Assembly: GCA_963796275.1 (NCBI GenBank)
Contig: CAWCKY010000003.1
Location: 480,001-544,000, forward strand
Direction: 5' to 3'
DNA from: an uncultured Acidobacteriota bacterium
GTDB taxonomy: Bacteria; Acidobacteriota; Blastocatellia; RBC074
DNA length: 64,000 nt
In this document: positions 1-64,000 of the stretch, piece after piece
Layout: every line of letters begins with the position of its first letter
Position numbering within the stretch: the first letter of the stretch is position 1
Notes under the pieces: generated by a model
What the model saw: only the letters and a program-made list of their open reading frames with translations
The model's database searches: none
Told to the model about the DNA's origin: nothing
Position numbers and translations under genes: made by a program

Positions 1-1040
1 GCCAGCATCGCGGGGACAGATAACCCCTCCAGGCCTCCTGCCGGCTTAAATGCGGTGATCGTTGTATTCGGGTTTGCGCCGTTCATCTGGAAAACGGCGA
101 GCGTGACGCCTTCTCTGTTTACGACTGCGCATGTGCCAGGCGTACCCAGTTGCTTCCCTCTCTGCACGCACTGATTGATTATCGTTGTGACGTCATTGAG
201 GCTGAGCAAGCTCGGGTTACCGGTGTTCTGACCGGCAATAAGTATCTGCGTGGTGTTGCTTATCTGTCCGTCGGCGACCACTGTGATGGTGGTCAACCCC
301 GGCGACAGGGTATTGGGAATATTTACGTTGATCTGATCGTAAAAAGCCAGGCCCGTTGCACCAAACCAGGTTGCCGGAACCTCAACAGATCCGAACCTCA
401 CGCTGACGCTCGCCGCGTTACGGAACCCTGTACCGTAAAGACCTAACATTAGCGGTCTCGACCACGGTGATCCCGGAACGATAGCTTTGGGCGAGCCGTC
501 CGCATTCATGATGTCAGTGTAGAATCCGGCATCGAATGTGAAACCGAACGGTACTCCCTGCCCCATCGGATAGATGGCCGGCGCGGCCCGCACGATCTGC
601 ACGCTCCCGGTCGATACAACTCCGTTTGCATTTGTAATGGTTATCTGTGCGGTTCCCAACGGGAGGTTGGATGGTATTATGAAATTGACTTGTGCCGGTG
701 CGACGTAATAAATAGGCGCCAGCACATCGACGCCGCCGCTGGTCATCCGCAAGGTTGTTCCACCAAGCGTAGTGGGAAGTGGGTTAGTAGGCCCAACCAG
801 GGTTTGCGTAGCAAGGTTCGTTCCGAAGGCTGCTGCATATGACCCGAGACCCACCGGAGCCGTATAGCTCACAGCATTGACTGCCACGACGTTGGTGCTT
901 TGTACGGCGGCACTTACTGCTTTTTCGCCGATAATGACGTTCTTGCCTTTGAGTCGCGACACTACTATAAAAGTTATTAATAGGACTACTGCTATCGCAG
1001 TTATAGTTATGCGATTGATCAGCCTGTTTGGTGGACGCAT
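1..1040 (-). CDS. Exported protein with TIGR03437-like (Solibacter-type) Ig domain followed by a GlcG/HbpS-like heme-binding domain; runs off the window edge
   Basis: Not in the ORF track; translated by hand. ATG at 1040 with AGAGGA SD. Hydrophobic N-terminus, then NAVSYTAPVGLGSYAAAFGTNLA...LPTTLGG...IYYVAPAQVNFIIP...DQINVNIP (TIGR03437-like), then LSLNDVTTIINQCVQRGKQLGTPGTCAVVNREGVTLAVFQMNGA (GlcG-like start). Confidence 0.75.
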   Translation of the reverse strand, partial: MRPPNRLINRITITAIAVVLLITFIVVSRLKGKNVIIGEKAVSAAVQSTNVVAVNAVSYTAPVGLGSYAAAFGTNLATQTLVGPTNPLPTTLGGTTLRMTSGGVDVLAPIYYVAPAQVNFIIPSNLPLGTAQITITNANGVVSTGSVQIVRAAPAIYPMGQGVPFGFTFDAGFYTDIMNADGSPKAIVPGSPWSRPLMLGLYGTGFRNAASVSVRFGSVEVPATWFGATGLAFYDQINVNIPNTLSPGLTTITVVADGQISNTTQILIAGQNTGNPSLLSLNDVTTIINQCVQRGKQLGTPGTCAVVNREGVTLAVFQMNGANPNTTITAFKPAGGLEGLSVPAML

Positions 1041-1420
1041 CTTTTATATATCCTCTAGGAGTGTACGGGAGAAGATTGAAACTTCGGGGCTACAAATTCG
1101 GGGCTATTATGAAATTAAGGAAAACGATTGGCTTCCAGGGGAGAACGGCGGGACTATAGCCTTTTATTACGTATACCTGCAAGTGAAAAATCAGTAAACC
1201 TTTCTAATTAAAACTATAGGCAAACAAATATTGACTTCGTTTGTACAGCTATGTTATCAAGCCTATATCTTGAATGTGGGCCGCGGCATGTCTAGTGAAC
1301 ATGAATGCGGCTTAACGAGCCGATCTCATTCTAAACAGTTAAGTGCCCTCGAGATTGTCTTTGCTCACGTCACCGTCTGTCTATCGCCAGTTTCCCCTAG
1401 TTAGGCCCCCTATTTGAGGT

Positions 1421-1462
1421 CATTAATTGATGCTTCACTGTCAGAATGCCATTAATTGATGC
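1421..1462. promoter_or_regulatory. 13-bp quasi-palindromic direct repeat, possible operator pair
   Basis: CATTAATTGATGC at 1421-1433 and 1450-1462, in the divergent intergenic region just before the beta-barrel gene SD. Confidence 0.4.
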
Positions 1463-1482
1463 CAACTTTGTCGGAGGCGAAA

Positions 1483-3510
1483 GTGCGAAATTTCATTTTT
1501 TCTATAACTCTTTGTATGGTGCTTGGCGCGGCGAATGCCTTCGCGCAGCAGCAATTTACTAGTGATAAAGTAACCAGTGATAAAGTTACCAATGATAAGA
1601 AACGGATGCCGGATCAGTTGGCAGAGAAGATGGCGCAGCATTTGTCGGAGCAACTACCGCGACGACTGTCGGAACTTAAAATAAAGAAGATGCTCGGGGT
1701 GCTGGAAGCGGGGACGCAGTCTCCACAGCAGTCTCCGCAGCCTGTAGTGACGGGGACGGACGACAGGCGGCCCGTGTTGGTGTCCGAAGACGAACCGCTC
1801 GGAGCAGCGGGCAAGTCGAAGGATCGGCGTAAGCCCACACCGGAAGATGCCGACTTTATGGTGATCCAGGATCGCTGGCGCGTTGGAGTGCCGGAAGACC
1901 CGCGTTTTACTAATGGCAATATTTTTAATCCTTATCGTCAGAACGTGCTAAAGGGCGATTATCCGATCATCGGCAACAATATCTTCATGAACTTCGATCT
2001 GGTACTCGAGGGCGTTTTCAAGGCCGCCCAGCTACCGATCGGGCAGGCGGTCAGTTCAGCCAATCCGGGCAGTTTTGAATTCTTCGGGAGAGGGCGCAAT
2101 GATTCCATCGACGGGATAATGGTCTTCTCGTTCGACGTGTTTAAGGGAGATGCTTCGTTCAAGCCGGTCGATTGGAGATTTAAAGTAACTGGAATCGGAA
2201 ATTTCAATTTCGACAATTTCCGTGAAAACCAGGCCGCCAATATCGATGTGCGCGAAAGAATTTCGCGCCAGAAGAACTTCATTGCCGCCGAAGAGGCATT
2301 CGTTGAATATCGTCTCGGCGATACCACCAAGATATTCCCCTTCCTGCGCGGCAGAGGGAGTCAGGGCGGGCGCTCGCCGGAGTTCGATACGAGTTCGATT
2401 CGCCTCGGCGTCCAGCAATTCACGAGCGACTTCCGCGGATTCATCTTCAGCGATTCGAACCTCGGAGCGCGTATGTTCGGCAACATCGGATCGAACCGCT
2501 GGCAATACAACCTGGCTTACTTCAACCTGCTTGAAAAGGACACGAACAGCAAGTTGAATGCTCTCACGTTCAACGACACCGATTTTCGCAATCAGAACGT
2601 TTACATTGCGAACGTCTTCCGCCAGGACACTTTCGTGCTGGGATATACGACCCAGTTCAGTCTTCATTACAACGACGATCGTCCCAGCTTTAAGCTAGAT
2701 AATAACGGCTTCCAGGTACGGCCGGCGCCTCTCGGGTTGAACCCGCAGAATCGCGTGCGGGCCGGATATTTTGGATGGACGGGTGATGGACATTTCGGCC
2801 GGTACAATATTACGCATGCAATGTATCAGGCGATCGGGCGTGACACGTTCAACGGAGTTGCCAATCGCCCGGTTAGCATCAATGCCCAGATGGCGGCGGC
2901 GGAATTCTCGATCGATTTCGACTATATCCGCTACCGGGTCGCGGCTTTTTATGCATCCGGCGACCCGAACCCGACAGACGGCAGGGGCCGCGGCTTCGAT
3001 GCGATTCTCGACGCTCCGAATTTCGCGGGCGGCAAGTTCAGCTTCTTCAACCAGGAAGCCCTTCGTTTATTGCCGACTCCGCTTGCTATTAAAGACGAGC
3101 GAAGTCTGCTCCCGTCGCTGCGCACCAGCAAAATCCAGGGTCAATCGAATTTCGTCAATCCCGGTCTGACGCTTTACAACCTGGGAGTCGACGTAGATAT
3201 CACCCCGAAATTGCGAGGGTTCGCTAACTACAATTACATCCGTTTCAATGAGCCCGCGTCGCTTACGTCTTTACTCCAACGTGGCAATATCATCAGCAGA
3301 GATTTCGGCCACGATGTCGGTCTCGGGTTTATCTATCGACCGTTACTGAACGAAAACATCGTATTAACGGGTGGGGCCTCAACGCTGAGGGGCGGAAAAG
3401 GTTTCAACGCCCTCTTCACCTCGAATTGCGACGGTCCGCCGTTGCAATCTTGCGGTGCGTCGCAGCCGACGTTGTTCTCGACGTTTATGACAGCTCGATT
3501 CGTTTATTGA
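1483..3510 (+). CDS. Outer-membrane beta-barrel protein (alginate-export/porin-like)
   Basis: GGAGG SD before GTG at 1483 (track ORF starts 1456). Signal peptide ending AFA-QQQ, amphipathic beta strands, C-terminal beta-signal FMTARFVY. Confidence 0.7.
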   Translation: MRNFIFSITLCMVLGAANAFAQQQFTSDKVTSDKVTNDKKRMPDQLAEKMAQHLSEQLPRRLSELKIKKMLGVLEAGTQSPQQSPQPVVTGTDDRRPVLVSEDEPLGAAGKSKDRRKPTPEDADFMVIQDRWRVGVPEDPRFTNGNIFNPYRQNVLKGDYPIIGNNIFMNFDLVLEGVFKAAQLPIGQAVSSANPGSFEFFGRGRNDSIDGIMVFSFDVFKGDASFKPVDWRFKVTGIGNFNFDNFRENQAANIDVRERISRQKNFIAAEEAFVEYRLGDTTKIFPFLRGRGSQGGRSPEFDTSSIRLGVQQFTSDFRGFIFSDSNLGARMFGNIGSNRWQYNLAYFNLLEKDTNSKLNALTFNDTDFRNQNVYIANVFRQDTFVLGYTTQFSLHYNDDRPSFKLDNNGFQVRPAPLGLNPQNRVRAGYFGWTGDGHFGRYNITHAMYQAIGRDTFNGVANRPVSINAQMAAAEFSIDFDYIRYRVAAFYASGDPNPTDGRGRGFDAILDAPNFAGGKFSFFNQEALRLLPTPLAIKDERSLLPSLRTSKIQGQSNFVNPGLTLYNLGVDVDITPKLRGFANYNYIRFNEPASLTSLLQRGNIISRDFGHDVGLGFIYRPLLNENIVLTGGASTLRGGKGFNALFTSNCDGPPLQSCGASQPTLFSTFMTARFVY

Positions 3511-3725
3511 TGCTGCTGATTTACAACCCATCTTGGGTTTAGTGGAGATCGAGTAACACGGGGAAAAATGGTGAGATCAGAGATACGCAAGAATAACGAT
3601 TGAATTTGTTTTTCTCCGTGTTCCCCGATGGGGGACTCCCCGGTTAAACGCTTTAGTTTACGAAATAAATTATAACAAACAAGCTCAGAGTATAAGAGCG
3701 ATAGCTCCTTATAAAGGTTGAAGCA

Positions 3726-7829
<4,104 letters not shown>

Positions 7830-7857
7830 TCCACCATAAAATAAAATAGGTACTCAG

Positions 7858-7924
7858 AGCGGTAGCGAGCGGGCCTCCGGAACTAGAAAAAGAAGGGGGC
7901 AAGTTCGCTACCGCTTTTGTTTTA
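7858..7924 (+). repeat. REP-like inverted repeat, possibly also the terminator of the cytochrome gene
   Basis: AGCGGTAGCGA (7858-7868) and TCGCTACCGCT (7905-7915) followed by a T-rich tract. Confidence 0.55.
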
Positions 7925-8020
7925 TTGACATTATGTTTGGTCGTTTAACGCCCATGCCGAATCGCCGAGTAGCGGCAGGGTTGAGTTTAGGCTGGCGTTT
8001 CAGCCACGGCACCGGATCCA

Positions 8021-8356
8021 TCGTCGCGTAACGACGGAGTGATTTTAGCTGCGGGTTTCAAGCGCATTGGAATCTAAACAAATTAGAACTCTCGCAAATC
8101 CACCAAACTACGGGAGGTTATACATAATAATTAGCCTTAGCTAGATTCATCGGGCTTTCCCGCAGGGCATATAGGCTAGTCCTTTGAGGACTGGTGGCTC
8201 AGGAGACCTAATCTCGAGGGCGCTTTAGTCATGGGTTTGTATATAAGTCGGTAGAGATGCCTTGCGTCCCGAATGGACGCTCGAATTTAGCCGGTGGTGG
8301 AGCGAAGTGTAACCACCGGTATAGATCAAATGAGAATTTGCGTCCCGGAGGGACGC
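8021..8356. repeat. Cluster of REP-like short palindromes
   Basis: CGTCGCGTAACGACG (~8022), GCGTCCCGAATGGACGC (8264-8280), CCGGTGGT...ACCACCGG (8291-8319), GCGTCCCGGAGGGACGC (8340-8356). Confidence 0.55.
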
Positions 8357-8493
8357 CGGATCATCCGAATGCCTGAGGCTCAATAAATCTCACAATCTGC
8401 AACTGTATACTCGCCACCATTTGTCTGTGCGGCTATTTTCCGATCATTACCGCTCGCCGTACTGATCGTTCTCTGCTACTCTTTTCCATAGTT

Positions 8494-9495
8494 ATGAGCC
8501 TTCTCGAAGTACGTAACCTCAAGACATATTTCGCGACAAAACGGGGTGAGGCGCGCTCGGTTGATGACGTCTCATTCACGCTCGATCGTGGTGAGACGCT
8601 GAGCCTGGTAGGCGAATCTGGGTGCGGGAAATCGGTCACGGCGCTATCGATTATGCGGTTAGTCTCATCGCCCGGTCGCATAGTCGATGGTTCGGTGCTT
8701 TTCGAAGGGCGCGATCTGGTAAAACTCAGCGAAGACGAGATGCGCAGGATTCGGGGGGATGAGATCGCGATGATCTTTCAGGATCCCATGACGTCGCTCA
8801 ACCCGGTCTACACGGTCGGAGAGCAAATCGCCGAAGCGATACGCCTGCACCGCAGAGTTTCAAAGCGCGAGTCATGGAACCAGGCGATCGAGGGAATGCG
8901 GGATGTGGCAATTCCCGCGCCTGAGGTGCGCGCGAAAAACTATCCCCACGAGATGTCAGGTGGAATGCGCCAGCGGATAATGATCGCGATGGCGCTGGCA
9001 TGCGATCCGAAATTGTTGATAGCCGATGAACCGACGACTGCCCTCGATGTGACAATTCAGGCGCAGATTCTGGATTTACTGACCGAATTGCGCGAGAAGC
9101 GTAATCTGGCGCTACTGCTTATTACTCACGACCTGGGAATTGTCGCTGAAACTTCCGATCGTGTCGCTGTAATGTATGCGGGTAGGATCGTCGAATTGAC
9201 TCGGGTACGTGAACTGTTCAGGAATCCGCGCCATCCCTACACCGAAGGGTTGCTACGATCCGTTCCTCAGTTGGAGGAGCCGAATGGAGAGAAGAAACGG
9301 CGGCTGCATACGATCGAAGGCGTCGTGCCTAATCCTACGAACCTCCCCCCGGGATGCCGCTTCGCGCCGCGATGCGAGCATGCGCGGGAGAAGTGTAGGG
9401 AGGGTGAGATAAGATTGATTGAGATTGATTCGGGGCATTCAACGCGATGTATTCGAGTGAGTGAGATTTATCCTCAATTGCAAACCGCAAGTTAG
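8494..9495 (+). CDS. oppD: Oligopeptide/dipeptide ABC transporter ATP-binding protein (OppD/DppD)
   Basis: GESGCGKS Walker A, MSGGMRQR signature, [13 protein letters not shown]-terminal HPYT...GCRFAPRC. Confidence 0.92.
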
Positions 9496-9743
9496 TTCTC
9501 TCATGCTTCCTCCCCCACCTTGAAGCTGGCAACAGAGATACAGAGAAGAGAAGTGGGCGCGCGCTGTTGCCGCAAGCGCGATTTTTCGAATTTTAGCAGC
9601 ACGACTATTCATGAGTGGGAGGCGAAAATTGTTTCCTTTTTTCGATCGTTCTCCTACAATAAATGCTTGCCAACTCAAAATCTCTGTGGTCTCAATTAGG
9701 CCGTAAGCAGTTTCTATCCACCTCGCCACCGGAGGATGTACTC

Positions 9744-12700
9744 GTGCGATACCAAAAATATTCCGCTCGCATAGTCATTGGAGTGGTGTTACTCACCTGT
9801 TTTGTTTGTTACGACCGTAGCTTGAGCGCTTCCTCTCTGGCGCAAGCAAACGAGACCGAAGCAATTCGCAGTCTGGTCGGGAGATTCTTCGATTTATATC
9901 AACAGAAGGAATTCGATAAATTGATCGCTTTTTGGCACGAGAAATCTCCTTTTCTGGGTAGGAACAAAAAGGCCCTGGAAGAAGAATTTGCTGCATATGA
10001 AAAGATCGATGTGAAGGGCTTTGGCATCCGACTGATGAGGATCGATGGTGATAAGGCGACAGTTAGAGTGACGGTGAATTTAGTGCTGACCAAGGCTAAG
10101 CTCCAAAACATGACAGAAAAGATTTGGAGGGAGGGCATTCTAAAGCAAAACCGTACAATCGAACTAGTCAATCAGAGCGGAAACTGGAAGGTCTGGAAGT
10201 TTGTCATCAGCGAGGAGGAATTGGCAGCTGCAATCATAGCAGCACAGACAGAGGAGGAGCGGAAGGCGTTGATGGAGAAAGAGCCGGAGTTGATTACTTC
10301 CGACCTTGCTTCTGCGCTCTATTCTCAGATTTTATTTGCCTTCGTCAACAACGAAGTCGATTACAAACGCTCGATCACGATCAATGAGCTCGCCTACAAG
10401 CTCGCTGAGCGGATCGGTGATCGATTGGTAATGGCATATGTCCTCATATATACAGGGTACAGCTATGGTTGGATAGGTATGCCGGAAAAATCTCCGGACC
10501 AGGCATTGGAGTACTTTCGAAGTAGTCTTAAAATAGGAGAAGAGCATGGATTTAAGGATGTTGTTCTCAGATCAGTTATCAACTCAGCCATTCTCCATCA
10601 GGGTCTTGGTGAGCTTACGCACGCTGAAGAATATTATCAGAGAGGTCTGAAGCTGCTCGAAGAAGTGGGATCCCAAGATGGGATAATCCAAGTGTTGAGT
10701 AACTTAGGAACCATTCATCAGGTAAAGGGTAATTACGCCACTGCCTTCGAACTATTCTTGAAAAGCCTGAAGATGTCCGAAAGCCAGCTTAAGTCCGGAG
10801 TGAGTTGGGGTCGTCGGTCTAATGTCCTTATAAATATTGCAGGTATTTTCACTGCCCAAGCAAATTTCGAGCAGGCTTTGGCTTATTACCAGATGGCGCT
10901 TGAGGCAGCAGAAAAAGGAATTATGTTAGGAGATATTGAGGCGAAGTCTGAGAAGTTTCATGTGTTGATGGGGATTGGCAATATATATTTGCAACAGGGC
11001 AACCATTCTTTAGCGATGGATTATTTTAAGAAAAGCCAGAAGCTGATAGACGAGTTCGTAGATCAACTACCCGGTTCTAAAGATAGCTACACTTCGATGA
11101 TCAAAAAGGAGATGGCAGATGTATTGGCAGCAGAACATAATCTAGCTCAAGCAATCGCCAATTATAAGGAAGCCCTACAATTGGCAGACAAGGCAGAGGA
11201 TAAAGTCATTATGACATATCAATTGCTGGGTCTAGGCGAAATGTATTTTTTGACAGGGGATTTTCGCGAGGCATTGTCATATTCGGAAAGAGCAAGCGAA
11301 GCTGCCGAAAAACTTGGCCAATACCCTTATATGAATAGTGCTTTGGTAGTAGCCGCGAAAGCCTATCAGAAGCTTGGCCAACAAGAAAAATCTCGTCAGG
11401 CATTAATAAGAGCTATCTATATCACCGAGGAGTTACTGGAGCACTCGACAGGTGACGAATTAGACCTGCAACGCTCTTTTGAACGCGCTGTGGCGCCATA
11501 CCAGGCGATGATTGATTTCGAGGTTGATCAAAAACGATTCATTGAAGCCTTCTCTTACGCTCAACGGACGAAAGGTCGGACACTTCTTGAATTATTGCAA
11601 AATGGCCGAGTTGACATCAAAGCTGCAAATCTATTCGAGCGCGAAAAGGAGCAACAACTAAACCGCAAGATCGTTTCCCTCAACCGCGAAATCACAGCTG
11701 AGAAACTCAAATCTAATCCGAATGAAAAACGTCTGGTCGACGTCGAAGAACAGCTGAAAAAGGCCCGTCTGGAGTTCGAGCGATTCCATACCACTCTTTA
11801 CGCCGCCCATCCTGACCTCAAAGTCCAACGCGGCGAGATTCGACCGGTCACCTTTGACGACGCGGCAGGTCTGATTCCCGATTCCCAGACCGCCATGATG
11901 GATTTCATCGTCACCGACGAGAATGTCCACCTCTTCGTCCTGAGCAAAGACGGGGCCGGCAAGCCGATCTTGAACACATACACATTTAAGATCGAGCGCA
12001 AATCGCTGGCCGAGAAAGTAGAGCGCTATCGCCGCCGAATGGAGAACAGAGACTACGATTTTCAGGCGCTCTCCCAGGAACTCTATGGTTTGCTGATCAA
12101 ACCGGCACACAAGCAACTGCAGGGGAAAACCAATCTCATCATCTCTCCAGATAGCGTGCTGTGGGACTTGCCATTCCAGACTTTGATGTCACCGGAGCTG
12201 CGCTATCTGATCGAGGACGCCGCTATCTCATATACACCGTCACTTTCGGTGCTGAGAGAGATGCAACTGGCAGGCAACAAGAAACAGGCGCGGGCCAAAT
12301 CATCATTGCTGGCGCTGGGCAATCCGGCGCTGGGTAATCGGAGTAAGGAATTGGTTAAGTTTGTGAAGATGGATGCGGAGCTGCAGCCATTGCCGGAGGC
12401 GGCGGCACAGGTGCGCGCATTGGAGGGCCTGTACGGCAAGACGCGCAGCAGAGTGCTGACCGGTGCGGCGGCGCGCGAGGAACTGGTAAAGGAGCAATCG
12501 GGTCAATACCACATTGTGCACCTGGCGACGCACGGGATTCTGAACGACGTCAGCCCGATGTACTCGCACGTGATGTTGTCGCAGACGGCTGGGAAGAGCG
12601 AGGAAGACGGATTGCTGGAGGCCTGGGAGATGATGAATCTGGATTTGAACGCGGACCTGGTTGTGCTGGCAGGATGCGAGACGGCGCGCGGGCGAGTGGG

Positions 12701-12971
12701 AGCTGGGGAAGGGGTGATCGGGATGACGTGGGCGTTATTCGTGGCGGGATGCCCGAGGACGGTGGTCAGTCAATGGAAGGTGGAGGCATCGAGCACGACC
12801 GATTTGATGGTCGAGTTCCACAAGAAATTCAAGACGAGGTACGGCGATCCGCAACGGTCTGTCAGCACCGCGGAATCGATGAGACAGGCGGCATTGAGGG
12901 TAATGAGGAACCCGGAATATGTGCATCCATTCTATTGGGGCGGATTTGTCGTAATCGGGGATGGAAACTAA
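9744..12971 (+). CDS. Exported NTF2-like/TPR/CHAT caspase-family protease, copy 1
   Basis: GGAGG SD before GTG at 9744 (track ORF starts 9663). Signal peptide ...SLA-Q; NTF2-like segment ending SGNWKVWKF; TPR array; CHAT motifs LIISPD, HLATHG, VVLAGCETA, SQWKV, HPFYWGGF. Confidence 0.88.
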   Translation: MRYQKYSARIVIGVVLLTCFVCYDRSLSASSLAQANETEAIRSLVGRFFDLYQQKEFDKLIAFWHEKSPFLGRNKKALEEEFAAYEKIDVKGFGIRLMRIDGDKATVRVTVNLVLTKAKLQNMTEKIWREGILKQNRTIELVNQSGNWKVWKFVISEEELAAAIIAAQTEEERKALMEKEPELITSDLASALYSQILFAFVNNEVDYKRSITINELAYKLAERIGDRLVMAYVLIYTGYSYGWIGMPEKSPDQALEYFRSSLKIGEEHGFKDVVLRSVINSAILHQGLGELTHAEEYYQRGLKLLEEVGSQDGIIQVLSNLGTIHQVKGNYATAFELFLKSLKMSESQLKSGVSWGRRSNVLINIAGIFTAQANFEQALAYYQMALEAAEKGIMLGDIEAKSEKFHVLMGIGNIYLQQGNHSLAMDYFKKSQKLIDEFVDQLPGSKDSYTSMIKKEMADVLAAEHNLAQAIANYKEALQLADKAEDKVIMTYQLLGLGEMYFLTGDFREALSYSERASEAAEKLGQYPYMNSALVVAAKAYQKLGQQEKSRQALIRAIYITEELLEHSTGDELDLQRSFERAVAPYQAMIDFEVDQKRFIEAFSYAQRTKGRTLLELLQNGRVDIKAANLFEREKEQQLNRKIVSLNREITAEKLKSNPNEKRLVDVEEQLKKARLEFERFHTTLYAAHPDLKVQRGEIRPVTFDDAAGLIPDSQTAMMDFIVTDENVHLFVLSKDGAGKPILNTYTFKIERKSLAEKVERYRRRMENRDYDFQALSQELYGLLIKPAHKQLQGKTNLIISPDSVLWDLPFQTLMSPELRYLIEDAAISYTPSLSVLREMQLAGNKKQARAKSSLLALGNPALGNRSKELVKFVKMDAELQPLPEAAAQVRALEGLYGKTRSRVLTGAAAREELVKEQSGQYHIVHLATHGILNDVSPMYSHVMLSQTAGKSEEDGLLEAWEMMNLDLNADLVVLAGCETARGRVGAGEGVIGMTWALFVAGCPRTVVSQWKVEASSTTDLMVEFHKKFKTRYGDPQRSVSTAESMRQAALRVMRNPEYVHPFYWGGFVVIGDGN

Positions 12972-15900
12972 TCGATGAGAAAAGTAAGGCGAGAAAATCG
13001 TATGATTACACATTGCTTTACGATTGCATAAATTTTTACCATCGGTGATCACAATAGCAGTTCAGACCAGATTACGGTCAATGAAATTACGCTTGAAAAA
13101 GGCATAATTGTCAAAGCTATAAACGTCGCACTCTCGGGGGCCGCTCAGAGGCGATTGATAACATGCAACTCAGATAATTGAGCTTGCATAATCTTTGTTC
13201 ATTACAATCGAAAGAGGCTTTATGCGTTTCCTCAGATACCTTTCACCTCCTGCCTTCGGCATGCTGCCAATAATCTGCCTTGTATTGAACGGTTATGTCT
13301 TGGGTTTAACGCCGCTGACGCAATCGAGCGATTCCGATGCTATCCGAGTTTTAGTACAGCGACTCTTCGAATCTTATCAGCAGAAAGATCTCGAGAGATT
13401 GCTTTCCTTCTGGGGCGAGAAATCTCCATTTCTGGCCGAGAATAAAAAAGCCCTGCAAGGTGAACTCGCCGCGTATGAGAAGATTTCTGTGAAAGGTTTC
13501 GACATCCGCGACACGAAGATAGATGGCGAGAAGGCTACGCTGAGAGTGTTGGTTGAGGCCGCGGTCACCAGGGCTTACATGGTAAAACCCATTGAAAAGA
13601 TAGAGAAGAAGAGCAAGACGATCGATCTGGTCAAGGAGGGGGGAATCTGGAAGGTCTGGAGATTCACGGCAAGCGAAGAAGAATTGGCTGCTGTTATCGT
13701 TGCCACGAAGACAGAGGATGAACGAAAGGCCTCGATGGCCAAAGAACCGGAGTTGATGACGTCCGACCTTGCTAATGCACTCGCTCGTCAAAGTACATCC
13801 GACCCGGTCTATAAAATGGGCTATCAACATGCGCTTGCGATGAATCAGCTCGCATACGAAATCGCCAGGCAGGTCGGCGATCAATTTGCTATGGCAAACG
13901 CATTGTTGGGCGCTGGATACATTTATGGCTGGCTTGGGACACCGAAAAGATCGGCGGAATTGGCCCTGGAGAGTTTCCAAAAGAGTCTGAATATAGGAGA
14001 AGAGTATGGATTTAAGGAGATCATGGCCAAATCCCTGATCCGCTCTGGCGTTGTCTATACCGTCACAACAGGCGAGTATGCGAAAGCCGAAGAATGTTAT
14101 CAGAAAGGTCTCAAGCTGGCTGAGGAATTGAAAGATCAAGAGCTGTTATTCCTGGCCATGAATAACATGGGCGTCATCCATCGGGAACAAGGCAATTACG
14201 TGAAAGCGCTTGAGCTTTGGTTGAAATGCCTGAAGATGAGTGAAAACCAGCTTGACTCGGGAGTAGATTGGTATCGAATGGCGAGGGCCCTGCAAAATAT
14301 CGGCGGTACTTTCAAAGTCCAACGCAATCATGAACAGGCTTTGGCTTATAACCAACGTGCAATTGAAGCTGCCAACAAAGCAGATACGATGGGAGATCCT
14401 AACGCTAAATTGGTTATAGGGACTGCGCTGGCAAGCATTGGCGATGTATATTTGGAGCAAGATAAAGATTCTTTAGCGATGGATCATTATCAGAAAGGCC
14501 TCAAGCTTGCGGATGAGTTTGTGAATCCGATACTGGTTGCTAAACCCATGTACGTTTTCACAATCAAAGTGCGAATCGGAAATGCCTTGGTTGCAAAAAA
14601 AGATATGGTTCAGGCAATCACAACTTTCCAGGAAGCACTCGAGCTGGCAGAAAAATCAAATAATAAAACTCAGATAGCATATCCTTTATTGCGTCTAAGC
14701 GACGTATATCTATTGCAGGGAGATTATCGCAAGGCATTGGGTTTTGCTGAACGAACTATTAGTGAAGCTCAACAAATCGGTTTCAAAACAAATGTTTTTC
14801 GAGCTCTAGTGATAGCGGCTAAAGCACATCAGAAGCTCGGCCAGCTTGAAAAAGCGTATCTGTCATTGGACAGTGCCATCGACCTTATTGAAGAGTTACA
14901 CAAGCAGTCGGCTGGCGGCGCACTCGACCGCCAGCGTTCCTTCGAAGACTCTGCGGCTCCATATCAAGCGATGATCGATCTCCAGGTTGATCAAAAGAGG
15001 TTCACCGAAGCATTTTCATATGCTCAACGAGCAAAAGGACGAATCCTCTTGGAGCTCTTGCAAAATGGGCGGGTCAATATTGATAAATCAGCTTCTGAAA
15101 CGGAGCGCGAGCGAGAACAGCATCTAGGCAAAAAGATTATTTCACTAAACCGCGAAGTCACGGGTGAGAAACTCAAATCTCAACCTGATGAAAAGCGTTT
15201 GGCCGAGTTTGAAGAGCAGTTGAAAAAGGCGCGTCTGGAGTTCGAGGCTTTCCAAACCACTCTCTACGCCGCCCATCCTGAGCTCAAAGTGCAGCGCGGC
15301 GAGATTCGATCGGTCTCCTTTGACGATGCATCGGGCCTCATTCCCGATACGAAGACCGCACTCCTGGATTTCATCGTCACAGACGAGAATGTCCACCTCT
15401 TCGTCCTGACCAAAAATGCCTCCGCTCAACCGATCTTAAACAACTACATCATCAAGATCGAACGCAAATCGCTGGTTGAGAAAGTAGAGCGCTATCGCCG
15501 CCGAATGGAGAACAGAGACTACGACTTCCAGGCGCTCTCCCAGGAACTCTATGGTTTGCTGATCAAACCGGCACACAAGCAACTGCAGGGGAAAACCAAT
15601 CTCATCATCTCTCCAGATAGCGTGCTGTGGGACTTGCCATTCCAGACTTTGATGTCACCGGAGCTGCGCTATCTGATCGAGGACGCCGCTATCTCATATA
15701 CACCGTCACTTTCGGTGCTGAGAGAGATGCAACTGGCAGGCAACAAGAAACAGGCGCGGGCCAAATCATCATTGCTGGCGCTGGGCAATCCGGCGCTGGG
15801 TAATCGGAGTAAGGAATTGGTTAAGTTTGTGAAGATGGATGCGGAGCTGCAGCCATTGCCGGAGGCGGCGGCACAGGTGCGCGCATTGGAGGGCCTGTAC

Positions 15901-16437
15901 GGCAAGACGCGCAGCAGAGTGCTGACCGGTGCGGCGGCGCGCGAGGAACTGGTAAAGGAGCAATCTGGTCAATACCGCATAGTGCACCTGGCGACGCACG
16001 GGATTCTGAACGACGTCAGTCCGATGTACTCGCACGTGATGTTGTCGCAGACGGCTGGGAAGAGCGAGGAAGACGGATTGCTGGAGGCCTGGGAGATGAT
16101 GAATCTGGATTTGAACGCGGACCTGGTTGTGCTGGCAGGATGCGAGACGGCGCGCGGGCGAGTGGGAGCTGGGGAAGGGGTGATCGGGATGACGTGGGCG
16201 CTATTCGTGGCGGGATGCCCGAGGACGGTGGTCAGTCAATGGAAGGTGGAGGCGTCGAGCACTACCGACTTGATGGTGGAGTTCCACAAGAAATTCAAGA
16301 CCAGGTACGGCGATCCACAACGGTCTGTTACCACCGCGGAATCGATGAGACAGGCGGCATTGAGGGTAATGAGGAACCCGGAATATGTGCATCCATTCTA
16401 CTGGGGCGGATTTGTTGTAATCGGGGATGGAAATTAA
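12012..16437 (+). repeat. ~960-bp near-identical direct repeat covering the CHAT-coding 3' ends (12012-12971 and 15478-16437)
   Basis: Offset 3466 bp; about 18 substitutions counted by eye, only 2 non-synonymous. Confidence 0.9.
13222..16437 (+). CDS. Exported NTF2-like/TPR/CHAT caspase-family protease, copy 2
   Basis: GAGG SD before ATG at 13222. Same architecture as copy 1 with the His-Cys dyad (HLATHG / LAGCETA) intact. Confidence 0.88.
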   Translation: MRFLRYLSPPAFGMLPIICLVLNGYVLGLTPLTQSSDSDAIRVLVQRLFESYQQKDLERLLSFWGEKSPFLAENKKALQGELAAYEKISVKGFDIRDTKIDGEKATLRVLVEAAVTRAYMVKPIEKIEKKSKTIDLVKEGGIWKVWRFTASEEELAAVIVATKTEDERKASMAKEPELMTSDLANALARQSTSDPVYKMGYQHALAMNQLAYEIARQVGDQFAMANALLGAGYIYGWLGTPKRSAELALESFQKSLNIGEEYGFKEIMAKSLIRSGVVYTVTTGEYAKAEECYQKGLKLAEELKDQELLFLAMNNMGVIHREQGNYVKALELWLKCLKMSENQLDSGVDWYRMARALQNIGGTFKVQRNHEQALAYNQRAIEAANKADTMGDPNAKLVIGTALASIGDVYLEQDKDSLAMDHYQKGLKLADEFVNPILVAKPMYVFTIKVRIGNALVAKKDMVQAITTFQEALELAEKSNNKTQIAYPLLRLSDVYLLQGDYRKALGFAERTISEAQQIGFKTNVFRALVIAAKAHQKLGQLEKAYLSLDSAIDLIEELHKQSAGGALDRQRSFEDSAAPYQAMIDLQVDQKRFTEAFSYAQRAKGRILLELLQNGRVNIDKSASETEREREQHLGKKIISLNREVTGEKLKSQPDEKRLAEFEEQLKKARLEFEAFQTTLYAAHPELKVQRGEIRSVSFDDASGLIPDTKTALLDFIVTDENVHLFVLTKNASAQPILNNYIIKIERKSLVEKVERYRRRMENRDYDFQALSQELYGLLIKPAHKQLQGKTNLIISPDSVLWDLPFQTLMSPELRYLIEDAAISYTPSLSVLREMQLAGNKKQARAKSSLLALGNPALGNRSKELVKFVKMDAELQPLPEAAAQVRALEGLYGKTRSRVLTGAAAREELVKEQSGQYRIVHLATHGILNDVSPMYSHVMLSQTAGKSEEDGLLEAWEMMNLDLNADLVVLAGCETARGRVGAGEGVIGMTWALFVAGCPRTVVSQWKVEASSTTDLMVEFHKKFKTRYGDPQRSVTTAESMRQAALRVMRNPEYVHPFYWGGFVVIGDGN

Positions 16438-16506
16438 CAGCGGCTGAAAGGCGGGATGACTTTCACATTGCTCGGGCTTGTATGTTCGCCTATACGGCAA
16501 ATATTG

Positions 16507-17856
16507 TTACTTCAGCCGCCCACTGGTTACACTCGTCAGCAACTGTTTAACGGTCGTCGAGCCCGGATTGGCTTCGAGCAGTGCGCGAAATTCCGCAGCA
16601 GCTTCATCAAATAGACCCATTCGAGCATAAATCACACCGAGCGTAAGGTGGGATTTAGCATAAGCCTCTTTGATCTTTTCCAGAGCATCCACTTCTGATT
16701 GACCCAGCACCCTGAATCGGGCTTCCCGAGCGTCCGGTGAGGGCGATATCATCTCGCGATTATCTCTGATGGCTCTTATCTGCCAGGAATAGCTTCGATC
16801 GCGCGCCAGCGGCGGAGAGGTCCATTCGTTTCCCGTCAGTGTCTTACTCGAGACGATCTCACGCAGATTGTTCCTATAGATCGTAACGGTATAGGCGGTT
16901 GCCCCGCTCACCCGTTTCCAGCGAAAAGTCGGCTGAGTCGTCGCTACAACTGACCCTACCGGGCTGATCGGGATGAATGACCTTTGTCCCCCTCGTTGAC
17001 CCATCAACCGTTTCTGTTCTCCCAGGAGATATGAGAGCTCCGCACTGGCGTTGACGCGTCCATTACGCAGTGCGTCTATAACGGCTGCCTGATGTTCCGA
17101 GGAAACATATCGTATGCCTTCCAGTTCCCCTCGATCATCAAGCGCAACTCGACCGCCCACATCGTTAAGGGCGATCAGGGATTTAGGAGAAATATTCGTA
17201 GACTTTAGCCCTAGAGCGCGATCCTGCAGCTCTCTATTATCCTTACTCAGTTGCTCCAATTGTGCTCGAAGGTCTGTTATTGCCGAGGCGTTATTAGTGA
17301 GAGAATCATTCTGCAGTTGAAGCTTTTTCACCTCGTCCTGCAACCCGCTAATTTTCTCCTGTGATAATATGACAAACCAGATCAATAGTGCTGCGGCAGC
17401 GCCCGTCGCGCCCACTTGAAACGGCATTCGATAAGATCGCCAGAGCACAGATAACTTCTCCCAGAATTGAGGCTGTGGCTCAGAAGCATAAACTTTTCCA
17501 AACGCCATATCCGTCTTGAACTTTCGCAGATCTCGGCAAACATCATCGCACTCCGAGCAGAGTTCCAGATGAACTCCGGCAATCCCGCGTTCGAGCTCGT
17601 CCAGTTCACTGTCGACATATGCCAGAAGCTGATCGAATGATAAATGTTCAAGCTCTTCGTTTTCAGCATGCTTGAGATCGGTCCGCGCGAAGTTGTATGT
17701 CGATGTGAGCAATGTCTTAGAATGGAATTTCCCGTAACACTCTTCACAGGTGGCGAGGTGCTCGTTAAGTACCAGTATTTGCGCCGGCGGCATCGATCGC
17801 CTCCGGTAGCTCGCGATATCTTCTTCTGTGTAGTGTTTAGTCAAGGTATCCCCCAA
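16507..17856 (-). CDS. Transmembrane anti-sigma-like protein: two zf-HC2 motifs, TM helix, coiled coil, beta-sandwich, C-terminal TPR
   Basis: H...EHLATCEEC and H...VHLELCSEC; TM GATGAAAALLIWFVIL; heptad region; PTFRWKRVSGATAYTVTI...YSWQIRA; LGVIYARMGLFDEAAAEFRALLEANP. Start may be the TTG at 17844. Confidence 0.72.
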   Translation of the reverse strand: MGDTLTKHYTEEDIASYRRRSMPPAQILVLNEHLATCEECYGKFHSKTLLTSTYNFARTDLKHAENEELEHLSFDQLLAYVDSELDELERGIAGVHLELCSECDDVCRDLRKFKTDMAFGKVYASEPQPQFWEKLSVLWRSYRMPFQVGATGAAAALLIWFVILSQEKISGLQDEVKKLQLQNDSLTNNASAITDLRAQLEQLSKDNRELQDRALGLKSTNISPKSLIALNDVGGRVALDDRGELEGIRYVSSEHQAAVIDALRNGRVNASAELSYLLGEQKRLMGQRGGQRSFIPISPVGSVVATTQPTFRWKRVSGATAYTVTIYRNNLREIVSSKTLTGNEWTSPPLARDRSYSWQIRAIRDNREMISPSPDAREARFRVLGQSEVDALEKIKEAYAKSHLTLGVIYARMGLFDEAAAEFRALLEANPGSTTVKQLLTSVTSGRLK

Positions 17857-18044
17857 TTCCTACAATGGAATTACATAAATCATATATATTAAAGAGAGGG
17901 GTGGTAATGGATGGAAGCTTGATGAGGTCGCGATTATATACAATATTACTGAGAATGTTAAGCAATTTGTCTCCTCGACTTCAAAAAATTTGGGCATCTT
18001 ATCAACAATCGGATCCTCAATGAGATTGGACTTAAATAGTCTTA

Positions 18045-19184
18045 TCAAAAAGATCTGCTCAATTCTTTCATACGTTTAGCCAGAAGTTTCCTGGCAGAAA
18101 GTCGTAATCGCATGACCTTTCGCTTCGTCGTCCCCAGATGCATCGCTATTTTCATATCGTCCCACGGAAGATCGACCCAGATGGCGGCAAACTCTTCCGG
18201 AGGCAAGTTAAGGCACGCGGCGATTTCCACGATCGTGGCAATCCTCAAATCCGCCAATGAAATGATGAGCCCGCGGTCACCGGAATCTCTGTCTATCAGG
18301 TTCAGCAGTAGAGCAGTCCGATGCGGAAGCGGCAGTTTGCATATCTCCCTCCACAGAGTTTGCAGGTAGAGTCGTTGTTCAACTTCTAATTCCATGCTCG
18401 CCTTCTCGGTGGGAGGGGGGGCTTCCTGCAAAACAGCTGGGTCCGTGGTTACTAGTCCATTGAAAGAGTTGCGAATATCGATACCGCTCAACTCGGCGAC
18501 TATATTGATCAGCTGTGTGAACAGCACAGGCCTTCCTGCGGCATTGAAGATCAGCGCGAGCTGCTCGGCCATACTCTCTCGGTGATTTTTACCTGCTTTT
18601 AAATAAGACCGGACAAACTTTTCCGAACTCTCGTTCGATGTCATTACCGATAATTTCGAAAGCTGATCGCGCCAGATCGAAAATCCCCCCACCCATCCGA
18701 TCTTATCATCCTGCCAGAGCGCAAACTCCGTCTGTGTGTTCAGGATATAACGGATATGATCCTTTAACCGGCTATGCTGAAAATTTTGACGGCGCGAGAT
18801 TTCAGAACAAGTGTTATGTGCGATTACCGCGGCATAACTCAGAAAATCTTTTATGGCATGATCGATGTTGCCGTTCTTCAAGTCTTGCAATTTGGTCAGC
18901 AAACGAACGACTACCTCGCTATGCAAATCGTTAATTTGTTGGTCAGGCTTTCCTCCGTTCATTTTCGCGGACTGGGAACTGAGTCTATAGCCGATAATAT
19001 GCCTGACAACCGGATCGATACGCTCAGCGAAGAGTTGAGCCAATATCTGGCGGGATCGCTCGTCGTTCTCCTCCAGTAAGTAGGGGTGCAAGAGAACATC
19101 TATATCTGTGATTCCGCTCTGTCTGTCATCAATGTTCAGAGACATGCTTTCGAGTTTGGACCGAGATTGAGGTATGAAAGACAA
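18045..19184 (-). CDS. Atypical enlarged ECF-like sigma-70 factor
   Basis: Region 2-like INDLHSEVVVRLL...FLSYAAVIAHNTCSEISRR; region 4-like LWREICKLPLPHRTALLL...KIAMHLGTTKRKVMRLRLSARKLL; lies directly upstream of a zf-HC2 anti-sigma. Alternative ATG at 19145. Confidence 0.7.
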   Translation of the reverse strand: MSFIPQSRSKLESMSLNIDDRQSGITDIDVLLHPYLLEENDERSRQILAQLFAERIDPVVRHIIGYRLSSQSAKMNGGKPDQQINDLHSEVVVRLLTKLQDLKNGNIDHAIKDFLSYAAVIAHNTCSEISRRQNFQHSRLKDHIRYILNTQTEFALWQDDKIGWVGGFSIWRDQLSKLSVMTSNESSEKFVRSYLKAGKNHRESMAEQLALIFNAAGRPVLFTQLINIVAELSGIDIRNSFNGLVTTDPAVLQEAPPPTEKASMELEVEQRLYLQTLWREICKLPLPHRTALLLNLIDRDSGDRGLIISLADLRIATIVEIAACLNLPPEEFAAIWVDLPWDDMKIAMHLGTTKRKVMRLRLSARKLLAKRMKELSRSF

Positions 19185-19446
19185 ACATCTGATTTGTAGT
19201 AGTCTGGAACATCCACCTTCGCAAGTTTAAAGATATGCTATTATTTGCTGCCTATTGTATAAGTTGCAGCAATCAGATTTTTATTTTGGGGAATATTCAA
19301 AACGAAGCAATTGTATATCTTTCAACTACTTTGATCAAAGGTGTAAGCAATAACAAAGGGTTTCGATCCGCTTTCGGAATAGATAAATATCCTACTGAAG
19401 GCGATTTCACACAGAAAATGAAGGAGTCGATACTCCGCAAATCCAA

Positions 19447-20445
19447 ATGACAAATCCGCCTCTCGTCGAAATCAAAGACCTCAAAAAATATTTCCCGGCC
19501 TCCCACAGACAACTGGTTCGTGCGGTCGATGGGGTGACGTTCTCGATCGAGCGCGGCGAGACGATGGGGCTGGTCGGTGAATCCGGATGTGGCAAGACCA
19601 CCGTCGGACGCTGCATCTTGAGGTTGATCGAACCAACCGGCGGCGAGATCCGATTTGATGGGCGGGAGCTGGTGCACCTCGGGCGCGGCGAGTTGCGTGC
19701 ACTGCGCCGCCGGATGCAGATAATCTTTCAAGACCCGTATTCGTCGCTCAACCCCCGATTGACGGTCGGCGCGATCATCGGCGAGCCGCTCGTGATTCAC
19801 GGCGTGCGCGTCAGAAAGGCACGGCGCGAACGGGTGGCGGAGCTTATGCATGTCGTTGGGTTGGATCCTGCATATGCCAATCGCTACCCTCATCAATTCA
19901 GCGGCGGGCAGCGACAGCGCATCGGTATTGCGCGCGCTCTCGCACTGAATCCCGATTTCATCGTGGCCGATGAGCCCGTCTCTGCGCTCGATGTCTCCGT
20001 GCAGGCGCAGGTGGTGAACCTGCTGCAGGATCTGCAGGGAAAATTCGGACTGACATATCTCTTCATCTCGCACGGCCTGGCAGTCGTTAAACACGTTTCG
20101 ACGCACGTCGGCGTTATGTATCTCGGCAAGCTGGTCGAACTCGCGCCAGCCGAGGAAATATACGAGAACCCATTGCATCCGTATACAAAGGCTCTGCTCG
20201 AAGCAATTCCTGTCCCGGACCCGGACCACCCAAGAAATGAAAGGGTGAGAGGCTTACCTGGTGATGTGCCGAGCCCACTTGCCCCACCTGCGGGCTGCCG
20301 TTTTCACACACGCTGCCCCAAGGTTATGGAGCGGTGCAGGGTCGAAGAACCACCATATCGCGAGATCGCTCCCGGGCACTGGGCTGCGTGTTTTCTGCAC
20401 GAATCGGATGTACAATCGCAATCAGCCGTTAAGTCAATTCGCTAG
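19447..20445 (+). CDS. oppF: Oligopeptide/dipeptide ABC transporter ATP-binding protein (OppF/DppF)
   Basis: [60 protein letters not shown]. Confidence 0.92.
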
Positions 20446-20504
20446 GCGCCATTTTTGCCTATGCATTGATTTCTCTCTCTATCTCTCACCAACCAGGAGG
20501 AACG

Positions 20505-21287
20505 ATGAATCCCGAACTGAGCTATGCTCCCCAAAGCGACAAAGTTGAACCCGAGCCAACTCCACAAGGGTTTTTCAAACGTTTAATCGGAGTCTACTTT
20601 TCACCCGGCGAGACATTTCTAGAGATCGGACGCGCGCCGCGTGTGGTCGTCCCCATAATCGCATTGGTAGTTTTGAGTCTGTTGGCCGGGTCTATTCTGT
20701 CCGCCAAGATGCCGATGGAGAGCTTAATGGAGCAACAGGTGCAGCGTCAGATCGATTCGGGCCGTCTCAGCCCCGAGCAGGGAGAACTGCAGAAGCAGCA
20801 GATGCGAGCGTTTGCCCCCATAATAAAAGGTGCGACGCCGATCTTCATAACGCTGTACAGCATAATTCTCGGGCTGATTATCGCGGGCGTGGCCAAGCTT
20901 GTGAGCATGATGCTCGGTTTCGAAAATTACTTTAAATCGCTTTTCAGTGTTTCAGTCTATGCAATTTTGGCTGTCTCCATCATCTCGTCGGTATTACTGA
21001 TAGCTCTCATCTTCATAAAGCCGCCGGATGAGGTCGATTGGGAGAATGCGCTCAGTTCTAATCTGGCGGCATTGCTCTCCTTGGCGGGAATGGAGAGTCT
21101 ACCCAAATTTTTGAAGACATTTTTCAGTTATATCGATGTCTTTTTTATCTGGAGACTAGGTCTGCTCGCCATCGGTTTTGCGGCGGTCTCGAAGAAGCTG
21201 AAGACCTCGACTGCTTTGACATGGCTGGTGGTCGTAGCACTTCTGATCGCTGTGATTCACTCATCCTGGGCATCCGCCTTCGGTTGA
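20505..21287 (+). CDS. Yip1-family membrane protein
   Basis: AGGAGG SD before ATG at 20505; RLIGVYFSPGETF N-terminal motif; about 5 TM helices. Confidence 0.7.
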   Translation: MNPELSYAPQSDKVEPEPTPQGFFKRLIGVYFSPGETFLEIGRAPRVVVPIIALVVLSLLAGSILSAKMPMESLMEQQVQRQIDSGRLSPEQGELQKQQMRAFAPIIKGATPIFITLYSIILGLIIAGVAKLVSMMLGFENYFKSLFSVSVYAILAVSIISSVLLIALIFIKPPDEVDWENALSSNLAALLSLAGMESLPKFLKTFFSYIDVFFIWRLGLLAIGFAAVSKKLKTSTALTWLVVVALLIAVIHSSWASAFG

Positions 21288-21341
21288 AGCCGGCGAGGCA
21301 GATGAGTGGGATATCCGGCTCATCTGATTTAGAATTCGAGC

Positions 21342-21812
21342 ATGGCAATGACCAATCGAGAAATTGCCGATATATTTCGTAGACTCGCCGACCTGCTCGA
21401 GTTGCGTGACGAAAATCCCTTCAAGGTGCGGTCATATCGCACGGCCGCCGACACAATAGAAGATACGAAAACCCCGCTCGGCGAACTCATAGCCGCGGGC
21501 GGGGAGGGAAGGTTGCGGGAACTGCCCAGCATCGGCGAGGCGATCAGCAAAAAGATCATCGAATTGCTAGATACGGGAACCTTCAAGCTGTATGAGGAGG
21601 TGAAGGCTGAAATACCGGAGACGGTTCTCGATTTGCTTAAAGTCGAGGGCATAGGCATCAAGACGCTCCAACTTTTATTTCGGCAGTTTCACATTACGAA
21701 CCTCGACGATTTCGCGAAATTTGTAGAAGGGAACGGATTGAATAGCGTTCCGCGATTGAGCGAGAGGGCGAAGCTGCGAATCAGATCGTCCCTCAAGGCG
21801 CCGCGCTACTAG
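21342..21812 (+). CDS. Stand-alone helix-hairpin-helix protein matching the N-terminal domains of DNA polymerase X
   Basis: [52 protein letters not shown]; ends at 156 aa without palm or PHP domains. Confidence 0.75.
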
Positions 21813-21950
21813 GGGAGCCCCCGTTTTCTGAGGGCTCGATCGCAAATTTGGACTCTCAGATGTCTATAGACAACTATGACATACCCTCTTACAATGATCT
21901 TTGTAAACGCACTTTGCTTATAACCCATCATAAAATTCAATATCTGAAGG

Positions 21951-23642
21951 ATGATCTGTATGTGGACACAGAGGCGAACAGTAAGAAGAGAGCCTGTCTA
22001 TGATGTCGTGATTGTCGGGTCGGGTGCGGCAGGCGGAACAGCAGCGTGGGTGCTGGTTGAGGCGGGATTGCGAGTGGCTATGCTGGAAACGGGACCGCTT
22101 CGCAAGCACCTGGTCGATTTCCCTTATCATGAGGCGTCGCCGTTTCCTTACGAAGATCCGTACCGCGGATTAAAGACCGAGATCGAGCCGGGCGAAGAAT
22201 TCGCCCAGAAATATCGGATCCAGGGTTCATCTAAGGATGAGCCGTACACGACGCCTGAGAAGATGCCGTATGACTGGTTCCGCGCACGCAACGTCGGCGG
22301 GCGCACGATGTTTTGGGGGCGATTTGCCAACCGGTTCAACGAAGACGATTTCAAGGGATATTCGCGCGACGGTCACGGGAAGGATTGGCCGATCACCTAC
22401 AGTGAGATCGCTCCCTATTACGATACGGTGGAGAAGTTTATGGGCGTCTGTGGGGCGAAGGAGAATCACCCGGATTTGCCTGACAGCGATAACTTTCTGC
22501 CGCCGGTCGCCTACAAATGCTCGGACATTGCGATCAAGAACGCGGCCGAGAAGATCGGTATCCGGTCCATACGTGTGCGCCGCGCGATGTTGACCAGGCC
22601 GCACAACAACTATGCGCCATGCCATTATTGCAATGGGTGTGAAAATGGTTGCGAGACCCACTCATTCTATAACTCCGCCTTTCGCCAGGTTGTACCGCTG
22701 ATAGAGAAGCACCCTAAAACCTTCACGCTGATCACCAATGCTATGGCGCACAAGGTAAACCTCAATGCGAAGGGCTTGGCGAGCGGCGTCAGCTACATCG
22801 ATAAGGGGACCGGCAAAGCGCGCGAGGTCAAGGCGAATATCGTCGTCGTGGCATGCGGTACTCTGGAGAGCACGCGCCTGCTTCTGCTCTCAGGCATAGC
22901 AAATTCGAGCGGTTTAGTGGGCAAGAATTTCATCGAGCACCTGGATTATTCTGGAGCGAGAGCCTATTTCCCCGAATTGTTCTCGATCAACCGTGAAGCT
23001 GGAGATGGGATAGGAGGCTCGCACATTGTCATACCCTGGTTCGGTTATTTCCGACAGGATGAAAAGCGCGATTTTCTCCGCGGCTTTCAGATCGAACCTT
23101 CTTCAAAGATCCGCATGGGCCCGGACAATTCTCCCAAGAGAATCCCCGGGTTCGGCAGCGAATTCAAACGCGAGGTGCGCAAATACACAGGCGCACGCGT
23201 CGTGCTCAACTCACACGGCGAAATGCTTCCATCCTCGAAAAAATTCGTCGAACTCGATGCCTCCCTGAAAGACAAATGGGGTATTCCGGTCCTCAAGATT
23301 CATCATCCTTGGGAAGAGAACGACTACGCGATGTATAAGTACATCCGGCGGACTTACGAAGAGATTTTCGCCGCGGCGAAGGCGGTCGATATCCGGTTGC
23401 CCGATGGTCCCGACAAACCGGGCCATTCGATCCACGAGATGGGCACGATCCATATGGGCGGCGATCAGAAGACATCGGTGCTCAACAAGTTCAACCAGTC
23501 ATGGGATGTCAAAAATCTCTTCGTCGTTGACGCGGCGGCATTCACTTCCGGCACGCACAAAAATCCGACGCTTACGATCATGGCTCTCAGCTGGAGGGCG
23601 TCCGAACATATGCTTGAAGAGAAGAAGAAAGGGAATCTGTAA
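21951..23642 (+). CDS. GMC-family FAD oxidoreductase (glucoside-3-/gluconate-2-dehydrogenase type)
   Basis: [34 protein letters not shown] cluster motif, [18 protein letters not shown]. Exact start uncertain. Confidence 0.85.
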
Positions 23643-23667
23643 AAGGCAAAAGGCAAAAGGCAAAAGG
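23641..23667 (+). repeat. Heptamer tandem repeat (AAAAGGC)n
   Basis: AAAAGGCAAAAGGCAAAAGGCAAAAGG immediately after the GMC stop codon. Confidence 0.7.
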
Positions 23668-23789
23668 GAGAAGACAGGAGAGACAGAGGATAGAATGGTG
23701 GGATGAATCCCCTGTCATTGAATTCTGCCTTCAACCTTATGGCTTCTTTCTCGCGATTCCTGTCTTCTGCCACTTTTGTCTCTTGATTT

Positions 23790-25340
23790 ATGAGACGTTG
23801 GTTCCCCCTATCGATAAGTTTTCTACAACTATTCACGTTGATTTATCTCGCGTGGCAGCATCCATTCGGTAATTTCGCAACAGAAACTGATTTCTATCAT
23901 TTCTATGCGCCGGACGCCGAACGCATCGCTGCGGGGCAATTTCCGAACAACACATATCAAGGCCCTGGATACCCGGCAATGCTGGCATTTCTTGACTGGA
24001 TGACCGGCGGGGATCTTTTCGCGATCGGGAAATGGCTGTCGGTCATCTGCGCGGTCCTGGTCGGGCTTCTGACATTCAAACTATTCGCGCGTCTTTTCGA
24101 TTACTGGACCGGCATCGGCGCGCAATTAATTGCGATTGTCAGCGGCGAATTTCCTCAGTTTTCGATCAATGCGACGACCGATCTCTTCTTTCTGATGATC
24201 TGCCTGCTGGTACTGGTGGTCTTCACCAGTGATTCAATTTCCGCGGGCTGGCGGTCCGTCTCAGCCGGCGCGCTCACCGGCCTCGTCTACATAACCCGGT
24301 ATAACGGGCTATTTTTGCTAGCGACATGTCTGGCCGGCGTTGTCCTGCTGAATATCTTTGAAAGGAGATTGCCCGAGCGATGGTTATTGGCCGGATTCCT
24401 CCTGGCGGCGTTTTTCGCTGTTTCATCGCCGTGGCTTTTGGCGAATTACAAACATCACGGCACTCCCTTCTACAATACCAATTACCTGAACATCGCAACT
24501 GAATTCTATCCGGAACTGGTTGCCGGCAAGACTAATCAGGACGGCACCCGCGCGTTTGAACAGAAGTTTCATTCATTTGGCGATGTGCTCGGTTACGATC
24601 CCAGGCGCATCGTCACGCATTATCCGGTGAATCTTTACGAGAGCCTGCGTCTTAGCATCAAGGACAACCTTGTCAATGAAATGGTCGGATGGTTAGCCAT
24701 CCCCGGCATCCTTCTGGCATTGATGAGAAGTAGGTCAAAAAATGTGATGGTTGTCTTGTTGGGTGGTGCGGTCTATGTGTCTTTGACGGCGCTCACACAC
24801 TGGGAGACGAGGTATTTCTTCTTCCTGATGATACTTTACGCGGGGTTTTCGAGTTACGCCATAACCTCTCTCTCTGAGCTGGCGCAGACGCGCCATTGGA
24901 TCAGGCGGCCGGCTGTCGCTACGGGTTTATCCGTCACCCTGATTGCTATCATGTGCGCGCTGTCAACTGTTCAATCGCACAAGGATGTAAAAAGCTTTCT
25001 GGCCAGTCAGCCATGGGAAATTATCGCTGCCCGGGATTATCTCAACAGCGTCAATCCCGATGGCGTCAGGTTTAAAATAGTCGCGCGCAAACCGCATCTG
25101 CCATACCTTGCACGCAGCGAATGGATCTTTTTTCCACAGGTAAAATCGATCGAAGAATTTCGAGATTGGGTCGACGCTCATCACGCCGATTACATCGCCA
25201 TCGGCAAGCGGGAGTTGCGAGAGCGCAAAGAGCTAGCGCCCCTCGGCGATCCGAAAAACGCTCCGCCATGGTTGAAAGCCGTGTGGGTGAACAAATATCC
25301 CATGTTCATTCTGTACAAACCGGAAGCGAAATCCGAGTGA
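23790..25340 (+). CDS. ArnT/PMT-like (GT-C) membrane glycosyltransferase
   Basis: ETDF in first loop, GPGYPAML, many TM helices, TRYNG, PWLLANY. Confidence 0.7.
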   Translation: MRRWFPLSISFLQLFTLIYLAWQHPFGNFATETDFYHFYAPDAERIAAGQFPNNTYQGPGYPAMLAFLDWMTGGDLFAIGKWLSVICAVLVGLLTFKLFARLFDYWTGIGAQLIAIVSGEFPQFSINATTDLFFLMICLLVLVVFTSDSISAGWRSVSAGALTGLVYITRYNGLFLLATCLAGVVLLNIFERRLPERWLLAGFLLAAFFAVSSPWLLANYKHHGTPFYNTNYLNIATEFYPELVAGKTNQDGTRAFEQKFHSFGDVLGYDPRRIVTHYPVNLYESLRLSIKDNLVNEMVGWLAIPGILLALMRSRSKNVMVVLLGGAVYVSLTALTHWETRYFFFLMILYAGFSSYAITSLSELAQTRHWIRRPAVATGLSVTLIAIMCALSTVQSHKDVKSFLASQPWEIIAARDYLNSVNPDGVRFKIVARKPHLPYLARSEWIFFPQVKSIEEFRDWVDAHHADYIAIGKRELRERKELAPLGDPKNAPPWLKAVWVNKYPMFILYKPEAKSE

Positions 25341-25393
25341 TTCACCACGTGAAAACGCCATGATGTCTTTGTCCATTCGCGTTATTTGATGAA

Positions 25394-27076
25394 TCACCTC
25401 TCGATTGCGTATTCTCGTTCGAACTCTTCGGTGAACTGTGCGATCTGTCTTTTCACTTCCTCGTCGCTCCAAGCCAACTCTTTCGCCATCAGGCCAGCCA
25501 CTGCCACCGAGCATTTCAATGAATCCTCTCCGGCCAGTATCGCAAGTCGGGTGCGTCGCACAAGCACATCGGCAAGCGTAATTGCCATCTCAGTCCGCGC
25601 CGCATAAACGACTTCAGCTTTTATGTGCGGCAACCCCTCGATCACCGGCGTGCGCAATAGCTCGCTCTCTCTTATCAACTTGAGTATTTGATAGTAGTTC
25701 GAGCCGTAGGTGAAGACGAGATGATGCGCGGTCTCACCGCTCAGTTTTTCATTCACTACAATCCTGCGCGCCTCTCTCGCCAGCTCTCCGCGTGTCATCG
25801 ATCCACCTGATATGGGTAACTCGGTTGTGCCGGTATCGCCGGAGATAATGGCGTGGCGGTCGTTCAGCCGCCGCGCGGCCAGTGAGACCGTTCGTTCAGC
25901 CATCAATCGATAGGTAGTCAGCTTACCCCCGGAGATCGAAATCAGCCCGTCTTCCGTCTCGAACAACTCTTCTTTGCGAGATATATCGGTCGTTTTCTTC
26001 GCATTTTTATCGCCGATTAACGGCCGCAATCCTGCCCAGCTCGAAATGACATCCGATGGTTCGAGCTGCGTGGCGGGAAAATATGCATTGACCGCATCGA
26101 GGATTTCACCGACTTCGTCGTTTTCCGCGTGCGGCGAATCTTTATCGCCCGCATAATCATTGTCTGTCGTCCCGATATTTACGCGGCCGTGCCAGGGGAC
26201 GACGAAATAGAACCTGTGCCCTCCGAGCGAGGGTATCAGCCAGGCCGAACCGATTTGCAATCTCCCGGCGGGAATCGTCAGGTGAACTCCCTTAGATGGA
26301 CGTAGGAATTTTGACGGTTCTGCCTCCGAATGAGAGTCGAGTCCGGCGACCTCATTCATCCACACGCCGGTTGCATTGACGACTATTCGTGAACGCGCAA
26401 TGAGCTCATCTCCAGTCAGTTCGTCGCGCAGGCGTGCGCCGGTGATTTTACTCGTTTCGTCTCTGATGAAACCGGTGGCGCGTGTGTAATTGGCGATTCT
26501 CGAACCCTGTTCGTGGGCAGCCTTGATAACCTCGATGACGAGACGCGCGTCATCGGTCAGCGCGTCATAGTAGAGTAAGGCGCCTTTTAATCCCTGGGGA
26601 TCGAGTTGTGGAGCGAGTTTCAGAGCCTCATAAGGTGAGAGATGTCTGTGACTGCCGATGGCGTAACGTCCGGCGAGCAGATCATAGAGGATGAGGCCCG
26701 CGCGCATCTTCAACGGATGATCATAGTTGCGTTTATTATTCCGGTAAATCGGTATAACGAAAGGAAATGGTTCCACCAGATGCGGGGCGATCCTGGCCAG
26801 GACCGCTCGTTCCTTCAGCCCTTCGCGCACGAGAGAGAAGTCGAGGTGCTCGAGATATCGCAGACCGCCGTGAATCAGCTTGGTCGAACGGCTTGAAGTG
26901 CCTGCGGCGAAGTCACGCTTCTCGATAAGTGCCACGCGCAAATCGCGCGTAGCCGCATCGAGGGCGACCCCGGCTCCGGTGATGCCGCCGCCGATGACCA
27001 AAACATCGAATATCTCTTCTTTGATTTTGTCTAGCGACTCGCGCCGTGTGCGCCAGGATAATTCAGACATGTCCAT
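25394..27076 (-). CDS. glpD: FAD-dependent glycerol-3-phosphate dehydrogenase
   Basis: [58 protein letters not shown]; start trimmed to ATG at 27076. Confidence 0.92.
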
Positions 27077-27304
27077 ATAATAAGGTGATTCACCGCAAAA
27101 AACATGAAAAGACAAAAAGCATAAATATAAAAATGCCTTGATTTTATCGTCCACTCAGGTAGACCATGAACCGGTACTTTTTGTGTGAACTCTAGCGGGT
27201 CTCTCATGCTCGGCGGTCATGAAATTTATCAGCTATACCAATAACTGTTTAAGGATTTTATCGCCATTCACAAAATCCGGTTCTCCCTTCCCCTGTGGAG
27301 CGAT

Positions 27305-29177
27305 ATGAAAAATCATCACTGCAAATCTCGTCCGATCGTTTTTTCACTATGTCTGATACTTCAGCCCGCTATCGTGCAAAACGCGTCAATTGATGCAGAG
27401 GCGGAAGAAACCAGATATACACCGGCAATCGAGTTGCAGCAGAAACGCCCGGTTCGTAGCGGCAAATCAAAGAGAAAAAGCGAGCGCCCGGCCTCAGAAT
27501 CTAAGGATGGTTCGCATCCCGTTACAACTCCATCCCTGGACAAGGTTATTTCGAATAACCGTGCGCTGGTAAATGAGGTAGGCGATGCGGACCCATCCGG
27601 GGCGAAATCTGCGGGGGCAAAGATCGATGAGAATCTCCTCCGCGCACATGTCAAATTTTTAGCCGACGATCTGCTCGAAGGCAGAAGTCCGGGAGGCAGA
27701 GGCGGACTGCTCGCCGCGAAATATATCGCCGCACAATTCGAATCGCTCGGACTCGAACCCGCTGCGGCCAACCGCGGTTATTTCCAGCAGGTGCATATGA
27801 TCGGTACCAGACCTGATGCGGCGAACAAACTGGTGGTCAAGAGCGGGACCGAGGCATCCGAGAGCAAAGTCGAGTTCAAGATGGGCGATGAGTTTACTGC
27901 CGGAACTGACCTCGAACAGAATGAAGTTTCAATCACCGGAGAGGTCGTCTTCGTCGGGTACGGTATCCTCTCGCCAGAAAATAAATGGGATGATTACAAA
28001 GGCCTCGATGTGCGCGACAAGGTCCTTATGATTATGGTTAACGACCCGCCGCCGCCAGCTGCAGACCCGGGCCTGTTCGGCGGGCGCGGTCTAACTTACT
28101 ACGGGCGGTGGACCTATAAGTATGAAGAGGCGGCCAGGCGCGGGGCAGCGGGGGTGATACTCATCCATACAAACGAATCTGCGGGATATGGTTGGAGCGT
28201 AGTCCGCAACTCGTGGAGCGGTGATAGATTTGGATTGCTGCCTGATAGCAAAACCCCTACTTTGAAGATGAAATCGTGGGTGACCGATGAGGTTGCGCGG
28301 AAGATCGTGCAGATGAGCGGCCAAAACCTTGATCAACTTCGGCAATCGGCGGAAACGCGCGAGTTCCGTCCCGTCGTATTGAACGCTAGAGTCGAGACCA
28401 CGCTGCGTTTTCAGGCCCAGCGCATGTCGTCTCCCAACGTTGTCGGGATATTTCGCGGGAATGATCCGGTCCTTAAGAACGAATATATCGTTTACTCCGC
28501 TCACTGGGATCACCTCGGTATCAGGCAGGATCAACCCGGCGATAATATATACAATGGCGCAGTCGATAATGCGACAGGGATCGCCGGGATTCTGGGGATT
28601 GCCAGGGCCTTCTCAGCTCTCGACGTTAAGCCGCGAAGGTCGATTCTCTTCATCGCTACGACGGCTGAAGAACAGGGATTGCTCGGCGCTGAGTATTACA
28701 TCCGCTATCCGCTCGTGCCACTTGCGCAGACCAAAGCTAACATCAATCTCGATTCGATGAACGTGCTTGGGCAAACTACGGATATGACTCCGCTCGGCGC
28801 GGATCGTTCTACGCTTGGGATAATCGTCGAGGAGGTGGCGAAGGAGAATAACCTCACTATATCTCCCGACGCTCACCCGGAGCAGGGATACTTTTTACCG
28901 CTCGGATCACTTCCCGTTTGCGAAGGCGGGTATCCCGGCAGTCAATTTCGGATCGGGGAAGAAATTTGTCGGACATTCCGATAAATGGGTGGAAGAGCAG
29001 GTGCAGGACTACCGGCAGAATCGTTACCACCAGCCGTCCGATGAATATAGCCCGAACTGGAATTTCATGGGAATGGTGCAGCAAGCGCGCCTTGCCTTCT
29101 GGATAGGGGTGCGTGCGGCGAACGCGAACGCGGCGCCTCAGTGGAATAAGGGGGATGAGTTTGAGCGCGCGCGCTAA
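27305..29177 (+). CDS. M28 family aminopeptidase with PA domain; +1 frameshift at ~28892
   Basis: SAHWDHLG, GAVDNATG, AEEQGLLG; removing one T from TTTTT at 28892-28896 restores YFYRSDHFPFAKAGIP...YHQPSDE through to the stop at 29177. Confidence 0.85.
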
Positions 29178-29350
29178 CGGCAATGTGATGGATTATTCAT
29201 CACAAAAAAACACGAAACAGACCGCAGGCGAACTGCAAGAAAATAAGCAGCAGCAGCTTCCCTGATGTAATGCTTCCGAGGTGTGTGCGGATCCGGCGAT
29301 CTCCTTTCTATCCTTTGTGTTGAATCGCTCGGTTTGGTACCTTAGCCTAT

Positions 29351-29572
29351 ATGCCAGAGCCATCGCGATATTTATTTGTATTCGGAACGTTTCAGCTAGA
29401 CCCCGTCGAGAAGGTTTTGCTGCGTGGAGAGCGGGTGCTACCGCTCACGCCGAAGGCGCTCGATACCCTTTTCGTGATGGTAGAGAATAGCGGAAATGGA
29501 CGTTGTTTGTCGTCGATCGATGAGAATGGGGAACGCAGTCCAAGGCAGATTATGCGAGACGGAGACTTATGA
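29351..29572 (+). pseudogene. Truncated OmpR/CadC-type winged-helix regulator fragment
   Basis: FGTFQLDPVEKVLLRGERVLPLTPKALDTLFVMVENSG, after which the similarity is lost. Confidence 0.65.
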
Positions 29573-29677
29573 TTACGTTAAACACCAGGGTATACTTATA
29601 GCAATTTCGCAGGCGGGAGGGGTTGGTAAAATCTCTTATTGGAATCTTACCGGCGATCCGCCCGCTAAATCGCACGC

Positions 29678-30739
29678 ATGACTACAGATTCCGAAATAAT
29701 CGATCGTAAACGCAGTCACTTCGATCTCTGCGCTCATCAAGACATTGAATTCCGCAATAAGACAACCTGGTTCGAGTATGTCGAGCTCGTTCATCGACCT
29801 CTCATTGAAACCAATCTCGAAGGGATCGATTTAAGCATAACGATGCTGGGCAAACGCTTGAACTATCCCATCGTTATTACCGGGATGACGGGCGGCACGG
29901 AAGAGGTCGGCCGGTTTAATCGAGATATTGCTGCGCTCGCCGATCGGATCGGCATAGGTTTCGGCGTGGGCTCTCAACGCGTTATGCTGCGATATCCCGA
30001 GCTCAAAAAGACTTTCGAGGTGCGCGATGTGGCTCCGAATGTGCTGCTCTTCGGCAATATCGGTATAGGACAGGCGCGTGAACTCGAGGCGCACGAGTTG
30101 CGCCGGCTCACCGAAGATATAGGCGCCGATGCGCTGTGCATTCACCTCAATGCGGCGATGGAGATCATTCAAGAGAAGGGCGATCACGATTTTCGCGGGT
30201 CGCTCGATGCTTTGAAGCGATCAATCGGTCAGCTGGGAGTCGAACTCATCGTCAAAGAGACCGGGTGCGGATTCGACAGGGAGTCGGGCGAACGGCTGGC
30301 GGAGATTGGAGTGAAATGGATCGATGTCGCGGGTGCGGGCGGAACTTCGTGGATAGGCGTTGAGACGCTTCGTAATAGGGCCTTGCGTCATCTGGGCGAA
30401 GCGTTCTGGGATTGGGGGATTCCGACCGCAGCGAGTCTCTGCGAGCTTCGCACATCGAATTTGAACCTGATCGCTTCCGGCGGAATAAGGACAGGAGTGC
30501 AGGCGGCCAAAGCAATAGCCTTGGGCGCAAAAGCGGTCGGAGTTGCCCTGCCGGTTTTACGTTCTTATGTCGCGGGTGGTGTGGATGGTGTAGAGACCTT
30601 CCTCACCTCATTTTGCGATGAACTGAGAGCAGCCCTGATGCTGGTCGGCTGCGCTCGCATCGATGACTTGACTTCCGATCGGGCAGTCATCAGCGGGCGA
30701 CTTCTCGAATGGATCGAACAAAGGGAGTTATGGGATTAA
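29678..30739 (+). CDS. fni: Type 2 isopentenyl-diphosphate delta-isomerase
   Basis: RKRSH, TGMTGG, GVGSQR, IHLN, VKETGCG, DVAGAGGTSW, WGIPT, ASGGIRTG. Confidence 0.93.
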   Translation: MTTDSEIIDRKRSHFDLCAHQDIEFRNKTTWFEYVELVHRPLIETNLEGIDLSITMLGKRLNYPIVITGMTGGTEEVGRFNRDIAALADRIGIGFGVGSQRVMLRYPELKKTFEVRDVAPNVLLFGNIGIGQARELEAHELRRLTEDIGADALCIHLNAAMEIIQEKGDHDFRGSLDALKRSIGQLGVELIVKETGCGFDRESGERLAEIGVKWIDVAGAGGTSWIGVETLRNRALRHLGEAFWDWGIPTAASLCELRTSNLNLIASGGIRTGVQAAKAIALGAKAVGVALPVLRSYVAGGVDGVETFLTSFCDELRAALMLVGCARIDDLTSDRAVISGRLLEWIEQRELWD

Positions 30740-30898
30740 AGACAATCGGTAAGGATAAGTACTCTGGAAATTATGTTTTATATTGCTGCTAGCCCACTTC
30801 GCGGGCTAGCACAATACTAAAAACTTATAAGTAAGGTACGAAAATTATGGTAGGTAAGAATAATAAGTGATAAGTGATAAACAAGTGAATGCATCAGA

Positions 30899-31702
30899 GT
30901 GTCGCCCATGATCTTTAAAAGTATTTGTATCGTGACAGCTCATGATACTGAATTTAAGATTGCTACAGGATTGCTAAGTCAACGCGCGTATTACAACGAA
31001 GGGCGGATGGAGGTTTGTCGCGGTATATTCGGCGAGCGGCAGCTGACGATCCTGAAATCGGGGGTCGGCGCTTTTGGATTTGCGCAACGTCTTTTTGATC
31101 ATCTCCAACATAATCAATACGAGGCATTGATGGTCGCGGGGGTAGCGGGTGCGCTCGATCCGCAAATCAAGACGGGCGATGTTGTGGTCTTCGGTAGTTG
31201 CTACAACGCGCGAGCTGACCGGAATGGATCGAATCCCGGAGAGGTTCAACTGGAAAGTGGGAATAAAAGGGTGATTTACTGTGACGATATGCTATCGCGC
31301 TTCATCGCTGAAACTCTATATGAGTCGGGAGTTTCATGCATTCTGGGAGCCGGAGTAACAGTGGACCGAATCATCACCAGCGCAAAGGAGAAAATCGCTC
31401 TGGGTCTTCAATATAAGGCCGCCGCGGTCGATATGGAGACTTACGACTGTTTATCCGTCTGTGCCCATTTCGGCCTGAGGGCATCCGCTCTCCGCGTCGT
31501 GTCGGATGATGCAGAGAATGATCTGCCGGACTTTAACCGCGCGCTTGAGCGCGATGGGCGGATGAGCAATTGGCGCATGGCGACAACTTTAATGACAAAT
31601 CCCATCAACTCGCTCCGCTTTCTGCTTAACATGAGGAGTGTTCTGGATTCGTTGCGCGTTAATCTGAACGCGATCTATCGCGCTGAATGGCGTGAGCTAT
31701 AA
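30899..31702 (+). CDS. Nucleoside phosphorylase-family protein (HpnG-like)
   Basis: GVAGALDP, AAVDMET, LRVVSDD; located in a hopanoid-associated gene context. Confidence 0.7.
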   Translation: MSPMIFKSICIVTAHDTEFKIATGLLSQRAYYNEGRMEVCRGIFGERQLTILKSGVGAFGFAQRLFDHLQHNQYEALMVAGVAGALDPQIKTGDVVVFGSCYNARADRNGSNPGEVQLESGNKRVIYCDDMLSRFIAETLYESGVSCILGAGVTVDRIITSAKEKIALGLQYKAAAVDMETYDCLSVCAHFGLRASALRVVSDDAENDLPDFNRALERDGRMSNWRMATTLMTNPINSLRFLLNMRSVLDSLRVNLNAIYRAEWREL

Positions 31703-31856
31703 TATTTAATGCTGATTAAAGGCTGATATGACGAGAGGTTGACAAGGAGGGTAGCTCTGGCTAGAGTTTCACCCTTGCTCTCGATTGTGGCGCCGTACTG
31801 ACAATGAAACGTTGCCGCAAGTAAGCCTTTCGATACAGAAATAAGGAGAAAAGGAA

Positions 31857-32348
31857 ATGAGTAATTTGGCGCTCTCAGCGGTAGAGGTACAGCCAAAAGT
31901 TGAAATAAAGGAAGGAACCTATAAAGTCGCATCTTCTATACTGGTATTCAATACGACCGAACGCGTCGAATTGAAGAGCATAACCAGAGAGATTGCGGCC
32001 TTCGTCGAGCAGACGCCGATCCGTGATGGGATCGTGCAAATTTCTTCGTTACATACGACGGCTGGCGTGATGCTAAATGAGACCCAGGGCGCTTTGCTCT
32101 CCGATATCTCCTCGTTCTTCGAACAGCTCATTCCGCGGGGGGTATATTACAAACACAACGATCCTCTACTTTCCGATTGCGACCGTAAGAATGCTGATGC
32201 CCACCTGCGTGTACTGGTTGTCGGTCAGAACCTGACAATCCCAATCGTCGACGGCAAAATGCAGCTGGGCACCTGGCAGAACATCCTCCTGACCGAGTTC
32301 GATGGCCCAAATAACCGAAAAATTCATGTTCAGGTAATGGGAATCTGA
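31857..32348 (+). CDS. yjbQ: YjbQ/UPF0047 family protein
   Basis: HTTAGVMLNE, YKHN, NADAHL, LGTWQNILLTEFDGP. Confidence 0.88.
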   Translation: MSNLALSAVEVQPKVEIKEGTYKVASSILVFNTTERVELKSITREIAAFVEQTPIRDGIVQISSLHTTAGVMLNETQGALLSDISSFFEQLIPRGVYYKHNDPLLSDCDRKNADAHLRVLVVGQNLTIPIVDGKMQLGTWQNILLTEFDGPNNRKIHVQVMGI

Positions 32349-32357
32349 GATAGATAT

Positions 32358-32413
32358 CAGTTTTCAATTTTCAGTTACTCAAAACTGGAGCAGGTAACTG
32401 AAAACTTAAAACT
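32358..32413. repeat. Inverted heptamer array (TTTTCAG / CTGAAAA type)
   Basis: CAGTTTTCAATTTTCAGTTAC ... GTAACTGAAAACTTAAAACT between yjbQ and hpnA. Confidence 0.6.
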
Positions 32414-32420
32414 TATAACT

Positions 32421-33410
32421 ATGCATGCATTCGTCACTGGCGCGACCGGATTCATCGGCTGTAACCTGGTTCGCGCATTGCTCGCGGGGCGGCACCGGGT
32501 CAGGGCGCTGGTCCGGGAGGGAAGCGACCGGCGTAATATAGCGGGATTACCTGTCGAGGCGGTCACGGGGGATCTCGATGATCAGAAGAGGCTGGTAGAG
32601 CAGATTGGGGGCTGCGAGGTTGTCTTTCACCTGGCAGCCCATTACTCGCTCTGGAGGAAGGACCGCGAATCGATCTACCGCGCGAATGTGGCAGGGACGG
32701 AAAATTTATTGGCCGCCGCAACTGCCGCCCGGGTCAAGCGATTCATTCATACAAGCTCGGTCGCAGCCATAGGAGTCCCTCCGCTGGATCGGTCCGGGAC
32801 AGAAGAGCAGCAAACGAGTCTCGCAGAGTTAGTCAGCGATTATAAAAAATCCAAGTTTCTTGCCGAACAGGCCGCGCAAAATGCAGTCCGAAATGGCCTC
32901 GATGTTGTTATCGTCAACCCGTCAACGCCGATCGGCCCCTACGACATAAAACCCACACCGACAGGCGAGATAATCCTGAGATTTTTGCAGGACCGCATGC
33001 CCGCGTATGTACATACCGGACTAAACCTGATCGATGTTGAAGACGTCGCCGCCGGACACATACGGGCATGGCAAAAAGGTCGGACCGGAGAACGGTATAT
33101 TCTTGGGAATCGCAATCTTACGCTCAAAGAGCTGCTAGAAATACTTTCGGCGCTCACCGGCAAACGGGCCCCCCGCATCGTAGTACCGCATTTCATCCCG
33201 CTTGTCGCTGCATATGTTGATGAAATGATTCTGGCGCGTTATTTCGGCAAAACGCCGCAAGTTTCGTTCTATTCGGTTCAGATGTCGCAGCATCCGATGT
33301 ATTACGACCCATCGAAAGCGGTGCGCGAATTGGGATTGCCCCAGAGCCCCGTCGAAAAGGCTGTGCAGAAGGCTGTTGTGTGGTTTGAAGAGAATGGGTA
33401 CGTTCGTTAA
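32421..33410 (+). CDS. hpnA: Hopanoid-associated sugar epimerase / dihydroflavonol-reductase-like SDR
   Basis: VTGATGFIG, YKKSK, NPSTPIGPYDIKPTPTG, MPAYVHTGLN. Confidence 0.85.
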   Translation: MHAFVTGATGFIGCNLVRALLAGRHRVRALVREGSDRRNIAGLPVEAVTGDLDDQKRLVEQIGGCEVVFHLAAHYSLWRKDRESIYRANVAGTENLLAAATAARVKRFIHTSSVAAIGVPPLDRSGTEEQQTSLAELVSDYKKSKFLAEQAAQNAVRNGLDVVIVNPSTPIGPYDIKPTPTGEIILRFLQDRMPAYVHTGLNLIDVEDVAAGHIRAWQKGRTGERYILGNRNLTLKELLEILSALTGKRAPRIVVPHFIPLVAAYVDEMILARYFGKTPQVSFYSVQMSQHPMYYDPSKAVRELGLPQSPVEKAVQKAVVWFEENGYVR

Positions 33411-33566
33411 ATTTTCTTATCGCCTGTTGCGCCGCCTCCCTAACAAGGGTGGAGCGAAGCTGCTGGAACCCATCGCCGGAAAGCACCAAGCCCAGAAGGG
33501 AGCGCTGGCGAGCGATCGATTTATGGCGCGCCCCGAATGTGGATTCGCCCCACCCTCGGCTTCAAC

Positions 33567-35177
33567 TCAATCCGATTTTGGCCCCGATGCTTTCACCTCA
33601 TCGGACACGCCGGCGGCGAACTGCTCGAAATTCTCGCGGAAGAGTTTGGCCAAATGGCGCGCTTTTTCATCGTAAGCGCCCGGATTCTTCCAGGTCTTGC
33701 GGGGCTTTAGCACCTCGGCGGGAACATCCGGGCACGATGTGGGGACCTGAACGCCGAATATCGGATCCAGTTCGACCGTCACATTCGCCAGCCGCCCATC
33801 GAGCGCCGCGTGAACCATCGCGCGGGTATAGGCGATCTTCATACGCTGGCCTTCACCATAAGGCCCGCCCGACCATCCGGTATTGATCAGCCAGCAATTC
33901 GATTTGTGCTTAGCGATGCGTTCGCGCAGGAGCTCGGCATACACGCCAGGATGGTGAACCATGAAAGGCGCTCCGAAACAGGCCGAGAAGGTTGCCTGCG
34001 GCTCTTTGCCCAGCCCCTTCTCAGTTCCTGCCACCTTCGCTGTATAACCCGAGATAAAGTGGTACATCGCCTGTTCGGGCGTTAGTTTCGATACGGGAGG
34101 AAGTACTCCGAAAGCATCAGCCGTCAGCATAATGATATTCTTCGGATGCCCGCCCAAACCCGACGGTTCGAAATTGGGGATTTGCGAGAGGGGATAGGCG
34201 GCGCGTGTGTTCTCCGTCAGCGAGCCGTCATTCAAATCCAGGCGACGCGTCACCGGGTCCATCACCACATTTTCGAGTACCGTGCCGAAACTGCGAGTGC
34301 AGGCATAAATATCCGGCTCGGCTTCCGGAGAAAGGTTGATCACTTTTGCGTAACAACCCCCTTCGAAATTGAAGACCCCTCGATCCGACCACCCGTGTTC
34401 GTCATCGCCGATCAGCTTTCTTGCGGGGTCGGCCGAAAGCGTGGTTTTTCCGGTGCCGGAGAGACCAAAAAAGATAGCCGTATCGCCGCCCGCGCCTATG
34501 TTCGCCGAACAGTGCATTGAAAGCACGCCGCGGAGCGGCAGAAGATAATTGAGCAGCGTGAAGATCGATTTTTTGGTTTCGCCGGCATAGCTCGTGCCTC
34601 CGATCAGGATCAGTTTCTTCCCAAAGTCCATTAGAATGAACGTCGGTGAATTGGTGCTATCGGTCTCCGGATCTGCCAGGCAATTGGGGACATTTATGAC
34701 CGTAAATTCGGGCACATGCCCGGACGCCTGTGTGGCCCAATCCGGTCGCACAAACATATTGCGCGCAAACAGACTGTGCCAGGCATATTCGGTGATAATC
34801 CGAATCGGAATGCGATACTGCGGGTCTGCTCCCGCGAAACAATCCTGCACATAAACGTCTTTGCCCCGCAGGTGCGAGAGGACTTTGTTTAATAGCTTGT
34901 CGAAATTTCCCTCGAATGACCGGTTCACCTTCCCCCACCAGACGTGCTTTTCAGATGAAGGCTCACGCACGAGAAATTTGTCGTTCGGCGAACGCCCCGT
35001 GTGCAGCCCCGTATTGACGGCCAATGGCCCCATGTGAGCAATCAAGCCTTCACCACGTTTGACCGCATGCTCGTAGAGCTCGCCTGTAGTCAGATTCCAA
35101 TAAATATTTCCGGCGTTATTTATTCCGTGATTTGTGAGATCGTATGAACTCGGGTTCCAACCTGATTGCTCTGCCAT
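33567..35177 (-). CDS. pckA: Phosphoenolpyruvate carboxykinase (ATP)
   Basis: TGRSPNDKF, YAGETKK, GLSGTGKTTLS, IGDDEHGW, NFEGGCYAK. Confidence 0.96.
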   Translation of the reverse strand: MAEQSGWNPSSYDLTNHGINNAGNIYWNLTTGELYEHAVKRGEGLIAHMGPLAVNTGLHTGRSPNDKFLVREPSSEKHVWWGKVNRSFEGNFDKLLNKVLSHLRGKDVYVQDCFAGADPQYRIPIRIITEYAWHSLFARNMFVRPDWATQASGHVPEFTVINVPNCLADPETDSTNSPTFILMDFGKKLILIGGTSYAGETKKSIFTLLNYLLPLRGVLSMHCSANIGAGGDTAIFFGLSGTGKTTLSADPARKLIGDDEHGWSDRGVFNFEGGCYAKVINLSPEAEPDIYACTRSFGTVLENVVMDPVTRRLDLNDGSLTENTRAAYPLSQIPNFEPSGLGGHPKNIIMLTADAFGVLPPVSKLTPEQAMYHFISGYTAKVAGTEKGLGKEPQATFSACFGAPFMVHHPGVYAELLRERIAKHKSNCWLINTGWSGGPYGEGQRMKIAYTRAMVHAALDGRLANVTVELDPIFGVQVPTSCPDVPAEVLKPRKTWKNPGAYDEKARHLAKLFRENFEQFAAGVSDEVKASGPKSD

Positions 35178-35459
35178 ATCGCTCCTTTGATGAACTGTGT
35201 CTTTCTTGGTTATACCAATGTTTGACCAAAATTGATTAAAGCGCGGACAGGGCCCGCGCTCCGATGGTGTTTAAAATTTTTATAGCACCATAACGATAGC
35301 TAAAAAGAGCTGGCTTGTCGAGAACCTTACATTGAAAGAGAATTGCAAACCGCTAAGGAAGGAAAAAGAGCGATGGATAGGAGATCATCTATCTCTTTAT
35401 ATCTTTTTGATAGTTGGTCAGACGATTCCTTGTGCGACCATCGATATATGTTCGCTAAT

Positions 35460-36353
35460 TTATGTTGATGTACCCAGCCGATTGGTGCGCCAGATGACCA
35501 GGGTGGCGATAATGATTACGACCGTTGCCGCCGCCCCGCCTTCACAGCCGTAGCTTCCTCCTGTCAGCCAGGTAGGGTTCTCACTTGTCGAGGTAAAGAT
35601 AGGGGTTCGGGGAATAATGTAGCCGCTGATCGGCAAGCCGAAGAATGCGCCCATCATCCAATTCCAGGAGACATGAAGCGCGGAAGTGAACCATAAGCTG
35701 CGTGTTTTCAGAAATGCGACCGAGAGCCAAATCCCTGCCAGAATCGTGTTGGCGGTCGATAGGAACGTGGTGCCGGGATTACCCCGATGGCTGATCCCGA
35801 AAAATATGGCGAACAGCGCGATCGTCACTGAGGCCGGGGCGCCGCGTAAGAGCGTTTGAAACGGATAACCGCGAAAGATCAGTTCCTCGTAAGAGCCAGA
35901 GAGCGTCAAGAGGCCGAGCACCGCGAGCGTTTCAATGGCCATGGTTTGCAGGCCAGCGTAGTCGATTGCGCCGCCAGCCCACCAGGCGAGATTCGGTTCG
36001 ACTCGCGTTCCGCCTCCGATAATTTGCAAACCGACTATTGAAATTATCATGAGGGCGCCTATTCCCCATCCTGTCAGAATTTGGCGCCGCCAGCTTTTGC
36101 TGAACCCGAGCGATTTAAGGTTTAAATCCTCGAAGAAGCGCAGACAAAACCAGGATAGCAGGACAGTCCAGGTGATCACTATGGCGTAGTGGAGGAAAAT
36201 AGCGATGCTGGTTTCGAAGGCCGCCCGGTTCTCCTGGCCGCCCGAGCGGGTAAGCAGAAAAAATTGAGGCGAAAGCGTGATGAATACAAGGGTGCGCCAG
36301 GGGCTGCGCAGTACATTGGTTTGCGGGTTGATAAAAAGTGTAGTCGGGTTCAT
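35460..36353 (-). CDS. CPBP (Abi/CAAX) intramembrane glutamic protease
   Basis: EELIFRGY, FGISH, LHVSWN, GGSYGCEG. Confidence 0.85.
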   Translation of the reverse strand: MNPTTLFINPQTNVLRSPWRTLVFITLSPQFFLLTRSGGQENRAAFETSIAIFLHYAIVITWTVLLSWFCLRFFEDLNLKSLGFSKSWRRQILTGWGIGALMIISIVGLQIIGGGTRVEPNLAWWAGGAIDYAGLQTMAIETLAVLGLLTLSGSYEELIFRGYPFQTLLRGAPASVTIALFAIFFGISHRGNPGTTFLSTANTILAGIWLSVAFLKTRSLWFTSALHVSWNWMMGAFFGLPISGYIIPRTPIFTSTSENPTWLTGGSYGCEGGAAATVVIIIATLVIWRTNRLGTST

Positions 36354-36392
36354 ATTCTCTTCAGCGGTCTGTTAAAATCATATTGAATCACA

Positions 36393-38698
36393 ATGTCTAT
36401 ACCAAATCGTACGTCTCAGACGTCTGCACCATCGTCTCCGCCCCCAGCTCCAGAGGTTGCCAAGCGCCGGCACAAGCGCCGCCGCACGCGCATTATCTTA
36501 TTGTCTCTGGTGACAGTCCCTGTCTTCATCCTTCTCTTCGTGCAGGCGGCCTTCGATACGAATCAATGGATCATCCCCTCATCGGTCAATGAGACTATAA
36601 GTCTCTATGTCCTCTCGACCATCAATTTCCTGGCATTCATCGTTCTCCTAATGGCGCTGGTACGTAATATCATCAAGTTGCGCCAGGAAGGATTGGAACG
36701 GAAGCTCGGAGGGCGCTTCAAGACCAGGCTGGTCAGGTTCTTTATCATAGTCTCCGTCCTTCCCGTGACCTTTCTCTTTTTTGCGACTACCTCCTGGATC
36801 GGTCGCAATATGGACAAATGGTTCAGCCAGGACGTGGATAAGATGCGGGGAGAGGCAAATTATATAGAATCTAACTATGTCAAAGGCGAGGTGGCCAACT
36901 TGAACGGCCTGGCCGTCACGCTCGCCAGGATTGCAGCCCAGATCCCCGATGAAGCGCTTCCGGATACCCTCGCTGCCGAGATACAAACGCAGCAACTCCT
37001 CCTCGCACAACTATACAGTAAAGATGGTAGCCTGATCGCGCAAAGATTGAATATCGACCTCGATCAAGTGAATAGCAGCTTTCGCAGAACGTTGGCGCAT
37101 GTCCGCTCCGACGCCATCCAGGGTGTTGCAACGGCCGCGGAAGTGCCTGAGCGTCTGTCCAGCCCGATCTATCTGATCGCTGCGGCTCCTGTCTCGACCG
37201 AACGAGGCGGCGCGTTGGTCATCGCACGGTCGGTGCCGCTCAATTTCGCGCAGAACATCATCAACCTGAGAAAGTTTCAGAGTAATTACGACGAGCTCAG
37301 GGGAAATCAAAAGGTGTTCAAGAACTCGGCCATGCTGACGCTCGTCTTGATAACGACGCTGGTCATCTTCAGCTCTTTCTGGTTAACGCTTTATCTAGCT
37401 CGCACTATCGCAGACCCTGTCCGGCAGCTCGCCGAGGCGACCGAACGCATCAAAGCCGGTGACTTGAGTTACCGGACCGACGTTATCGGGGATGATGAGC
37501 TCGCTGCGCTAGCCCTGTCGTTCAACGAAATGACGGCCGAACTGGGTGAGAATCGCCGCCGGCTCGAACAGTCGGCGGACGATCTGCAGCAGAGCAATGC
37601 ATCGCTCGACGAGCGGAGGCGCTATATCGAAACGGTCCTTCAGAGCCTGTCTGCAGGCGTCATCTCTCTGGATGAGAATGCTAACGTGACGACGATCAAT
37701 GAGGCTGCCATGAAGCTTTTGCGGATCGACAGCAGGCAGATGACGGGAGTCGCGTTCGAAGGGCTTCTCTCCGAAGAGCACCGCGAGGAGTTGCGCAAGA
37801 TGATTCTGCGCGCGGCTCGCCTGCGTTCCGTCACGCGCGAGGTTCAGTTCACGCTCGCCGAGGATCATTAAGCTCGTTGCGACGGTAACGGTCACCGCCT
37901 TGCAGGACCCTCGCGGACAATCCCGGGGTGCCGTGATCGTGATCGAAGGATCTGACCGAATTGATAGAAGCGCAGCGGAGGGCGGCCTGGAGCGAGGTCG
38001 CACGCCGGATGGCGCACGAGATCAAAAATCCGCTGACCCCGATCAAGCTTTCAGCTGAGAGGCTCGCCAAAAACCTGTTGGGAGAGGTGAACGGCAAGGA
38101 CGGACATGACCTGCTGAGCGATCGTCAAACCAAGATCGTTCGCGAATGCACGTCGATGATCGGGGCTGAGGTCGCGACTCTCCAGCGCATGGTCGACGAG
38201 TTCTCGAATTTCGCGCGTCTGCCGAATGCCAGGCTCGAGCCCACCTCGCTCAATGACGTGGTTGAAAATACTCTTAGACTCTACGATGAACGGCTGAACG
38301 GAATCGGGCTGGAGAGCAACCTGGATACCGAGCTGTCCCCCGTTTTGATAGACCGCGAGCAGATCAAGCGAGTGCTCGTCAACCTCATCGACAATGCTGC
38401 GGAGGCTTTGGCGGAGACTTCGAATGGGAATGGAGCGAATCCTTACATAAAAGTCAGTACGCGCGAAATTCCCGAACGCGAGGCGGTCGAACTGGTCGTC
38501 GCCGATTCCGGGCCCGGCATCGCGCCCGAGGACCGGGAACGAGTCTTCGATCCGTATTTTTCGACGCGAAAACGCGGGACAGGGCTCGGACTGCCCATCG
38601 TCAGCCACATCGTGGCTGAGCATCAGGGACGCATCCGGCTCCAGGAAAATACACCTCGAGGCGCCTTATTCGTTATCGAATTGCCGGCAGCAAAATAG
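36393..38698 (+). CDS. NtrY-like HAMP-PAS sensor histidine kinase; two +1 frameshifts (~37866, ~37948)
   Basis: GRFKTRLV TM region, HAMP, PAS; AWSEVARRMAHEIKNPLTPI H-box, GTGLGL. The bridging frame reads IKLVATVTVTALQDPRGQSRGAVIVIE-DLTELI. Confidence 0.85.
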
Positions 38699-38804
38699 CT
38701 TTCAGTTTTTAGTTTTCAGTTTTCAGTATACAGGTTTCAGTTGGACGCACAATTGAGAGCTGAAAGCCGAAAACAAAAAACTGAAAACTGAAAACTGAAA
38801 ACTG
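38699..38804. repeat. Inverted heptamer array (TTTTCAG)n ... (CTGAAAA)n
   Basis: TTTCAGTTTTTAGTTTTCAGTTTTCAG ... AAAACTGAAAACTGAAAACTGAAAACTG between kinase and regulator genes. Confidence 0.75.
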
Positions 38805-38807
38805 TTC

Positions 38808-40154
38808 ATGGCTCACTCTATTCTCATTGTTGATGATGAACCTGGCATCCGCCAGTCACTGACCGGTGTGCTCGAAGATGAAGGCTTTATCGTCTCTTCC
38901 GTCGCAAGTGGAGAGGAATGTCTCACCGCATTCGAGAAAAGGCTCTACACCTGTGTCCTCCTTGATGTCTGGCTGCCGGGCATTGATGGTATCCAAACGC
39001 TGGAGAGGTTGAAATCGAGTTATCCTGACGTCGGTGTCGTCATGATCTCCGGTCACGGAAGGATCGAGACGGCTGTGCGCGCGACGAAGCTCGGAGCCTT
39101 TGATTTCATCGAAAAGCCGCTCTCGCTCGAGAAGACCATCCTGGCGGTCAAGAATGCCATTCGCCAGCGTGAACTAGAAGCGACTAATTCGGATCTCCAG
39201 GCCAAGCTCGCAAAAAGCTATGTCATGATCGGTAATTCGGTTCCGATGCGCGCCCTGCGCCAGCAGATCGCTTACGCCGCGCCGACTCATGGGCGTGTGC
39301 TGATTTATGGTGAATCGGGCACGGGCAAGGAATTGGTGGCGCGCGCCCTACACGGACAGAGTGCACGCGCGTCGCGGCCATTCATCGAATTCAATTGCGC
39401 GGCGATCCCGGAAGAACTGATCGAATCGGAGCTGTTCGGCCACGTCAAAGGGGCCTTCACCGGCGCCACGCAAGCCAAACGCGGCAAATTCGAACGCGCG
39501 GACGCAGCGACGCTCTTTCTCGATGAGGTCGGCGATATGAGCTACAAAATGCAGTCGAAAGTACTTCGTGTGCTAGAGGAGCAGAGCTTTGAGCCGGTGG
39601 GTTCTGAAACATCGGTCAATGTCGATGTGCGCGTGATTGCGGCGACCAACAAACGCCTGGAAGCCGAGATCGAACGTGGATCCTTTCGGGCGGACCTTTT
39701 CTACCGACTCAATGTCATCCCCTTCGAAATCCCTCCGCTGCGCGAGCGGCTGGAGGATATTCCGTTGCTCGTCCAGCATTTCAATCTGGAATACTCGCTC
39801 GCCAACGGCCGCACGCCCAAAGACTTCAGCGAGTCAGCCTGGTCGCGGATGCAGAGTTATTCCTGGCCCGGGAACGTGCGCGAGCTTCGTAACACGGTCG
39901 AACGCGTCATCATTATGAACGTGCGCAATGAAGTCGAAGCTGACGACCTGCCGATCCTGAGCGGCGAAGCCTCTCCTGCCTCGAGCTATAACTTCGATTC
40001 CTACCGCGAGGCCGCCGAAGCTTACGAACGCGAGTACATACTCAGGAAGCTCTCGGAGACAGACGGCAACATCAGCCGCACTGCCGAGTTGATGGGGATT
40101 GACCGCAGCCATCTTTACCGCCGCATGAAAGCGCTCGGAATCAACCGCGTTTGA
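38808..40154 (+). CDS. NtrX-like sigma-54-dependent response regulator
   Basis: REC domain (LLDVWLPG, MISGHG), GESGTGKE, GAFTGA, LFLDEV, WPGNVREL, Fis-type HTH. Confidence 0.9.
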   Translation: MAHSILIVDDEPGIRQSLTGVLEDEGFIVSSVASGEECLTAFEKRLYTCVLLDVWLPGIDGIQTLERLKSSYPDVGVVMISGHGRIETAVRATKLGAFDFIEKPLSLEKTILAVKNAIRQRELEATNSDLQAKLAKSYVMIGNSVPMRALRQQIAYAAPTHGRVLIYGESGTGKELVARALHGQSARASRPFIEFNCAAIPEELIESELFGHVKGAFTGATQAKRGKFERADAATLFLDEVGDMSYKMQSKVLRVLEEQSFEPVGSETSVNVDVRVIAATNKRLEAEIERGSFRADLFYRLNVIPFEIPPLRERLEDIPLLVQHFNLEYSLANGRTPKDFSESAWSRMQSYSWPGNVRELRNTVERVIIMNVRNEVEADDLPILSGEASPASSYNFDSYREAAEAYEREYILRKLSETDGNISRTAELMGIDRSHLYRRMKALGINRV

Positions 40155-40249
40155 TTGCGAAAATTCACCATAAATAGCGAATCAAGGAAGCTCATCATTT
40201 GCAGATTCTCGTATTGCCCTTGCCCATTAGTCAGTTGCGGGCGGAGGTA

Positions 40250-42991
40250 TTAATCCCCCTCCCTGCCAACGGAAACCGACCACATGGGTTTCTCACTCAC
40301 TGGCGCACGGGCAGCCTGCTGCTCCATACGCTCCGCACGTAGTTCGGGATTGCCGGGATCCGGCAATGCGCGGCCCTGCCTATCTTGAAACTCCGCCAAA
40401 ATACGTTCCTGCACTTCCTGAGGAAGAGAAGTGAATCTTCGGGCGCGTTCCAGGGCCTCCTCATCGGAAAACCACAACGCCTTGGCCGCCTCTTGCTTGC
40501 GCTTGTTTCCATCGAAGACATTCCGATCTTCTTCGCCAAAGCGCACCGCCTCGAGCCATTCATAGCCTTCGTCGCATGGGAACCCCTTCGGTAAAAGTTT
40601 TCGGGAAGCCTTTGACGGGCGAACGAAACGCCCGTCGGTCTGAGGTATCCAATCAGAGTCTCTCAATATGCAGACAAGCTGCGATGCCGCCGTTCTGACT
40701 GGATAGTGGGAATTCTTACGGTACTTTGCCAAAAGCCAATCGCTATTCCGCATGTCACAGAGAGTTCTCCATATCAGCCGCGACAATGCTTCATCGTTCC
40801 GGATCAGGTTAGATGTCAGCCCCTCAATTGTGTAATCTTGATTAATACCATAGGTGACGGACCAGTTACCCTGCGCATCATATATGAGATGCTCTACCGC
40901 AGGGTTTTCGTCGCAGGAGGCCTGCTTGATTTCCAGTCGGAATAGAACCCCGACTGCCTCGGCAAATATCAGGAATTTTTCTCTCGGAATTCGCGCTTTC
41001 CGGTAAGAATCAGATAACGCTACACGACCTTCGTCAGGTCCGACCGCATCGTAATAGGCGCTTAACCCCGTCTCCCGGAATGGGGAGTCGATATAAATTC
41101 CGCTTGGACTGCGCCATTGGCCGTCCGTGCCCTTGAAAATATAGAAATCTGCGAATAATGCAGCCGCATCCGGCTTTTTCTCCAACAACGCGATAAAGCG
41201 ATTGATATCCTTCAAATGTTGCTTCTCATCCGGAATCTCCGCCTCATAGGAGTATCGCCGCTTCAAAATGCCCTCAACCTGCTCAGTCTCGCCGGCTTCG
41301 CGAACGCCGATCTCCTCCAACAACTTTCTGGCCTCTTCCTGCTCCGCCTTGTTCTCGCCGGATGAATAAACGCCCTCGGTCACGCGTGGAATAGCGTCAT
41401 CGAGCTCAATTCCACTGCCTGGGAAATAGCACTCGCTTCCCTTGCCGTATCCCCCGTTACTGAGGCGGACGATGTGAAGGCGTTTCAAGCAATCGAGAGC
41501 ATAATTGCGTTCAGACTCAGACCATGCATGGATATTCGCATGAAACAGCGCATACATTTTCTGCTGCCATTCATCCGGCTTGGCGGCGAGCCAGTCCATT
41601 AGCTGTGCCCTCGTCATATTGTATGGCGGGCCTGATGATTTGAAGTATGTTTTATTCCATAACAGCTCCATGAATTGATCGATATCCCACTCAGTGATTG
41701 CTAACCCTGATAGAAATCGATCCACGTCGCTATTCTTCTCCGCCGCGCCAATCGCCCATTGAAATGGCACGTCATCATAATCAATCAGGTACTCGATGTC
41801 CTCAGGTGAAAGAAACTCTTTGACCGATGCGTTCCCCTGCAACAATCGCGTGGCTGGGGCATATGCCCCGGAATGGGTCGGTGTTAGCGACTCTTTGTTC
41901 ATCTCCTCGATGATCGCCGAACGAATGGATTCATACTGAGATGGTAAGGAGTCGTGCGGATTGGGAAGCACGCCGAGAAATTCTCCGGTAAGTAGATTCA
42001 GATCGCGAATACTATGTAAAGAGGCGGCCGTCAGCTCGGCGAGTTGCTTGAACAATGGGTCGTTGGCGGGCGTCTTTTTAATACTGGCCCGGCTCAGTTC
42101 CGGCACAAAAGGCGCGTGGAGATGGAAGCGCAAACCGGATGCCTCTTTTTCCGCAGGGAAAAATACAGCGACACTGCCCGGATCGACCGGGACTATTTTA
42201 AGTTGCTTCGCCAGCGCCCGTTGGGGATCAAACTCATTAACGTCAGAAAGGAAGTCCAGTTCGAACGCGATTGAAACATGCTGCTTATCCACGCCTTCCG
42301 CGGAATTCGAGAAACGCAGGAAATGAGAACTCGCTTTCGTTTCACCATCTGCCTTTTTCACTATCTCGATATGATTCTCAGAGAACCGGGCACGCCGAAC
42401 CTCGCCGGACACTTTCTTATCAATCTGCCAGCTGATGGACTCCAAATTCGACAGGAAGAGAAGTGTGGTCTCCGCCAGTTCCGTCAACGCCGCCTTAACC
42501 TCTGAGTAAGCCTCTTCAGCGCTCTTCCTGGGATTGTTGAAGGGAATTTCGAACCGAGTCTTGCCCCCTATCTTTGGATCGACTTTTATCGGTTCCGGGT
42601 GAACGAGCTTTGAAATCTTGAACGAGAATTCTTTTGAGTGAATTATCGGAGTAATGGTGTAGACGAACACGGATTTAAATCCGATACCGAACTTTCCGAT
42701 TTGATCCGGCGCATTGGTCTTGGTGCTGTTGTGAATACCCGTGATGGCCTTGACATCAGATTCGGTAAACGCTCTCTTGCCGTTATGCTCAAAAACACAA
42801 CTCGTTCGCGTGAGCAAAAAAGCGGCTTCTGTGGCTTCCGCATCCTCGGCATTCTGAAGTAACTCGAAGATAAAGTGGGCCTGGTCGGGATAAAAATCCT
42901 CGAATATATCTAAATTGATATCCCCCTCGTTATCATCGAGAGCTTGAAGGAACTTCCACCGTTGGGCGGCGAGTTTAGAGATGAATGACAT
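40250..42991 (-). CDS. Sacsin/Nov-like GHKL ATPase protein, probably C-terminally truncated
   Basis: HFIFELLQNAEDA, FEHNG..F, IGKFGIGFKSVF, FHLHAPF; coding-like sequence appears to continue past the stop. Confidence 0.75.
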   Translation of the reverse strand: MSFISKLAAQRWKFLQALDDNEGDINLDIFEDFYPDQAHFIFELLQNAEDAEATEAAFLLTRTSCVFEHNGKRAFTESDVKAITGIHNSTKTNAPDQIGKFGIGFKSVFVYTITPIIHSKEFSFKISKLVHPEPIKVDPKIGGKTRFEIPFNNPRKSAEEAYSEVKAALTELAETTLLFLSNLESISWQIDKKVSGEVRRARFSENHIEIVKKADGETKASSHFLRFSNSAEGVDKQHVSIAFELDFLSDVNEFDPQRALAKQLKIVPVDPGSVAVFFPAEKEASGLRFHLHAPFVPELSRASIKKTPANDPLFKQLAELTAASLHSIRDLNLLTGEFLGVLPNPHDSLPSQYESIRSAIIEEMNKESLTPTHSGAYAPATRLLQGNASVKEFLSPEDIEYLIDYDDVPFQWAIGAAEKNSDVDRFLSGLAITEWDIDQFMELLWNKTYFKSSGPPYNMTRAQLMDWLAAKPDEWQQKMYALFHANIHAWSESERNYALDCLKRLHIVRLSNGGYGKGSECYFPGSGIELDDAIPRVTEGVYSSGENKAEQEEARKLLEEIGVREAGETEQVEGILKRRYSYEAEIPDEKQHLKDINRFIALLEKKPDAAALFADFYIFKGTDGQWRSPSGIYIDSPFRETGLSAYYDAVGPDEGRVALSDSYRKARIPREKFLIFAEAVGVLFRLEIKQASCDENPAVEHLIYDAQGNWSVTYGINQDYTIEGLTSNLIRNDEALSRLIWRTLCDMRNSDWLLAKYRKNSHYPVRTAASQLVCILRDSDWIPQTDGRFVRPSKASRKLLPKGFPCDEGYEWLEAVRFGEEDRNVFDGNKRKQEAAKALWFSDEEALERARRFTSLPQEVQERILAEFQDRQGRALPDPGNPELRAERMEQQAARAPVSEKPMWSVSVGREGD

Positions 42992-43443
42992 TGCTGTACT
43001 CCCCCTTCATCAAACTAATCTTCTCGCACTGGCCGCCCTGAGCCATTTCTCCCAATTACGATCGACGAGATCGGCAGAGTGCGGCAGGCGCCTTGAAGTC
43101 TTCAAGGGCTAGGTGATCTTGTGTTTTTTCATTTAACCGGATAACCGGTGAAGAAATTATCCACTGGTTCTAAAAAGAAATGATGGGCTTGTGAGATTGG
43201 ATTATTGAAACGAGGTGTCTTGGGGCAGTACCGTCGATAAGCGGTTACAACAATCTCTCAAAAAAATTTCTCGATTTCGTCAGCCCCATCGAACACCGCG
43301 TTTTCTCCAGCACCGCCAAGCGGCACGGACTGGAGTTTATCAAACGCTCCGATTTTTGCCAATCTTTTCTATACGCGGTGCGGCTGGTAAGTCGACCCAA
43401 AATCGCCTCACGAGCAGAGAATATAAACTCCGACTTAAACGAC

Positions 43444-43499
43444 TTGCACCCGGGTTAGTGTATATTGTACACTACCTCCATCGTGTACAAGATACACTA
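43444..43499 (+). promoter_or_regulatory. nadA promoter with two tandem NrtR-like palindromic operators
   Basis: TAGTGTA-TATTG-TACACTA (43456-43474) and TCGTGTA-CAAGA-TACACTA (43481-43499), each with a GT-N7-AC core; possible -35 TTGCAC (43444) and -10 TACACT (43468). Confidence 0.65.
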
Positions 43500-43540
43500 A
43501 GTAATTGAAATAAATATAAACAGAGACGAAGAGGAGACAG

Positions 43541-44690
43541 ATGAACGAGAATAATGAAAGGACAGGACTGGCAACGGTGCTTGCGCCGGTTACCGCGCCG
43601 GGTCGAGGGGGCGTCAAACCGATCGACGAATATCTCAATTATGGGGAAGTCGAGCTTTACGAGCGGATCGGGGAAGCGAAGCGCAAGCTGGGCGATCGCG
43701 TGGTAGTTCTTGGGCATCACTATCAGCGGGACGATGTGATCTGTCATGCCGATTTGACGGGCGATTCATACAAGCTGGCGCAGATGGCTGCGCGGCGGGC
43801 CGAGGCGGAATTCATCGTCTTCTGCGGGGTGCATTTTATGGCCGAATCGGCGGACATCCTGAGCGGCCATCATCAGCAGGTGATTCTCCCGGATCTCGCG
43901 TGCGGGTTGTTCGATGGCCGATATGGCTCAGCTCGAGCAGGTCGAGACTGCCTGGGAGCAGCTGCAGGAGCTGGGCCTCGATTCACTGATGCCGATCACC
44001 TACATGAACTCCGCGGCGAACATCAAGGCCTTTTGCGGGCGGCAGGGGGGCGTAGTCTGCACTTCGTCAAACGCGGTCCCGCTTTTCGATTGGGCGTTAA
44101 AAGAGCGCGAGAAGCTGTTTTTCTTTCCCGATGAGCATCTGGGCCGCAATACTGGGATGAAATTCGGAATACCGCTCGATCAAATGGTCGTGTGGGATCC
44201 GCGGCTGGACCTGGGCGGCAATACGCCCGAGAAGTTGAAAGACGCGCGCATAATTCTTTGGAGAGGCTTCTGCTCGGTTCATGGACGGTTTTTGCCGCGC
44301 CACGTCGATGAGCGGCGCGCGGAATATCCCGGAATCAGGATTCTGGTCCATCCCGAATGCCGGTATGAGGTCGTGACGAAATCGGATCTCAATGGATCGA
44401 CCGAGTTCATCATCAAGACCCTGGCCGAGGCCGAATCGGGCAGCCGTTGGGCTGTGGGAACGGAATTGAATCTGGTCAACCGGCTGGCGAAGAGACATCC
44501 CGATAAGTTCGTGACTCTGCTCGCGCCCGACCTCTGCATGTGCGCGACTATGTTCCGCATCGCCCCCGAGAATCTGCTCTGGTCGCTCGAAAATCTGGTC
44601 GATGGCCATGTGGTCAACCGGATACGGGTCGACGAGGAGACTGCCAGATGGGCGAAGGTATCTCTCGATAGGATGCTGGCGATCCAGTGA
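43541..44690 (+). CDS. nadA: Quinolinate synthase NadA; +1 frameshift at ~43900
   Basis: LGHHYQR, FCGVHFMAESA, (AG)CSMADMA, YMNS, CTSSNA, FPDEHLGRN, CSVH, HPEC, GST, GTE, CATM. Confidence 0.92.
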
Positions 44691-44745
44691 AACGGGCGCG
44701 CAATTAGTTGCGCGAGCGTCAGCGCGCGAGTTTTCCGCGAGCTTT

Positions 44746-45156
44746 TTAGAACAAAGCGCGCGACTGCTCGCGCAACTTATTCGTTCGCCACAGGAATTCA
44801 GAAAAGAGTATCGCGAAACCCAGGTCGACCAGTGCAGGGAAGAAGCCGGCCCGTGAAATCAGGCCGCGGAAATAGGCGATCGCATAAATAAGAAAGAAAA
44901 GGGATTTGGAAATTGCCCCGAGCCAGGCGAAATCGCGAAAGCGTTTTTGATCGATGGCGATGAGCGCGTAACCGATTCCCCACGTGGCCACGCTGGAAGC
45001 GAACGATTGTGCGAGCAGCCGCGCCGCCGAATCGCTGATGCCCAATCGCGCGAGTAAAAATTCAGGCTTGAGGATCAGCATTATCGCGGCGCCCAGATTC
45101 CACGCGGCGGCGATGCCGAAAAGCATGCTATCGTAGATTTTTCGCTTTGAGTCCAT
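44746..45156 (-). CDS. Small 4-TM membrane protein of unknown function
   Basis: Four hydrophobic helices; directly follows the Rieske gene in the same orientation. Confidence 0.6.
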   Translation of the reverse strand: MDSKRKIYDSMLFGIAAAWNLGAAIMLILKPEFLLARLGISDSAARLLAQSFASSVATWGIGYALIAIDQKRFRDFAWLGAISKSLFFLIYAIAYFRGLISRAGFFPALVDLGFAILFSEFLWRTNKLREQSRALF

Positions 45157-45162
45157 GCTCTC

Positions 45163-45489
45163 TCAGCAGCGGACGAATAGATAATCATCTTCGATCTTGA
45201 CCTCATAGGCTTGCACGCGCAGCGATGGGACGGTCGTGCATTCTCCCGTCCGCAAATTGAAATCGAAGCAATGCCATGGGCAAAAAACTTTGCCGCCCTC
45301 GATAAAACCTTCGCTGAGAGGTGCGCCGCGATGTGGGCAGAGATCGTTGATCGCGTAATATGCGCCGTTGAAATGGAAGACCGCAATTTCCTGTTCTCCG
45401 ATTTCAAACCTTTTGCCGAAACCCGGCGGAATCTCGTGAACGGATGCTACTTTGTAAAAATGCTTATCTTCTTCGGGAGACAATTCCAT
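45163..45489 (-). CDS. Rieske [2Fe-2S] ferredoxin (NirD/dioxygenase-ferredoxin-like)
   Basis: CPHRGAPLSEG and CPWH motifs. Confidence 0.88.
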   Translation of the reverse strand: MELSPEEDKHFYKVASVHEIPPGFGKRFEIGEQEIAVFHFNGAYYAINDLCPHRGAPLSEGFIEGGKVFCPWHCFDFNLRTGECTTVPSLRVQAYEVKIEDDYLFVRC

Positions 45490-45706
45490 ATTCGTATCTC
45501 TACTCGATTGTTACCTGCGCAAATTAAAGTGATGACATCGTTAAAAAGAACTTTAATGTATGCAATCTTCACTTTTTTCTTGCTCAATTCGGAATTCTGG
45601 CAGAAAATGTGCCCGCCATTTCAAAGGTCACCCCTTAATACGACTTGCCAAATGTCGTATAAGCTCCAATAAAAAAGCATAGCTATTTTTCAAATGGAGG
45701 CGATCT

Positions 45707-46111
45707 ATGAAAAGACTCTTTTTGTCAATCCTCAGTCTTATCTTGCTTCTCTTGATTTCAATGACGCTCCTTGTCCGCACCACCCCAGCTGTCAGCGGGC
45801 AATCGAGCGACGCGATGATGAAGAAGGGGAGCGCTACAAAAGCCAAGAATGAAACGACTCCCAAGAGCGATGTTGAAATCCAGAAATGCATTATGGATAA
45901 ATTTTCCAATTCGGAAAAGCTCAGGTCACAGGGTTTCAACGCATCGGTGAGCAATGGCGAAGCCAGGCTCGCCGGCACCGCGCGTAACTCCGGCAGCAAA
46001 GGCGCTGCGACGCGCATCGCCCGGAATTGCGGAGCGAAGACCGTGACCAACGATATCACTGCTCCCAATATTCCAAAACCTAAGAAAGTTGAGTCAGAAA
46101 AGAAGAGCTGA
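45707..46111 (+). CDS. Exported BON-domain protein, copy 1
   Basis: GGAGG SD; signal peptide; SDVEIQKCI...VSNGEARLAG...GAKTVTNDIT. Confidence 0.75.
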   Translation: MKRLFLSILSLILLLLISMTLLVRTTPAVSGQSSDAMMKKGSATKAKNETTPKSDVEIQKCIMDKFSNSEKLRSQGFNASVSNGEARLAGTARNSGSKGAATRIARNCGAKTVTNDITAPNIPKPKKVESEKKS

Positions 46112-46304
46112 TTCCAACCTTCCCTTTCATTTATTCTTATGCCCTTGGGAGGTCATCGCTTTGATGTCATCGCTTTGATATTGATATGAAGCGGGCCTCC
46201 CATTTTTCCGGTAAATTTTGTCGGTTAGTTTACGCTAAGCTCGACGCTTGATTTCTTCTCAATTATGGCAAAAAATTAACAAGCAGCATTCAGACAGTTA
46301 GCGG

Positions 46305-46826
46305 ATGGTTGCGAAGAAACTAACGACTGCGATGAGGAGGGTATCAATGAACATAAAAATGAAAATAAAAGTGAAGAAGATATTGTCAGGGATGAGCGGA
46401 TTAGCGCTTTGTACGGCAATGTGGTTCAGTGCCGGAGCCCAGGTAGTCGATAAAGCGAAGCAGGCCGGGGATAAGACAGTAGATACGACAAAAAAGGCAG
46501 CGGAGAAGACTGCGGATGCCACGGTTAGTGGAGCTCAGAAGGCCAAGAATACTGTTGCGCCGAAGAGCGACGAGGAGATTCAGAAGTGCATCACGGATAA
46601 CCTGGGTGCCTCAGCGAAACTCAAGACCCTCGGTCTCAGTGCCACGGTATCCAATGGAGAAGCGACACTGATGGGCGAAGGCAAGAGTAGTGGGAATAAG
46701 AACGCAGCGGCGAATATCGCCAAGAAATGTGGGGCGAAGAAGGTGACCAACAATATCACCATTCCGAGTCCGCCAGCGACGAAACCGGCTGCTGAGAAGC
46801 AAACGGACCCTAGCAAGAAACCATAG
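46305..46826 (+). CDS. Exported BON-domain protein, copy 2
   Basis: Signal peptide, K/A-rich repeats, SDEEIQKCI...VSNGEATLMG...GAKKVTNNIT; true start probably after the GAGGAGG SD (~46347). Confidence 0.75.
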   Translation: MVAKKLTTAMRRVSMNIKMKIKVKKILSGMSGLALCTAMWFSAGAQVVDKAKQAGDKTVDTTKKAAEKTADATVSGAQKAKNTVAPKSDEEIQKCITDNLGASAKLKTLGLSATVSNGEATLMGEGKSSGNKNAAANIAKKCGAKKVTNNITIPSPPATKPAAEKQTDPSKKP

Positions 46827-46880
46827 GCGACAGGACGCATTGCTGAGAAAAGTCTGATGCGGTTGGCATGGACGGAAATC

Positions 46881-48224
46881 TCATTGTTCCTTTGCGGGGA
46901 TGCGCTTCAGCGCCTTAACGAACTCAGGGTGATCTCGCAGGGCTTCCAGATCAGGATCCTTCTCGAACGATTGGAGGTCGCTAAAGCCTGCGTCGAATGC
47001 GCGTATTACCCATTCCAATGCCTGATCAATTCTGCCGGCGCGGGCGTGAGCGCAAGCTACGTTAAATGCTATATGAGGGCCGCCACCCCGCTCGAGAGAA
47101 AGAACTCCGGCTTCCGCGGAAAGATCATACTGGCCGGCTTCGAAAGCTATTGTTTGCATAAGCGCGTAAAGCCCGGTGGCGTGTTGTGCGAGACGGGGGT
47201 CGGCGATCAACGGCATAGCTTCGGAAAATCGGTGTGCGCCGATCAGGGCGTGGGCATACATCATGCCCATCATCGATGATTGATACGACATGTATACATA
47301 CTCGATCAGGGGCAGTGCGCGGGGCCAATCTTCTGTTTCACAGCTTAACAGGGCTTGTTGTGACGCATCGGGCCCATAGATCGCCTGCAAGCGCACTAAT
47401 TCCTTCTTGGCCTCGTCTAAATTGTTCTCAAGAATAAGGCCCTGCACCAATAACTGCTGCGCGGAACATCTAACTGCGTCGGATCCGGCGGTTTTCAAAA
47501 TCTCCTGTGCCTGTCCGACCACTGCGGCGCCGTCTCTGTTCTTGAACGATAACTGAGCCTGCTCGAGCGGCGGGTGCAACCGCCTGTCGCGATAAGTGTG
47601 AAATCGTCGAAGGAGGGCGGTCAGGTTGATCCAAACGAAAAAGCCCATCAGGATAGCCATAAATAACTGGCTAATTGAGAACGCCCAGAGTGCTATCCCG
47701 GCGGCTACGATGAGAGAGAATGCTGGCGCAACCAGCCCGCCCGTCTTCTTCGACACCAGTTCCTCGATGCTGCCTATGACATGCCCGCCATCCATCGGTA
47801 GCACGGGAAGAAGATTGACGATCCCCCAGAATAGATTGACGATCAGCAGGTCTTCATACACCCTTTGACCGAACTCAGAGTCAATCAGGCCCGGAAAATT
47901 GCTTTTCGTCAGAAAAACCACACCGAAGAAGAGGAATCCAGCGAACGGACCAGCCAGGCTGATTGCGATGTTCTTTTGCGGAGAGATTCTGATGTTGTCA
48001 TTCCAAGAAGTTAGTCCACCCATCGCATAAAGCTGGATCTGCGGTGAGAGGCCGAACTGCCGGCAGGCGAGGGCGTGACCGAGTTCGTGGATGAGGATGG
48101 AGATAAAAACCACAAACATCCACTCGACTAAAAGCACCGGATTATTGAGCCGGTTGCTTGCGAATATCGCTCCGACCAACAGAAAACTGAAATCGACTTT
48201 TACCGGGATGCCGAAGACCTTCAT
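46881..48224 (-). CDS. M50 site-2 protease with C-terminal TPR region
   Basis: FGIPVKV, HELGH, LAGP, NLLPVLPMDGG; C-terminal FNVACAHARAG...DPDLEALR. Confidence 0.85.
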   Translation of the reverse strand: MKVFGIPVKVDFSFLLVGAIFASNRLNNPVLLVEWMFVVFISILIHELGHALACRQFGLSPQIQLYAMGGLTSWNDNIRISPQKNIAISLAGPFAGFLFFGVVFLTKSNFPGLIDSEFGQRVYEDLLIVNLFWGIVNLLPVLPMDGGHVIGSIEELVSKKTGGLVAPAFSLIVAAGIALWAFSISQLFMAILMGFFVWINLTALLRRFHTYRDRRLHPPLEQAQLSFKNRDGAAVVGQAQEILKTAGSDAVRCSAQQLLVQGLILENNLDEAKKELVRLQAIYGPDASQQALLSCETEDWPRALPLIEYVYMSYQSSMMGMMYAHALIGAHRFSEAMPLIADPRLAQHATGLYALMQTIAFEAGQYDLSAEAGVLSLERGGGPHIAFNVACAHARAGRIDQALEWVIRAFDAGFSDLQSFEKDPDLEALRDHPEFVKALKRIPAKEQ

Positions 48225-48439
48225 TTTGATCTAACTCCTACGTTCAATATTATCGCCGTTAATCTTATTCAGACTTTTGAAAAACACAACTTTGGATCAT
48301 GAGTGTTTGCCCATCTGCTGAGTTGATGGTAAAAATTACTGACGCGAGAATGCAGGAGACCGGGAAAACCTCCCTGAAGGTCCTGCCGTTCAACTCTTCC
48401 TCTTCCGAGAGGACCCATCTCAACAAGGAGACTTTTTCT

Positions 48440-48811
48440 ATGAAATATAGCATTGCGGTTCTTGCTGCCTGTATCGCTCTATCTGGATTATCGATAGCCT
48501 ATGCATCTGATGTAACGGGGAAATGGGTCGCCCAGGTTACCGGGCGCAATGGCCAGACCCGCGAGGTGACCATCACCCTCAAGGCTGAGGGTGAAAAGCT
48601 CACGGGAACCGTTTCCGGGCGACAGGGTGACAACCAGATCTCCGACGGCAACATCAAAGGCGACGACCTTTCATTTACGGTGACACAAAATGTACAGGGC
48701 AACGAGGTGAAGGTCACCTATAAGGGGAAAGTAAGCGGTGACGAGATCAAGTTTACTCGTACCATCGGGGACCGTCCTCCGGTTGATTTCACGGCAAAAA
48801 GGGCGAAATGA
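48440..48811 (+). CDS. Small exported beta-rich protein of unknown function
   Basis: AAGGAG SD before ATG at 48440; signal peptide ...AYA-SDVTGKW; LKAEGEKLTG; FTAKR C-terminus. Confidence 0.7.
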   Translation: MKYSIAVLAACIALSGLSIAYASDVTGKWVAQVTGRNGQTREVTITLKAEGEKLTGTVSGRQGDNQISDGNIKGDDLSFTVTQNVQGNEVKVTYKGKVSGDEIKFTRTIGDRPPVDFTAKRAK

Positions 48812-49009
48812 ATTTCCGCAGCCAGGTACAACTTTTTCATGTGAGGCCGCTCATGAGAAGATAGCGGGAAAATGGGAAATAGATGGGATTTGTCAGGATT
48901 TATCGGACCGATGAAATCTTGATTAAACCTGTAAATCCTATCTATTTATATCTTTTATTTTCCAGGGTTCTTTTACTGGTTTCTTTCAGAGGATAAGGAG
49001 GAGCGAGAT

Positions 49010-50189
49010 ATGAATTTGATCGGCCGGGTTTCTTACCTTTTAATCCTCGCAGTAATACTAATCGCCAATGCGGCAAATGCCTCCGGTCAATCTCCTGCGG
49101 GTGTGGGAGCAGGCGCGACAGCAGAGGGGCTTTCGGCCGCGGAATTTGCACGCCTCAACCAAGATATATCCGAAGAGGGCGGATACTTTCGCTCGGATAA
49201 TTTCACTTCCAACGAAACCCCCTACCTGCACGTGGTTGATAAGTTGAAGAAACTCGGCGCAAATGGTGGTGCCTACATCGGCGTCGGACCGGAGCAGAAT
49301 TTTACATATATTGCGAAGGTCCGGCCCCGCATCGCTTTCATTGTGGACATCCGCCGCCAGGCAATGATCCAGCATTTGATGTACAAGGCGGTCTTCCATC
49401 TATCATCCAACCGCGTTCAGTTCCTTTCCCGGCTTCTGAGCAAACCATTGCCTTCTCCGCCCAAAGAAAAAGGCGTATCGCCCAACATATCACCAAATTC
49501 CCCGCTCGACGATCTATTGAACTTTTTCATCGCGACTCCGGGAGACGACCAGGCCTTTGCCACCAATCTGGCCGCGGTCCGCAAAGCGATCAAGGATGAT
49601 TTTCTGATAAATCTTTCCGAAGAGGATCAGAAAAGCCTGGAATATGTCTATAAATCCTTTCGTACGGAGGGATTGGATATCGCATTCCGGATGGACGGAT
49701 CGCGGGGCGGATATTTTCCCACTCTGAAGGACCTGATAGTTCAGACGGACCTCAACGGAAAGCCGGGCAACTTTCTGGCAGGGCCGGAGGATTATGAATT
49801 CGTACGCGGGCATGCACTTGAAAAATCTGATCATCCCGGTCGTGGGGGACTTCGCGGGAAAGAAGGCGATTGCGGCGGTCGGTGAGTACCTGAGGAAGAG
49901 CGGGTTCACGGTGACAGCGTTCTACACTTCGAATGTCGAGCAATATCTCTTCGAGAGCGAATCGTTCGCAGCTTTTGCAAATAATATAAGAAAACTGCCT
50001 ATCAACGATCGAAGCCTCTTCATCCGGTCAGCCTCCGGACGTTACTCGCATCCGGCGCGCCTGCCGGGGCACAGGTCGGCCACTTTATTGCAGCAGATCA
50101 CCGTATTTTTGAAGGATTTTGACGATGGCAGGTATCAAAATTACTTTGACCTGATCATGACCAACTACATTTCGGCTGAGAAGCAGTAG
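49010..50189 (+). CDS. Conserved-looking exported hypothetical protein; +1 frameshift at ~49809
   Basis: Signal peptide; SEEGGYFRSDNFTSNE, GAYIGVGPEQNFTYI, DIRR; removing one G at 49808-49810 joins it to MHLKNLIIPVVGDFAG...FYTSNVEQYL. Confidence 0.7.
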
Positions 50190-50200
50190 ACAAACAAAGA

Positions 50201-50287
50201 TTCAGCACGAAAAGCAAGAAACTACAAAAGCCACATAAGGAAGAGATTCTTATGTGGCTTCTGTAGTTTCTTGTTTTTCGTGCTGAA
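50201..50287. repeat. Long inverted repeat (39-bp arms), possible terminator or palindromic element
   Basis: 50201-50239 versus 50249-50287, 37 of 39 positions complementary. Confidence 0.8.
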
Positions 50288-50483
50288 ATACTACGGTCCT
50301 ATCGGTTGCAGTTCAAACCATATTTTGACATTGGAACCGATGACAATGAGCTTGTCGCCTTCGCGCACGATAGTGAAAACATCGCCCTGCCCGAGGTTGC
50401 TCCCGCTACGAAAGGGCGGACATTAATGGATAAATTTCGCGGCTCTGAGGCGCTTTTGATACTGGTGGCGAACCTGTTTAGCC

Positions 50484-50708
50484 CGGCCAGGGAATGTGCC
50501 TGGCTCTTTGCGGTATTGGATTGGGCTTGCTGGCCGCTTATGGTTTTACCCGAGTTTGACCGGTTTATTGTTTGGCGTGAGGGCCGCCGATCCAATGACT
50601 TTTATTGCTACTCCCTTGTTACCGGCGGTGGTGGCAATGCCAGCGTGCTTCTTGCCAGCGCGACGAGCAACGAAGGTATATCCGCTTGTGGCGATGCGGC
50701 ACGGATGA
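50484..50708 (+). pseudogene. C-terminal fragment of an ADOP/MacB-FtsX-type permease
   Basis: GQGMCLALCGIGLGLLAAYGFTRV, frameshift, then LTGLLFGVRAADPMTF...ACFLPARRATKVYPLVAMR. Confidence 0.7.
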
Positions 50709-50791
50709 ATCCGGCTCAATAAGGTTAAAACGGCATCTGGGAGTGAGCGTAGAAAATCGCCGGAATATCTGACCATTCGAGACTCGCCGTG

Positions 50792-51907
50792 CTATTTTAA
50801 AATCATGCGCTCGATCAGCCAATAGCCGCCGGCCAGGGCGACTAGTATCGAACAGGCTGGGACATAACTGATGACGAATCGCCGTCGTTGGCGGAGCTTC
50901 CAGATCAGAGGCAGGACGAGCGCAGCCACCGCGATCTGACCGATCTCGACGCCGAGATTGAACGAGAGCAGCGGCCCGACCGCTTTGACCCCTGCCCCGA
51001 CGCCCAGCTCTCTCAGAGCCGAAGCGAAGCCGAAGCCATGAACGAGGCCGAATGCGAACGTCAACAGCCAACGGCGTTCGATCTTGCGGCGCAAGATGTT
51101 CTCGAGACCGACATAGATGATCGAAGCGGCTATCAGTGGCTCGACGACGCTCGCCGGAATGACGATCACTTCAAGAGTGGCCAGCGCCAGGGTGATCGAA
51201 TGCGCGACCGTGAACGAGGTGATTATTTTAGCGGCCTCCCGCAGCGTCCCGCCCGCGATCAAAAGCGCAAACAGAAAAGCCAGATGATCGAAACCCAGCA
51301 GGATGTGTTCGATGCCAAGCGTTAAGAACCCCCAGAAAGCGCGTGGCCGCGCTTGGGAACTGAGAAACGCGGCCAGATCGCATTCCAAGGAATTGCCCGC
51401 TGCATCGAGCATCCGCTGCGCTTGAGGGTTTCCTCCCGCGTCCCGCAGCGCCAGGAACTGACGATGTCCGCGCGGGAGTTTATCGATCAGAAGAGAACGC
51501 AGCGTGAGTCTCGATCCTGGTAAGATCGTGAACTCCAGGTCGAAATGAACCGCGTCGCTTTCACTGAGGCTGACCGCGACCGTCATCGGCGAGACATCAC
51601 GGTCGTCGATGATAAGGGCGAACGATTCTTTAGCAAGAGATTCGATATGGGAGCGAACCGCATCGAACTCCGGTTGAGTGATCAGCCCGTCACGGTCAGC
51701 GTCCATGGGCGCGATCGTCGCGATATCGCCGCGTGCGAATGTCAGCCGCGCGACCGCTTTATTTCCGTCAAGCTTAATTTCGGCGGTGCTCAGCCCAGGA
51801 TCATGCGCTAAGGCGGAGGTTGCCGCCAGCATCATCAAAACCAGCGGCAACCAGATTGTATGCCAGGAGCGCAAGAACCGATCTGCGTGATTCAGCTCGT
51901 CGAACAT
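50792..51907 (-). CDS. HupE/UreJ family protein with N-terminal exported domain
   Basis: ALA-HD signal cleavage; GIEHILLGFDHLAFL, FTVAHSITL, FGLVHGFGFA, FNLGVEIGQ; start trimmed to ATG at 51907. Confidence 0.85.
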   Translation of the reverse strand: MFDELNHADRFLRSWHTIWLPLVLMMLAATSALAHDPGLSTAEIKLDGNKAVARLTFARGDIATIAPMDADRDGLITQPEFDAVRSHIESLAKESFALIIDDRDVSPMTVAVSLSESDAVHFDLEFTILPGSRLTLRSLLIDKLPRGHRQFLALRDAGGNPQAQRMLDAAGNSLECDLAAFLSSQARPRAFWGFLTLGIEHILLGFDHLAFLFALLIAGGTLREAAKIITSFTVAHSITLALATLEVIVIPASVVEPLIAASIIYVGLENILRRKIERRWLLTFAFGLVHGFGFASALRELGVGAGVKAVGPLLSFNLGVEIGQIAVAALVLPLIWKLRQRRRFVISYVPACSILVALAGGYWLIERMILK

Positions 51908-51911
51908 CCTC

Positions 51912-53504
51912 TTATTGGGAGAAACCGACGATCTTGCGACCGTTTTGCGGGGTCGATTCATAGGGGAAGACTTTGTTGAAGCCCAACTCATTGCCGGTCA
52001 CGCCATCGTAATTCCCACTGAAGGGATCATTGATCTTAAGATTGGCGGGATCGCGCAGATCGCTGAGCAACGCGATGATCGCGATATCAACCACGTCGTC
52101 GCCAAAGCGTCGCCCGTTCGGCCATCCGCCGGGCACGAAGAATTTGCCCGCGGGCATTCCGAGGAACTGGCTCGGTAGACGGAACGGGTGCCCGTCGGCT
52201 TGGCTCTCCAATATATCCCCGCCGAAGATACTCAGGCGGGAGAAGCCCGTATCATCAGGGTTGGATGCATCGCCAGCTCCATTGCCGGCAAGACGAACCG
52301 GGTCGGTCGAGAGATCGACCTTGATCAGGTCGGGAATGAAGATATTCCTGATGTCGGTGCGCCCCGTCGGAATCGCCAGTTGCTGTCCCCCGCCGATCAG
52401 CAGGTTGATCAATCTGGCCAGTTCGGGATTCTCGGCGTATTTGCGGAATATCTTGCCGTCAACGTCCGGCAGCGTGCGGCTGTAAATGTCTTTGTCTTCC
52501 AGCGCGACAAGCCCTTCATTGAAGAGAGGATTCCCCTGGCGTGCCACCTGCTTATATAAGAAGGAGTCGCGGAAGAGGTCGAGCAGGTCGTGACCGCGGC
52601 CGTGATCTTTATCCTTATCTTTGTCGTGATCTTTATCTTTATAATCGTTTATCACGGGAAACACTCGACGACTCGTGGTCGCGAATACGCCGACCGTCTG
52701 TTGATCGCCACCTAGCTCGCTGAGCGGGACGCGGAGGGACATCATGTGTATGTTGAATCCACCTTGCGAGTCTTTGCCCGGATTACGCAGCTTGAGCAGG
52801 TCGAAGATCGATTGCACATCGGCGTAGAAGCCGTCATCGCGCTGTCCTGCAAACGCCGTATAGCCCTTGGAAAAAGCGAAGATCGATTGCCGGGTATATT
52901 TATCCAGTTCATCTGCCGTCGCGACGCCTTTGCGCGCAGGGTTTTCGCCGTTGTTGCCTTCATTGTAAAAAGGGGTGGCGTTGCCCTGGTTGTTCGGCGG
53001 AACGATTCCCTCGCCGATCGTCGTCGTCCGATCTGTGCGGTTGTCAATCTTCTTTACAGTGTAGAATTGTGTCAGATTCTGGTTGGCGTCGTTGACATCA
53101 TTGATGACACCGAGAAAGGACTGGAGTATCGTCTTGCTGTTTTTAAACACGGTCTTGAACTCGAACCGGTAAGTAACGGTCGGGCGTCCGGCGGCGAGGT
53201 CGCGACCGAGTGCAACGTGCAGGTCGTAGCGCACATTGTCATCGAAGTTGTATTTGTTGGGGCCGACACCGGGATTCTCGTGCGGGTAGACGCTGAGCGC
53301 GAGTGTCAGATACTTATTGCTGTTCTCATCGGAACTGACGAACCCGTAAACGTCTGTCGTGTTGGCCGACGGATCGTTAGTTATCAAAGGCGCATCCATG
53401 TGGCTGGAAGCGAGTGCTGGAACCGATAGCGTCGGCGCGAATCCCATCAAAGCAACGAGTGACAAAGCCAGCGCGCGACGCAGTCTGAAAGGAATTATAT
53501 TCAT
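51912..53504 (-). CDS. DUF4331 domain protein
   Basis: ASSHMDAP, TDVYGF, FAGQRDDGFYAD, QVARQGNPLFNE, WPNGRRFGDDVVD, FPY. Confidence 0.85.
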   Translation of the reverse strand: MNIIPFRLRRALALSLVALMGFAPTLSVPALASSHMDAPLITNDPSANTTDVYGFVSSDENSNKYLTLALSVYPHENPGVGPNKYNFDDNVRYDLHVALGRDLAAGRPTVTYRFEFKTVFKNSKTILQSFLGVINDVNDANQNLTQFYTVKKIDNRTDRTTTIGEGIVPPNNQGNATPFYNEGNNGENPARKGVATADELDKYTRQSIFAFSKGYTAFAGQRDDGFYADVQSIFDLLKLRNPGKDSQGGFNIHMMSLRVPLSELGGDQQTVGVFATTSRRVFPVINDYKDKDHDKDKDKDHGRGHDLLDLFRDSFLYKQVARQGNPLFNEGLVALEDKDIYSRTLPDVDGKIFRKYAENPELARLINLLIGGGQQLAIPTGRTDIRNIFIPDLIKVDLSTDPVRLAGNGAGDASNPDDTGFSRLSIFGGDILESQADGHPFRLPSQFLGMPAGKFFVPGGWPNGRRFGDDVVDIAIIALLSDLRDPANLKINDPFSGNYDGVTGNELGFNKVFPYESTPQNGRKIVGFSQ

Positions 53505-53529
53505 ACTTTATTCTCCTCCTGGAAATGCC

Positions 53530-53604
53530 CGACAAACTGCCAGCTTGTCGATGGATTTGTGAGTCGCCCTCTTTCGGCAGTAACGACAAGCTGGCAGCTT
53601 GCCG
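53530..53604. repeat. Inverted pair of REP-like palindromes
   Basis: CGACAAACTGCCAGCTTGTCG (53530) and CGACAAGCTGGCAGCTTGCCG (53584). Confidence 0.65.
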
Positions 53605-53721
53605 TACGGTCCACGCCGCGCTTTTCATTATTCAGGGCACAGCGCAAAGTCATGAACGACTACTCTCTTCGGCGATACATGGGTTGGAGATTCATCAATC
53701 TTCATTCTCCCACACAGCAGC

Positions 53722-55062
53722 TTAAACACGTTTCAGTTGCTCGAGCTGAATCCTTTCGCCTGGCAGCAACGAGAATACTGACCTCGCCGCCTTTCCGGCG
53801 TAAATCCTCGCCCGCGCGGTTTCGCCAGCCTGTGCGGAGATCGCGGCGGCATGCAGGTAGAGCCGCGCATCTACCGTACCCAGGGCCAGAGCCGATTGCA
53901 TCGTCTTCCAGGCTTCGGCCGCGTCTCCTTTGGCGTGCTGCGCCCAGGCCAGCGCGTCAAGCGTGTAAACGTCGCGGCGGACTTTAAGCTCTTCTTCCGC
54001 GAGCCGGAGCGCGACATCGGTCTGTTGGCCTCGAGTCGCGAGGAAGAGCGAATAGGAGCGCGGATCGTTCGCCTCGCCTGTCGCGACGATCTGCCGCTCG
54101 ACCTTTGCTGCGTCGTCCTCACGGTTAGCGGCGCGCAGCGCGTCGGCCAGCGCCCATTGATACTCAGGCAGCGGGTTGAGCCGAGCAGCGCGTTCGAGCG
54201 CGGAGGCGGCTTCGCTGTTCCTGTTTTCGGCAAGCAGGATGCGCCCGCTGGCGAGCAGCGCAGGGGGATAATCGGCCAGCGTCCGCAAGGCTTCGTCGCA
54301 GACCGCGTGGGCGCGTTTCATCTCGCCGGATTGCAGTTCATATATCGCGAGCTTGCTCCATGCCCACGCCGCCGATTCGGGGTCGCCCTGTCCGGCGGCC
54401 TGGGCCGACATCAGCATCAGAGCGCGAGCTCCCTCGGTGTCGCCTTTCAACCATCGCACGTGCGCGGCGCGGCCATAGGCCTGCGGCCCGGGCCGCATCT
54501 CCATCATCTTTTGATAGGCCTGCACCGCCTCATCCGTCTTGCCTTGTTCGATCAAGGCATCGCCGAGCAGTCCGAAGTCGTAAGCCAGCCCGCGCATATC
54601 GACCAATTCCCGCGCTATCTTTTCGACCTCGCCGAAACGATGCAGATTGTGCAGCACATGGCCGCGCAACAGCAGGGCGGCCGAGCGTATCGATTGGGGC
54701 GTCGAGAGCGGCTGGTCGTCCGATTGGTCGGGCGATTTGGTTTCGGACTGCCTGGATTCGAGGCAGTGAGCGGACTGCTCGGCCAGTTTGTAGAAGCCGG
54801 AGTCGAAGCTCTGGCGGGCCTTCTGGACGAAGCTCCAACCGAGCTTTTCGATCATTGCATTGCTCTGAAATGGTTTGGCGTTCGAGCGAATCTCCTGTTG
54901 GAGTCGCGTGATCTCCTGATCGATTTTCGCGTCGCCCGAATGTGCAGCGAGCGCGATCTCGCAAGGAGAGGCCTTGGCTGGCGCGCCAACCAAAACCCGC
55001 CGGCAAGCGGTCGACGCGATCAACGAGGCAGAGATCAAGATGATAGAAATAAATCGGTGCAT
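53722..55062 (-). CDS. TPR protein, probable lipoprotein
   Basis: STA-C lipobox-like motif; TPR helices; RRDVYTLDALAWA motif. Confidence 0.8.
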   Translation of the reverse strand: MHRFISIILISASLIASTACRRVLVGAPAKASPCEIALAAHSGDAKIDQEITRLQQEIRSNAKPFQSNAMIEKLGWSFVQKARQSFDSGFYKLAEQSAHCLESRQSETKSPDQSDDQPLSTPQSIRSAALLLRGHVLHNLHRFGEVEKIARELVDMRGLAYDFGLLGDALIEQGKTDEAVQAYQKMMEMRPGPQAYGRAAHVRWLKGDTEGARALMLMSAQAAGQGDPESAAWAWSKLAIYELQSGEMKRAHAVCDEALRTLADYPPALLASGRILLAENRNSEAASALERAARLNPLPEYQWALADALRAANREDDAAKVERQIVATGEANDPRSYSLFLATRGQQTDVALRLAEEELKVRRDVYTLDALAWAQHAKGDAAEAWKTMQSALALGTVDARLYLHAAAISAQAGETARARIYAGKAARSVFSLLPGERIQLEQLKRV

Positions 55063-55194
55063 TTGATTTTAAATGACGAAAATCTCGTTCCCGGAAGACT
55101 CAAACTTCGTCATTTCGAGTCTCGTGTGAGGTGTGAAACAAGGGTATCAACGTGTTAGTTATCTGAGTTTATTGCATGGCGTTTCGTCTGACTC

Positions 55195-55221
55195 TACGGA
55201 GGAGTGTTAATTGTTGGATTT
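55195..55221 (-). promoter_or_regulatory. Putative ECF-sigma (SigK-like) promoter for the TPR-DUF4331-HupE operon
   Basis: Minus strand AAATCC-N16-CCGTA about 130 bp upstream of the TPR start codon. Confidence 0.4.
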
Positions 55222-55370
55222 GTGAATGGGAGAAAAGCCGATTTTAGCGTGGCTGATGGGATAGAGGCCTACCCACTGAAATTCCGCGATATTGAGGCTA
55301 AGTTGTGGGAGACGATTTGGGGAATGATGGAGATGTACAGGATCGACTTCCCGTAATTTATTGAGGAAGA

Positions 55371-55422
55371 TTGACTCTTCAGGTAGAAATCGAACCTACA
55401 CCTTCGGTTACACATATCCTTA
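55371..55422 (-). mobile_element. Degenerate duplicate of the tRNA-Asn 3' half (decayed att site)
   Basis: TTGACTCTTCAGGTAGAAATCGAACCTACA matches TTGGCTCCTCAGGTAGGACTCGAACCTACA (55761) at 26/30 and continues with gaps to the anticodon loop. Confidence 0.7.
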
Positions 55423-55758
55423 TGCTCTCACATCAGAAATATCGCTAAATAAATATCGCTAAATGAAGATATTCGCTTAACCAAGCTGCACAGGTGTTTA
55501 CTAACCATTTTTAGGGAGGGAGCTTAGCTGCCTCATTAAAGATAAGATAATGTCAGCCATGAGTCAATCAATATTGGGATCAAGGAGAGGGTAATATAAA
55601 ATCCGCTCCGCCTAACAGGCTCAGTCCGAGCTTCAAAATTTCTAGCGGGCGCATGATCACATCCTACCGGCAATCCACAACTATCACACTGATGCCAACG
55701 TTGGCTCAATGTGCAGAAAATGATTTTGAATTGAGGGGGGTGGCCAAGTTACAGAAAA

Positions 55759-55844
<86 letters not shown>

Positions 55845-55861
55845 GTCAAAATGTAATTCAG

Positions 55862-55934
<73 letters not shown>

Positions 55935-55949
55935 TCGAAACAAGCGTGG

Positions 55950-55978
55950 ATATTAACCACTGGTTCGCGCGCTGTCAA
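55950..55978 (-). promoter_or_regulatory. Sigma-70 promoter of the tRNA pair
   Basis: Minus strand TTGACA-N17-TAATAT just upstream of tRNA-Ala. Confidence 0.7.
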
Positions 55979-56039
55979 GGCACGTAACCGATTTGCCGAC
56001 TCTCTTGATTCAAGCACAATTGCGGTATATTGAGACGAT

Positions 56040-56708
56040 ATGAATAAACGCCGCAATTTACCAAGCGATTCTCAATCAGACAGTCTCTTTGGCGATCTCT
56101 CCGCACTCGAGACCTTCATTCACACTGAAACCATCAGTGTTCCTCCGGATGACTCGCTTGAGAATATACGAGCCGATGTGAAGAACAACCATTCTTGCGG
56201 CGCTTGCAAACCTGGAATGCCGGTCGTCTTCGGCTTCGGCCCGGCCCGGTCCGAATTGATGTTGATAGGCGAAGGGCCGGGAATTGACGACATCAAATCG
56301 GAATTGCCGTTTCAGGGGCAGGCGGGCGTTCTCCTCGAACGTATGCTTGCGGCTATCAGCGTCGCTCGATCCGACTGTTATATTTGCAATGTGATCAAAT
56401 GTGTTCCGCCCGGCGAACGCAATTTTTCTCTGGAAGAGATCGAAGGTTGTAGACCCTTTCTGCTGCGCCAGATACTGGCGGTCAATCCGAAGTTGATCGT
56501 CGCTTTTGGCGCGCTCGCGGCGCAGACGCTGCTGCGGTCGAAGAAGACAATTTCTGATCTGAGGGGACGCCAATACACGCTACGCATCAATGACCGGGAG
56601 TTTGCGCTGATCCCTATCTTCAACCCGGCCTATCTTCTTCGTGCGGCCGAGAAGAAACGCGAAGCGTGGGAAGATTTAAAGATGGTTCGGGAATTTCTGA
56701 GAGGCTGA
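56040..56708 (+). CDS. Family-4 uracil-DNA glycosylase
   Basis: CGAC, LMLIGEGPG, PFQGQAG, NVIKCVPP, EGCRPFL, FNPAYLLR. Confidence 0.85.
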   Translation: MNKRRNLPSDSQSDSLFGDLSALETFIHTETISVPPDDSLENIRADVKNNHSCGACKPGMPVVFGFGPARSELMLIGEGPGIDDIKSELPFQGQAGVLLERMLAAISVARSDCYICNVIKCVPPGERNFSLEEIEGCRPFLLRQILAVNPKLIVAFGALAAQTLLRSKKTISDLRGRQYTLRINDREFALIPIFNPAYLLRAAEKKREAWEDLKMVREFLRG

Positions 56709-56709
56709 G

Positions 56710-57840
56710 TCACGCTTTCCCCGTATCCAACGGATTTGCCAGTATCAACTGTTGTTGCGGCATCGGAGCTTTAATCCCCTCCCGTTCAAAGGCGAATTTG
56801 ATGCGGCGGCGAAGCTCTCTCCCGATTTCGAAATGCTTAGTCGGAGATGTCTTGACCATCAGTCTCAGCGTCACGCTCGTCGAGCTCAATTTATCGACGC
56901 CCAGCATCAACGGTTCTTCCAGGATGTCGTTATGCATCTCCTTTTTTATCTGTTGCGCCGCGTCGACCATCAGCTTCATGGCGCGATCGATATCCTCGGC
57001 ATAAGAGACCTCGACATCCAGCACGACGCGAGACCAGTCCTTTGACATGTTGGAGACGATCGAAATGCTGCCGTTGGGGATCGATGTCAGTGCGCCGTCC
57101 AGGCCCCGGATGCGCGTAACGCGCAATGTCAGTTGTTCGACTGTGCCGCTGGCATCTCCGATCTTGACCGTATCGCCGACGCTGTACTGATCTTCGAGCA
57201 GGATTAGGAGTCCCGAAAACAGGTCTTTGATCAAACTCTGAGCGCCAAAGCCGACCGCGATACCGAGGACGCCGGCGCTCGCCAGGATGGGGGCGATGCC
57301 AACCGCGAGCGACTCGAGCAGGAACATCAAACCGATAAACGAGATGATCGTCTGAATCGCGCCACGAAAGATCGCCGAAAGCGTCTGTAATCTCCTGCGC
57401 GCCGCCTCATCTTTGGGGCCGGCCGCCCGGCGCTCGAACAGGCTGAAGACCGTTTTGATCAGCTCTGATGCGAATCGCATGAGAAAGATCGTAATGACTA
57501 AAGAGATGATGGCTCTGATGCCCTTTTCCGATATCCATTTGACTGTAGATCCCTGTATCCGGGCGAGCGTCCCCCCGAGGTCTTTGAAATCTTGCGACGC
57601 ATTCGGTAAGAGGTTTAGCAGGAGAAGGAAATAGAGAAACCAGACCAGCGTGCGTAAACCATAACCCGTCCATTCGAATATCAGAATTTTGACCGAGCGG
57701 CCCGCATCACCGTTTTCTCCCGCAGCTGGAACGAAACGACGCACCAGGCTTCGCTTCGCAACTCCGATCAGGAAGTGCAATACGGCGCACACCCCTGCCC
57801 CTGCGAGAAGAAACAGCAGGATTTTGTTGGGCTCAGTCAT
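56710..57840 (-). CDS. Small-conductance mechanosensitive channel (MscS/YbiO-like)
   Basis: ASAGVLGIAVGFGAQSLIKD, EDQYSVGD, LRVTRIR, IPNG. Confidence 0.9.
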   Translation of the reverse strand: MTEPNKILLFLLAGAGVCAVLHFLIGVAKRSLVRRFVPAAGENGDAGRSVKILIFEWTGYGLRTLVWFLYFLLLLNLLPNASQDFKDLGGTLARIQGSTVKWISEKGIRAIISLVITIFLMRFASELIKTVFSLFERRAAGPKDEAARRRLQTLSAIFRGAIQTIISFIGLMFLLESLAVGIAPILASAGVLGIAVGFGAQSLIKDLFSGLLILLEDQYSVGDTVKIGDASGTVEQLTLRVTRIRGLDGALTSIPNGSISIVSNMSKDWSRVVLDVEVSYAEDIDRAMKLMVDAAQQIKKEMHNDILEEPLMLGVDKLSSTSVTLRLMVKTSPTKHFEIGRELRRRIKFAFEREGIKAPMPQQQLILANPLDTGKA

Positions 57841-57868
57841 TTGTCAATTCGTTCAGGCCTTCCTTATT

Positions 57869-58720
57869 TTACCGGTTAAACACATTGGCCTGGTAGGTTA
57901 TACCGAAACTGACGCCGCTGCTCGCGCTGTCGCGATACACACCTTTGATCCCCGCGATATCGAAGGTCAAGCCCGCCGCGCGAATGCGGGCGCCGAGCCG
58001 CGCGCCTCCGTCCGACTCGGTCCCGAGCGGCGCTACGCTTCGCGTGCTGTGCCGCCCGTTGATTTCGCTCACCAGCGTGAATCGTTTGTTCAACCGGTAT
58101 GTCGCCGCCAGGCCATAAAGTAGCACGTCGTTCTGCGTGAAAGATGCGGCCGGCGCGGTCAGAATTCCGATACCGAGATTGGCCATAAGGTTGACCCGCT
58201 CGTTTGATCCGAAATGTTTCCCCGCCAGTACGGTCCCGAAGAAGTTGGTTTGATTCAACCCGATGCCGCGCGTTTGATTCGTGGTCGGCAACTCGGCGCC
58301 GAAACGAAAACCGAGTCCGGGCAGGCGCCGGCCTTCGGAGCGCAGTCTTAGCTTCGATGCCAGGTAGAAGTCGCCGACGTCCCTCGTAGAAGTTCCACTC
58401 GCATTCAACTGCAGGGGAACCGCGCTGGCTTGGTATTGCCGGGTTATGCTCAGATAATTCTGCACAACGCCGCCCATTTCCACCTCGACATTGGTTGCGA
58501 GGCCCGCCGTCAGCGCGATTACGCCGAGGCGCGACAGATCACCGTTTAAACCGGAAAGAGGAAAGTTCTTATCCTGCAGAAGCTCGAAACCGAGCTCGAA
58601 TCGAACTTCTCCCTGTTTGACGATCTCGACGTCTTCAGTGATGAGTGGGCGCTGCTGCGCGTTAACGGTTATGCTGATTAAGACAAAGAGGGGAAACAAT
58701 AGTGCAAAATTTTTAAGCAT
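57869..58720 (-). CDS. Outer-membrane beta-barrel (MetA-pathway/transporter-like)
   Basis: Signal peptide ending VNA-QQRPLITED; GDFYLASK; amphipathic strands ending FGITY. Confidence 0.6.
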   Translation of the reverse strand: MLKNFALLFPLFVLISITVNAQQRPLITEDVEIVKQGEVRFELGFELLQDKNFPLSGLNGDLSRLGVIALTAGLATNVEVEMGGVVQNYLSITRQYQASAVPLQLNASGTSTRDVGDFYLASKLRLRSEGRRLPGLGFRFGAELPTTNQTRGIGLNQTNFFGTVLAGKHFGSNERVNLMANLGIGILTAPAASFTQNDVLLYGLAATYRLNKRFTLVSEINGRHSTRSVAPLGTESDGGARLGARIRAAGLTFDIAGIKGVYRDSASSGVSFGITYQANVFNR

Positions 58721-58800
58721 GAAAACCTCTTTTATTGCGAAATTATTGAGGCCTGTCCCACGTTGAAGGCGTATTTTTTATTATTCTAGATTTATTAATG

Positions 58801-58906
58801 CCCGTTTATCACAGAGGCGCGGGGGATGAGGAGAAGACGCAATGCTGTAACTATGAATAAATGGTTGCGCCTTCTCCTCGTCCACCGCGCCTCTGTGGTG
58901 AACGGG
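58801..58906. repeat. Long imperfect inverted repeat (42-bp arms)
   Basis: 58801-58842 versus 58865-58906, 37 of 42 complementary; core CACAGAGGCGCGG / CCGCGCCTCTGTG. Confidence 0.75.
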
Positions 58907-58936
58907 TTATTCTCTTCCTCGAGCACGGCCTCCGAT

Positions 58937-60211
58937 TCACTCTGTAATTTCTCGAACGACTCGAAAACCGACGTCGAAGCGCGATAAGGTGGGGAAGTGG
59001 AAGTTGCGCTCTGCGGTCCGCGTTGAAATCAGGCCAGGCGCAAAAGCACCTCCTCTAATGACACGCGCTTCTCCTTCACGGCCCAGCGCCTTCACCGTTT
59101 TACCGCGCGATGGACCTTTCGGATTGTTGCGCTCGACATCGCCATAGTATTCGGGATCGTACCAATCCTGGCACCATTCCCAAACTACGCCGATCGATTC
59201 GTAATTGTTGCCGATCAGCTGGGCAGCTTTTTCCCATTCCGCTTCAGTCGGTAGTCGATAGCGCTTGCCGGTCTGTCCCGAGAGCCACTGACAGAAGGCG
59301 ACCGCATCCTGCCAGCTAACTAACACGACGGGCCTGTCTGCGTGTCCTTCCGGATAATCGTTGCCGTTCCACCCATAAATGGCCCCGCGCGGGCCCGTCC
59401 GGCGCGTCGCGTCGACGAAGTGTTTGTAAAGTCGGTTCGTCACCTCTCTGGTTGATATCTCGAATTCTGAAATGAAGATTGTATTTGCGGGGCGCTGATC
59501 GCGCGGCCCATTATCGCTTCCTCTGGTTAAATTGCCTTCACTTACCAGCAGCATCTCAAGCTCGAGGTCCGGTTTGAGCGCAACACTGACGATCAAGGTC
59601 TCATCCGGATTGAGCGTCACTTTTATGTTCAAATCCTGAAACCCTTCTTTCACGGCGCGTAGTTGCTGCGGCCCAGGCTCCAGATCCTCGATAAAGGTAG
59701 TTTTTCCCGGATTGATCCTGACGCTGCCTCCGTTATCGATAAATACATCTATCTCCGGTTCATTGGCGACCAGAGCGATACGGGCGGCCGCAGGTTTCTT
59801 TTTTATCGGTACGTCGAATCTGTTTCCCGCACTGCTCATCGTGAAAGCGCCTTCCCAGTTCTCGTAGCCTTCGGCGCGGACACTCAATTGATGTTCGCCA
59901 GTCGTCACACCTGTCAGGATCAGTCTCCCGTCAACGCCGGAGAAGCCGCGCGATCTGCCATCGATTTCGATCAACGCCCCAGGCGGCGCGACGATAGTCA
60001 ATTTAGGATTGACAGCTGTCGGGCGCGGCTCGGCTGACTGCGAGTCTGTCAGGCGCGGCTCAACTCGCTCCGCCGGACGTTTGGCGGTCTTGACCACGGG
60101 CTTTTTCTTCGAAACTACACGGCCGGAAGGGTCTTGCGCGAGAAGAGAGAGGCACAAACAGGGGGCGATGACCGTTGTCAGACAGATAATAAATATTTTT
60201 TTGCTGATCAT
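58937..60211 (-). CDS. Exported PEGA + FGE-sulfatase (SUMF1-like) domain protein
   Basis: Signal peptide, two PEGA-like repeats, EVTN, PVVLVSWQDA, RLPTEAEWE, VWEWC, RGG, GFRVV. Confidence 0.82.
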   Translation of the reverse strand: MISKKIFIICLTTVIAPCLCLSLLAQDPSGRVVSKKKPVVKTAKRPAERVEPRLTDSQSAEPRPTAVNPKLTIVAPPGALIEIDGRSRGFSGVDGRLILTGVTTGEHQLSVRAEGYENWEGAFTMSSAGNRFDVPIKKKPAAARIALVANEPEIDVFIDNGGSVRINPGKTTFIEDLEPGPQQLRAVKEGFQDLNIKVTLNPDETLIVSVALKPDLELEMLLVSEGNLTRGSDNGPRDQRPANTIFISEFEISTREVTNRLYKHFVDATRRTGPRGAIYGWNGNDYPEGHADRPVVLVSWQDAVAFCQWLSGQTGKRYRLPTEAEWEKAAQLIGNNYESIGVVWEWCQDWYDPEYYGDVERNNPKGPSRGKTVKALGREGEARVIRGGAFAPGLISTRTAERNFHFPTLSRFDVGFRVVREITE

Positions 60212-60258
60212 GCTTTTATTGGATTGCGGGGGAATCTGTGATTCTCAGGGTCTGAGAG

Positions 60259-61947
60259 TCATTGCATTACATCTCGCACGCAGCGGAAACCGGTCTTGTC
60301 AAATCCTTTATCCGGTGGAACGACGCCGCGGTAGGTCGTCGTCGCGCGCGCTCGGGGGACATCATAGGCTCCTCCTCGTATCACCATGCCTGGAAGTATC
60401 ACTTTCGTTACCTCAGCATAATCGAACAAATTTCCAGAGGTCAACTCCCAGACATTGCCACACATATCGAGAGCACCGAACGGGCTGGCGCCCTGGCTGT
60501 AACTGCCGACGGCCGTTACTTTCCCTTTATTGCCGCGGTTGGCATTAGCATAACCCGTTTTCCACTCGTCCCCCCAGGGATAGATAAACTGTTGAGGGCC
60601 ACGCGCCGCGAATTCCCATTCGGCTTCAGTGGGCAATCTTTTACCCGCCCATTTTGCATAGGCGCTCGCATCCAACCATGATACGGTGACTACCGGATGT
60701 TTAGCTTCGCCCGCCTTGAAAGATTTTCCTCTCCAGCTGGTGGGCACGGGATATCCCGTGGCGCTGATAAACTTCATATACTCTTCGTTAGTGACTTCAG
60801 TGCGATCGATAAAGAATGGACCGACGATAACGCTGAGCGGCGGGGTCGCGTATTCACCGCCCTGAACGCGCCCCATCTGGAATTCCCCCCGCGGGACATA
60901 GACCATTCCTTCAACAGGCGCAACGGGCGCCCCCCCCGCGGTCCCCTGGTTACTTGGGGCGGCCGCATTTTCCTTGGCCGCCGCAACCGCGACCGGTATA
61001 GGTGTGGCAGCGCCGGGGGAAACATCTGTCCCCGCTGATGCCTGTGATTTGGTTTCCTCATCTGCAGGAGGGGGGGAGGCTGTCTCCGATCGCGAGAACC
61101 AAAAGACCAATACGCCTGAAATTATCAACGACAGCGCGATGCCGGTGATCACGCGGGGCGACTGAAGGGCCCTCACCACCCGGCCCGGTTCCGGTAATCG
61201 GTTGGCAACCAGTCGCCGCGCAAATCTTTTTATCTCTTGGATATTGGCTGGTGGTAGAGCTTGTCCCTTAAGCGGCTCAGCAGCATTGGATGGTAGAACC
61301 CGTTCCTTCACCGGCTCGCCATTGCCCGGACGCGCAGCGGATTGTTGAATGGTTGCCTGGCGCCCAGTGGCCACATGAGAAACATCGATAATGTCCCCCT
61401 CTCCACTCGCCGGAACCGTGACCGATATCGCCTCTTCGGATTTCGTTGTCAGCGAACTCGACTCATGCGTGAGCCATAACTTACCCTGGATTTCAATCTC
61501 CAGATTGATCCCGCATGTCTCGCAGAAGCGCGAGTACGGTTTCGCTTCCGCCGAGCATTCGGGGCATAAAACCTTTTCAATCCTGGAAGGCTCTTCGACG
61601 ATCTTGAGATCCTTGGCTCGGAGCTGGACCGGCGAAGCCGGCGCCGAAATCGGAGGCATCAATGAGCGATCGCGGTCGAGGCCGCACGTCTTGCAGAAGA
61701 ACCAGTCGCTGCGCCAGGAAGTCCCACAGTAATAGCAGGCGCCTACGAGCGCCTCCTCTGTTTTTACGCCAAGACGATATCCGCACTGTTGACAGAAGTT
61801 CTCGCCGCGAGTCACGCGCGCCCCACACCGCGTACAGCAGATCGATTCGACTACTGGTTCAACCGCAGTGCGAACGAGCGTTTTCCCACATCGACGGCAA
61901 TAATTCAGATGATCCGGATAATGTAGATCGCACGCCGCGCAGAACAT
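60259..61947 (-). CDS. Zinc-ribbon + TM + FGE-sulfatase domain protein
   Basis: Eight CxxC pairs in the N-terminal region, TM helix, PVVTVSWLDA, RLPTEAEWE, DMCGNVWE, GFRCVR; start trimmed to ATG at 61947. Confidence 0.82.
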   Translation of the reverse strand: MFCAACDLHYPDHLNYCRRCGKTLVRTAVEPVVESICCTRCGARVTRGENFCQQCGYRLGVKTEEALVGACYYCGTSWRSDWFFCKTCGLDRDRSLMPPISAPASPVQLRAKDLKIVEEPSRIEKVLCPECSAEAKPYSRFCETCGINLEIEIQGKLWLTHESSSLTTKSEEAISVTVPASGEGDIIDVSHVATGRQATIQQSAARPGNGEPVKERVLPSNAAEPLKGQALPPANIQEIKRFARRLVANRLPEPGRVVRALQSPRVITGIALSLIISGVLVFWFSRSETASPPPADEETKSQASAGTDVSPGAATPIPVAVAAAKENAAAPSNQGTAGGAPVAPVEGMVYVPRGEFQMGRVQGGEYATPPLSVIVGPFFIDRTEVTNEEYMKFISATGYPVPTSWRGKSFKAGEAKHPVVTVSWLDASAYAKWAGKRLPTEAEWEFAARGPQQFIYPWGDEWKTGYANANRGNKGKVTAVGSYSQGASPFGALDMCGNVWELTSGNLFDYAEVTKVILPGMVIRGGAYDVPRARATTTYRGVVPPDKGFDKTGFRCVRDVMQ

Positions 61948-62080
61948 TTGGTACCCTATCAACGATTAAAGTTATCTTAGCGAGGCACCTTCTCGGTCGT
62001 GGAATATCAACCCTAATCATAGGGCACCAGGATTTGTGTCGCAAGCACCGATGGCGGTCAGAATTTTCCGCATTTTCCGC

Positions 62081-62138
62081 TTGACATCCTTCGACGATTT
62101 TCGGTATATTTTCGGTTGTAAAAGGAGGCTACCGAAAA
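62081..62138 (+). promoter_or_regulatory. lexA promoter overlapped by direct-repeat operator candidates
   Basis: TTGACA (62081)-N18-TATATT (62105); TTTTCGGT at 62098 and 62109 (11-bp period); inverted ACCGAAAA at 62131. Confidence 0.6.
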
Positions 62139-62743
62139 TGGCATTAACGCCAAGACAGCTTGAGATCTTCGATTTTCTGCTTCGTTTCCATCAGAAGCAT
62201 GGTTACGCGCCGACGATCGCGGAGATACAGAGCCATTTTGAGTTGAGTTCTCCCGCGACAATACACGAGCAGCTAGCCGTCCTCGAACGAGAAGGTAAGA
62301 TTCGGCGGCGGAAGAACATTCAACGCGGGATAGAAATTCTTCAGTCTTCCTTTACCGGGGGCGAATATGAGATACCGCTACTTGGTCAGGTCGCCGCAGG
62401 CTCGCCTATTGAAGCGATTTTACAGCGCGAAACGATATTGGTTGCGCCGGACCTCTACGGGCCGGAACGTTTTGCCCTCCGCGTTCGCGGAGATTCGATG
62501 AAGGACGAACAGATAGCCGATGGCGATTTCATCGTGGTCGAGCCGGCCGAAACCGCCCGCAACGGACAGACGGTGGTCGCTCTGGTTGACGACCACGAGG
62601 CGACGGTTAAGAAGTTATATAAAGAGAGCGGGCAAATCCGCCTCCAGCCGGCCAACGATCAATACAAACCCATAATTATCAAGCCGCCCCATAGAGTGAA
62701 AGTACAGGGATTAGTTGTCGGTCTCATCCGGCGATACAAGTAG
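62138..62743 (+). CDS. lexA: SOS repressor LexA
   Basis: AAGGAGG SD before ATG at 62138; LTPRQ wHTH, VAAG cleavage site, GDSM catalytic Ser, ATVKK catalytic Lys, LQPAN. Confidence 0.95.
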   Translation: MALTPRQLEIFDFLLRFHQKHGYAPTIAEIQSHFELSSPATIHEQLAVLEREGKIRRRKNIQRGIEILQSSFTGGEYEIPLLGQVAAGSPIEAILQRETILVAPDLYGPERFALRVRGDSMKDEQIADGDFIVVEPAETARNGQTVVALVDDHEATVKKLYKESGQIRLQPANDQYKPIIIKPPHRVKVQGLVVGLIRRYK

Positions 62744-63618
62744 AAGTTATTTTAGTGCTGCTGCTTGCTATCCCATTCTCTCTTAATTGTGCCGGTTGGA
62801 CGTATTGATTGTTGCATACTTGGGACGCAGATTGTTACTTGAAACTTTTATTATTCGGTTTCATTACGGGCTGGAATTCGGGCAAGTAATCAGGAATTGT
62901 AGAGAGTTTTCGATATCTCGCCTGCACCACTTGAACACTCAGCCATAGGGCGTCCACCCATCTCGGTTACCCGCGCCGGGATGGGTGTGACCAGCGCCCT
63001 GATAGATGGGCAGAGCGAGGTTGTGTTGAGTTTTTGATCAGACCCTCATCAGTTCTCTGGGAGTAGTCTGTTTGGTGATCGGCGCTCATGTTGATTACCT
63101 GATGGTCCATTGGTGCCGGTTTCACCGGTTGTTCTCAGAGGAGCAAAAAAACTCGAATCGAATTATTTGTTGTCGTGCTCCGAGGGCTCTGCCGTGACCG
63201 TTTAACGGCAGGGTAGTAGTCGAAGTCCGTCGTGTTGGGGAGAGATATCTCGACCCGTTAACTTAGGTTCACTCGTTTTGATACGAGATTATGAAGCCAT
63301 CATTGTCCGCGATAGTGGCTTTGATCTTAGCCCCGTCTTTGAGGTTGGTAGGATTCGAAAAATCCGGTTGCGCTGCGAGAGGAGTCTCGATTTTCAATTT
63401 AGCGGCTTTTGCTGCAATCCATCGAGTTATAGGACGGTATGTAATCGACGCTACCGGGTAACTAAATTTACCTCAACCAATCAGTTTTGCGAGGCCGGTT
63501 TAGGATCAAAAGCCGCGGCGCGGCAAGGTATCGAATTGCAAAATACCGGTTTTCAACAGGAGCAAGTTGAGGGCTTTACAATCTTTATTAAAGATTTGGA
63601 GAAAGATTTGGAGAAAAT

Positions 63619-64000
63619 ATGACCAATGTTCAAGATACATTCAAGCACAATCGGGCGCGTAAAAACGTCATTGTCGGTGGCATGGTGATTCTAGTCGCAA
63701 TTACTTTACTGAGTTGTGTGTCTAGTTTCATGATTTATCGGGAAGGTTTCGCCGATCTACCGCCGATCTTCCAGCACGCGCTTGCTATGTTTGCCGTGAT
63801 CGTTGTCGAGGGGGCATTTGTCTGGCTGGTTTACGGCTTTACGAGGGCCTTCTCGTCATTTTGGGAGAGGATGATCTCATTTTTGGCGATGTGGGGACTG
63901 GCTGCGGTAATGCTCATCAATATCATCACTCATTTCATGATGGTTAAAGGGAATGGGCTTCATCCTTTCCAACAATCCTGGCTAGCCTGGGGAGCGGTCT
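63619..64000 (+). CDS. Multi-pass membrane protein of unknown function; runs off the window edge
   Basis: GGAGA SD, ATG at 63619; open frame to the edge MTNVQDTFKHNRARKNVIVGGMVILVAITLLSC...FAVIVVEGAFVWLVY..., at least 3 TM helices. Confidence 0.7.
   Translation, partial: MTNVQDTFKHNRARKNVIVGGMVILVAITLLSCVSSFMIYREGFADLPPIFQHALAMFAVIVVEGAFVWLVYGFTRAFSSFWERMISFLAMWGLAAVMLINIITHFMMVKGNGLHPFQQSWLAWGAV

Follow-up and report, generated by a model that had tools for sequence, protein, structure and literature searches.

The window analysed here is a 64,000-nucleotide stretch of DNA from an uncultured Acidobacteriota bacterium, and one locus within it raises a simple question: do two tandem TPR-CHAT proteases control the sigma factor toward whose operon their genes converge? 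The first-pass annotation proposed that they do. We lean toward a reading of this kind, a three-component envelope signalling module in which exported TPR-CHAT proteases act on the anti-sigma ectodomain on the periplasmic side, freeing the sigma factor. The three-part module recurs across the phylum, and so it probably turns genes on when the anti-sigma is cut outside the cell membrane. Co-occurrence, export signals, predicted docking and the pattern of the two paralogs all favor the overall interpretation given in the annotation, while its claim of novelty fared less well.

Layout of the locus

The genes lie as the annotation had described them, with CHAT-B and the anti-sigma gene convergent across an intergenic gap of 69 bp (Table 1). 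Neither CRISPR nor CBASS genes were found near the locus, in line with the CRISPR-independence that had been proposed. The OppD-like ATPase is beside its partner ATPase in 4/4 relatives searched, and the GC content of the module is below that of its flanks; the CHAT/anti-sigma/sigma module looks like an insertion within an ABC-transporter gene pair. The genome also carries 41 CHAT matches. Both observations would suit the idea that the adjacency is functionless, reflecting chance placement in a CHAT-rich genome or hitch-hiking on a mobile island.

Table 1. Features of the locus, in window coordinates
Feature	Position	Strand	Basis or remark
OppD-like ABC ATPase, left flank of inserted module	8494..9495	+	Pfam ABC_tran, oligo_HPY
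CHAT-A, exported NTF2-like/TPR/CHAT protease	9744..12971	+	ORF; other ATG start at 9663
CHAT-A signal-peptide-like leader	9744..9848	+	hydropathy and sequence reading (heuristic)
CHAT-A NTF2-like domain, weakly supported	9834..10262	+	NCBIfam Rv0361_Cterm, SgcJ/EcaC; atlas clusters
CHAT-A TPR array	10455..11462	+	Pfam TPR_12 E 1.3e-32, TPR_1, TPR_2, others
Near-identical tract of CHAT-A and CHAT-B	12012..12971, matching 15478-16437	+	18 mismatches/960 nt, 2 amino-acid changes
CHAT-A CHAT (caspase-fold) domain	12063..12962	+	Pfam, residues 801-1100
CHAT-A catalytic codons	His 12531-12533, Cys 12675-12677	+	HLATHG and AGCETA motifs
CHAT-B, exported NTF2-like/TPR/CHAT protease, CHAT-A paralog	13222..16437	+	ORF; other TTG start at 13195
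CHAT-B catalytic codons	His 15997-15999, Cys 16141-16143	+	
Single-pass transmembrane anti-sigma factor, 449 aa	16507..17856	-	ORF, zf-HC2, family alignment, model
C-terminal TPR-like helical hairpins, residues 386-446	16519..16701	-	Pfam TPR_2 E 6.9e-5, below cut-off; model helices
FN3/Ig-like beta-sandwich, residues 296-383	16708..16971	-	predicted to dock CHAT residues 764-774
Exposed low-confidence ectodomain loop, residues 279-295	16972..17022	-	pLDDT 48 for block 281-290
Conserved tripeptide L284-M285-G286	16999-17007	-	proposed CHAT cleavage site
Transmembrane helix, residues 148-165	17362..17415	-	hydropathy; coiled coil follows, ending near residue 214
Two tandem zinc-binding anti-sigma motifs, predicted cytoplasmic	17548..17835	-	alignment of 22 sequences
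Enlarged ECF-like sigma factor, 379 aa from TTG 19184	18045..19184	-	ORF, model
Sigma4-like domain, residues 265-379	18048..18392	-	VIA-align
Extra structured middle domain, residues 134-260	18405..18785	-	model
Sigma2-like domain, residues 28-133	18786..19103	-	VIA-align
OppF-like ABC ATPase, right flank of inserted module	19447..20445	+	Pfam ABC_tran, oligo_HPY

The CHAT proteases

Both proteases carry a CHAT domain (Pfam, E 4e-64 in CHAT-A and 2.2e-64 in CHAT-B) along with many TPR families, and the annotated dyads are intact, the catalytic His and Cys being invariant in 24/24 aligned CHAT proteins. The TPR content was likewise confirmed by Pfam. The matches to NTF2-like domains are weak (NCBIfam E 0.0017-0.098), and the closest atlas clusters, all NTF2-like with scores of 0.84-0.87, count as leads only.

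Export was judged from hydropathy and a reading of the sequence, a heuristic used in place of SignalP. The CHAT-A leader has a basic n-region, a 14-residue hydrophobic core and AQA ahead of NETE, and a GGAGG 8 nt upstream supports the GTG at 9744 as its start; CHAT-B also has an N-terminal hydrophobic segment. The same measure finds such leaders on 15/17 full-length CHAT ORFs adjacent to the sigma family, versus 1/32 sigma ORFs. This is consistent with the extracytoplasmic location that had been predicted for the CHAT proteins.

The anti-sigma and sigma factors

The anti-sigma architecture that had been read from the letters (zinc fingers, one transmembrane helix, then coiled coil, beta-sandwich and TPR) held up. 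Pfam gives a zf-HC2 match (E 1.3e-5; 25.6 bits versus a cut-off of 22.2), and the zinc motifs (H8, H33-x3-C37-x2-C40; H71, H96-x3-C100-x2-C103) occupy columns that are nearly invariant in 22 sequences. Hydropathy indicates a single transmembrane segment. The structural model (pLDDT 82) has two helical zinc-finger bundles and a transmembrane helix that continues into a coiled coil (long helix 151-214); distal to this are a small domain, an FN3-like sandwich and TPR-like helices. VIA-align compares the sandwich with FN3 domains at Z 9.2-10.3 and rmsd 2.0-3.3 over about 85 residues. The sole conserved element of the ectodomain loop is L-[R/M]-G, with [LVI] in 18/22, [R/M/L/K] in 22/22 and [G/S] in 21/22 sequences.

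The sigma-like protein has no Pfam match, and TIGR02937 alone is hit (E 2e-5, below cut-off); Sigma70_r2 matches are weak and occur in 14/37 family members. Its model (pLDDT 84) nevertheless matches the ECF sigma2 and sigma4 domains, as expected of the enlarged ECF-like sigma that had been annotated. The sigma2 region aligns with ShbA, SigK, SigW and SigC (Z 8.0-8.4, rmsd 2.6-2.9), and the sigma4 region with region 4 of E. coli sigmaE (Z 8.6, rmsd 2.0, 69 residues aligned; both VIA-align). Between them the model places two beta hairpins plus helices, with pLDDT mostly 75-95, a domain that canonical ECF sigmas lack; a weak profile match (E 0.0016-0.0038) likens it to the N-terminal domain of RNA polymerase delta. 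Alignment with paralogs makes ATG 19145 a likelier start than TTG 19184.

Co-occurrence across the phylum

The sigma family is present in 26/400 other genomes of the phylum. The survey set consisted of 32 full-length sigma matches from 24 genomes, two genomes with partial matches only being excluded. A CHAT gene directly adjoins the sigma/anti-sigma pair in 18/32 loci, while 1.66 would be expected by chance even when any CHAT within the 20-kb locus is counted, and all eight of the adjacent genes sampled were verified by Pfam. The CHAT-positive loci come from nine taxonomic families and show four gene orders (convergent, divergent and two co-directional); in one genome (G025) the lone CHAT candidate is the adjacent one. 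Across 38 loci the only recurrent families are the three of the module (29, 26 and 24 loci), the next cluster reaching 3.

CHAT also co-varies with the anti-sigma ectodomain. Loci with the conserved FN3-type ectodomain have an adjacent CHAT in 17 of 20 cases, versus 1 of 12 without it, and four anti-sigmas that share the zinc-finger N-terminus and have a different ectodomain lack an adjacent CHAT altogether. Among the 14/32 loci without adjacent CHAT, four lie at contig ends, and the conserved ectodomain is retained in three of the ten that can be evaluated. At the six sigma paralog loci of the window's own genome, CHAT genes or remnants lie within about 5 kb in four, and no CHAT was found within 10 kb at the other two.

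The co-occurrence that the annotation named as a check is thus amply borne out: the link of CHAT with the sigma/anti-sigma pair is not chance, although probabilities overstate independence because the loci share phylogeny. The spread over families and gene orders, the co-variation and a docking prediction that cleared its controls (below) leave functionless adjacency already disfavoured, and we consider it exceedingly improbable. The same genome also has NTF2-TPR-CHAT paralogs scattered apart from genes of this sigma family (five full-length, one split); therefore, CHAT proteins act in other contexts too.

Predicted docking of CHAT on the anti-sigma

When CHAT residues 573-1075 were modelled with anti-sigma residues 166-449, the complex scored 0.77 (runs 0.75-0.78), and the best of three controls scored 0.00. 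The score is a model confidence; its mark is attained by 116/157 solved complexes and 2/215 mismatched pairs, a calibration that holds only roughly here because custom alignments were used. The runs have at least 88% of contacts in common, with partner pLDDT of at least 80. The interface is large (84-96 contacts); in it CHAT 764-774 makes beta-sheet-like contacts with the FN3 domain, and residues flanking catalytic His930 and Cys978 contact anti-sigma 279-287 (GEQKRLMGQ). The conserved L-[R/M]-G loop is therefore predicted to sit beside the catalytic His and Cys, as would suit the proposed substrate. Solved CHAT-substrate complexes exist (craspase-Csx30 and separase-securin), and so part of the score may reflect likeness to them.

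The two proteases share this predicted surface. Their identity is about 98% across the final 960 nt and falls off sharply near 12011; in the N-terminal sensor parts it is only about 55%. The predicted interface residues are identical (31/31), all of them inside the 960-nt tract. A shared catalytic and docking half with divergent sensor halves fits two inputs converging on one substrate, as had been suggested for the paralogs.

The same docking would be predicted for a substrate or a pseudosubstrate. The ectodomain might therefore be a securin-like pseudosubstrate or tether that keeps CHAT inactive at the membrane, or draws it there, the real substrates of CHAT lying among foreign proteins or other proteins of the envelope. 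In that case the sigma pathway would serve as a reporter of the protease, or CHAT would be an output or feedback element of the regulon rather than its trigger. Separase-securin, mentioned in PMC11506125, is a known precedent for pseudosubstrate inhibition in a caspase-like fold, many CHAT paralogs occur without this sigma, and CHAT, as the sole conserved neighbour, might just as well be what the sigma regulates locally. Against this alternative, CHAT is convergent on the sigma operon in 11 loci (9/32 fetched, the window and L002) and so has its own promoter there, and a crude search across the loci found no common promoter motif. A conserved tripeptide within a variable, flexible loop also resembles a cleavage site, and the fused relative DdvA, minus its TPR-CHAT, is described as behaving like a substrate of regulated proteolysis (PMC11506125). 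On balance this alternative seems rather unlikely.

CHAT could instead be a non-proteolytic co-sensor whose TPR and CHAT surfaces engage the ectodomain, with ligand shifting the conformation or oligomeric state of the anti-sigma by partner switching or mechanical relay, and no cut by CHAT. The size of the predicted interface, including its beta-sheet-like contacts, would accommodate such a role, and the membrane-proximal coiled coil of the window's anti-sigma could relay dimer changes. Most homologs, however, have Pro-rich linkers where this coiled coil sits, and an invariant His-Cys dyad would be needless in a pure scaffold. We regard this possibility as very unlikely.

A proposed pathway

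Under the proteolytic reading, the enlarged sigma factor would be held at the inner membrane in the resting state by the two cytoplasmic zinc-finger domains of the anti-sigma. In a CHAT protein, the part that would sense a periplasmic signal is its divergent NTF2-like/TPR half; the CHAT domain is predicted to dock onto the FN3-like domain, and may then cut L-[R/M]-G (residues 284-286) in the exposed loop of the anti-sigma, removing the FN3-TPR cap. As for RseA and in the model put forward for DdvA, the stump would be trimmed and passed to a site-2 M50 protease, genes for which are present in the genome, and the sigma freed. After a cut at residue 285, the anti-sigma would retain some 120 residues of its ectodomain. 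The stumps usually taken by site-2 proteases (RseA/RseP) are much shorter, and so additional trimming would be needed.

Comparison with known systems

The annotation called the system undescribed, which is not wholly correct. In Myxococcus DdvA-DdvS, the site-1 protease proposed for an ECF anti-sigma, acting before RseP, is a periplasmic TPR-CHAT. DdvA fuses a zinc anti-sigma domain to periplasmic TPR-CHAT and has one transmembrane helix; fused proteins of this kind are reported only from Myxococcota and a single Comamonas (PMC11506125). DdvA is also the best solved match of the anti-sigma profile (residues 7-112; 8rot_B E 9.2e-7, 8rlz_A E 5.4e-5) and of the CHAT-domain profile (8ROT, E 9.4e-7, residues 832-973). 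At the level of sequence profiles, the anti-sigma and CHAT proteins here are shown to be homologous to the two halves of DdvA.

Like DdvA, the locus combines a zinc-binding anti-sigma domain, one transmembrane helix and a (predicted) periplasmic TPR-CHAT with a His-Cys dyad. Unlike DdvA, protease and anti-sigma are on separate genes, so that action would be in trans, one protein on another, rather than one protomer of a dimer on its partner. A search for longer, fused versions of the window's anti-sigma gave no hit, though this counts as weak evidence. On the anti-sigma here two zinc motifs stand in tandem, and it has an FN3/TPR ectodomain of its own in which a loop is conserved. The sigma, at about 350-380 aa, contains an additional domain and has no Pfam match; the protease is present as two paralogs, and neither CBASS nor CRISPR genes are near. 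We read the locus as a split, trans-acting variant of the DdvA idea with a new sigma family.

[quoted passage not shown] Csx29 chains are the second-best solved matches of the CHAT profile (E about 5e-5). In both cases a TPR-CHAT protease is paired with a sigma inhibitor bearing a flexible loop, cut there and proposed to be cut here. Craspase, as there described, is cytoplasmic, RNA-guided and CRISPR-linked, whereas the present proteins have export signals and a membrane zinc-finger anti-sigma, with no cas genes near.

A CHAT neighbourhood is also on record for ECF54, where conserved CHAT-TPR genes occur at 0.71 copies per ECF, together with subtilase and carboxypeptidase-regulatory-like genes; proteolytic control is proposed, and the group, as described, is 100% Actinobacteria and has no anti-sigma (PMC7826278; PMC8999054). 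The present sigma family resembles ECF54, as there described, in its conserved CHAT-TPR neighbours, and differs in that the anti-sigma is a conserved middle component and subtilase and carboxypeptidase-regulatory genes are not conserved. ECF groups other than ECF54 may also have a CHAT context.

Classical regulated intramembrane proteolysis of ECF anti-sigmas is exemplified by DegS/RseP on RseA and PrsW/RasP on RsiW. The present proposal shares with it a single-pass anti-sigma and an extracytoplasmic site-1 cut followed by an M50 site-2 protease. The site-1 enzyme would differ in that it is a cysteine protease of caspase fold, equipped with a TPR sensor, and not a serine or metallo-protease; it is also predicted to cut far out from the membrane.

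Components of the module

Caspase-fold CHAT proteases are abundant in soil bacteria and, to our knowledge, almost none of them has a known substrate. The interval considered here contains four genes, namely two tandem CHAT protease genes (CHAT-A and CHAT-B) and, on the opposite strand, the genes for an anti-sigma and a sigma protein.

Features of the module, its surroundings and related loci of the source genome (C1 to C7, contigs)
Feature	Position	Strand	Remarks
CHAT-A	9744-12971	+	GGAGG 8 nt ahead of GTG 9744; longer ORF from 9663
CHAT-B	13222-16437	+	ORF
Last 960 nt of CHAT-A	12012-12971	+	compared with last 960 nt of CHAT-B
Last 960 nt of CHAT-B	15478-16437	+	compared with last 960 nt of CHAT-A
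Anti-sigma	16507-17856	-	449 aa; converges on CHAT-B, 69 bp apart
Promoter-like site	17933-17961	-	sigma-70 type, 11/12 positions
Sigma	18045-19184	-	379 aa; ATG 19145 likelier start, from alignment with paralogs
Middle domain of sigma	18405-18785	-	residues ~134-260
Module insert	9496-19446		lies between the two ABC ATPase genes
ABC ATPase gene, oligopeptide type	8494-9495		
ABC ATPase gene, oligopeptide type	19447-20445		
Long ORF upstream of ABC ATPase	3726-7829	+	1,367 aa
Locus L001	C1:68000-87999		decayed module
Locus L002	C1:1286000-1305999		Rhs-type ORFs at 2907-7122 of the locus
Locus L003	C6:1724000-1743999		row of four TPR-CHAT genes
Locus L007	C4:428000-447999		dispersed CHAT paralog
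Locus L009	C3:857000-876999		dispersed CHAT paralog
Locus L010	C6:1306000-1325999		dispersed CHAT paralog
Locus L011	C7:718000-737999		gene row at 4891-11134 of the locus

CHAT-A and CHAT-B each comprise about 1,075 residues, in the order hydrophobic leader, NTF2-like region (a weak signal in both), TPR array and C-terminal CHAT domain. The first-pass annotation had described two tandem CHAT proteases with intact His-Cys dyads and signal-peptide-like leaders, and both statements agree with what was found. The Pfam family PF12770 (CHAT, a caspase fold) matches the two proteins with E values of 4e-64 and 2.2e-64 (217.3 and 218.1 bits, far above the cut-off of 24), and the dyad is present in the motifs HLATHG and AGCETA; across aligned relatives its His and Cys columns never vary (24 of 24, and again 11 of 11). 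Export signals were judged by a hydropathy heuristic (a 15-residue window within the first 100 residues), and by this measure both proteins have a hydrophobic N-terminal segment. Since basic residues precede that segment in each case, the bulk of both proteins is predicted to lie outside the membrane. A strongly hydrophobic window was likewise found in 15 of 17 full-length CHAT ORFs that adjoin sigma/anti-sigma pairs, and many of the adjacent CHAT ORFs have A-x-A-like motifs after it; among 32 sigma ORFs, scored in the same way, one passes. The CHAT family is greatly expanded in the source genome (41 Pfam matches), where a hydrophobic N-terminal leader is found in 22 of the 28 CHAT ORFs that reach 800 aa or more, and judging from these leaders most CHAT proteins of the organism appear to be exported.

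The anti-sigma begins with two tandem copies of the motif H...H-x3-C-x2-C (H8/H33/C37/C40 and H71/H96/C100/C103), the columns of which are at least 90% conserved in 22 homologs, and the zf-HC2 model scores 25.6 bits against a cut-off of 22.2, as is characteristic of the zinc anti-sigma (ZAS) motif. Because it has this zinc motif and is encoded directly downstream of the sigma gene, the protein is predicted to bind the cognate sigma, and presumably zinc. A single TM helix spans residues 148-165. In the predicted model (pLDDT 82), the ectodomain past this helix consists of a coiled coil, a small domain, a low-confidence loop (residues 279-295), an FN3-like sandwich and TPR-like helices; the sandwich superimposes on FN3 domains with Z of about 10 and rmsd of 2.0-3.3. 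The promoter-like site within the 188 bp that separate the sigma gene from the anti-sigma gene could give a separate anti-sigma transcript, in a scan that overall did not rise above shuffled sequence (14 sigma-70-type promoters versus 11.6 in shuffles, and 7 terminators versus 10.3).

The fourth protein had been called an enlarged ECF-like sigma. This is a fair description, yet it departs from the formal definition of an ECF sigma in two respects. The folds and the extra domain are borne out: the predicted model (pLDDT 84) contains sigma2 and sigma4 domains, which match ECF sigma2 domains over about 80 residues (Z 8.0-8.4, rmsd 2.6-2.9) and sigmaE region 4 over 69 residues (Z 8.6, rmsd 2.0), Z values that are middling for helical domains, and the lists from two structure searches consist almost entirely of sigma factors. 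The departures are in the sequence match and the linker. No Pfam family matched the window's sigma, TIGR02937 reached 24.2 bits against a cut-off of 42.9, and the short linker of ECF sigmas is replaced by a structured domain of about 125 residues (134-260) between sigma2 and sigma4. Foldseek with the same model gave no match at E up to 0.001, the weaker ones being nearly all sigma factors, and the sigma profile matched no solved sigma below E 0.1.

Among 37 members of the sigma family, Sigma70_r2 is weakly detected in 14, r4 in 3 and r4_2 in 2. The 37-sequence profile, searched against 1.84 billion proteins, yielded 3,220 family representatives at E up to 0.001, 2,608 at 1e-10 and 1,786 at 1e-30. 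The 150 best representatives are 321-484 aa long, and close homologs are annotated as 'hypothetical protein' or 'sigma24 family' under Acidobacteria or Blastocatellia names. Standard models miss this large family, which the module brings to light. A profile of the middle domain weakly matches the N-terminal domain of RNA polymerase delta (five solved sequences, E 0.0016-0.0038), which we take to be the HARE-HTH domain; a delta-type domain between sigma2 and sigma4 would be unusual.

Conservation of the module across the phylum

The sigma has five paralogs in its own genome, which makes six loci in all. In four of them, namely the window, L002, L003 and L001 (the last degraded), CHAT genes or remnants of them lie within about 5 kb; the other two, L005 and L006, have no CHAT within that distance. 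Because the source genome is so rich in CHAT genes, this adjacency was tested against chance. A sigma profile from the six-paralog alignment matched 26 of 400 other genomes of the phylum, and up to 20 kb was examined around 32 full-length matches from 24 genomes (partial matches, including the sole matches of two genomes, were left out), using HMMs built from the source genome. At 18 of the 32 loci the sigma/anti-sigma pair has a CHAT gene as its immediate neighbor (two of the 18, L045 and L052, look degraded), and Pfam found CHAT in all eight of the adjacent proteins sampled. The remaining 14 loci have no adjacent CHAT; four of them are cut by contig ends (L048, L049, L050 and L062), which leaves ten evaluable.

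The background was derived from per-genome counts of CHAT candidates in a phylum-wide PF12770 search, with at least one candidate in 250 of the 400 other genomes (a tally that takes in the unpublished genomes G152, G024 and G049, from which no locus used here comes). On this basis, 1.66 of the 32 loci would be expected to have any CHAT anywhere in the 20 kb, as against the 18 observed; the formal tail probability of about 3e-16 overstates independence, since the loci are related. The positive loci are spread over nine taxonomic families and include convergent, divergent and two co-directional gene orders, and in one genome (G025) the single CHAT candidate is the adjacent one. ORF clustering of 38 loci placed the sigma in 29, the anti-sigma in 26 and TPR/CHAT in 24, and the next cluster in 3. 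As only three families recur, the unit is a three-component module without a conserved regulon gene beside it, and the survey proposed in the first-pass annotation, co-occurrence of the three families across Acidobacteriota, has thus come out in its favor. When the regions preceding 37 sigma and 24 CHAT genes were searched crudely for bipartite promoter motifs, the highest count was 7, within the 5-8 reached in shuffles, and hence gave no sign of a motif.

The anti-sigma profile was also split into its zinc-finger part and its ectodomain, and the two were scored over the 32 loci. The conserved ectodomain is present at 17 loci with an adjacent CHAT and at 3 without one, and it is absent from 1 locus with an adjacent CHAT and from 11 without. 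At four loci without adjacent CHAT (L063, L069, L073 and L074, the last three from one taxonomic family and so not independent), the tandem zinc-finger N-terminus is kept (E 1e-23 to 1e-35) and is joined to a different ectodomain. The distribution and these four loci argue that CHAT tracks the ectodomain, not the sigma-binding part. Chance adjacency in CHAT-rich genomes is rejected both on this co-variation and on the excess of adjacent loci over expectation; the module is real, conserved and functionally linked.

The paralogous loci of the source genome differ in their state and surroundings. At L003, the sigma/anti-sigma pair is oriented divergently to four TPR-CHAT genes in a row, of which one is truncated or split; the distal end of the row is occupied by another copy of the anti-sigma, in two pieces. 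L001 retains an intact sigma gene, with the anti-sigma in two ORFs and only CHAT fragments of 88-110 aa; nearby are genes resembling IS66 Orf2 and the T6SS immunity protein Tdi1. Just upstream of the sigma/anti-sigma/CHAT genes of L002 are PAAR, Rhs-repeat and RHS-core ORFs, that is, a split T6SS-type Rhs protein.

Relation to known systems

The system had initially been put forward as a candidate for an undescribed one. It is not entirely new, because a periplasmic TPR-CHAT acting as a site-1 protease has already been proposed for the DdvA-DdvS pair of Myxococcus xanthus. DdvA is a single protein that unites a zinc anti-sigma domain with a TM helix and a periplasmic TPR-CHAT region of about 900 residues (PMC11506125), and in the authors' model its CHAT domain, awaiting an unknown signal, cuts the linker of the partner protomer ahead of RseP. 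Fused DdvA-like proteins are reported there only from Myxococcota and one Comamonas (PMC11506125).

Among solved structures, the best match of the window's anti-sigma profile is 8rot_B, residues 7-112 (E 9.2e-7; 8rlz_A, E 5.4e-5), and the best match of a profile made from the CHAT domain only is the same chain, residues 832-973 (E 9.4e-7); 8ROT is confirmed as DdvA in PMC11506125. Because both separate proteins match it, DdvA acts as a fusion that links the module's anti-sigma and CHAT. Further solved matches of the CHAT-domain-only profile were Csx29 (about 5e-5) and separase (about 0.6). Of the searches made with CHAT, this one alone led to DdvA and Csx29: a single-sequence CHAT-domain search of solved structures gave no match, and the full-length CHAT profile was swamped by TPR. 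In contrast to the single polypeptide of DdvA, the window has the zinc anti-sigma with its TM helix and the TPR-CHAT on separate genes and opposite strands. Longer homologs of the anti-sigma comprised two unrelated long proteins and no CHAT fusion, which is weak evidence, and a literature search found no paper in which an exported TPR-CHAT stands as a protein of its own and is paired with a separate anti-sigma. The module extends the DdvA idea to a split form in another phylum.

Two other known arrangements were compared. A link to the type III-E craspase (Cas7-11, Csx30) finds no counterpart here, since no cas-related family was found among the scanned neighbors in the window or recurring in the 38 loci, in keeping with the CRISPR-independent character first ascribed to the system; PADLOC gave TPR matches only. 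An ECF-CHAT neighborhood is on record as ECF54, which the accessible part of the supplement describes as confined to Actinobacteria, without an anti-sigma and with subtilase and carboxypeptidase-regulatory neighbors. The window module differs on each count: its homologs are from Acidobacteria or Blastocatellia, an anti-sigma occurs in 26 loci, and no such neighbors recur.

Predicted docking at the CHAT active site

A complex was predicted between the C-terminal half of CHAT-A (residues 573-1075, numbered from GTG 9744) and residues 166-449 of the anti-sigma, its ectodomain, with a separate alignment for each partner. The score was 0.77 (runs of 0.77, 0.75 and 0.78), the best of three controls scoring 0.00; among solved complexes 116 of 157 attain this mark, and among mismatched pairs 2 of 215, a calibration that is rough because custom alignments were used. 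At least 88% of contacts were common to the runs, and the partner pLDDT was at least 80. On the CHAT side, the confident contacts include residues 928, 930-931, 976-977 and 979, around the catalytic residues His930 and Cys978, as well as 1009-1018, 1057-1063 and the strand 764-774; on the anti-sigma side they are residues 279-287 (GEQKRLMGQ) and FN3 strands. Part of the score may reflect likeness rather than specific knowledge, since solved CHAT-substrate complexes exist. The prediction supports binding of this half of CHAT-A to the ectodomain and does not show it.

The contacting loop is variable in the family except for a tripeptide, in which the first position is L, V or I in 18 of 22 sequences, the second is R (11), M (8), L (2) or K (1) in 22 of 22, and the third is G (17) or S (4) in 21 of 22. 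A conserved tripeptide within a flexible, variable loop, placed at the active site in the model, is what a cleavage site would look like. According to PMC10028731, Csx30 is likewise cut by the CHAT protease Csx29 within a small flexible loop. From the predicted complex, substrate and pseudosubstrate cannot be told apart. Read as a substrate complex, it gives a definite protease-substrate pair that is open to testing and has a loop predicted to be cut.

CHAT-A and CHAT-B compared

The last 960 nt of the two CHAT genes differ at 18 nt, with 2 amino-acid changes, and ahead of about 12011 the divergence rises sharply; identity is 55% over 727 aligned residues of the N-terminal part, and the predicted interface residues are identical at 31 of 31 positions. 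This pattern fits a catalytic and docking half that is subject to gene conversion or held under strong constraint, and a sensor half that is free to diverge. A near-identical docking half joined to divergent sensor halves is also what would be expected of two inputs acting on one substrate.

Close NTF2-TPR-CHAT paralogs at L007, L009 and L010 adjoin DUF4394 genes and are not near the window's sigma family. Five full-length dispersed copies (from L007, L008 and L010) were aligned, and they keep 84-94% of the predicted docking residues versus 78-83% over the remaining domain. At L011, a one-strand row consists of a canonical ECF sigma (Sigma70_r2, r4_2), a 267-aa ORF without a family, a TonB_C protein and, downstream, a CHAT-TPR gene, indicating that the CHAT-sigma linkage in this genome is not confined to one sigma family.

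A possible mechanism

In the mechanism that we propose, a signal would activate CHAT, which would then cut the anti-sigma at L-[R/M]-G; the stump would be trimmed and passed to an M50 protease, and the sigma would be released. The source genome has 12 matches to PF02163 in seven reading frames (best E 2.9e-55), as is characteristic of M50 site-2 proteases. The basis that computation provides for this scheme consists of the domains, the conserved module, the export signals, the co-variation of the ectodomain, the homology to the two halves of DdvA and the controlled prediction of docking at the active site. Several observations speak against so simple a picture, however: after a cut at residue 285, about 120 residues of the ectodomain would remain, no adjacent CHAT is found at ten evaluable loci, and many CHAT paralogs are found elsewhere in the source genome. 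The likeliest reading is that the module is a split relative of the DdvA system, one that acts in trans and employs a new sigma family.

A fuller version of this reading, to which we give somewhat less than an even chance, is that a sigma family undetected by Pfam, with an extra and possibly delta/HARE-HTH-like domain, is controlled by free-standing periplasmic caspase-type proteases, each of which cuts a dedicated anti-sigma with an FN3 ectodomain at L-[R/M]-G, and that paralogs with divergent NTF2/TPR sensors and a gene-converted catalytic half, including the dispersed copies, feed different envelope signals into one switch. If true, bacterial envelope signalling would have its first protease cascade with a caspase-like site-1 enzyme that acts in trans. 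Should the mechanism hold, it would add a new class of site-1 protease to ECF signalling, and duplication with gene conversion would be seen to be capable of building multi-input sensing.

Genomic setting

The module looks like an insertion that splits a pair of transporter genes. The two oligopeptide-type ABC ATPase genes on either side of it adjoin each other in all four relatives searched, with gaps of 14-24 bp in the two same-family genomes, and GC is 0.44-0.48 over much of the insert versus 0.52-0.59 in the flanks. Neither terminal repeats nor a target-site duplication could be found on either side of the insert. The long ORF upstream of the first ABC ATPase gene has LVIVD repeats and a weak cytochrome c3 match.
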